DNA of 33,747 nt. It comes from Nanobdellota archaeon (GTDB lineage: Archaea; Nanobdellota; Nanobdellia; Pacearchaeales; GW2011-AR1). Numbering within the stretch: position 1 is the first letter of the stretch; every line of letters starts with the position of its first letter. The stretch spans positions 1 through 33,747 of the forward strand of contig JBBSXF010000050.1 of NCBI GenBank assembly GCA_038045905.1, given 5' to 3'. This document shows, piece by piece, positions 1 to 33,747 of the stretch. The position numbers and the translations under genes were made by a program. Under the pieces are notes generated by a model, which was not told the origin of the DNA, searched no databases, and saw only the letters and a list, made by a program, of their open reading frames with translations.

Positions 1-98
1 ATAATTAAAGTGTTTTCTTTTTATAAAGAAAATAATTAATTTTTACACATAGCCCTCGTATTAGAAATCTTTTTATATCCCCCTTCATTTTACTTAAC

Positions 99-398
99 AT
101 GATGATTGGCTTTACTGCAATATTAATTTGTGTTGCTATTGTTGCTATTTTAATCTTAGTTAGGATAAAAAAATTAAAACATGAACTTTTTGCTGTTTTT
201 TTAATCGCGGTAATTTTGTTTGGCGTTTTTAGTTTTAGCTTGGCGTTTAAAGGAAAGAATGTTTCCATAAATGATATGCCTAGTTTGGAAAAAGCAGTTA
301 AAATTTATTTTTCTTGGTTTGGAAATGCAGTTAGCAATGCGAAAGTAATCACTGGACAAATAGTTAAGATGAACTGGCAAGGCAATCGGACGACATAA
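99..398 (+). CDS. small membrane protein, hypothetical
   Basis: ATG ORF with two hydrophobic helices (IGFTAILICVAIVAILILV, LFAVFLIAVILFGVFSFSLAF). TATA-like CTTTTTATAT at 69-78, about 25 nt upstream of the ATG. Preferred over the antisense ORF 5..268. Confidence 0.5.
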   Translation: MMIGFTAILICVAIVAILILVRIKKLKHELFAVFLIAVILFGVFSFSLAFKGKNVSINDMPSLEKAVKIYFSWFGNAVSNAKVITGQIVKMNWQGNRTT

Positions 399-435
399 TA
401 TTTATAAACTATAGATTGCAATATATATAATTAAG

Positions 436-726
436 ATGGCGAAGAAAAAAGGGATTAAGCATAAGGTACATAGGGCAGTAAAAAGAAGTTCTCACAAGAA
501 AGTTAAATTTAAATCTCTTAATCCAAAAAACAAAATTAAACTTGTAGTTAATAATTTGCTCTTCTTTGTTGCATTATGCCTTGTTTCTTTAGTTTTATAC
601 AGATTTGTAAAAAATATAATTTTAATGAATTTGTTTTCTGTGATGGCAATGATTTTCGGATTTGTCGCTGTTGCATTTTTAATAGCACTTTTAGTTCTAC
701 TTATTAGAAAAACTATGAAGAAGTAA
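436..726 (+). CDS. small basic N-terminus / two-TM membrane protein, hypothetical
   Basis: Lys/Arg-rich N-terminus followed by two hydrophobic segments. TTTATAAA box about 30 nt upstream. Confidence 0.5.
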   Translation: MAKKKGIKHKVHRAVKRSSHKKVKFKSLNPKNKIKLVVNNLLFFVALCLVSLVLYRFVKNIILMNLFSVMAMIFGFVAVAFLIALLVLLIRKTMKK

Positions 727-788
727 AAAATCTATTATCGTAATTTATTCTGATTAATTGTCTGTAAGTTTGTATTTCGATTATTTTA

Positions 789-932
789 AGCCTGTGCTGA
801 GGATTGAACTCAGGACCCCCACATTTTTGGTACATCCATTCTCAACTTCTTGTTGGGTTGCTGGAATTGTGAAAAACTCGCTGGAGGTTTCCATTACCAA
901 TGTGGTACTCTAACCAACTGAGCTACACAGGC
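789..932 (-). tRNA. tRNA-Thr (anticodon GGU) with a 70-nt intron (825-894) at canonical position 37/38
   Basis: The reverse complement folds as a cloverleaf. Acceptor GCCTGTG/CACAGGC. D arm GCTC-AGTTGGTTA-GAGT. Anticodon stem CCACA/TGTGG with loop TT-GGT-A...A. Variable loop GGGTC. T arm CTGAG-TTCAATC-CTCAG. Discriminator T. TTGG(TA) of the anticodon loop pairs with (TA)CCAA at the 3' end of the intron, leaving an AAA bulge next to the anticodon stem. This is compatible with a (relaxed) bulge-helix-bulge splice motif. Confidence 0.85.
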
Positions 933-960
933 ATTTCTACAATAAAAAATATCTTAGTCA

Positions 961-970
961 TATTTATAAA
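961..970 (+). promoter_or_regulatory. TATA box for the 992 gene (leaderless-type spacing)
   Basis: TATTTATAAA centred about 26 nt upstream of the ATG. Confidence 0.4.
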
Positions 971-991
971 CTATTATCTTAACCTATTTTT

Positions 992-1477
992 ATGCCTGAA
1001 GAATTTGATTTGAAAAAATTAAAAGAAATTTATGAAAAGCTTAAGGTTACATATAATCTCCCTTTATTTGAAAAAGTGAATGAAGATTTTCAGATAGAAA
1101 AGATAGCAGGATCTGAAACCGACTTTATTATTAGAGAAACAAGAAAATATATTACAGATAAATTTTTTAGTTATCTTAGATTTTTAGAATCAATCTTAAC
1201 TCCTACAAATGCTCCAATGTTTGTATTTGCTATTACCAAATCTCTCGGAGTGAGAGAAAGAGAAAAATTAATTGAATTATACAAAAAAATAGCAAAAATA
1301 GAAGTTGATGTTATTGAACTTGACTTGGAATATTCTGAAAAAAAGGAAGCAGAAGCAATAAAGAAATATTATGAGTTATGGCAGGAAGTTAAGAAAGAGC
1401 TTCTTGAAATTGTTGGAGTTATAAAAAAGAATTGGGATAATAAGTTAGAAGGGAATGGAAATGGTTATTTTGGATAG
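992..1477 (+). CDS. hypothetical protein (helical, acidic/coiled-coil C-terminal half)
   Basis: Clean 161-aa ORF with TATTTATAAA at 961-970, about 26 nt upstream of the ATG. No family recognised. Confidence 0.55.
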   Translation: MPEEFDLKKLKEIYEKLKVTYNLPLFEKVNEDFQIEKIAGSETDFIIRETRKYITDKFFSYLRFLESILTPTNAPMFVFAITKSLGVREREKLIELYKKIAKIEVDVIELDLEYSEKKEAEAIKKYYELWQEVKKELLEIVGVIKKNWDNKLEGNGNGYFG

Positions 1478-1511
1478 AAACTATTAAAAAGAGCCATTTA
1501 ATCTAAAAATA

Positions 1512-2408
1512 ATGAAAAAATCCTTTAGGATTTTAGGAATGATTATGGCGGGAATAATTTCACTTTCTGGATGTAATAAAGAAAATAATAGTATATACGG
1601 GTTTACTATTCAAAATTGGAAGGCACAATTAGCTGGTTTTCCTGTAGAAGATTTTTATGCTTTTGATAGGCAAAGAAAAATTGCTTGTGTTGCTGACCAA
1701 GTTACAAGAGATTTTATTGATGGAAGTGTTGTAATATCTGATGTTAACGGATTAATTAAAACTTTGATGGGAAAATATCCTTCTTATGCTTCTGCAGATA
1801 TTTTTACTGATATTTATCTGAAAACAAAATCTTTTGAAAAAGCAAATAATGCAATTTGGGACTATAATCAAGAAAAGGGTTTAGTTCCTACGGATTATCT
1901 TGCACGAGATTTAGCCGGTTGTACTGCTACGGGAATTTTTGAAGAAAATGGATTCTTAAACTGGCAATTTCTTTGTGATGCAGGAATATCAATACTTGAT
2001 GAGGATGGAAGATTAAAATTTAAAACTCTCGATGAAGGTCCGCATTCTAAAGAAAAAAATCCTTATTTAGAAGAGATTTTAAAACAACATGGGGGATTTG
2101 AGAGTTCTGAAGGGAGAGTTATTATAAGAAGTCAATATAGAAATAATCCTCGTGAAGAGTTTGCATATGGTGTTTTAACCGGAGAACAATCTGCTTTGGC
2201 TTATGTTAAAAATGGAAAAGAAAAGTTGAACGATAGAGATTATGTCTTATTATACACAGATGGAGTTGCAGACATTATCTTTAATGGAGATAATTTAATT
2301 CCAGATTTTGTTTTTTTACTTAGAAAAAATAGCCCTTCTCAATTAAAAGAGTTTTGTCAGAAAAGAGTTTCAAGTGAAGGAACTTTAGTTGTTTGGAAGG
2401 TAGAATAA
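1512..2408 (+). CDS. predicted lipoprotein, hypothetical; weak PP2C/SpoIIE-like C-terminal motif
   Basis: The N-terminus MKKSFRILGMIMAGIISLSGC carries a signal peptide plus a lipobox (LSGC). DYVLLYTDGVADI resembles the PP2C/SpoIIE 'lllyTDGv.e' motif, but the other motifs are not clear. Confidence 0.55.
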   Translation: MKKSFRILGMIMAGIISLSGCNKENNSIYGFTIQNWKAQLAGFPVEDFYAFDRQRKIACVADQVTRDFIDGSVVISDVNGLIKTLMGKYPSYASADIFTDIYLKTKSFEKANNAIWDYNQEKGLVPTDYLARDLAGCTATGIFEENGFLNWQFLCDAGISILDEDGRLKFKTLDEGPHSKEKNPYLEEILKQHGGFESSEGRVIIRSQYRNNPREEFAYGVLTGEQSALAYVKNGKEKLNDRDYVLLYTDGVADIIFNGDNLIPDFVFLLRKNSPSQLKEFCQKRVSSEGTLVVWKVE

Positions 2409-4034
2409 TTATTCTAACTTCTTGAAAATTTCTTCTAGATTAATTTCAAATAAGGAGACAGGCATTTTTATTTTCCAATTCTTTAATATTTTTGGATGGA
2501 TTTCTCCAAGATAACCTATTATTTTGTTTTCCAATTTTATTGCAATTGTTCTCCCTTCAATAAAATAATTAGGAATTTTTTCTGATTCTGAAATTTCTAA
2601 TTTTATATTTATCATCCTTGAAAGATATTCTAATCTCTGTCTAGCCTCTGTGAAATTTGCTGGAGTAATTGCTAACGCTAAATTTTCTGTTTCTGTTGGA
2701 GTAAAAACTTTTCCTATTTCAAATATTCTTTGAGGATACTCTGCATCTACATTTTCTGAAAGAATTTTTAATAAATAATGAGTTAAGTCTTTTCTTAAGA
2801 TAGTATAATCTGTTTTTGATTCTTTAACCTCAATAAATTCTTCTTCTGGCATTATCATTTTTTTGAATTGGTCTTCTTTGCTTGTTAAATGATAACTAGA
2901 TGTTTCTAAGAAACTTAATCCGCATAATGTCTCTGCTATTTTTCTTTTAATTATTTCTTTCTGTTCTTCTTTTCCAGTTGTCGTTATGCTCGGTATTTCT
3001 GGAACAAAATTTTCATAGCCATAAGCAATGGCAATATCTTCAATTAAATCAACTTCATGCAAAATGTCTGTTCTCCAAGGCGGGACTTCTACAACTCCCT
3101 TATTGTAATTGTGTCCCATCTCTTCTAAATATCTTTTTATTTCTTTTTCAGTTAAGTTCACTCCCAAGAGAGAATTTGCATGTTCAAGATTTATTTTTAC
3201 TTTTTCTGGAGAAAAGTCTGGAGAAATCTTTTTGGAATTTTTTTCATACAATTCCATTTGATAAACTTCTCCTCCCATTTCTGCTAAGGTTGAAGCAATA
3301 ATGTTAAGACATTTGTTCAAGGAGTTTAAATCAAATCCAGAGCATTCTACAAAAATTTCTCTTGTTTCATTTGTTATTTTTCCAGTTATTTGAGAATTAA
3401 TTATTGGGGGCATACTTAAAATGTTATTATTTGCATCTATAAAAATGGGAAATTTTGATTTTCCAGCAAGAAGAGAAGCATACTCTTTTCCTTTAGGATG
3501 TTTTTGCAGTATTTGAAGTCCAGACATTTCCCTGTCGGATTCAAGGGGGATGAATTTTATCTTGTCTGGTTCAAGTGCTTTAAATGTTATTGGGAGCTTT
3601 ATTTTTTCTAAAGGATAAATTCCTATAGCCAGTTTTTTTCTTTTTCTTCCTATTGTTAAATGCAGTTTTTCTTGAATATCTATTATTTCTTTTATTTTTT
3701 CATCATCAAATTTTAATCCTTTCACAATTGCACAAACAGTATAAGGACGAACATCTTTAACAGAAGAGTCAATATTCACTGCGAAATCTTTTTCTGGCTT
3801 GTGAAGTTTGTATTCTTTTAATCCTGTTTTTTTCCCTAAAAATGCAAGGAAACTTCTTTTGAAGCCGTGATAAGAAAGCAAATCTGGGCGATTGGGATAA
3901 ACTTCAATTTCAATTTCAGAATTATCAAACTTTTCTAATCCAGTTCCGAACATCGCAATTTTATTTTGCATTTTTTCATCTAATTTTCCTATGTCTTTTT
4001 CAAATTGTTTTCTAGGGAATGTTACATTGCTCAT
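2409..4034 (-). CDS. pheT: phenylalanine--tRNA ligase beta subunit (archaeal type)
   Basis: 541 aa. The N-terminus FPRKQFEKDIGKLDEKMQNKIAMFGTGLEKFDNSEIEIEVYPNRPDLLSYHGFKRS is typical of the archaeal PheRS-beta B3/B4 and B5 architecture. Its length fits, and it lies in the same strand block as pheS. Confidence 0.9.
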   Translation of the reverse strand: MSNVTFPRKQFEKDIGKLDEKMQNKIAMFGTGLEKFDNSEIEIEVYPNRPDLLSYHGFKRSFLAFLGKKTGLKEYKLHKPEKDFAVNIDSSVKDVRPYTVCAIVKGLKFDDEKIKEIIDIQEKLHLTIGRKRKKLAIGIYPLEKIKLPITFKALEPDKIKFIPLESDREMSGLQILQKHPKGKEYASLLAGKSKFPIFIDANNNILSMPPIINSQITGKITNETREIFVECSGFDLNSLNKCLNIIASTLAEMGGEVYQMELYEKNSKKISPDFSPEKVKINLEHANSLLGVNLTEKEIKRYLEEMGHNYNKGVVEVPPWRTDILHEVDLIEDIAIAYGYENFVPEIPSITTTGKEEQKEIIKRKIAETLCGLSFLETSSYHLTSKEDQFKKMIMPEEEFIEVKESKTDYTILRKDLTHYLLKILSENVDAEYPQRIFEIGKVFTPTETENLALAITPANFTEARQRLEYLSRMINIKLEISESEKIPNYFIEGRTIAIKLENKIIGYLGEIHPKILKNWKIKMPVSLFEINLEEIFKKLE

Positions 4035-4035
4035 T

Positions 4036-4401
4036 TTATTCTATGTTTATCTCGAAAAAATTTAATTGCCCTTTAAATGGAATTGGAACTATCTTCGTCG
4101 GGTTTTCTAATATAAATCCATAATCCCCCCAAGAACTTGATGCTAAATGAATATCTTTATCTCTGGCGTGTTCTTCTTCATTTTTATAAACTTTAACCTC
4201 AGTTAATTCTGCTTTACCTATAAGAAATCCAAGAGGCAAATTTGTAAAGCCAAACCTTTTCATAGATTCTTTATCTGGATTTTTTGAGGCATGAATAAAA
4301 AATTCTCCTCTAAAGTGGGTATTCCAGTTTCTTAATTCTATTTTTTTCTTGCCTTCTACTACTAATTCTGCAAACGGCTGTTTTAATGATAGTGCTTTCA
4401 T
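4036..4401 (-). CDS. ASCH (PUA-like) domain protein
   Basis: MKALSLKQPFAELVVEGKKKIELRNW...FFIHASK is the typical ASCH N-terminal signature. Size about 120 aa. Confidence 0.7.
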   Translation of the reverse strand: MKALSLKQPFAELVVEGKKKIELRNWNTHFRGEFFIHASKNPDKESMKRFGFTNLPLGFLIGKAELTEVKVYKNEEEHARDKDIHLASSSWGDYGFILENPTKIVPIPFKGQLNFFEINIE

Positions 4402-4410
4402 TTTGTTATT

Positions 4411-4740
4411 TTATCTTCCTTTTATGTTAAGAGGTTTATTTGATGGGATTAAATGTATATGGGAATGTGGAACTGCAAATCCCTCTACAAGCATTACTAT
4501 TCTTTTTGTTTTAAATTTTAATTTTAATTTTTTTGCAATTCCTTTTGCTTTTAACATTAATTCTTGATATTCTTTATCATTTATATCAAAGATGTAATCT
4601 GTGTGTTTTTTTGGAAGCACTAAAATATGCCCTTTTCTTAATGGATGTTTATCAAAAAATGCAAGATATTTGTTATCTTCCCAAAATTTAGGAACAGGAA
4701 TTTTTCCTTCTGCGATTTTGCAAAAAATACAAGATTCCAT
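4411..4740 (-). CDS. HIT-family nucleotide hydrolase/transferase
   Basis: CIFCKI N-terminus and the histidine triad HSHIHLIP (HxHxHxx). Confidence 0.85.
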   Translation of the reverse strand: MESCIFCKIAEGKIPVPKFWEDNKYLAFFDKHPLRKGHILVLPKKHTDYIFDINDKEYQELMLKAKGIAKKLKLKFKTKRIVMLVEGFAVPHSHIHLIPSNKPLNIKGR

Positions 4741-5255
4741 TATAGAATCCTCCCAACAATATAAGTATCAATATATCTATTATCGTCTGTCAAAAGTGCT
4801 TTTTCTTTTCTACCTTCTATTTTAAAACCATTTTTTAATGCTAATTTCCAAGAGCCTTTATTTTCAATAGCCATTTCTGCCTCTGCTTTTTTAAAACCTA
4901 TTTTCTTCGCATATTTCAATGATTCTTGAAGCAGTTTCGTACCAATTCCCATTTTCTGGTAATCTGGGTGAATCCCCCAGCCCATATTAATTCTGTGTCT
5001 TAATCTTCCACTTTTTTTAAATGAAGAAGTTGTTGAACCTACTATTTTATTATTTGACTTATCAATTGCAACAAATGAGAAACTCTCTGAATTTTTATTA
5101 AATCCCTTTCTCCATTCATTCAATTTTTTTTTGTTTGGAACCTTATTACTTCCAGTATAACCCCAATTTCCTTTTTTTAATCCTATTTTTCTCATTTCAG
5201 CAATTCCTATTTCGTCTCCAGGTTTTGCTTTCCTTATCATTATTTTGTTTTTCAT
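4740..5255 (-). CDS. GNAT family N-acetyltransferase
   Basis: Acetyl-CoA binding motif-A-like HPDYQKMGIGTKLLQESLKYAKKIGFKK. Size 171 aa. Its 3' end overlaps the start codon of the downstream HIT gene by 1 nt (position 4740). Confidence 0.8.
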   Translation of the reverse strand: MKNKIMIRKAKPGDEIGIAEMRKIGLKKGNWGYTGSNKVPNKKKLNEWRKGFNKNSESFSFVAIDKSNNKIVGSTTSSFKKSGRLRHRINMGWGIHPDYQKMGIGTKLLQESLKYAKKIGFKKAEAEMAIENKGSWKLALKNGFKIEGRKEKALLTDDNRYIDTYIVGRIL

Positions 5256-5257
5256 TT

Positions 5258-5620
5258 TTATTTATTATCCCAACCTCCAGCTAATTTATTTGCATGTCCG
5301 ACTTTTTTAATTATTTCAGGAGGCATTCTTTTTTCATATTCGTTCAATGTATCTTGCAGTGCTTTTTCAGCATCAACCCCTGTTTGATTTGCTATTTTAA
5401 GTAATAAGAATAATGTATCACCGATATAATCTGAAACTTCTGCTTTGTGCTGATTAACTACTTCTTTCTGCTTTTCATCATTAATCCATTTAATTAAATT
5501 CCACATCTCTCCGCCTTCTTCTGTTATATTCAGCAATAAATCTTTGATATTCCAATTATCTTCCCAGCCTCTTGCCCTATCAAATTCTTTTATTTTATTT
5601 TGCAATTGTTCTATGTTCAT
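5258..5620 (-). CDS. MazG-like nucleoside triphosphate pyrophosphohydrolase
   Basis: All-alpha NTP-PPase signature: EEGGEMWNLIKW ... EVSDYIGDTLFLLLKIANQTGVDAEKAL. Confidence 0.75.
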   Translation of the reverse strand: MNIEQLQNKIKEFDRARGWEDNWNIKDLLLNITEEGGEMWNLIKWINDEKQKEVVNQHKAEVSDYIGDTLFLLLKIANQTGVDAEKALQDTLNEYEKRMPPEIIKKVGHANKLAGGWDNK

Positions 5621-5925
5621 TTTGAATAAACCTCTTTATATTTTTCGTGGCTTTCTTTTACTTTTCTGTCAAATTCCTCATCTAATTTTACTTCTAATTT
5701 ATTTGCCAGTGCAATTAATGTATAAAGAACATCTGCTATTTCATCCTTAATATTTTTGCCGTCTCCTTCAAATTTGCTTTTCTTTCCCCCAAATTTAATA
5801 TTCATTGCTCTTGCCAACTCTCCAACTTCTTCTGTAAGTCTTGCTAACATAGATAACGGCTCCCAGTATCCGCCATATTGCTTTACTGTTTCATCAACTA
5901 TTTTTTGTGCTTCTTTTATTTCCAT
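5617..5925 (-). CDS. MazG-like nucleoside triphosphate pyrophosphohydrolase (paralog)
   Basis: LTEEVGELARAM ... EIADVLYTLIALANKLEVKLDEEF (EExxE...ExxD metal motifs). 4-nt overlap with the downstream MazG paralog. Confidence 0.8.
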   Translation of the reverse strand: MEIKEAQKIVDETVKQYGGYWEPLSMLARLTEEVGELARAMNIKFGGKKSKFEGDGKNIKDEIADVLYTLIALANKLEVKLDEEFDRKVKESHEKYKEVYSK

Positions 5926-5926
5926 T

Positions 5927-7447
5927 TTATTTCATCCAAAATTTCATTTTTCTTAATTGAGATAAATCATTTTTGTACATCTCTCTTAAATCTTTTATAT
6001 TGTAATAATCCATAATCATTCTGTCAAATCCAGGACCCCAAGCTAAGACAGTCATTTTTTCTCCAAGCAAAGGAATAGTTACTTCAGGGCGAAAAATTCC
6101 CGCTCCTCCCAATTCAAACCATTTTTTCTTTTCTGGATGCCATACATCTATTTGCACACTTGGTTCTGTATATGGATAATAACTAGGCATGAATCTCACT
6201 TTTTCAAATCCCATTTTCTTGAAAAATTCTTTTAAGTAGCCAAGCAGGTTTCTGAAATTTAAATTCTCGCCGACAACAATCCCTTCTGTTTGATTGAATT
6301 CAAATCCATGGCTCCAATCTACTGTTTCGTTTCTGAAACATTTTCCTATAGCGAAAAATTTTGCAGGAATGTCCTTTTTGTCAAGATTAGCTAATGTATT
6401 TGAAGACAGACAAGTTGTATGTGTTCTTAGAACAAGCCGTTTTGCCTCTTCTTCATCCCAATTATATTGCCATCCTTTGCTTCCATCCACTCCTTTTTCG
6501 TGGCTTTCTTTTACTGCTTTTACTATTTTTTTATCTGGGAGGTTTCCTTTCCTATTTGTGAAGAAAGTATCCTGCATTTCTCTTACAGGATGGTCTTGTG
6601 CAGTGAAAAGAGCGTCGAAGACCCAGAATGAGCTTTGCACTATATCTCCTGACATTTCTTTAAATCCCATATCTGTCCAAACTTTTTTAGCATAATCTGC
6701 CGCTTGATTAACAAAATGTCTTTTTCCACCATTTATTGATGGGAGAGGAGAAGTAACATCATATCTTCTGAACTTCTTTCCTTTCCAAGCAGATTCTTTT
6801 TCAAGTATCTTTGGTGTAATCGCTTCAATTAACTCTCCAACTTTTTTCCCCGATTTAATAATTTCTTCTCCAAGCTTTGTTAATATAATTCCAATTGTCT
6901 CTTCTTCTTTTATTTGAATTATATTTTTTCTTCGCTCGAAGGATTTTAACGCATATAATTGCTCGGGGGTTAATGAATTATAATTAACTGGAAGAACTTC
7001 GATAAATAATTCTTCTAATGTTTTTTTGGATATTTCGTTTCCACTCCCTGTTAGAATTATTTTTTCATTTTTTATATCAATCAAAGCTTTTTTTCTCAAG
7101 GCACCAATAGACGCTTTAAATTCATCATCTGACAACCCACTCTGCTTTTGAGCATCATCCATTTTTAAAATTCTTTTTTCTGTTATTAAGTTTAGAAGTC
7201 TTCTTTCAGGAAGTCCCTTCTTTTTGTATAATGCTCCATTTATTCCAACTTCAACTATCTTTTTTTTAACATGAGATAATGTTAATATTCTCTTATTTTC
7301 TAAATAATCTAACGCTCTTAAAACAGAAGTTTTGTCAAGTTCAGATTTTTTTGCTATTTCTTCTATGTCTTTTTCTTTTAAGTATGGAAGGATTTTTGTT
7401 TCATTAGGACTTAATGATTCTATTATTTTGTTAATATTATCCATCAC
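5927..7447 (-). CDS. pheS: phenylalanine--tRNA ligase alpha subunit (archaeal/eukaryal type)
   Basis: 506 aa with N-terminal winged-helix repeats and a class II core (FWVFDALFTAQDHPVREMQDTFF, RTHTTCLS, GKCFRNE, GAGIFRPEV). The first codon in the track is GTG (7447), and an ATG follows at 7444. Confidence 0.9.
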   Translation of the reverse strand: MMDNINKIIESLSPNETKILPYLKEKDIEEIAKKSELDKTSVLRALDYLENKRILTLSHVKKKIVEVGINGALYKKKGLPERRLLNLITEKRILKMDDAQKQSGLSDDEFKASIGALRKKALIDIKNEKIILTGSGNEISKKTLEELFIEVLPVNYNSLTPEQLYALKSFERRKNIIQIKEEETIGIILTKLGEEIIKSGKKVGELIEAITPKILEKESAWKGKKFRRYDVTSPLPSINGGKRHFVNQAADYAKKVWTDMGFKEMSGDIVQSSFWVFDALFTAQDHPVREMQDTFFTNRKGNLPDKKIVKAVKESHEKGVDGSKGWQYNWDEEEAKRLVLRTHTTCLSSNTLANLDKKDIPAKFFAIGKCFRNETVDWSHGFEFNQTEGIVVGENLNFRNLLGYLKEFFKKMGFEKVRFMPSYYPYTEPSVQIDVWHPEKKKWFELGGAGIFRPEVTIPLLGEKMTVLAWGPGFDRMIMDYYNIKDLREMYKNDLSQLRKMKFWMK

Positions 7448-7486
7448 ATTTCTAAAGAAAAGGCATTAAAAAATGTTTAGTTTGAG

Positions 7487-8152
7487 TTAGTTAAAGAAAC
7501 CAATTTCGTACATTTTATCTATCAAAATTATTTGGTCTTGATTATTTTCAATTAAACTTTGTTTTGCTTCACTTGAAGTTGGCAATCGTATAATTCCTGG
7601 AGAACGTTTATCATTTTTTCTTGTTTTTGTTGCATCATATTCGTCTGCAAGGTTAATCCACCTGCCACAGAGAATTGTTTTAAATTTGTTTTGTTCATGC
7701 CATTTGTTATAGGTATCTCCAAATATAATTTCGAAGTCTTTATCTGTTGGATAACCGCCCTCTCTTTTAAAGTAATGAGAGTAAAAAATCGTAAGGGCAG
7801 AAAAATTAAAGAGTCCAATAAGACTACGACATCCATATTCGATGTGTTTTTCCATTTTTTCTCTATCTTTTTCATTCCAACCCACTGTTTTATCTAATAA
7901 TTCTAAAGGAATTTTCAATTTTCCAATATCATGTAATATTGCTGGGAGCCAAATATCTCGTGGACTCGCGGTACTTGTAACTAATGCAATTTGCACGCTG
8001 TAATCTGCAACTCTATCCGAATGTTCTAATGTGGGATAATGATAATTTGCAAGTTGCTCTAAAAAGGGCATAGCTTTTTCTTTTGTTCCATCCCTCATTT
8101 TAAGCTCATCAAATTTTCTGCAAGCTTTATCAAGCAATGAATAATTCATCAT
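7487..8152 (-). CDS. HD-GYP-like metal-dependent phosphohydrolase (partly degenerate)
   Basis: HSDRVADYS, AILHDIGKLKIPLELLDK, SHYFKREGGYPT (in place of HHExxDGxGYP), NLADEYDATKTRK. Confidence 0.7.
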   Translation of the reverse strand: MMNYSLLDKACRKFDELKMRDGTKEKAMPFLEQLANYHYPTLEHSDRVADYSVQIALVTSTASPRDIWLPAILHDIGKLKIPLELLDKTVGWNEKDREKMEKHIEYGCRSLIGLFNFSALTIFYSHYFKREGGYPTDKDFEIIFGDTYNKWHEQNKFKTILCGRWINLADEYDATKTRKNDKRSPGIIRLPTSSEAKQSLIENNQDQIILIDKMYEIGFFN

Positions 8153-8196
8153 CTTTTGATAATTATTAGTTTTTTAAGGATTTATATTCAAATATT

Positions 8197-8643
8197 TTAC
8201 AATTCTTTTATCATATTCGTAGGCATACCTAGAACTAATCCCAGAGACTTCAAATCTAAAATGTCTCTTTTGTTATTTTTAGAAATGAATTTCATTTTTA
8301 ATTTGTTTTTATTGCATATAGCGACATTTTGTTTTATTCTTGCTAAAATTGCTGATTTTTCTTTTTCAGTTGAATTTATTAGCTCATCAAGATTAATTCC
8401 TATCGTGATGTCTTTCTTTTTTGCCAATTTTGCTAGTACGTGGTTAAATCCAGAATCTCTTTGCCTGTGAAAATCTCTTTTTCCTGATTGATTTAAAAGA
8501 AGAATATCTATGTTCTCTTTTTCAAGTATTTTCCTGTTCAGTTCATCATCATTTGAAGAGAAAATTATTTTTTTCCCAGAATTTTCTTTTATTAATTTTC
8601 TCGCTTTTTCAAAATTAGTTTCTTGAATTAATATTTGTTCCAT
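8197..8643 (-). CDS. rnp3: RNase P protein component 3 (Rpp30-like), shortened
   Basis: The C-terminal two thirds (DSGFNHVLAKLAKKKDITIGINLDELI ... ICNKNKLKMKFISKNNK...DLKSLGLVLGM) align by eye with archaeal Rpp30 (DxGIDHVLAKL...ValgfsLrpLL...rfl.tS.A....d.R.PrDlisLGvviGM). 148 aa versus about 210 aa typical. Confidence 0.65.
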   Translation of the reverse strand: MEQILIQETNFEKARKLIKENSGKKIIFSSNDDELNRKILEKENIDILLLNQSGKRDFHRQRDSGFNHVLAKLAKKKDITIGINLDELINSTEKEKSAILARIKQNVAICNKNKLKMKFISKNNKRDILDLKSLGLVLGMPTNMIKEL

Positions 8644-8740
8644 TTTATGTATTTAAGGGGCGGAAGTTTATAAAATTAGTCAATTAATTTTTTAAAAAGA
8701 GAATAGAAAGATTTATATATAAATTTATATAAAGGTTAAT

Positions 8741-9013
8741 ATGGAAATATATAAAGATAGAAGCATAATCCACTATCCCAGTTTAAAAACTATATTAATG
8801 GTTGAAAAGATTTTGAAAAACGCAGACGCAATGATTGATAGAGAGGAGTTAAAGAGAAGATTGCCTGTTAAAATTATGCATCAAACTTTGAATTTAATTT
8901 TGTTATATCTCGAAGATAAAGGTATGATTTTGGATAGCCATAAAGGGATATTATGGATATATAATCCAAGTTCTAAATTAAAAAAAGCTATTGAAAACGC
9001 TAGGGAAGTTTAA
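8741..9013 (+). CDS. small winged-helix-like protein, putative antitoxin/regulator partner of the downstream RelE-like gene
   Basis: 90-aa ORF with a TATA box upstream. Its stop TAA (9011-9013) lies 1 nt before the ATG of the next gene. It has a truncated paralog at 22524..22691 (shared HYPxLxTILMVE). Confidence 0.45.
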   Translation: MEIYKDRSIIHYPSLKTILMVEKILKNADAMIDREELKRRLPVKIMHQTLNLILLYLEDKGMILDSHKGILWIYNPSSKLKKAIENAREV

Positions 9014-9014
9014 G

Positions 9015-9389
9015 ATGTTTAATGGGAAAGAGATTATTGTTAAGCTTAGTAATGAAGCTGACAAAGTTTATCAAGAACTTAATAAAACTGTTGGAGAAGA
9101 AAAAATTAAGGGAGTTGAAAGTTCTTTTCATCAGACTTTATTAAGAAGCATAAACAGAGTAAAAGAAATATTAAAACAAAATCCATTTGCAGGTAACCAG
9201 ATTCCAAAAAGTCAAATTCCAGAAAAATATCTTTTAAAGTATGATGTTGATAATTTATGGAGAATTGAGCTTGCAGATAGATGGAGATTAATTTATACTA
9301 TTACTGGAAATCAAATTAATATTATTAATTTTGTTGTGAACATATTTAATCATAGAAACTATGACAAGGTTTTTGGATATAAACACTAA
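9015..9389 (+). CDS. RelE/ParE-superfamily toxin-like protein
   Basis: The C-terminus ILKQNPFAGNQIPK...NLWRIELADRWRLIYTITGNQINIINFVVNIFNHRNYDKVF matches the RelE/ParE pattern (nP..g..l......yRirvgdyRliY.i.....i.i..i.hR..Y). The track start at 8991 is a TTG, so the ATG at 9015 is preferred. Confidence 0.6.
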   Translation: MFNGKEIIVKLSNEADKVYQELNKTVGEEKIKGVESSFHQTLLRSINRVKEILKQNPFAGNQIPKSQIPEKYLLKYDVDNLWRIELADRWRLIYTITGNQINIINFVVNIFNHRNYDKVFGYKH

Positions 9390-9395
9390 AGGGTT

Positions 9396-10085
9396 TTATT
9401 CCCCGATTATTGTTCCTTTAAACTTTTTGTTTCTTAAAACATTTTCCAACTGATTCATATCTCTCCCGAGAATATAAGTTGTTATCCTATTTTTCATTAT
9501 CATTTTTGCAGCAGTTTGGTCAAGGACAAAATGCTGTCCAGGTTTGAATTTAATTTTATTTGCCATTTTGTTGAAATCTTTCCAAGAAATTTTTGGAATT
9601 AACTTTGCGTCTTTGTATTGTTTTGGATTTTTATCATGCAATCCTTGGACATCTGTTAGATTTATAAAAATTGTTTTGAATTTTTTTGCTATTTCTGTAG
9701 CAGTTGAATCAGAAGTTTGATTTGGCTTATATTCTAATGCTCCGCAGAAAACAACATCTTGCTTTTTAATATATTTTCTTAATAACCTCATTGTATGAGG
9801 AATTCCATATTCTGGATTTAGGTTAAAAAAATAGTTCATAAATCTGGCATTCATTCTTGTAGCAGAAATTCCAGACAAACTTTGAAGTTTTTCACTTATT
9901 CCAACTTCTCTTAATGCAGAAATATATTTTCTTGCTATGCTTCCCCCTCCGCAGACAATTATAAATTTGTAATTATTTGTGTTTTTAATAATTGTTTTTT
10001 TAAATTCTTGGAGAAATCTTGTTTCTATGTTTTCCGGAATGATTAGGCTTCCGCCTAGACTAAGAACGATTAGCCTCTTTTTCAT
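9396..10085 (-). CDS. pyrH: UMP kinase (archaeal type)
   Basis: LSLGGSLI ... FIIVCGGGSIARKYI ... amino-acid kinase fold. 229 aa is typical of archaeal PyrH. Confidence 0.85.
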   Translation of the reverse strand: MKKRLIVLSLGGSLIIPENIETRFLQEFKKTIIKNTNNYKFIIVCGGGSIARKYISALREVGISEKLQSLSGISATRMNARFMNYFFNLNPEYGIPHTMRLLRKYIKKQDVVFCGALEYKPNQTSDSTATEIAKKFKTIFINLTDVQGLHDKNPKQYKDAKLIPKISWKDFNKMANKIKFKPGQHFVLDQTAAKMIMKNRITTYILGRDMNQLENVLRNKKFKGTIIGE

Positions 10086-10135
10086 ATATTTCTTACCACA
10101 ACTAATCTTATAAAATTATCGAAGAATATCTTTTA

Positions 10136-10456
10136 ATGGTTGAACTAATGAAAGTCCCAAAATCTATCTTTAGGCAGGTAAGTCCTGCGTCAGATATTTA
10201 CAAATTAATGCAGGATTTTTTTATAAATGCAAAAGATTATGTTCAAGAGAAATTAATAGAAAAAGACTATCTTTTTAAAATAAAATCCGCAGAACTTGCA
10301 TATAATCCAGATGAGGTAAATTTAGTCAATAGAATTACCTATCTTGAATTTAAGGAAAAATATGTTATTGCAGGAATGCTTGAAACAAGAACTCGTTTCA
10401 ATGATTTGCAGTTTACTTTTTTTAGAGATTTAAGCTGTTTGCAAGAAGATTTATAA
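10136..10456 (+). CDS. hypothetical protein
   Basis: 106-aa ORF. TATA-like CTTATAAAATT about 25 nt upstream of the ATG. No family recognised. Confidence 0.45.
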   Translation: MVELMKVPKSIFRQVSPASDIYKLMQDFFINAKDYVQEKLIEKDYLFKIKSAELAYNPDEVNLVNRITYLEFKEKYVIAGMLETRTRFNDLQFTFFRDLSCLQEDL

Positions 10457-10483
10457 TAGCTGATTTTATCTCCATTTTAATTT

Positions 10484-10728
10484 ATGGCGACTTATAATAA
10501 CGAAGAAATTAATCGGCTTTTATGCGGGAAAAGGCTTCCAAGAGAAGAAGATTTGTTAGTTATACAGCCAGATGGAACTCGTGCCTGTGCTGGGGGGAAT
10601 TAACTAAAGGATTTCATTTGTATTCTCCTAAAAAAGAAAGAGAATTGAGTGATATGGAACTTTTAGAAGATACATATAGAGAAGTGGGTTCTTTGAGAAC
10701 GAAAAAATTCCCCCTTATTTTATCGTAA
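10484..10728 (+). pseudogene. small gene apparently split by a frameshift at a G6 run (39-aa ORF 10484..10603 plus the -1 frame continuing to 10728)
   Basis: ATTTATAATAGC sits about 25-35 nt upstream of the ATG at 10484. Frame 0 ends ...GCT GGG GGG AAT TAA. The -1 frame reads through as ...GGG GAA TTA ACT... to 10728 (the C-terminal part of track ORF 10522..10728). Confidence 0.3.
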
Positions 10729-10996
10729 ATAATTTGTCATCTTTTGCATCAAAAATATCTAATCTTACTCCAGAATCAAGCCAACCATGACTATAATTTA
10801 AAGCAGCAAAGGAATTTATGAAATCCCCTTTTTTTCTAAAATGCTCTGCGTCTGAAAGATAATTTTCAACCATTTCAATTATTTCTTTTGCATAATCTTC
10901 TTTGCCTTTGATAATATGTTTTTTTACCTCTTTTAATGCTGTTGAAGTTAGTTTGAAGTATTTTTCTAGCTTTTCTAAGGTTATCTCATGATTCAT
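10715..10996 (-). CDS. DUF357-like small archaeal protein
   Basis: YLSDAEHFRKKGDFINSFAALNYSHGWLDSGVRL resembles the conserved core of archaeal DUF357 proteins. This call is from memory and is not verified. Confidence 0.4.
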   Translation of the reverse strand: MNHEITLEKLEKYFKLTSTALKEVKKHIIKGKEDYAKEIIEMVENYLSDAEHFRKKGDFINSFAALNYSHGWLDSGVRLDIFDAKDDKLFTIK

Positions 10997-11070
10997 TTTA
11001 TTTAATAGGTTATATTCTTTATAAAAGTTTCAAAGAGAATGTTTAAATATAAGATTTCCTTAAATAGTTC

Positions 11071-11850
11071 ATGGAAAGAGGGAGAGGAAAAAATAAGAAA
11101 TTATTTGCAATTTTTGGAATTTGTGTTATTGTTTTATTGGTTACTAGTGTGATTATGTCTGCTACTGGTGAAGACGATATCAGTGAGGCAGTTAAAGAGA
11201 AAATCAGTACAGCTTCACTTCCAGATTCTGTTCAGGAATATGTCGGGGATTTTATCAATCAAAAAGGAATTTCTTCAGAGAGCATAAACAATATTACAGA
11301 AGTTGATTTTAACAGCCTACCCAAAGAAGTGAACATAGAAAATGTAGATAATACTAATTTAGCTATTTATCAGATAGATTATAAAAATCCCGCCTCTTCA
11401 AACAATAAAGTATTTGTTGTGACATACGCTGTGGAAAAATTAGCATCACAAGGAGATATAATAATCAGTCAAGACAAACGTGAATTCTTGAATTTTGGAT
11501 TTGATGGAGAAATGAAAGAATCTGGATTTTTGAAAACTGCAGTTGGTGTTGAGGGTGGTTTAGAGAAAGGTTATGTGATGATGAGAAGTGGAAGTATTAC
11601 TGGAATATCAACAAGCTTGGAACTATTGGGAGGAAATGGAAATTTGGAAATTATTGTGTATAAAAATGGTAAACCAATTCCATTTGGAAACAGCTTTATT
11701 GTAGAAAATATTGGTATGAAAAAAGATTATGATGTTCAATCAAAAGATACTATTACATTTGAAGCAGGAGATGTAATCTCTTTATATGTCCAAGCATCAG
11801 AGGGTATTTCTTGGAAAGACGTAACAACCTTGTTAGAAATTACAAGTTAA
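11071..11850 (+). CDS. secreted/membrane-anchored protein, hypothetical
   Basis: N-terminal basic stretch plus a hydrophobic helix (LFAIFGICVIVLLVTSVIMSA). TATA box about 25 nt upstream. Confidence 0.55.
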   Translation: MERGRGKNKKLFAIFGICVIVLLVTSVIMSATGEDDISEAVKEKISTASLPDSVQEYVGDFINQKGISSESINNITEVDFNSLPKEVNIENVDNTNLAIYQIDYKNPASSNNKVFVVTYAVEKLASQGDIIISQDKREFLNFGFDGEMKESGFLKTAVGVEGGLEKGYVMMRSGSITGISTSLELLGGNGNLEIIVYKNGKPIPFGNSFIVENIGMKKDYDVQSKDTITFEAGDVISLYVQASEGISWKDVTTLLEITS

Positions 11851-11891
11851 ATAACAGAAATGTTTTTAAATAACATTCAATTAAATAAACT

Positions 11892-12170
11892 ATGGGAAAA
11901 GATAAAAGAGATGTTCTTGTATTGGTTCTTATTATAGCAGTTGTTGCTTTATTGGGAGTTCTTGCATATATTTTTTTAGTTAGTCCAGCATTATCTGGAT
12001 TAGTTGTTCAAGGACAAGGACAAGGAATACAATATACTGTTTTGCAAATAGCACAACAAGCATCAACTTGCCAGACTGTTAAGTTACCTGTTGGAAATGA
12101 AACAATGGAATTGATATGGGTTCAATGTTTACAACAACAAGGACCGCAACAAAATACTCCTGCCCAATAA
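11892..12170 (+). CDS. small membrane-anchored Gln-rich protein, hypothetical
   Basis: N-terminal TM helix (VLVLVLIIAVVALLGVLAYIFLV), then a Q/G-rich tail. TATA box upstream. Confidence 0.5.
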   Translation: MGKDKRDVLVLVLIIAVVALLGVLAYIFLVSPALSGLVVQGQGQGIQYTVLQIAQQASTCQTVKLPVGNETMELIWVQCLQQQGPQQNTPAQ

Positions 12171-12211
12171 GTTTTAGTTAGTTTTTTAAATTCTCTATCC
12201 TATTTTATTGA

Positions 12212-13255
12212 ATGAAGAGGAAAAATGTTAAAGGTTTGTCAACAATTGTTATTACTTTAATTCTAATTGTTTTAGCTTTGGTAGCAATTGGAGTCGTGTG
12301 GGGAACAGTTAATAATTTAATTCAAAAAAATTCTGAACAAATTGAAACAGGAATTTCTATGATTGATTTGGATATAACAAATGCGTATGAGCAAACGGGA
12401 AAAATTAATGTTAATGTGAAGAGAAATACTGGCGAAGGCGAGGTTACAAAAATTAAACTGATTCTTTCTGATGGGGGAGATTCTGAAGTCATAACCGAAG
12501 AAGTAACTAGTTTTGAAGTATTTGATTCTAAGAATTTTGAACTTGTCCCGATTAAATTAATTCTTGGAACAATCTTGACTGTTTCAGTAGCTCCTGTATT
12601 CAAATTAAATGATGGAACAGAAAAAGCAGGGGAGATTACTGATACATACACCTTAACTTCTGGAAGTAATAATAACAATCAAGGAGGAAATGGTAATCAA
12701 GGAGGAAATGGTGACTTGGGATGTACTCCGAATTGTGTTAATTTACAATGTGGATTAGACCCCTCATGTCACCAATCTTGTGGAACTTGTGATGTTCTTA
12801 ACACTTGCACTAATGGAATTTGTGTTGTTCCTAATTGTGTTCCAGATGCAACAGAAGTGACTTGTGCTGGAGTTGTTTGTGGAGAAAAAGTAAATAATTG
12901 TGGAGCAATAATTACTTGTACTTCTTGTCCTACAGGGCGATTATGTAATTCTCTTGGAATTTCTTGTGATACGATTGTGCCACTTAATTCAGGAACAGTT
13001 GAGGAAACATGGCCAGGAACTTCTGGAATGTATTTTGGAAGCAGTGATTTGCCTACTGCCCTCGATACGGATTATACTGGAAAATATATTAAATTTTTTG
13101 ATAGTGCTGAAACTGGCTGTTTACAAATTATCGTTTATAGGCCCCCTGTTGGCGGATATCAAAATAGTCATATTGGATTTGTTTTTCAAACCTCAATTGC
13201 AGTTGGAAATTCTTATAAAATATTTGAAACATCAGCTGAATGTGACGCCCCATAA
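12212..13255 (+). CDS. archaeal type IV pilin-like protein (class III signal peptide) with Cys-rich domain
   Basis: MKRKNVKG|LSTIVITLILIVLALVAIGVVW is the canonical prepilin peptidase (PibD/EppA) site followed by a hydrophobic helix. An NNNNQGGNGNQGGNG linker follows, then about 90 aa containing more than 20 Cys. Confidence 0.65.
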   Translation: MKRKNVKGLSTIVITLILIVLALVAIGVVWGTVNNLIQKNSEQIETGISMIDLDITNAYEQTGKINVNVKRNTGEGEVTKIKLILSDGGDSEVITEEVTSFEVFDSKNFELVPIKLILGTILTVSVAPVFKLNDGTEKAGEITDTYTLTSGSNNNNQGGNGNQGGNGDLGCTPNCVNLQCGLDPSCHQSCGTCDVLNTCTNGICVVPNCVPDATEVTCAGVVCGEKVNNCGAIITCTSCPTGRLCNSLGISCDTIVPLNSGTVEETWPGTSGMYFGSSDLPTALDTDYTGKYIKFFDSAETGCLQIIVYRPPVGGYQNSHIGFVFQTSIAVGNSYKIFETSAECDAP

Positions 13256-13313
13256 CTAAGAAAACTTTAAATATAATCTTCTGTTTTTATTGATTGTTAG
13301 TTGACTAAAAAAG

Positions 13314-14600
13314 ATGGCGTATAAAAAGTATATTAAAAAAGATGGGAAACTTTACGGACCTTATGTTTATCAAAGCAGAAGAATAGATGGCAAAGTTGTT
13401 TCAGAATATTGCGGGACAGATAAACCGAATTATAAAAAAATTGCAATTTTTGTTTTTGGAATTTTAATATTAATTGCATTGGTTTCTTCTTTTTTTATTT
13501 TCAAAGGAAAAATAACGGGGAATGTTATATCAGACAATCAACTTTCTTCTCAAACAGAAAATAATTTAGTAAATGAACCTGAAACAATAAATTATCCGAT
13601 AGTTTATTTTACTTTAATTTCAAGACAAACTGAAAAATCTTCTGATGCTGAACCAGTTGTTAATGATAATGGTTCTTTAATAGATGAGAATTTGGAGATG
13701 CCTTTTAATGATACGAATGATTCTTTGAATGAAGATATTCCTTCCCAATCTGATTCATCAGAAAAAGATATAGAGCAAATTCCTGAAACAATATCTTCAG
13801 AAACAGATGTGTCCGCAAAACCTGTTGTGGAAGAGCAACCTCTCGCTGAAGAGTCACAGCAGTCAACTGAATCAGTTCCAACAGAAGAAGCTCCGCAAGA
13901 ATCAGCTCCAGATGAAACTTCGCAAGAGCCTTCTGCTACAATTACTGGGGGGGTTATTTCTAAAATCTTAAAGACAGCCTCTAATTTTTTCTTAGGGCTA
14001 AAACTAACTGGAAATGCAGTATCTGAATCTGGACCAATAGAAATTAACGGACAAGCGTCTGCAGATAAACCATTCATGTATAATTTAAAAGAAGGAGAAA
14101 CTATTCAAATTTTATCTGGAAGTGTTAAAACAAATTCTAAATCTTTATCAGACGATGCAATTAAAATTGCTTATCAAAGTGACAATGTTTTAGTAACTAC
14201 AGATTATTCTGAATCTATTGCTAATGTTCCAAATGAAGATAAAGTAGTTATAGATGAATCAAAGCAGATAAATAATTCCAAAAAAAATGAAACTCAAATT
14301 GAATTTATTGAACCAGTTTCTTTGACTGAACAGGAAAAACAAATTCTTTTAACTCAATTTGGGAACATTTCTGTTCAAACTATTAAATCAGAATTATTCA
14401 ATGGAAGATATGTTATAGGGTATGAATTTGGAGGGTATAAAATAGAATATTCTTATGATGCAGATTTGAGCGAGGCAGTTTTAAAATCCCAAATGGAAAA
14501 AGATAGAATTAGCTGGCTGAAAAATATTGCTGATAAGCTTTTGGAAACAGAAAGTGTTCATGCAGAAGCAAATCAATTTAATTCAGACTTCCTATTATAA
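13314..14600 (+). CDS. membrane-anchored protein with acidic low-complexity ectodomain, hypothetical
   Basis: N-terminus YIKKDGKLYGPYVYQSRRIDGKVVSEYCG (beta-hairpin-like motif), then a TM helix (IAIFVFGILILIALVSSFFIF), then an E/S/Q/P-rich region. Confidence 0.55.
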   Translation: MAYKKYIKKDGKLYGPYVYQSRRIDGKVVSEYCGTDKPNYKKIAIFVFGILILIALVSSFFIFKGKITGNVISDNQLSSQTENNLVNEPETINYPIVYFTLISRQTEKSSDAEPVVNDNGSLIDENLEMPFNDTNDSLNEDIPSQSDSSEKDIEQIPETISSETDVSAKPVVEEQPLAEESQQSTESVPTEEAPQESAPDETSQEPSATITGGVISKILKTASNFFLGLKLTGNAVSESGPIEINGQASADKPFMYNLKEGETIQILSGSVKTNSKSLSDDAIKIAYQSDNVLVTTDYSESIANVPNEDKVVIDESKQINNSKKNETQIEFIEPVSLTEQEKQILLTQFGNISVQTIKSELFNGRYVIGYEFGGYKIEYSYDADLSEAVLKSQMEKDRISWLKNIADKLLETESVHAEANQFNSDFLL

Positions 14601-15224
14601 AGGCTTTGGAGGAATATAATAAGATAATTTTTTTATGACAAATCTTGAACCAACTACGTTAGAGATAATTGCCGAAAGCACTAAACTTCCTACTGCAACT
14701 TTGTAAATTCCTTCGTTTGCAGGTATTTTTGAAATTGTGGAAAAAACATTTATTATCCTATCAATATCTTCTTTGTTCAACACTATGGAGGTTGGTTTTG
14801 TTCCCATTGTTCCTGTAACACTCACTGCTTCATCTGGACTTCCTATAATAATTTTTACTGCTGAATCTTTAATCAAAGGATTTAATTTGAACAAATCTAT
14901 CCCTGTTGTTAAAGTTGGAACTGGCTTTAAATATTCCAAATGCGGAGGCAATTTTGATTCTGGAATAATAAAAGTCGGATTGTTAAATTGTCTTGTAACT
15001 GGCTTTGGTATAGACGGAAGATTTATCCTTCTTAATTCTCCTGTTCTTTCAAGAAGGAGTTTAGGTTCATTGCTTAATATAGAAGGAATGTTCCCATTTT
15101 TTTCTTTTGATTCTATTATATTTTCCAGTTTTGTTATCTCTACTTTTGCAGAATGAATAATTAAAGTTTTTGTAAATACTAATAAAAAATGTTTTTTGAA
15201 TTCATTTGAAAATGTTGATTCCAT
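14595..15224 (-). CDS. N-terminal-domain-only fragment of a PilB/FlaI/VirB11-type secretion ATPase (no Walker A domain)
   Basis: LNPLIKDSAVKIIIGSPDEAVSVTGTMGTKPTSIVLNKEDIDRIINVFSTISKIPANEGIYKVAVGSLVLSAIISNVVGSRFVIKK matches the T2SSE N-terminal region (L..ll.d..v.eI.vng...v.v.....g......f...e.l..ii.ria...gr.i....p.vd..l.dGsRv.a......g..f.IRK). The ORF stops about 10 aa later, before any GxxGxGKT. Confidence 0.5.
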   Translation of the reverse strand: MESTFSNEFKKHFLLVFTKTLIIHSAKVEITKLENIIESKEKNGNIPSILSNEPKLLLERTGELRRINLPSIPKPVTRQFNNPTFIIPESKLPPHLEYLKPVPTLTTGIDLFKLNPLIKDSAVKIIIGSPDEAVSVTGTMGTKPTSIVLNKEDIDRIINVFSTISKIPANEGIYKVAVGSLVLSAIISNVVGSRFVIKKLSYYIPPKPL

Positions 15225-15225
15225 T

Positions 15226-15717
15226 CTAATTATTCATATTACCAAATCTTGGATTTTTAGAAAGGTCTACTACTGGGCGCCTCATAGGTTCTTCTGTGAT
15301 TATTCTTCTTGCTTGTGTAGGAGGATATTGCTGTGTTGAAATTTTTGGAAAGCTTTGTTGCGGATATCTTTGTTCTGATTGAGTTGAAGCTTCTTTCTCA
15401 TGAAGAAGAGCAATTCCTTTTGCAATCACTTTATTTTGTTCTAAAAGATTATCCAATTTTTCAACTACTTTTTTATCTTCTTTATTTTCCCCTGATAGAT
15501 TTCCTTTTTCTGCTAATGTTTTTGCAGAAATTTCAAATAGTTCTAATAGTTTTGAAATTTGGTTAGAAAGACTATCAAATTTTACAGCAAGGTTTGTCAT
15601 GACTTTTTGCAAAGACACAAAATTTTCTATTAAAACCTGCTCTACTTTAACATTTTCTGAATTTTCTAAATTGCCTGTTTTCTCTTTTTGTTTTGGTGTT
15701 TCTTTTTTCTTAACCAT
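15226..15717 (-). CDS. coiled-coil protein, hypothetical
   Basis: 163-aa ORF. Only 1 nt separates it from the downstream ATPase-fragment gene. Heptad-like central region and a Q/P-rich tail. Confidence 0.5.
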   Translation of the reverse strand: MVKKKETPKQKEKTGNLENSENVKVEQVLIENFVSLQKVMTNLAVKFDSLSNQISKLLELFEISAKTLAEKGNLSGENKEDKKVVEKLDNLLEQNKVIAKGIALLHEKEASTQSEQRYPQQSFPKISTQQYPPTQARRIITEEPMRRPVVDLSKNPRFGNMNN

Positions 15718-15752
15718 AGAATATTGATGCTTTTTTTGTTTATAAAATTTTG

Positions 15753-18167
15753 TTATTTTTTTGATAAGTTTTCATCTTTGTTGGCTTCTGATTGGTCCGG
15801 ATTGTAAGGTTCAATTTTAACTCCATTTATGACTGGAAATTCTTCTGTTTCTTTTTTTGTTTTTGCTATTTCATCTGGTGAATACTGCCTTAATCCCTCG
15901 CCTAATGTTTTTTCAATTTCAGCCACATAATCGGAAATCTCTTTTGCTACATCTGCATTTACACTTATGCTGTTAATGCCTTTTTCCACTAAAAATTTAA
16001 CCATTTCTTTTTTGCTTCCTGCTTGTCCGCAAATGCTAGTTTCAACATTATTTCTCTTGCAGACTCTTATTACAAAATCAAGCTGATATAAAACAGCTGG
16101 GTGCATTTCATTGTATAAACTCTGAACTTGTTGATTTCCTCTATCAATTGCCAGAATGTATTGTGTTAAATCATTTGTTCCGAAAGATATGAAATCTATC
16201 CCTTCTTCGCAAAATTCTTTTATTAATTGAACCGCAGCAGGAGTTTCAACCATTATTCCTAATTTTAAGTCTGTAAAATTAATTTCTTTCAAGACTTCTT
16301 TGACTTTTTGAACTTCTTCAACGGAAATTATCTGGGGCATCATTACTCCTATTTTTTTCCCTGTATCTGCAATTCTTTTTAATGCATTTAATTCTGCTTT
16401 CAATACTTCTGGATTTTTTATTCCATATCTAATTCCATGCATTCCTAACATAGGATTTACTTCGACTACTCCAGGAGAACCTTCTAAATTCCTAAATTCA
16501 TCACTTCTTATATCAGATGTTCTTACCCAGAGTTCATCAAAGAATTCTGCTATTCCCTTTACTCCATTGAAAATTACTTCTTCGTAATCTTTTGCTTTAT
16601 TATTTTTTATAAAATAATCTGGATGTTTTCCTGATTCTGCAATTATTCCTTCAATTCTTGTTAAACCGACTTGTTTTATTCCTGTCTTTGAAGACCTTTC
16701 AGCAAAACTTGGCATATCTACCATAACCTTTATTTTTGTTCTTGTTTTTGCGGTTACAGGAAGAATTTCTTGATGTTTTGTTTCTGCTGTTTTTCCAGCA
16801 TATACTTTTCCAGAAGCTCCATCTACTGTTACAATATCTCCGTCTTTTAATTTTGTTGTTGCTTCTCTTGTCCCAACTACTGCCGGAATTCCCATTTCTC
16901 TAGAAACAATTGCTGCATGGGCAGTTAATCCCCCTTCATCTGTGATTATTGCTGCAGATTTTTGCATACTAACAACCATGTCTGGATTTGTCATTTTTGT
17001 AACTAAAATATCCCCTGTTTCTATTTTATCAAGTTCAGCTAAGTCGTTTATTATTTTCACTTTTCCAGAAGCAACTCCTGGAGATGCTCCTAATCCAGAG
17101 AGAATTACATTTTCTCCTAAATCTGTTCTTTCTTCTGTTTTTTTACCAATTGTAGTTATTGCTCTTGTTTGAACAACAAAAATTTCCTCTCCTTCAATTG
17201 CCCATTCAATATCCTGCGGTTTTTTGTAATGCTCTTCTAATCTTAATGAAATCTCTGCTAATTTCTTCATTTCATATTCTTTCAATACCTGCTGTTTTGA
17301 TTTTTCAGGACTTAATTTAACTGTTGTTTGTCCTCCTCCAGAATCTCTTGTAATTGCTATTTTTTTATCGGAAATATTTTTTGTTAAAATTTCCAACTCT
17401 CTTGAGAGGGTGTATTGATCTGGAGTTATTGTCCCAGAAACAATTCCTTCTCCTAATCCAAAAACAGCCTCTAAAATTATATTTTTGCTTTGATTAGTCG
17501 GGTCTTGAGAAAATATAACTCCTGACTTGTCAGAATCAACCATTCTCTGAACAACAACTGCTAAACTTGCTTTTGTATCTCTATATCCCTTTTTATTTCT
17601 GTAATATGTTGCTCTTGAAGTAAATAATGATGCAAGGCATTTTTTTATTGTTAACAGCAATTCTGTTTTTCCTTTTATATTTAAAAAAGATTCTTGCTGT
17701 CCTGCAAAACTTGCATCTGCCAAATCTTCTGTTGTAGCTGAACTTCTTACAGCGACGAAGATTGGTTCTGAATTTTTTAATATCTCAAGAACAGTTCCAG
17801 TAGCATTATTTTTTACATTATTTGTATCCAACGCTTCGTATGACTCTAAAATTTCTTCTTGTAAATCTTTTGGAAATTCTGCCTTTATTATTGATTTTCT
17901 AATTTTTTCTGTAACTTCATTTAATTGTTTTGTATCCTCATAATTTATGCTGTTAAGAAGAGTTTCTATTTGCTCTTTTAATCCTGCTTTTTCTATAAAA
18001 TAATCATATGCTTGTGCTGTTATAACAAATCCAGCTGGGACATTCACCTTTGCATTGTAAATTTCTGCAAGATTTGCCCCTTTCCCTCCTGCAACACTTC
18101 CAGAATCTTTATTCAATTCAGAAAACCATTTTACAAAATCTATTCCTTCATCTCTTTTTTCAGGCAT
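15753..18167 (-). CDS. ppsA: phosphoenolpyruvate synthase (pyruvate, water dikinase)
   Basis: N-terminus GGKGANLAEI (ATP-grasp), phosphohistidine swivel motif TDEGGLTAHAAIVSREMGIPAVVG, and a PEP-utilising C-terminal domain (GFISFGTNDLTQY-like: IDFISFGTNDLTQYILA). Confidence 0.9.
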   Translation of the reverse strand: MPEKRDEGIDFVKWFSELNKDSGSVAGGKGANLAEIYNAKVNVPAGFVITAQAYDYFIEKAGLKEQIETLLNSINYEDTKQLNEVTEKIRKSIIKAEFPKDLQEEILESYEALDTNNVKNNATGTVLEILKNSEPIFVAVRSSATTEDLADASFAGQQESFLNIKGKTELLLTIKKCLASLFTSRATYYRNKKGYRDTKASLAVVVQRMVDSDKSGVIFSQDPTNQSKNIILEAVFGLGEGIVSGTITPDQYTLSRELEILTKNISDKKIAITRDSGGGQTTVKLSPEKSKQQVLKEYEMKKLAEISLRLEEHYKKPQDIEWAIEGEEIFVVQTRAITTIGKKTEERTDLGENVILSGLGASPGVASGKVKIINDLAELDKIETGDILVTKMTNPDMVVSMQKSAAIITDEGGLTAHAAIVSREMGIPAVVGTREATTKLKDGDIVTVDGASGKVYAGKTAETKHQEILPVTAKTRTKIKVMVDMPSFAERSSKTGIKQVGLTRIEGIIAESGKHPDYFIKNNKAKDYEEVIFNGVKGIAEFFDELWVRTSDIRSDEFRNLEGSPGVVEVNPMLGMHGIRYGIKNPEVLKAELNALKRIADTGKKIGVMMPQIISVEEVQKVKEVLKEINFTDLKLGIMVETPAAVQLIKEFCEEGIDFISFGTNDLTQYILAIDRGNQQVQSLYNEMHPAVLYQLDFVIRVCKRNNVETSICGQAGSKKEMVKFLVEKGINSISVNADVAKEISDYVAEIEKTLGEGLRQYSPDEIAKTKKETEEFPVINGVKIEPYNPDQSEANKDENLSKK

Positions 18168-18210
18168 GTAAAAGAAAACAGAATATAGTTAATAAATATT
18201 TTTGTTTGCT

Positions 18211-18621
18211 TTATTTCCCCTTAAATAATTTATCTAAACTTCTAACTCCAGATTTAAATGTTCTATAAGTAAAATTACAAATTTTTACTCCGATATAAAA
18301 TGCTGCAATTGTTGCTGGGAATCCAGTTAAAATTCCATTTGGAGTATAATCTTTGTAACCAATTATGTTTGTTGTGCTTTTAATCGTCTCTCTAGTTATT
18401 ATTCTTCCAATATGAAGAAAATCTCCTATGACTCCCCCCGCATGGCTACAAATTATACCTGAACCAGCAATACTTAAAGGAAGAGATTTTCTTCTTTTTC
18501 CTTCTTCTATCATATAAATCCCTATGGGGGTAAGTAAATATGGAGCCATGCCTGTACTTATCTCTCCAAAAATAGAGCCATATTCTTTTGCGCCTACATA
18601 ACCTCCAACAAGAGGAAACAT
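18211..18621 (-). CDS. membrane protein, hypothetical
   Basis: 136-aa ORF with Gly-rich hydrophobic segments. The reading frame stays open 34 codons upstream of the ATG with no start codon there. Confidence 0.45.
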   Translation of the reverse strand: MFPLVGGYVGAKEYGSIFGEISTGMAPYLLTPIGIYMIEEGKRRKSLPLSIAGSGIICSHAGGVIGDFLHIGRIITRETIKSTTNIIGYKDYTPNGILTGFPATIAAFYIGVKICNFTYRTFKSGVRSLDKLFKGK

Positions 18622-18737
18622 AGTTTTGACATGAATTTGTGGATTAATTAAATGAACTAAATCTACTCCGTATAACCTGTTAATAACAACTTCTTTATTT
18701 ATCCCCCAGTTAAAGTGTTGGTTTTAGCATGAATTAA

Positions 18738-19007
18738 TTAATGAATAGGAACAATTGCTCCAAAAGAAGCTAAAGTTGTCAAGCAAGTTAGAGTTTTCTT
18801 TTTCCTAGCTTTTTTAAAGAGTGCTGAATAATCCAAATCTTTTTCAATTTCATGTGATGCGCTTTTTAACGGATGTCTAATCACATCTCTAAAGGAATAC
18901 ATTTCTTCTTGCACTCCTTTTTCAAGAAGTGAATTTGGTTTTATAATTTCCCTTTTAGAAATATTCGTTCTTATAGTATCTTTTTGATAATTTCTTCTGT
19001 CTATCAT
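18738..19007 (-). CDS. hypothetical protein with C-terminal hydrophobic anchor
   Basis: 89-aa ORF. No family recognised. Confidence 0.4.
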   Translation of the reverse strand: MIDRRNYQKDTIRTNISKREIIKPNSLLEKGVQEEMYSFRDVIRHPLKSASHEIEKDLDYSALFKKARKKKTLTCLTTLASFGAIVPIH

Positions 19008-19052
19008 ATCGGAGATAGAAAGAATTGTGCTTTTAAAGATTTCTAATACTCT

Positions 19053-19238
19053 TTATTCAGATATTGCCTCTACTGGACAAGCTTCCCTTGCTTCTTTTAC
19101 ACAAGGCAATTTCTTTTGCATTTTAACAAATGCTTTTCCATCTTTTCCCATGGCAAAAACTTCCTTGCAAATTGTTGGGCAAAGTCCGCATCCAATACAT
19201 TTCTCTTTGTCTACACTTATAGCCATAATATAATTCAT
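19053..19238 (-). CDS. small single-cluster ferredoxin
   Basis: CIGCGLCPTIC ... EACPVEAI. Size and layout resemble Pyrococcus/Thermotoga-type 4Fe-4S ferredoxins. Confidence 0.85.
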   Translation of the reverse strand: MNYIMAISVDKEKCIGCGLCPTICKEVFAMGKDGKAFVKMQKKLPCVKEAREACPVEAISE

Positions 19239-19270
19239 TTGGCAAACTTTATAAATCTAATTTTTCTATA

Positions 19271-19837
19271 ATGGTTATGTTATTAGTAGCTTGGATTGGA
19301 TTAGGATTGATCGGATTAGTAATATTATTATTCCTAACTTATTTTAATAGATTCGCTGTTTTAGGAAATAGAATTGATAATTCTTTAAGTCAAATTGATG
19401 TTCAATTGAAGAGAAGAGCAGATTTAATTCCCAATTTAATTGAAACAGTTAAAGGATATACAAAGCATGAAAATGCCGCTATAAAAGCAGTGACTGAAGC
19501 TAGAAAAGCTCTTGTTTCTGCCAAAGGCGTTGAAGGAAAAGTTAAAGCAGATAAGGGGCTTGAATCTGCATTGAAAACAATTTTTGCTCTTGCTGAAAAT
19601 TATCCAGATTTAAAAGCAAATACAAATTTTCTTGAATTACAAAGGGAACTTGCAACAACAGAAGATAAAGTTGCGTATTCAAGGCAATTTTACAATGATA
19701 GCATTCTTGCTTACAATGATTTATGCAAGACATTTCCAGGAACATTCTTTGCAGGAATTTATCACAAGAAAGCAAGAGAATATCTTAATCTTCAAATGAC
19801 TGAATCAGAAAGAAAACCAGTAAAGGTTAAGTTTTAA
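19271..19837 (+). CDS. lemA: LemA family protein
   Basis: N-terminal TM helix, then QIDVQLKRRADLIPNLIETVKGY..HE ... ENYPDLKA...F..LQ.EL..TE.K.A.SR..YN..I..YN, the classical LemA signature. Confidence 0.85.
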   Translation: MVMLLVAWIGLGLIGLVILLFLTYFNRFAVLGNRIDNSLSQIDVQLKRRADLIPNLIETVKGYTKHENAAIKAVTEARKALVSAKGVEGKVKADKGLESALKTIFALAENYPDLKANTNFLELQRELATTEDKVAYSRQFYNDSILAYNDLCKTFPGTFFAGIYHKKAREYLNLQMTESERKPVKVKF

Positions 19838-19885
19838 ACCTAAATATTTATAAACATAATTCACTAATATTTCTTGTAATTAACG

Positions 19886-19910
19886 CTATCGTTACTACCT
19901 CCGACGATGG
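19886..19910 (+). promoter_or_regulatory. hairpin in the predicted 5' leader of NYN gene 1, with an ACCTCC (anti-SD-like) loop
   Basis: CTATCGT-TACTACCTCCG-ACGATGG: 7-bp stem (one G-U) and an 11-nt loop. The nearest TATA-like box (TTTATAAA, 19847-19854) is about 95 nt upstream of the ATG, which implies a leader of about 70 nt. The hairpin is flanked by GTAATTAA at 19876-19883 and 19915-19922. Confidence 0.35.
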
Positions 19911-19942
19911 TTTCGTAATTAAAATTAAATTATACTTTCTAA

Positions 19943-20488
19943 ATGAACATGGAGAAGACCGCTATATTTATAGATTTGGGCTATTTGATGTCAATTACTA
20001 AGCAACTTGGTAATCTCAAATTAGATTTTGATAAATTTTCAAAAGCTTTTATAGACATTTCTAAAGAAGATTTATTTAGAGTTTATGTATATTATTGTTC
20101 TCCTTTTCAAGGCGATCCTCCAACAGATGAAGAAAAATTTAGAAAATCAAATAGCGATCGATTTATGAGAAAAATTAAAAATCTCCCTAGGTTTGAGATA
20201 AGATTAGGCAGATTAACAAAAACAAAAAAGGGAGACTATATTCAAAAAAGGGTGGATACTTATTTCTCTATAGATTTAGTTAAACTTGCAATAAAAAAAG
20301 ATATACATAATGCAATTTTAATTGCAGGAGATAGTGATTTTGTACCCCCTATTTTGGAAGCTAAAGAAAATGGAGTTATTGTAAAACTTAAGTATTATCG
20401 AGATACTGTTCAAAATGAACTTCTTGAATGTTGTGATGAAAAATCAGAAATAACTGCAGAATTTCTTAACTCTTGTAGAATCTCTTAA
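19943..20488 (+). CDS. NYN/LabA-like (PIN-fold) ribonuclease domain protein
   Basis: AIFIDLGYL, VDTYFSIDLV and LIAGDSDFVPPI are the conserved acidic motifs of NYN (DUF88/LabA) domains. The likely true start is the second ATG at 19949 (MEKTAIFID), which parallels the paralog at 31745. Confidence 0.75.
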   Translation: MNMEKTAIFIDLGYLMSITKQLGNLKLDFDKFSKAFIDISKEDLFRVYVYYCSPFQGDPPTDEEKFRKSNSDRFMRKIKNLPRFEIRLGRLTKTKKGDYIQKRVDTYFSIDLVKLAIKKDIHNAILIAGDSDFVPPILEAKENGVIVKLKYYRDTVQNELLECCDEKSEITAEFLNSCRIS

Positions 20489-20641
20489 TTAATTTCTTTT
20501 AAAACAAACGATTTATAAGTTTACAAAAAAAAGTCCCAATACAGAAAGATCATAGAGGGACAATTATTAGTTTTAATACTTCTTTGTGTTTTAGAAATCT
20601 TACGATTTTATTAATTTTTCAAAACATACAAAAACATTTAA

Positions 20642-20651
20642 GTTTTATAAA
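20642..20651 (+). promoter_or_regulatory. TATA box for recQ
   Basis: GTTTTATAAA centred about 27 nt upstream of the ATG at 20674. Confidence 0.4.
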
Positions 20652-20673
20652 GTTATATTGATAATTATAAAAG

Positions 20674-22434
20674 ATGAAAACCTTACTAAAAAATTATTTT
20701 GATTATGATGAATTTAGACCAATGCAAGAAGAGATAATAACAAATATTCTTCAAAAAAAGGATGTACTAGTCGTCATGTCTACAGGGGGAGGAAAATCTA
20801 TTTGTTATCAATTGCCAGCATTAAGATTTGAGGGGATTACTATTGTAATTTCTCCGCTCATTGCTCTTATGAAAGACCAAGTTGATGAACTAAAATTAAA
20901 AGGAATTAAAGCGGAATTTATCAATTCCTCACTTTCTTACGAAGAAATTATTAATATTCAAAATAAAATTTGGAAAAATGAAGTAAAAATTCTTTATATT
21001 GCACCAGAGAGGCTGGCATCAAATAGTTTCAAAGAATTTTTAAAAACAGTTGAAATAAGTTTAATTGCAGTAGATGAAGCCCACTGTATTTCAGAATGGG
21101 GGCATGAGTTTCGCCCAGATTACAGAAATTTAAAATCATTAAAGGAAATTTTTTCAAATGTTCCAATAATTGCTTTAACTGCAACAGCTACAAAAAAAGT
21201 TAGAGAGGACATTTTAAAACAATTATCCATGCGAAATCCCCAAATTTTTGTTTCCAGTTTTAACAGAAAAAATCTTAACTTAATAGTCATGAGAAAGAAG
21301 GACGCATTCAATAAACTTTTAGAATTACTTATAAAACACCGAGATAAATCAGTAATTATCTATTGTTTTTCCCGCAAAGATTCAGAAAAAATTGCTCAAA
21401 ATTTAACTGACAACGGATTTAATGCTCTCCCCTACCATGCTGGATTAGACAATCAAGTTAGAAAACGCAATCAAGAATTATTTATTAATAATGAAATAAA
21501 AATTATTGTTGCAACAATTGCTTTTGGAATGGGGATAAATAAGCCCGACATTAGAATGATTGTACATTATACTTTTCCAAAAAGTGTTGAGGGTTATTAT
21601 CAAGAAATTGGAAGAGCTGGGCGTGACGGACTTCCAAGCGATTGTGTTTTATTTTATTCATATGGTGATAAAAGGAAACACGAATTTTTTATTAATCAAG
21701 TTAAGGATGAAAATGCACAAAGAATTGCTAGAGAAAAATTAAGCCAAATAATTAATTATTCAGAAATGGATAAATGCAGAAGAAAATATCTTTTAGAATA
21801 CTTTGGGGAAAATTTTTCGTATGATAATTGTGGGGCGTGTGATATTTGTTCAGGGATTTTAAAATTATCTGAAAGACCTCTCGGGGATAAATTAAAAATT
21901 GAAAAAATAAATGAGGACTATAATCCCCAAAAAACAAAAGAAATGATCTTAAAAAAAATTTCGATAAAAGAAATTGCAAAATTGGAAGGATTTAGAGAAA
22001 GCACAATTCTTAGGCATATCGAAAAGATTGTTGCTAAAGATAAACAAATAGACATTAATTATTTACTCCCTTCCGAAGAAAGATTTAAAAAAATAAAAAC
22101 TGCCTTTGAAAAATTTGGAACTGAAAGGCTTGCTCCAATTTATAATTGTTTTAATGGAGAATTTTCTTACGAAGAAATTAGATTAGTAAGAATTGTTATA
22201 AAATCCGAAGAAAATATTGAGGGTAATAACAAAGAAGATATAAAAACAAATTATCATGAAAGATTAGAACAAATTAAGAGAGAATTTTCAAATGCTTATG
22301 AACCTTGGAAGCAAGAAGATGAGATTCTATTAAAAGAATTATATTCGGATGGCAAATCTAACCTCGAGATTGCTCAAATTTTAAAGAGACGACCAAGTGC
22401 AATTTCGTCTCACTTAAAAAAAATTTATTCCTAA
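20674..22434 (+). CDS. recQ: RecQ-family DNA helicase with C-terminal HTH domains (no recognisable HRDC)
   Basis: FRPMQEEII, STGGGKSICYQLPA (motif I), DEAHCISEWGHEFRPDY (motif II), LTATAT, the Zn-binding module CRRKYLLEYFGE...CGACDIC, then an HTH_40-like segment (SIKEIAKLEGFRESTILRHIEKIV) and a terminal HTH (SNLEIAQILKRRPSAISSHLKKI). Confidence 0.85.
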   Translation: MKTLLKNYFDYDEFRPMQEEIITNILQKKDVLVVMSTGGGKSICYQLPALRFEGITIVISPLIALMKDQVDELKLKGIKAEFINSSLSYEEIINIQNKIWKNEVKILYIAPERLASNSFKEFLKTVEISLIAVDEAHCISEWGHEFRPDYRNLKSLKEIFSNVPIIALTATATKKVREDILKQLSMRNPQIFVSSFNRKNLNLIVMRKKDAFNKLLELLIKHRDKSVIIYCFSRKDSEKIAQNLTDNGFNALPYHAGLDNQVRKRNQELFINNEIKIIVATIAFGMGINKPDIRMIVHYTFPKSVEGYYQEIGRAGRDGLPSDCVLFYSYGDKRKHEFFINQVKDENAQRIAREKLSQIINYSEMDKCRRKYLLEYFGENFSYDNCGACDICSGILKLSERPLGDKLKIEKINEDYNPQKTKEMILKKISIKEIAKLEGFRESTILRHIEKIVAKDKQIDINYLLPSEERFKKIKTAFEKFGTERLAPIYNCFNGEFSYEEIRLVRIVIKSEENIEGNNKEDIKTNYHERLEQIKREFSNAYEPWKQEDEILLKELYSDGKSNLEIAQILKRRPSAISSHLKKIYS

Positions 22435-22523
22435 ACTTGATGATAATTCTATACCCTCTAACTCTTAATTTATACACTCAAATTTCATATAATTTTGAAA
22501 GATTTATAAGTTAATATAACAAC

Positions 22524-22691
22524 ATGGAACAGACATTTAACAAGAAGAATATCCTTCATTATCCGCAATTAGATACTATCTTGATGGTTGAAGAATTTAT
22601 TAAAAAGAAGTTTGGAGATTACAAGAAACGAAATCTTTGCCAGTTAGTAGAGCAGAATTTAGATTCGGAGATAATAAATGAATCGGACTAA
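22524..22691 (+). CDS. 55-aa truncated paralog of the 8741..9013 wHTH-like protein (not in the ORF track)
   Basis: Own translation: MEQTFNKKNILHYPQLDTILMVEEFIKKKFGDYKKRNLCQLVEQNLDSEIINESD*. It shares the (I/N)(I/L)HYPxLxTILMVE core with the 8741 ORF. GATTTATAAG sits about 20 nt upstream of the ATG. Confidence 0.45.
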   Translation: MEQTFNKKNILHYPQLDTILMVEEFIKKKFGDYKKRNLCQLVEQNLDSEIINESD

Positions 22692-22802
22692 TTAAACTAT
22701 CGTCTATGAATTAAGTTTTATCGTCGGAGATTTTAGATAGGAAGCTTTTTATATAACCTATTCTTAAGATATAAAAGGATTAGAGGTGAAAAAACAATTA
22801 AA

Positions 22803-23054
22803 ATGACAGGAAAGCCAGTATCAATATTCAGAACGAAAGAGCAGATGTTAATAGCAGAGCAACAAGGAAATGTCCTGATTGATGATAAAGTTCTCATAAA
22901 TCCTCAATTCAAAGGAGCAGAAATGAAAGAACTTCTAGGATTTACAATAAAAGAAGGAAGTGATTTTACAGTTACCGATGTTAAGAGAATAAAAGACAAC
23001 CCCCGAGCATTTATGGAAGTGGCTTTTGGAGAGGTTGATACTGATGCCAATTGA
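22803..23054 (+). CDS. hypothetical 83-aa protein
   Basis: TATA-like CTTTTTATATAAC at about 22744-22756. Strong SD GAGGTGA 13 nt upstream of the ATG. Overlaps the next ORF by 11 nt. Confidence 0.5.
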   Translation: MTGKPVSIFRTKEQMLIAEQQGNVLIDDKVLINPQFKGAEMKELLGFTIKEGSDFTVTDVKRIKDNPRAFMEVAFGEVDTDAN

Positions 23055-23490
23055 GACTGGACTTTATTTCTTTCATATTTCTTTTTTAAAAGAGGTTTCT
23101 GATAGTTGGTTGAGTAGGGGGAATATAACTAGATCAGCAAATATATTTATGGAATTAGTTTCTTTTAGATGTAATGGAAATCAATTAGCAATTTGTGATA
23201 GGACTATCAAAGATTTGATAACTTGTGACAGAACTATAGTAGAAATTTCTAAGCCAAAATATATTTTAAAAGCAATTCCTGGTTTTTTTGATTTAGTAAC
23301 AGAAAAATCCCTACCAAATGATAGTGAGTCAGATAATGATATTTATTCGCTAAAAGTTGCTTCTATTAAAAGAATTAATCCTTATCCCACTTTTTTTCTT
23401 GTATCTGATGAAGAAAAAACAAGAATAAATGAATTAGCAAGAACAAAAGGATATACCTTAAAAATAATGTCTCCGAATGATTTTCCATAA
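23044..23490 (+). CDS. hypothetical 148-aa protein with internal CDRTI(K/V) duplication
   Basis: The track start at 23026 is a TTG. The ATG at 23044 overlaps the upstream stop region, consistent with translational coupling. No family recognised. Confidence 0.5.
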   Translation: MPIETGLYFFHISFLKEVSDSWLSRGNITRSANIFMELVSFRCNGNQLAICDRTIKDLITCDRTIVEISKPKYILKAIPGFFDLVTEKSLPNDSESDNDIYSLKVASIKRINPYPTFFLVSDEEKTRINELARTKGYTLKIMSPNDFP

Positions 23491-23568
23491 AACTTTTTTT
23501 GTCTTCTTTAGCTGACGTTTACTTTACATTTCCCTAAACCTTAAAAACTAACCTTTATTTAATCAATC

Positions 23569-24450
23569 ATGGAAAAAAGAATTGATTTCCGAGACCAAAT
23601 TGCAAAGAATAAAAGAAAATCTTTTTTTCTTATGGCTGTTGTTTTTTCAGTAATTGTTTTATTGGGATATGTTATTTCAAAAGCATTTGAATCATCAGGA
23701 TATTTCTTTATTATAATGATTTTTTCAATTATTTTTTCAATTTCTTATACTTTGTTTAGCTTTTATAATTCAGATAAAATTGCTCTTTTTAGTGTTGGTG
23801 CAAAAGAAGCTAAAAGGGGAGAATACAGGCAATTTTACGATATTGTTGAAGGATTGACAATTGCTTCTGGATTGCCTATGCCTAAACTTTACATTATGCC
23901 CTCTCGACAAATAAATGCATTTGCTTCTGGCAGAGACCCAAAACATTCTGTTATATGTGTTACAGAAGGAGCTTTAGAAAAATTGGATAAAAAAGAATTG
24001 GAAGGAGTATTGGCTCATGAGTTGGGACATGTAGAAAGCTATGATATTAGATATATGACTTTAATTGCAGTGATGGTAGGGATAATTTCAATAATCTCTG
24101 AAATATTTTTGAGAAGCCTTTGGTTTAAAAGTGGAGATAGCAATGATAATCGGGGAAGTATTTTCATGATAATTGGCATTGCTTTAGCAATTTTAGCTCC
24201 TATATTTGTGTTTTTTATTCAAATGGCTATTTCCAGAAAACGGGAATTTACTGCTGATGCTTCTGCTGTAAAGTTCACGAGATATCCTGCTGGATTGATT
24301 AGTGCATTAAAAAAAATAGGACAAGAAAACCAACCAGAAAAAAAAGTTAGCAAAGCAGTTGCTCCTTTGTTTTTTGCAAATCCATTCAAAGAAATTGGAA
24401 GCACGCATCCTTCAATTCAAAAGCGAGTTGATGCTTTGCAAAATATGTAG
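23569..24450 (+). CDS. htpX: M48 family zinc metalloprotease HtpX
   Basis: Two N-terminal TM helices, HELGHV zinc motif, two further TM helices, downstream REFTADA and STHPS..KR. Confidence 0.85.
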   Translation: MEKRIDFRDQIAKNKRKSFFLMAVVFSVIVLLGYVISKAFESSGYFFIIMIFSIIFSISYTLFSFYNSDKIALFSVGAKEAKRGEYRQFYDIVEGLTIASGLPMPKLYIMPSRQINAFASGRDPKHSVICVTEGALEKLDKKELEGVLAHELGHVESYDIRYMTLIAVMVGIISIISEIFLRSLWFKSGDSNDNRGSIFMIIGIALAILAPIFVFFIQMAISRKREFTADASAVKFTRYPAGLISALKKIGQENQPEKKVSKAVAPLFFANPFKEIGSTHPSIQKRVDALQNM

Positions 24451-24465
24451 AGTGAGTTCTTTCTT

Positions 24466-24503
24466 TTTTCTACCACGTTTCTTCTTAGGTTTTCTACCAC
24501 GTT
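24466..24503 (+). repeat. tandem direct repeat of TTTTCTACCACGTT (24466-24479 and 24490-24503)
   Basis: Two perfect 14-nt copies with a 24-nt period in the htpX/24560 intergenic region. The reverse complement matches the 29.85-kb repeats. Confidence 0.8.
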
Positions 24504-24504
24504 A

Positions 24505-24525
24505 GGTTCTTTTTTCAAAAGAACC
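24505..24525. terminator. perfect 9-bp hairpin GGTTCTTTT-TTC-AAAAGAACC
   Basis: Read directly from the sequence. It lies after htpX and before the TATA box (24531-24538) of the next gene, and includes a T-run. Function as a terminator is inferred. Confidence 0.35.
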
Positions 24526-24559
24526 CACATTTTATAAATTCATTTTTCTTATTTTATTT

Positions 24560-25360
24560 ATGGGAGTTATAAGAGGGTTTTTTGCAGTAATAGCATCTAT
24601 TCTTTTATTTTTATCAATTTTTTCTTCTGTCTTTTTGTTAATATTATCCTCATCATTGAATTATGACAATCTTCAAAAAGAATCAAAAGAAGTGATTAAA
24701 GGAATTTTAGAAAAAAACATGAACATAAGTTCTGCGGTTGATACTGCTTTGCCATTTATTCAAATATATTGCCAGACTAATTCTGAATATGTTTTTAACG
24801 CACAAGGATATACTTTTACTATTCCTTGCAATATCACTTCTGGGGGAAGAGAAGGCATCATTGACAATGGAGTTGATTATTTGATAAAAGGAATTTATTA
24901 CAAAGAATATGATTGTGAGTTCATAGATTGCTTTAGCAAAAACGAAATTCCAACATTTATTTTTTCTATGAAATCTTATGTTTTTTTGAATAATCTTTTT
25001 TACATTTTCTTATTCGCTTCTTTTCTTTTGCTTGTATTGACATTCTTTTTAATTAAGAAAAAAACCAATGTTCCAATTTTAGTTGGAAGTTTATTGATAG
25101 CTTCTTCATTTCCTCTCTTTAAAATAAGCAATCTAATCAACTTTATCCCCAATGAAACTGCGGTTAAGATAATTGGATTATTCTTTTCCAGTGCTCCTTC
25201 AATTTCAATTAAAGTTTTAATTGCAGGAATAATCTTATTGGTTGCTGGGATTATTTTAAGAATCTTCAAAGCAGGAGTTTCTATTTCAAATATTTTTTCT
25301 AAATTTAAGAAGCCTGAAACAAAAGAAACTAAAAAGATAGCAAATTCTAAATCCAAATAA
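24560..25360 (+). CDS. polytopic membrane protein, hypothetical
   Basis: N-terminal TM helix, a Cys-containing extracytoplasmic segment, three to four C-terminal TM helices and a Lys-rich tail. TTTATAAA 26 nt upstream. Confidence 0.55.
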   Translation: MGVIRGFFAVIASILLFLSIFSSVFLLILSSSLNYDNLQKESKEVIKGILEKNMNISSAVDTALPFIQIYCQTNSEYVFNAQGYTFTIPCNITSGGREGIIDNGVDYLIKGIYYKEYDCEFIDCFSKNEIPTFIFSMKSYVFLNNLFYIFLFASFLLLVLTFFLIKKKTNVPILVGSLLIASSFPLFKISNLINFIPNETAVKIIGLFFSSAPSISIKVLIAGIILLVAGIILRIFKAGVSISNIFSKFKKPETKETKKIANSKSK

Positions 25361-25397
25361 AAACAACATTTTTATACAATCTTTCTTTTAGTTTAAT

Positions 25398-25949
25398 ATG
25401 TGCAAAGCATGTGAAAAGAAACCCATATATGAGTTTACTAATAAGAGAAAACTTTGTAAAAGATGCTTCATAAATTATTTTCATAAAAAATTGTTATATA
25501 CCATAAGAAAATTCAGTATGGTTAAATCTGGAGAGGTTATTGGATATAAGAAAACAAATGATTTCAAAGGAATTGTTCTTGAGGAGATGTTGAATTTTTT
25601 GAATAAAAAATATGGGTTTAATGTGGTTAAATTGCCAAACAAGAAATTGAAAGTTAATAAAATTGCGATTGATTCCAGCCTTGATTCTGAATCTAATGAT
25701 ATTGTTAATTTAATAATCCTTGGAAATACTTCTAATTTAAAAAAATCTCTGCCTGTTGAAAAAAATGTGATAAAGCCCCTTTACTTATTTTTAGACGAAG
25801 AAATTTTGCTTTATGCAAAGATTAGAAATCTAAAATTTAAAGAACATAAAATAAAAAAAGATAAAATTAATAATTTCTTAATTGAGTTTGAGAAAAATCA
25901 TCCAGAAGTTAAGCGTGCAATTGTTAATAGTTTGTTGAAATTGTATTAA
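25398..25949 (+). CDS. NcsA/TtuA-like (tRNA thiolation PP-loop ATPase family) remnant lacking the PP-loop
   Basis: MCKACEKKPIY...KLCKRCFINYFHKKLLYTIRKFSMVKSGEVIG reproduces the N-terminal CxxC...CxxCF zinc finger and the ...TIRK..M... layout of NcsA/Ncs6/TtuA. Where SGGKDS is expected the sequence is YKKTNDFKG. The protein is only 183 aa. Confidence 0.4.
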   Translation: MCKACEKKPIYEFTNKRKLCKRCFINYFHKKLLYTIRKFSMVKSGEVIGYKKTNDFKGIVLEEMLNFLNKKYGFNVVKLPNKKLKVNKIAIDSSLDSESNDIVNLIILGNTSNLKKSLPVEKNVIKPLYLFLDEEILLYAKIRNLKFKEHKIKKDKINNFLIEFEKNHPEVKRAIVNSLLKLY

Positions 25950-25954
25950 TAGAA

Positions 25955-27961
25955 TTATTCTTTTTCTTGTCTGTTTAAGAACTTGTTTATGAATTTTCTT
26001 GCTTCTTCATTGTCTCTTTTAATGCTCTTTAATACATAGACTGTTGTTTCTTCCCTAATCTCTTTTTCTGCTCTTGCATTCACTCTTAACAAATCATTTA
26101 TCTTTTCACTCAATAAAATTTCTTCATTTGAAAGTGTAGCTAATCTCTTTGATGTTGCCATTAATGAACCCATTCCCATAAATTTGAATACGTCTTCTTC
26201 TACTTTTCCAACTATTTCCCCTTTATTTAAAGAAATTCCAAATTCTATTTTTTGGTTGAACATCCTATTGTGCTCTAAAAGAGATTTTTGTATATGCTCT
26301 GCGATGTCCAAAGCTAATTTTTCATTTTTAAGAGTTTTAGTTTTTGCTGGAGCTAATATGAACAATAAATAACTTTGATTGCCATATACAACTGCTTTGT
26401 TTTCTTCTGCAATGTTTTTAATTTTTTTTAGAGTATCAATAACGCTTCCATTTCGTTCTCCTGCATCTCTATTTTTTAATTTAAGGCATACAACACTTGC
26501 TTCTTGCTGGTTTCCTTTGATTGTCATAGAAAGTTCTGCTTTGTTTACAGGGCGAGATATAGAATCTTCTCTCATTGTTGGAAGTTCTTTTGATTCTTTC
26601 ACTCTTTTTTTAAATTTTAAAGAAGGCATGTGCCCTATAAAATTTTTTTTACGTAATTTCTTTACAAGAAAAAATGTTCCAAGAACTAACACTAAAATAA
26701 ATAATATCCAAGCAAGATTTGTTAATTGCAAAACATCTTCTCTTATTCCTATTACATTTCCAGTTAAGCTCAATGTTTCGCTTATTTCATCTCCACTTCC
26801 TGTAGCAATTCTTACCTGATATTCTCCGTCTGGGGCACTTAATATATATTTTTTATTCTCTCCGACTTCTAATGCAACTTGGATATTCAATGGATTTTCT
26901 CCTATTTTTACCAATAAGGTTTTATTGTAAAAGATATTCCCTGTATTTGCTATGAAGATTGTTTTATTTACTATTTCTATACTTACACTTTCTTTTTCTT
27001 TTATCTCAAATCCGCTTTCAGATTCTAATTTTTTAGAAACTGCATGAATTTTCCATCTTGAAGGAGGTTCGCTTGATGCGATAGGATATTCAAAAAATAT
27101 ATTTGTATCTATTTCTCTTTGCTCAAAAATTTTGTCCGCTGAATTTTTAATGGTTAGATATGCGGTTGTATTTATTGAATCGCCTGTTTGGTCATGGAGG
27201 ATTGCTTTGACTCTCATTATCATTCCAGGTTCTAATTCTTTATTTTCAATTATCAATTCTAATTCTGTTGGAACCTGTCTTACTGAAATAGTATATTCTG
27301 CAAATCCGATGTTTGTGATTATTCCCTCGCTGTCTTTTTCATGTGCATTCACCTCCACAAGATAAGTTCCTGCCCGTAGATTATTTGGAAGAGAAAAATT
27401 CATGTAAAGCATTCCATTATTAACTGTTCCAAATTGAGTTACATTTTGTGTTAAATCCTGACCGATTAAACTTACGCTTATAAATCCATTTGAGTTTTCT
27501 CCACTTTCTCTTTTAATCTCTCCATTTATCCAAAAATTTTCTCCCGCATTAAATTCTGTTCCTTCTATTGCTCCATTTATATTTAGGGAAGTAGAAATTT
27601 TAAATTCATCGCTTAATTGATACCCCTCATCTAATGATGCTTTGACCTTGCATATTCCATTGTTACCCTGAATTATTGAATTTATAAGAACAAGAGAAGA
27701 ATCCATGCTTTTTTCATTTCCAGCAAGTAATTTTACTCCATTTTTATAGAAATTTATTAAAGTTCCATTGCAAATTAAATCCATCTGAAAAATTCCCGAA
27801 ACATCTGTTAATGTTTTTATTGTAACTGGTACGTAAATAATGTCTCCCAGATTATAAACGGGTTTTACTTGTTGCGTGAAAATTATATCTGCAGAAATAA
27901 AAGAACTTAGCAAAATGGTTAAAATTAATGCATTTATTCCTATTTTTATTCCTCTTTTCAT
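25955..27961 (-). CDS. single-pass surface protein with large ectodomain and cytoplasmic class III cyclase-like (degenerate) domain
   Basis: Signal peptide (INALILTILLSSFISA), about 400-aa ectodomain, TM helix (LAWILFILVLVLGTFFLV). The C-terminal 200 aa has a layout resembling the nucleotidyl cyclase fold (ASVVCLKLKN ... AVVYGNQSYLLFILAP ... KIEFGISLNKGEIVGKV...FKFMGMGSLMATSKRLATLSNEEILLSEKI) but without the metal-binding Asp pair. Confidence 0.5.
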   Translation of the reverse strand: MKRGIKIGINALILTILLSSFISADIIFTQQVKPVYNLGDIIYVPVTIKTLTDVSGIFQMDLICNGTLINFYKNGVKLLAGNEKSMDSSLVLINSIIQGNNGICKVKASLDEGYQLSDEFKISTSLNINGAIEGTEFNAGENFWINGEIKRESGENSNGFISVSLIGQDLTQNVTQFGTVNNGMLYMNFSLPNNLRAGTYLVEVNAHEKDSEGIITNIGFAEYTISVRQVPTELELIIENKELEPGMIMRVKAILHDQTGDSINTTAYLTIKNSADKIFEQREIDTNIFFEYPIASSEPPSRWKIHAVSKKLESESGFEIKEKESVSIEIVNKTIFIANTGNIFYNKTLLVKIGENPLNIQVALEVGENKKYILSAPDGEYQVRIATGSGDEISETLSLTGNVIGIREDVLQLTNLAWILFILVLVLGTFFLVKKLRKKNFIGHMPSLKFKKRVKESKELPTMREDSISRPVNKAELSMTIKGNQQEASVVCLKLKNRDAGERNGSVIDTLKKIKNIAEENKAVVYGNQSYLLFILAPAKTKTLKNEKLALDIAEHIQKSLLEHNRMFNQKIEFGISLNKGEIVGKVEEDVFKFMGMGSLMATSKRLATLSNEEILLSEKINDLLRVNARAEKEIREETTVYVLKSIKRDNEEARKFINKFLNRQEKE

Positions 27962-28033
27962 TTTCTTTTTCCCTTATAAAAACAACTAATTATTCTTTAT
28001 AAATATTTGTTCAATTTCCCTTTATTAAGCAAT

Positions 28034-28043
28034 GTTTAAAAAT
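28034..28043 (+). promoter_or_regulatory. TATA box for trpS
   Basis: GTTTAAAAAT centred about 26 nt upstream of the ATG at 28064. Confidence 0.35.
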
Positions 28044-28063
28044 AAATCTTTCTTTGTAAGGGA

Positions 28064-29179
28064 ATGAAAAGCGGAGCAATAGTTACTCCTTGGGAAGTTA
28101 AAGGAGATATTGATTATGAAAAACTGATTAGGGAATTTGGAGTTGTTCCTTTGAAAGAACTTCCTAAAGTGTTTAATGATAATTTGCTTTTTAGAAGAAA
28201 GATCATTTTTGCCCATAGGGACATTCAAAATATTCTTGAAGCAATAAAAACCCAAAAAAAATTTGTTGTGATGACTGGTTTAATGCCTACTGGAAAATTT
28301 CATCTTGGGCATATGCTAATTGTTAGTCAACTTATTTTCTATCAGAAATTAGGAGCTAAAATTTATATTGCTATTGCTGATATTGAAGCATACAATGCCC
28401 GAGGGCAAAGTTTGGAAGAAAGCAGAAAAATTGCAATTGAACAGTATTTGACAAATTATATCAGTCTTGGATTAAAACTTTCCAATTGCGAAATTTATTT
28501 TCAGAGCGAAAGAAGCAAAGATGCAGAAAAATCAAATGCTTATTATAGGCTTCAAAATCTTCTTGCAAAATATGCAACTTTCAACGAGTTTAGGGCAGTT
28601 TATGGAGAAATAAGCCCTGGAAAAATGGTATCTTCTCTTTTGCAAGCTTCAGATATGCTCCATCCCCAATTGCCAGAATTTGAAGGAACTTGCCCTGTTG
28701 TTATTCCTGTTGGAATAGACCAAGACCCTCATATAAGACTAGCAAGAGATATAAGCCAACATATTAAAGATTTCAAATTTAATCAGATTAGTTCAACTTA
28801 TAATTTATTCATGCCTGGATTGGGCGGGGGGAAAATGTCTTCTTCAGATTTGAATTCATTTATTGCATTAACAGATTCTTCAAAAGAAGTTGAGACTAAA
28901 ATAAAAAAGTATGCTTTTTCTGGAGGAAGAGATACACTTGAAGAACATAGGAAAAAAGGGGGAAATCCTGATGTTGATGTTTCTTTTAAATATCTTCAAT
29001 TTTTCTTTGAACCAGATGATAAAAAATTGCAAAAAATTCATGACGATTACAAATCAGGAAAAATGCTGACGTCCGAATTGAAAGAGATTTTAATTAAAAA
29101 AATAAATGTTTTTCTTAGAGAACATCAAAAAAATCGTGAGAAAGCCAAGAAAGAAATTGGGAAATTTTTATTGAGGTGA
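28064..29179 (+). CDS. trpS: tryptophan--tRNA ligase (archaeal/eukaryal type)
   Basis: VTPWEVKGDIDYEKLIREFG N-terminus, HIGH-type GKFHLGHM, KMSSS, and AFSGGRDTLEEHRKKGGNPDVDVSFKYL. Confidence 0.88.
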   Translation: MKSGAIVTPWEVKGDIDYEKLIREFGVVPLKELPKVFNDNLLFRRKIIFAHRDIQNILEAIKTQKKFVVMTGLMPTGKFHLGHMLIVSQLIFYQKLGAKIYIAIADIEAYNARGQSLEESRKIAIEQYLTNYISLGLKLSNCEIYFQSERSKDAEKSNAYYRLQNLLAKYATFNEFRAVYGEISPGKMVSSLLQASDMLHPQLPEFEGTCPVVIPVGIDQDPHIRLARDISQHIKDFKFNQISSTYNLFMPGLGGGKMSSSDLNSFIALTDSSKEVETKIKKYAFSGGRDTLEEHRKKGGNPDVDVSFKYLQFFFEPDDKKLQKIHDDYKSGKMLTSELKEILIKKINVFLREHQKNREKAKKEIGKFLLR

Positions 29180-29785
29180 TTATTTCTTTTTGTAATACAG
29201 ATGGTTCCCAAGTTTACCTAAATATGTCATGCTTTTTACCCATTTTGGAGTTTTTTTCACCTTTTTTGGATTGTAGTAACTTGTTGCACCAGGCATTGGA
29301 TTTTTGTATTTTCCTTCTAAAAAACCTTGAGCTAATTTCAAATTTATAAGAAAATCTTTTTTATTATGTTTTAATGGAGTTTTTAAAAAAATGTTACTAT
29401 CTGTTCCAGGGTTAAAACAAGAATATTGCCATGGGCTTAAAATTTCTTCTCTTAAAAAATTGTTATTATTCTTTGCTCTTGTAAGTGCTGTGTATGCATC
29501 TGCTATTTTGCAAATATTTGGAGAATCTTCATCTTCTCCCATCATTAATCTTGCTACAAGAATTTGCAAAGTATCTTTATTAAAGTCATCTGTTACATAA
29601 TGGAGAACATCATCAATTTTTCTTTCCATCTCTTTCATTTTATCTGTATAAAATATTCTTTGATATTTTGATTCAATTTCTGGGATAAAATTTGATAATG
29701 GCGTTAGTGGTTTTACAAATGGTTTATTTGGACTTGGAAATATCAATCCTGCCATAAGAGTCATTGCCAGTAATGTTTTCTTCAT
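29180..29785 (-). CDS. secreted SleB/Hydrolase_2-like cell-wall hydrolase domain protein
   Basis: Signal-like N-terminus. LVARLMMGEDED...IADAYTALTRAKNN ... PWQYSCFNP ... GATSYYNPKK...PKWVKSMTYLGKLGNHLYY follows the Hydrolase_2 pattern (ar.i.gE......aVa.Vi.NR......QFs......ga..y......P.W.......ig.H.Fy). Confidence 0.55.
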   Translation of the reverse strand: MKKTLLAMTLMAGLIFPSPNKPFVKPLTPLSNFIPEIESKYQRIFYTDKMKEMERKIDDVLHYVTDDFNKDTLQILVARLMMGEDEDSPNICKIADAYTALTRAKNNNNFLREEILSPWQYSCFNPGTDSNIFLKTPLKHNKKDFLINLKLAQGFLEGKYKNPMPGATSYYNPKKVKKTPKWVKSMTYLGKLGNHLYYKKK

Positions 29786-29836
29786 AAAACTTCAGACAAA
29801 GTGGGTGTTTTAAAGCTTTCTATCGAATATTTTATA

Positions 29837-29897
29837 TGGTAGAAAATAGGAAACTGAAAGGGGATGTGAAAAATCTAACGTGGTAGAAAATAGGAAA
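29837..29897 (+). repeat. tandem direct repeat of TGGTAGAAAATAGGAAA (29837-29853 and 29881-29897)
   Basis: Two perfect 17-nt copies with a 44-nt period in the divergent region between the hydrolase gene and thrS. TAACGTGGTAGAAAA (29876-29890) is the exact reverse complement of 24490-24504. Confidence 0.8.
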
Positions 29898-29916
29898 TGA
29901 ATAATTTTTTAGAATA

Positions 29917-29926
29917 TTTTATAAAC
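29917..29926 (+). promoter_or_regulatory. TATA box for thrS
   Basis: TTTTATAAAC centred about 26 nt upstream of the ATG at 29947. Confidence 0.4.
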
Positions 29927-29946
29927 TTCTTGCTTCTTTATTTTTT

Positions 29947-31662
29947 ATGAAGATTTTGCTGTTGCATACAGACTATATTAAATTTAAACCTCTAAAAAAG
30001 GCATTAAAAACGATTGAAGAACTCTCTGAAAAGGAGAAAGAAGGGAATTTTGTTCAGCAAGCACTTGTTGTTTTAACTGCTGTTGAAAAAGGGGATACTA
30101 ATATTAAGAAAATTGTAGAAAAGCTTATTGAAAATGTCAAGGATGTTGCAAAACAAGTAAATGCAGAAAAAATAGTCCTTTATCCTTATGCTCATCTTTC
30201 AAATAATTTGGCTTCTCCTCAATTAGCAACTGAAATATTGAATGAAGCAGAAAAAGGGCTGAAAAAAAATTTTAGTGTAGTAAAAGCACCTTTTGGATAT
30301 TATAAAGAGTTTGAACTTAAAGTAAAAGGGCATCCTTTATCTGAATTGAGCAGAGAAATTAGAATAGACAATGAACAAGAAGAAAAAAAGGCAGAAGAAA
30401 AATATGATCATGCAAGATTACTTCACGAAATTTCAAAAACAAAATTAGATAATTCCAAATTGAAAGACAACGATCATAGAATTATTGGACAGCAAATGGA
30501 TTTATTTTCGTTTTCTGAAGTTGCACCAGGAATGGTTTTTTGGCATAATAATGGATTGATTATAAAAAATGGATTGATTGAACTCTGGAGAGAATTGCAC
30601 AGAAAATCAGGATATCAAGAAATTTCCACACCGCAAGTTATGGATAAAAGATTATGGCAGATTTCAGGACATTGGGAAAAATATAAAGAAAATATTTTCT
30701 TAACAGAATATGAAAAAAGACAATTTGCAGTCAAGCCAATGAATTGTCCTGGAGGAATGCTTGTTTTCAAAAATACCCCAAAGAGTTATAGGGAACTACC
30801 TTTAAGGATTGGAGAGCTTGGAGTTGTTCATAGATTAGAACTTTCTGGAGTTCTTGCTGGATTATTTAGGGTAATACAATTCACGCAAGATGATGCACAT
30901 ATTTTTTGTGAAGAAAAACAACTTGAAAATGAAATATTTGGGATAATAGAAGTGATTAATACTCTTTATAAAAAATTTAATTTAGAATTTGATCATATTG
31001 AACTTTCTACCCGCCCTGAAAAAAGAATTGGAAATGACGTAATGTGGGATAAAGCAGAAAAAGTTTTAGAAGATGCTCTGAAAAAAAAGAAAATGAAATA
31101 TAAAATTAATAAAGGAGATGGAGCATTTTATGGACCGAAAATTGATTTTCATGTTAAAGATTCTTTAGGAAGAACTTGGCAACTTTCAACAATTCAATTG
31201 GACTTTTCAATGCCAGAAAGATTTGAATTAGAATATACCGATAAAGATAACACAAGAAAGCGTCCTGTAATGTTGCATACTGTTAGTTATGGAAGTGTTG
31301 AAAGATTTGTTGGAATTTTATTAGAACATACAAATGGAAGAATGCCCACTTGGCTTGCTCCTGTTCAAGTACGAATTTTAAATTTTACAGATAGAAATAC
31401 AGAGTATGCAAAGAAAATAATAAAACAATTTAGCGAAGAAATTCCTAATTTAAGAATTGATGCTGATTTTAGGCAGACAACTGTTCCAGCAAAAGTAAAA
31501 GACGCTGAAATTATGAGAGTTCCTTATATTATTGTTATTGGGGATAAAGAAGAAAAAGAAAAAACTCTTGCAGTAAGAGTTAGGGGAAACAGCAAAATTG
31601 AAACAATTGGAGTTAAGGAATTTATTGAGAAGATTAAGAAAGAAATTTTGGATAGAGAATGA
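29947..31662 (+). CDS. thrS: threonine--tRNA ligase with archaeal N-terminal editing domain
   Basis: MKILLLHTDYIKFKP... (archaeal DTD-like editing domain), class II core (FWHNNG, MNCPG, RVIQFTQDDAHIF, GAFYGPKIDF) and a C-terminal anticodon-binding domain. Confidence 0.9.
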   Translation: MKILLLHTDYIKFKPLKKALKTIEELSEKEKEGNFVQQALVVLTAVEKGDTNIKKIVEKLIENVKDVAKQVNAEKIVLYPYAHLSNNLASPQLATEILNEAEKGLKKNFSVVKAPFGYYKEFELKVKGHPLSELSREIRIDNEQEEKKAEEKYDHARLLHEISKTKLDNSKLKDNDHRIIGQQMDLFSFSEVAPGMVFWHNNGLIIKNGLIELWRELHRKSGYQEISTPQVMDKRLWQISGHWEKYKENIFLTEYEKRQFAVKPMNCPGGMLVFKNTPKSYRELPLRIGELGVVHRLELSGVLAGLFRVIQFTQDDAHIFCEEKQLENEIFGIIEVINTLYKKFNLEFDHIELSTRPEKRIGNDVMWDKAEKVLEDALKKKKMKYKINKGDGAFYGPKIDFHVKDSLGRTWQLSTIQLDFSMPERFELEYTDKDNTRKRPVMLHTVSYGSVERFVGILLEHTNGRMPTWLAPVQVRILNFTDRNTEYAKKIIKQFSEEIPNLRIDADFRQTTVPAKVKDAEIMRVPYIIVIGDKEEKEKTLAVRVRGNSKIETIGVKEFIEKIKKEILDRE

Positions 31663-31705
31663 AAAGGCTTAAATATTCTTTAATACTCTTTAAATTATAA
31701 TCTTC

Positions 31706-31734
31706 CCCGCTGGTCGGCTTTGTCGAGTAGCGGG
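31706..31734 (+). promoter_or_regulatory. GC-rich hairpin immediately upstream of NYN gene 2
   Basis: CCCGCT-GG-TCG-GCTTTGT-CGA-GT-AGCGGG: 6-bp outer stem plus 3-bp inner stem. It ends 10 nt before the ATG at 31745. It could also serve as the thrS terminator. Confidence 0.35.
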
Positions 31735-31744
31735 ATTTATACTT

Positions 31745-32287
31745 ATGGAGAAGTGTGCTATTTTTATTGATGGGGGATATCTTAATAGAATTAATAGAGA
31801 TTATTTTGATTCTTCAAGTATTGATTATCTTAAACTATGTGATGAGATTTGCAATACTTTAAAATTAACTCGCTTGAGAACTTATTACTATAATTCAATG
31901 CCCATTATAAGAAAAGGAAATAAAGAAGACGAAAAGAAACATTCTAAAATGCAATTGTTCTTTGCAAGCCTTAAAAGACTGCCCCGTTTTGAGGTAAAAC
32001 TCGGAAGACTTCAATTAATAGGCGGACAATTTAAGCAAAAGATGATTGATGTATTAATGTCTTTAGATATTGTCAGTATGTGTTTTGATAATCAGATACA
32101 ACAGGCAATTCTTATTGCGGGTGACTCGGATTTTATCCCTGCAATTAAAAAAGCTAAAGATTGCGGAGCAATAATTCATTTATTCTATCACCCTAAATCT
32201 GTTCATAATGAGATGTTAGATGAAGTAGATGAACTTCATATTCTTTCTGAAGAATTAATAAACAAATGTAGGAAACGATCATTATGA
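31745..32287 (+). CDS. NYN/LabA-like (PIN-fold) ribonuclease domain protein (paralog of 19943..20488)
   Basis: AIFIDGGYL, IDVLMSLDIV, LIAGDSDFIPAI. It shares LPRFE(I/V)(R/K)LGRL and the same MEK..IFID start as the first copy. Confidence 0.75.
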   Translation: MEKCAIFIDGGYLNRINRDYFDSSSIDYLKLCDEICNTLKLTRLRTYYYNSMPIIRKGNKEDEKKHSKMQLFFASLKRLPRFEVKLGRLQLIGGQFKQKMIDVLMSLDIVSMCFDNQIQQAILIAGDSDFIPAIKKAKDCGAIIHLFYHPKSVHNEMLDEVDELHILSEELINKCRKRSL

Positions 32288-32790
32288 ATTCACACTTCCT
32301 TTTAGAGAAACTTGAAGATTCTGAAGAATTTAAAAAATTTAAATCAGAAAATAAAGATGCTTATCTCTGCTCTGGCTTTTTCATTTTGGATTTAAATGAG
32401 AAAAATCCTGAAAATAAATATCATTTTGACTTTTACATTCCGTTTAGCAAGAAAACATTTAGCTTTGAGTTAGAAGACGGAATTAAATTAGTTGAATTGG
32501 AAAGATTAGAAGAAGAAAAAGTTTTAGAAGAAGTTTCTTTAAAAAATCATTTTGACTTTGGAGAAATTCAGCAAAAAATTTTGACAGAAATGGAACTTAA
32601 GCACATAAGCAATAAAATGCAGAAAATGATTTTTTCTTTGCAGAGCAAGGATGGAAAAGATATTTTGATTGGAACAATATTTCTTTCTGGATTAGGATTA
32701 ATTAGTGCTAATTTTGATTTAACTGAAAATAGAATAACTGATTTTGAGAAAAAATCTTTATTTGATATGATGAAAATTATTAAGAAGTGA
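32284..32790 (+). CDS. hypothetical 168-aa protein translationally coupled to the NYN gene
   Basis: The start ATG overlaps the NYN stop (ATGA at 32284-32287). Acidic, no TM helix, no family recognised. Confidence 0.55.
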   Translation: MNSHFLLEKLEDSEEFKKFKSENKDAYLCSGFFILDLNEKNPENKYHFDFYIPFSKKTFSFELEDGIKLVELERLEEEKVLEEVSLKNHFDFGEIQQKILTEMELKHISNKMQKMIFSLQSKDGKDILIGTIFLSGLGLISANFDLTENRITDFEKKSLFDMMKIIKK

Positions 32791-32807
32791 ACAAGTTCAC
32801 TGCGTTC

Positions 32808-32833
32808 CCTTTTGTTTGCAAAAACAAACAAAG
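32808..32833 (+). terminator. hairpin CCTTTTGTTTG-CAAAA-CAAACAAAGG downstream of the NYN two-gene unit
   Basis: 10-bp stem with a one-T bulge. It is preceded by the palindrome GTGAAC-AA-GTTCAC (32787-32800), which overlaps the stop codon. Confidence 0.3.
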
Positions 32834-32926
32834 GAAGTTCATTTCGCGAGCAACAGAAGTTGTCTAGATAATGAAAATTATTGAAAAGTAAGAAGTATTT
32901 TTAAATTATTAAATATTAATTTACTT

Positions 32927-33703
32927 ATGAAAAAAGAGATAGTTTTATTTATCCTAATCTCATTAATTTTAATTACCTCCTTAATTGCAATTATCTCAAG
33001 TGAAGGTTCTGACTCTTCTTCTGCAACTGAATGGCTGATGTTTGGAAGAACTTTAAATCATAGTTTTTGGGATGGAAATAATTTTTCAACGATTTTAGGA
33101 TTGAATAACGCAAATTTTACAACATTATATACAATTAAATCATCTCCCGCAGTGGCAAATGGATATGTTTATCTTGGGACTTATGAAGGGAATAGTGGTT
33201 CTGACCACAATTTTTATCAATTAAATGCATCAAATGTTTCACAGCAGATAGGAAATTTTACGGGAACAAATTCTTTCTCTTCCTCCGTTGTAGCAAATGG
33301 TTATGTTTATGTGGAAGATATTAATATTTTTTATCAATTAAATGCATCAAATGTTTCACAGTTAATTGCAAGTTTTACAGGAATAAATTCTTTCTGTTCA
33401 ACTTCGGTAGTTTCTGGGGGATATGTTTATATTAATGATGTTGGTGCTTCTTCCTACCAGTTAAATGCTTCAAATGTTTCACAGCAAATTGCAATTTTTA
33501 CTGGGATACTTCCTGAGGGAAGATTGGGTGCCCTTGATTTTTGTCCATCTCCTGCAATTTATAACCAATCGATTTATACGGGGGTAAGTTATGATAATAT
33601 TTTTTATCAGTTAAATGCATCAAATGTTTCACAACAACTAGGAAATTTTACTACTGGAAATTATATTGAATCTTCGCCAGCGATTTCTGGGGGGATATTG
33701 TAA
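32927..33703 (+). CDS. surface protein with PQQ-like beta-propeller repeats and repeated N-glycosylation sequons
   Basis: N-terminal TM/signal segment. Repeated SSPAVANGYVY / SSVVANGYVYV / SVVSGGYVYI blades (BamB/PQQ-like). Four copies of (F)YQLNASNVSQ(Q/L) plus NFT sequons. Confidence 0.55.
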   Translation: MKKEIVLFILISLILITSLIAIISSEGSDSSSATEWLMFGRTLNHSFWDGNNFSTILGLNNANFTTLYTIKSSPAVANGYVYLGTYEGNSGSDHNFYQLNASNVSQQIGNFTGTNSFSSSVVANGYVYVEDINIFYQLNASNVSQLIASFTGINSFCSTSVVSGGYVYINDVGASSYQLNASNVSQQIAIFTGILPEGRLGALDFCPSPAIYNQSIYTGVSYDNIFYQLNASNVSQQLGNFTTGNYIESSPAISGGIL

Positions 33704-33747
33704 GATAAACGTCACGTTTATATACTGAATCTTCTTTGCACTTTGGA

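Follow-up and report, generated by a model that had tools for sequence, protein, structure and literature searches.

YpbB is the founding HTH_40 protein. It is similar to the last ~300 residues at the C-terminus of certain long RecQ proteins and, in complex with RecS, is recruited by SSB and contributes to replication-fork maintenance (PMC3000357). RecQ-like helicases are also components of the PsyrTA and Dpd systems. Type II toxin-antitoxin systems are laid out as two short coupled genes, and genomic-islet hotspots are sites at which a conserved flanking gene pair encloses unrelated cargo in each relative. All of these have points of likeness with a 3.7-kb block (positions 19838-23568) of the 33,747-nucleotide contig JBBSXF010000050.1 from a Nanobdellota archaeon, the whole of which is referred to here as the window.

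The block is preceded by lemA (19271-19837, forward strand; Pfam LemA, E 4.9e-53), the product of which is 75% identical to LemA from Nanoarchaeota/Woesearchaeota MAGs, and is followed by htpX (23569-24450, forward strand; Pfam Peptidase_M48, E 2.6e-32), which specifies an M48 zinc metalloprotease. The latter matches the NCBIfam HtpX models at E 3.5e-88, its score against equivalog NF003425 (295.7 bits) being under the 355-bit cut-off. The two genes are the upstream and downstream halves of a conserved pair: of 75 bacterial and archaeal LemA loci that were informative, 51 (L004, L006, L009 and 48 others) have htpX no more than 300 bp 3′ of lemA. In L004 and L006, which are among the closest Nanoarchaeota/Woesearchaeota relatives (LemA identity 69-74%), the gap is just 38-65 bp, and the backbone PEP synthase - ferredoxin - lemA - htpX - membrane protein is common to the long relatives L004, L002, and L005. 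Because adjacency is found in so many loci, including two closest relatives with this common backbone, the 3.7 kb is read as a lineage-specific insertion, and comparison of sequences thus confirms it as accessory DNA interrupting the lemA-htpX pair. The initial annotation had described lemA and htpX as usual neighbors split here by five genes; this description stands, and all seven open reading frames were recovered at the coordinates it had given, all on the forward strand. Unrelated inserts of 0.95-1.9 kb occupy the same site in L002, L005, L008, and L015, and the site is, on this comparison, a variable spot in an otherwise conserved backbone. No part of the block was found at this site in a relative among 80 loci, the relatives, sampled over only ~20 kb apiece, differing by 25-30% in protein sequence.

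We consider it probable that the 3.7 kb is a composite of at least three independent components, inserted into this variable spot in one lineage, and not a single functional system. The conserved flanking pair, the unrelated cargo in each relative, and the presence of a truncated gene along with a cassette derived from mobile elements are all reminiscent of genomic-islet hotspots. In contrast to these, the block possesses no integrase or transposase gene (open reading frames and Pfam, 19838-23568), tRNA target, or flanking or att-like repeats, and two of its cargo genes (NYN and RecQ) are ordinary lineage genes and not typical island cargo. Nor is it compositionally distinct from the remainder of the window, with a tetranucleotide distance ranking 11/61 and a GC content of 0.28-0.30; of the marks of an integrated element, the block as a whole exhibits only presence/absence against a conserved backbone. 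The left junction is the lemA-NYN spacer (19838-19942, forward strand), which, when read directly, contains ATCGT-N11-ACGAT including the 10-mer CTCCGACGAT at 19899-19908. Just two copies of this 10-mer occur in the window, in inverted orientation, where 0.27 are expected; this is weak evidence, that count being reached in 2 of 100 shuffles. The right junction is the u148-htpX spacer (23491-23568, forward strand), and no duplication was found between it and the lemA-side spacer.

The first component would be a stand-alone NYN nuclease gene (19943-20488, forward strand). Its 181-aa product matches Pfam NYN (PF01936) at E 4.5e-13 and 50.4 bits (gathering score 24.2), and the family alignment shows no variation at residues D11, D105, D130, and D132. 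The nuclease is thus apparently intact and predicted to be catalytically competent, as first proposed. Close relatives (67-75% identity) are single genes in ordinary chromosomal neighborhoods: in five loci RecQ is nearby in none, and the contexts are of a housekeeping nature, for example with ribosomal protein L10e on one side and PEP synthase on the other (L091), or near RNase HII (L093). The expectation that NYN and the HTH-bearing RecQ would co-occur was not borne out, since orthologs of the two were not found together in any related locus retrieved. In L099, a distant NYN (25% identity) is located 2.3 kb upstream of RecQ. With the relatives sampled over only ~20 kb each, a joint move of NYN and RecQ into the present site is conceivable. 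The window itself carries a second NYN paralog at 31745-32287.

The second component would be the normal YpbB-like "extended" RecQ genome-maintenance helicase of the lineage, in a mosaic form that has lost HRDC in frame. The gene (20674-22434, forward strand) encodes a 586-aa protein with the Pfam domains DEAD, Helicase_C, RecQ_Zn_bind, HTH_40, and HTH_38, all above their gathering scores, and membership of the RecQ family is further indicated by 520 bits against TIGR00614 (cut-off 219.8). The canonical bacterial RecQ model TIGR01389 gives 574 bits, under its cut-off of 640, and is covered over positions 1-393 of 591 only. As in the RecS/YpbB proteins of B. subtilis, a RecQ core and zinc-binding domain are followed by an HTH_40 region, here with a C-terminal HTH_38-like domain as well; unlike the extended RecQ, the window copy is archaeal and is without HRDC, which is missing in frame after ~residue 416 (~nt 21922). 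Pfam reveals no HRDC or RQC match in the protein, and alignment with RecQ relatives of ~682 aa shows a clean gap of ~96 aa at the position of their HRDC, a domain present in nearly all close relatives. Against P0013 the core is 86% identical and the C-terminus 60%, and from these alignments the window RecQ is a mosaic copy with an in-frame HRDC loss. The initial annotation regarded the two HTH modules as extra. The architecture of HTH_40 plus C-terminal HTH is in fact common to more than 100 relatives and constitutes the normal C-terminus in this lineage; judged by its domains, the HTH-bearing protein represents the form of RecQ that is standard in Nanoarchaeota, Pacearchaeota, and CPR bacteria. 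In five RecQ loci the surroundings are housekeeping contexts of various kinds, and none includes lemA, htpX, or a NYN ortholog.

Membership in PsyrTA or Dpd was considered and rejected. PADLOC matches the window RecQ to its DpdF and PsyrT models with E values of 1e-122 to 1e-166, which is attributable to the RecQ-like helicases in both systems, and the matches are restricted to the generic helicase core (residues 1-394). In difference from those helicases, the window protein groups with canonical RecQ, the same core residues giving the 574 bits against TIGR01389. No PsyrA or DpdA-DpdK partner is adjacent, and no neighbor matches the PADLOC models of these systems.

The third component is a mobile cassette of ~22697-23490 (leader, u83, and u148), which in the window abuts a truncated gene. 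The latter is a 55-aa open reading frame (22524-22691, forward strand), identified by BLASTP against a 90-aa paralog at 8741-9013, to the first 25 residues of which it is 48% identical (pairwise E 2e-8). It is also 40% identical over 35 residues to a 93-aa homolog in L093 (L093_93). The similarity is limited to residues 3-40, short of the full ~90-aa length of the family, and, because no remnant of the missing C-terminal half was found nearby in any reading frame, the gene is truncated and not frameshifted. It had been called a decayed copy of the wHTH partner of a RelE-like pair at 8.7 kb. That it is a truncated copy of the 8.7-kb reading frame is borne out; the label wHTH is putative, as the ~90-aa family has no significant Pfam match. 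Resemblance of the partner (8991-9389) to YoeB/RelE is weak; at E 6.5e-5 it does not reach the Pfam cut-off. The 55-aa gene may have lost its 3′ half, and perhaps also a RelE/YoeB-like partner, when the cassette arrived.

The cassette leader (22697-22802, forward strand), delimited by homology to L106 and by a conserved promoter/Shine-Dalgarno stretch, contains the heptamer TATCGTC twice (22698-22704 and 22719-22725, 21-nt spacing), a TATA-like TTTTTATATAA at 22746-22756, and a Shine-Dalgarno-like AGAGGTGA at 22782-22789. DNA homology with L106 (84%) begins at ~22700, the genes upstream being different; there the 21-nt-spaced repeat is retained, both copies having undergone an identical A-to-G change. 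The promoter/Shine-Dalgarno stretch is conserved in L082, L086, L089, and L090. The first gene of the pair, u83 (22803-23054, forward strand), encodes an acidic 83-aa protein (pI 4.85) with 12 cluster matches of 72-100% identity, all 82-106 aa and Pfam-less. It overlaps by 11 nt with u148 (23044-23490, forward strand; 148 aa), which starts with ATG and has a Shine-Dalgarno-like GGAGAGG inside u83. Homologs of u148 are 148-150 aa long and 52-84% identical, H11, S13, and Y101 being invariant; in a set of 1.84 billion representatives they make up ~27 clusters at E ≤ 1e-10. Neither family has a match in Pfam, NCBIfam, PHROG, PADLOC, or PDB, which upholds the earlier description of a coupled pair outside known families; structure models of both proteins are poor.

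The two genes are adjacent, u83 always directly upstream of a u148 homolog, in six of six independent contexts (L082-85, L086-88, L089, L090, L102-104, and L105), with identities to the window copies of 62-81% for u83 and 52-70% for u148. L106 holds a further copy in which u148 is cut by the contig end. Past the u148 stop codon no conservation with the other cassette copies remains, and the pair is, as far as these alignments go, the only recurrent and a self-contained unit of the block; no other window gene, NYN and RecQ included, is common to the cassette-bearing contigs. The long ones among these carry integrase, Holliday resolvase, DDE transposases, DNA methylases, PCNA, primase, and LAGLIDADG genes amid mostly Pfam-less reading frames, and by gene content alone they appear to be mobile-element-like DNA of small archaea. 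None was found in IMG/VR and none has terminal repeats. Just upstream of the cassette there is usually a gene for a CopG RHH_1, a Sulfolobus_pRN-type wHTH, an HTH_45, or a HicB-like RHH protein; outside the window, the cassette is thus generally preceded directly by a gene for a small DNA-binding regulator of plasmid type.

In its overlapping short genes, the small acidic one first, its promoter-like leader with tandem repeats upstream of the promoter, and its occurrence on diverse mobile-element-like contexts beside CopG/RHH- or wHTH-type regulators, the pair resembles type II toxin-antitoxin systems. It differs in that neither protein is similar to known toxin or antitoxin families in Pfam, PADLOC, NCBIfam, or PDB (hhalign probability 0.4% against AbrB/MazE and 0.2% against NYN), and in that the upstream u83 is the more conserved of the two, which is unusual for an antitoxin. 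We surmise that u83/u148 may serve mobile elements as a maintenance or exclusion module that regulates itself, with the tandem TATCGTC repeats as its putative operator, and that each gene of the block may be transcribed from its own A/T-rich promoter-like sequence. A more specific suggestion, which we advance tentatively, is that the pair, together with its leader of tandem repeats and an upstream CopG/pRN/wHTH regulator gene that can be exchanged, makes up a module of two genes not described before and restricted to the mobile elements of small DPANN-type archaea, of which one copy has been captured intact in this chromosome. If true, it could represent a new toxin-antitoxin, superinfection-exclusion, or element-maintenance system, and the motif ATCGTCGGAG, which the leader has in common with the region 5′ of NYN, could mean that the DNA-binding component of the module controls the nuclease gene next to it as well.

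The best surviving alternative to a composite, in our estimation an improbable one, is that all 3.7 kb derive from one integrated mobile element, now decayed, that carried NYN, RecQ, the wHTH/RelE-like pair, and the cassette and has lost its integration machinery. The cassette does otherwise reside on mobile-element-like contigs, the NYN and RecQ families have PHROG matches, and the RecQ is atypical in its lost HRDC and its 86%/60% mosaicism; since L097, from the same groundwater sample, has a full-length, 86%-identical RecQ in a housekeeping context, the window RecQ could be a second copy. Against this reading, NYN and RecQ are found on none of the cassette-bearing contigs, the close NYN relatives are chromosomal, homology with L106 ends at the cassette edge, and the att-like repeats, integrase, and compositional signal of such an element are missing.

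The initial annotation favored one defence or nucleic-acid-surveillance islet, in which NYN and RecQ would be the effectors and the small genes sensors or regulators. This now seems very unlikely. The genes are all co-oriented and tightly spaced in a variable spot, NYN and RecQ-like proteins are known in defence systems, and PADLOC returns weak NYN/HEC-09 matches besides the strong DpdF/PsyrT ones. The 10-mer ATCGTCGGAG is confined to two places in the window, the region 5′ of NYN and the leader of the cassette. However, the PADLOC matches of RecQ reflect its generic core and lack their partner genes, its architecture is the lineage standard, and PADLOC has no match for the three small reading frames. 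The islet reading counted on NYN and RecQ co-occurring outside this genome and on small genes other than ordinary housekeeping ones: the small reading frames indeed match no housekeeping family, but the lack of NYN/RecQ co-occurrence in the loci retrieved weakens the proposal, and what recurs is u83/u148 alone, traveling with neither.

That the order lemA-NYN-RecQ-...-htpX is ancestral and was lost from relatives with adjacent lemA and htpX is hardly credible: the two genes are separated by something in three of the seven closest relatives too, but the inserts there are unrelated to each other and to the window block, and direct adjacency, as the majority state across bacteria and archaea, is the parsimonious ancestral one. 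The arrangement described here is repeated in two other assemblies of the same strain (L001 and L096). The window also includes an intron-containing tRNA, indicative of archaeal DNA.

The block at 19838-23568 is bounded by lemA (19271-19837) and htpX (23569-24450), with which its five genes are co-oriented: an NYN gene (19943-20488), a RecQ-family gene (20674-22434) and three small ORFs of 55 (22524-22691), 83 (u83; 22803-23054) and 148 codons (u148; 23044-23490). All seven ORFs lie where the initial annotation placed them. The families of lemA, NYN, RecQ and htpX are confirmed by Pfam and NCBIfam, the first three also by PADLOC; the small ORFs, taken from the ORF list and the sequence, have no match in any of these collections. 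The block contains no Rfam match, and the 185-nt NYN-RecQ spacer folds no better than its shuffles (z = -0.88). The window, of about 30% GC, is taken to be archaeal because of a tRNA gene with a presumed intron (789-932, minus strand, 144 nt; Rfam 50.4 bits, missed by ARAGORN). The identical strain, with the lemA-NYN-RecQ order kept, is found in two further assemblies (locus L001, 100% identity; L096, 99.7% over 7.8 kb). A patchwork is the best reading of the block; it would comprise two ordinary genes of the lineage (NYN and a mosaic RecQ lacking HRDC), one gene fragment (the 55-aa ORF) and one mobile-element cassette (u83/u148), presumably captured in a junction that varies across relatives.

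A LemA scan of one genome per GTDB species gave 80 loci, onto which the window proteins were mapped. Among the 75 informative loci htpX lies within 300 bp 3′ of lemA in 51, farther downstream (0.5-2.9 kb between) in ten, and is absent downstream in 14; the adjacency is seen in both bacteria and archaea. The nearest relatives that have long flanks encode LemA proteins of 68-75% identity. A backbone of PEP synthase, ferredoxin, lemA, htpX, a 266-aa membrane protein and a 668-aa protein is common to L002, L004 and L005, the first two of which also share its 183-aa ORF and class I tRNA synthetase; a gap of 38-65 bp separates lemA and htpX in L004 and L006. This conserved backbone, together with the adjacency in relatives, indicates that the 3.7 kb was inserted, and the initial annotation was right to see an accessory insert here. 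The closest relative by LemA identity, L003, was left out of the adjacency evidence since a run of N (L003:10523-10633) falls exactly between lemA and htpX and cuts into both genes; this assembly break coincides with the variable junction.

Other relatives carry unrelated cargo at or next to the same junction: a secreted protein of 372 aa that has a fibrinogen-C-like domain in L002 (9239-10357), four small genes in L005 (10899-12423), and other genes in L008 and L015. This marks the junction as a variable spot. L004 has a 5.3-kb insert between ferredoxin and lemA (4845-9970), encoding large secreted proteins and, on the opposite strand, a 369-aa ORF; the entire stretch from ferredoxin through lemA to htpX is variable. 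The lemA-htpX junction is thereby documented as a site of repeated insertion in Nano- and Woesearchaeota; a literature search on this neighbourhood returned nothing usable. The block itself contains no integrase or transposase, and no flanking direct repeats or target-site duplication above chance were found around it. Nor is it distinct from the window in composition, its tetranucleotide usage ranking 11th of 61 windows.

Thousands of relatives were recovered in a protein search with RecQ; the 120 best matches, from Nanoarchaeota, Pacearchaeota and Patescibacteria, are described here. Nearly all of these 120 possess core, Zn, HRDC and HTH_40 domains, often with a recognizable C-terminal HTH as well. 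In the alignment the window protein follows the forms of about 682 aa collinearly, but about 96 residues are cleanly missing, in frame, where these carry their HRDC. The two HTH modules that had been regarded as extra are, on this alignment and architecture, the norm of the family, and a RecQ with HTH_40 and C-terminal HTH is the standard helicase of DPANN and CPR organisms. Identity is unequal along the protein: relative to P0013 the core (residues 1-417) is 86% and the C-terminal part 60% identical, relative to P0018 69% and 65%, so that the gene looks mosaic around the deletion point. This switch, near 21922, falls at the HRDC deletion and suggests that different RecQ lineages have recombined. 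Long RecQ proteins of this type carry a C-terminus resembling YpbB, the partner of Bacillus subtilis RecS at replication forks (Costes et al., PMC3000357), and this likeness points to genome maintenance, not defence. PADLOC matches to DpdF and PsyrT are strong but confined to residues 1-394, a region that scores 574 bits against TIGR01389 (recQ); such matches are no ground for labeling RecQ genes of this kind as defense markers. The literature on DPANN RecQ yielded nothing usable.

The block NYN was described as catalytically intact-looking, and its conserved Asp residues are indeed present. Relatives with 67-75% identity were found in five metagenome loci, and RecQ is absent from the available flanks of all five. 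On the 565-kb contig L091 the NYN gene has ribosomal protein L10e on one side and PEP synthase on the other; in L093, RNase HII, an MFS transporter and a HEPN/nucleotidyltransferase pair are nearby. A second NYN paralog (31745-32287; 180 aa, about 35% identity) is encoded in the window directly 3′ of threonyl-tRNA synthetase. NYN is a common stand-alone gene of these genomes; an IMG/VR scan with it found no relatives. A 168-aa ORF without Pfam match (32284-32790) overlaps the end of the paralog by 4 nt, and by virtue of this overlap the two may be another coupled pair. In L096, an assembly from Hainich well H51, a 1-nt insertion in a G run (L096:6949, about 20254 in the window) frameshifts NYN at about codon 104; coverage there is only about 4x, so the frameshift may reflect either misassembly or a genuine inactivating mutation.

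The initial annotation had likened NYN, RecQ and the small genes to a defence or nucleic-acid-surveillance islet. RecQ relatives are accompanied by RNase J and an Mre11-like phosphoesterase (L097), RadC (L098), Asp/Asn-tRNA synthetase (L099, L100), or topoisomerase I and RadA-like genes (L101), and none of these five loci has lemA, htpX or an orthologous NYN. In L099 an NYN of 25% identity is located 2.3 kb 5′ of RecQ. With NYN relatives lacking RecQ and RecQ relatives lacking an orthologous NYN in the loci retrieved, and u83/u148 traveling alone, the islet is unsupported. As a whole the block is ordinary variable cargo in a conserved gene pair and should not be catalogued as a new defense system.

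The 55-aa ORF is a truncated gene: residues 3-27 match a 90-aa ORF at 8741-9013 (48%) and residues 6-40 a 93-aa homolog in L093 (40%), and the remainder of the family protein was not found in any frame. That it is a degraded copy of the protein at 8.7 kb therefore stands; the winged-HTH label given to this family is a guess, as there is no significant Pfam match. The 90-aa ORF overlaps by 23 nt a 132-aa ORF (8991-9389) whose match to YoeB is below cut-off (23.3 bits vs 27), and since the homolog in L093 has no RelE-like neighbor the toxin-antitoxin assignment of the 8741-9389 pair is tentative. A promoter-like sequence, (A)GATTTATAAGTT, occurs in two copies, one (22498-22522) about 20 nt 5′ of the 55-aa ORF start, the other (20507-20531) just 3′ of the NYN stop with no ORF directly behind it.

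The u83/u148 pair is the only recurrent unit of the block, and its family is the only really unfamiliar part. The genes share 11 nt, a GGAGAGG site precedes the u148 ATG by about 10 nt, and the two are adjacent and overlapping in every context fetched; no further window gene was present in any of these. Ten cluster homologs of u148 (52-84% identity, 148-150 aa) and twelve of u83 (72-100%) were recovered. An exhaustive profile search of 1.84 billion representative proteins gave about 27 u148-family clusters (50% identity) at E<=1e-10, all of about 140-150 aa, in which H11, S13 and Y101 are invariant; the long repetitive proteins P0145, P0162 and P0171 were rejected as summed chance matches. The surroundings include an N6/N4 methylase, IS240 transposase, PCNA and primase (L082-85); a DNA methylase, a topoisomerase-like protein, LAGLIDADG and about 35 small ORFs without matches (L086-88); a tyrosine integrase, Holliday resolvase and DDE transposase (L089, L090); an MT-A70 methylase and DDE transposase (L102-104); an upstream HicB-like RHH gene (L105); and an HNH endonuclease (L106). 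Directly 5′ of the pair there is usually a small plasmid-type DNA-binding protein, the family of which varies by context (CopG RHH_1 in L102, a Sulfolobus_pRN-type wHTH in L089, HTH_45 in L086). These contigs are called mobile-element-like on gene content alone; none is in IMG/VR, where queries with u148, u83 and the u83 alignment found no relatives.

Copies of the cassette share a leader, about 70 nt long, in which a TATA-like box and a ribosome-binding site of the GGAGGTGA type are found, and conservation among them ends at the u148 stop codon. The left edge of the cassette is fixed by L106, where DNA identity (84%) begins at about 22700, a few bases past the stop of the 55-aa ORF. Arrival of the cassette, we infer, may have removed the 3′ part of that gene. 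Both the window and L106 have, at the start of the leader, a motif of 7-9 nt that is repeated at a spacing of 21 nt (TATCGTC twice and TTGTCGTCG twice, respectively); the same base is changed in both copies, as would be expected of an operator. The 10-mer ATCGTCGGAG is found only twice in the window, inverted 5′ of NYN inside ATCGT-N11-ACGAT (19886-19908) and in the leader inside the TATCGTC tandem repeat (22697-22729). With 0.27 copies expected by chance and two matches reached in 2 of 100 shuffles, the 10-mer may represent either an operator common to both sites or a chance occurrence. Terminal inverted repeats of an element consisting of NYN, RecQ and the 55-aa ORF were considered and rejected: only 10 nt match, the shuffles equal this twice in 100, and related loci have no consistent pattern.

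What the pair encodes was approached through families, PDB and defense models, none of which gave a match; sequence-profile searches of PDB returned nothing for either family. The AlphaFold models are of low confidence (pLDDT 49.5 for u148, 43.4 for u83), and Foldseek of the u148 model against PDB found nothing below E 0.3, so that structure prediction assigned no fold. By its layout the pair most resembles a self-regulated module of the maintenance, exclusion or toxin-antitoxin type, a reading that we consider possible rather than probable; it is suggested by small coupled genes, the first acidic (u83, pI 4.85), their own promoter and tandem repeats, an exchangeable upstream regulator and many unrelated elements. 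That u83 is more conserved than u148 counts against a classical antitoxin. An AbrB/MazE/SpoVT-like fold for u83, prompted by a beta-beta-alpha-beta-beta order in the low-confidence model, found no support (hhalign probability 0.4%; Pfam match in 0 of 11 members). A divergent PIN/NYN-like domain in u148 was rejected (0.2% against the NYN family); it had been prompted by a resemblance of FFLVSDEEK...GY to NYN LIAGDSDF...G.

As a small, rare pair marking mobile elements of small archaea, u83/u148 is a tractable candidate for expression tests. The NCBI annotation gives u148 a length of 113 aa (P0002, AABW47_01925); the homologs without exception back the 148-aa form from the ATG overlapping u83. 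Four of the contigs, L082 (ENA ERZ27315831, 32 kb), L086 (25.6 kb), L089 and L090 (17-19 kb), are low in GC, and nearly all their ORFs are without Pfam or PHROG match; they also carry PCNA, primase, methylases, integrase, resolvase and 1250-aa proteins, and perhaps represent plasmids or viruses of DPANN archaea that have yet to be described.
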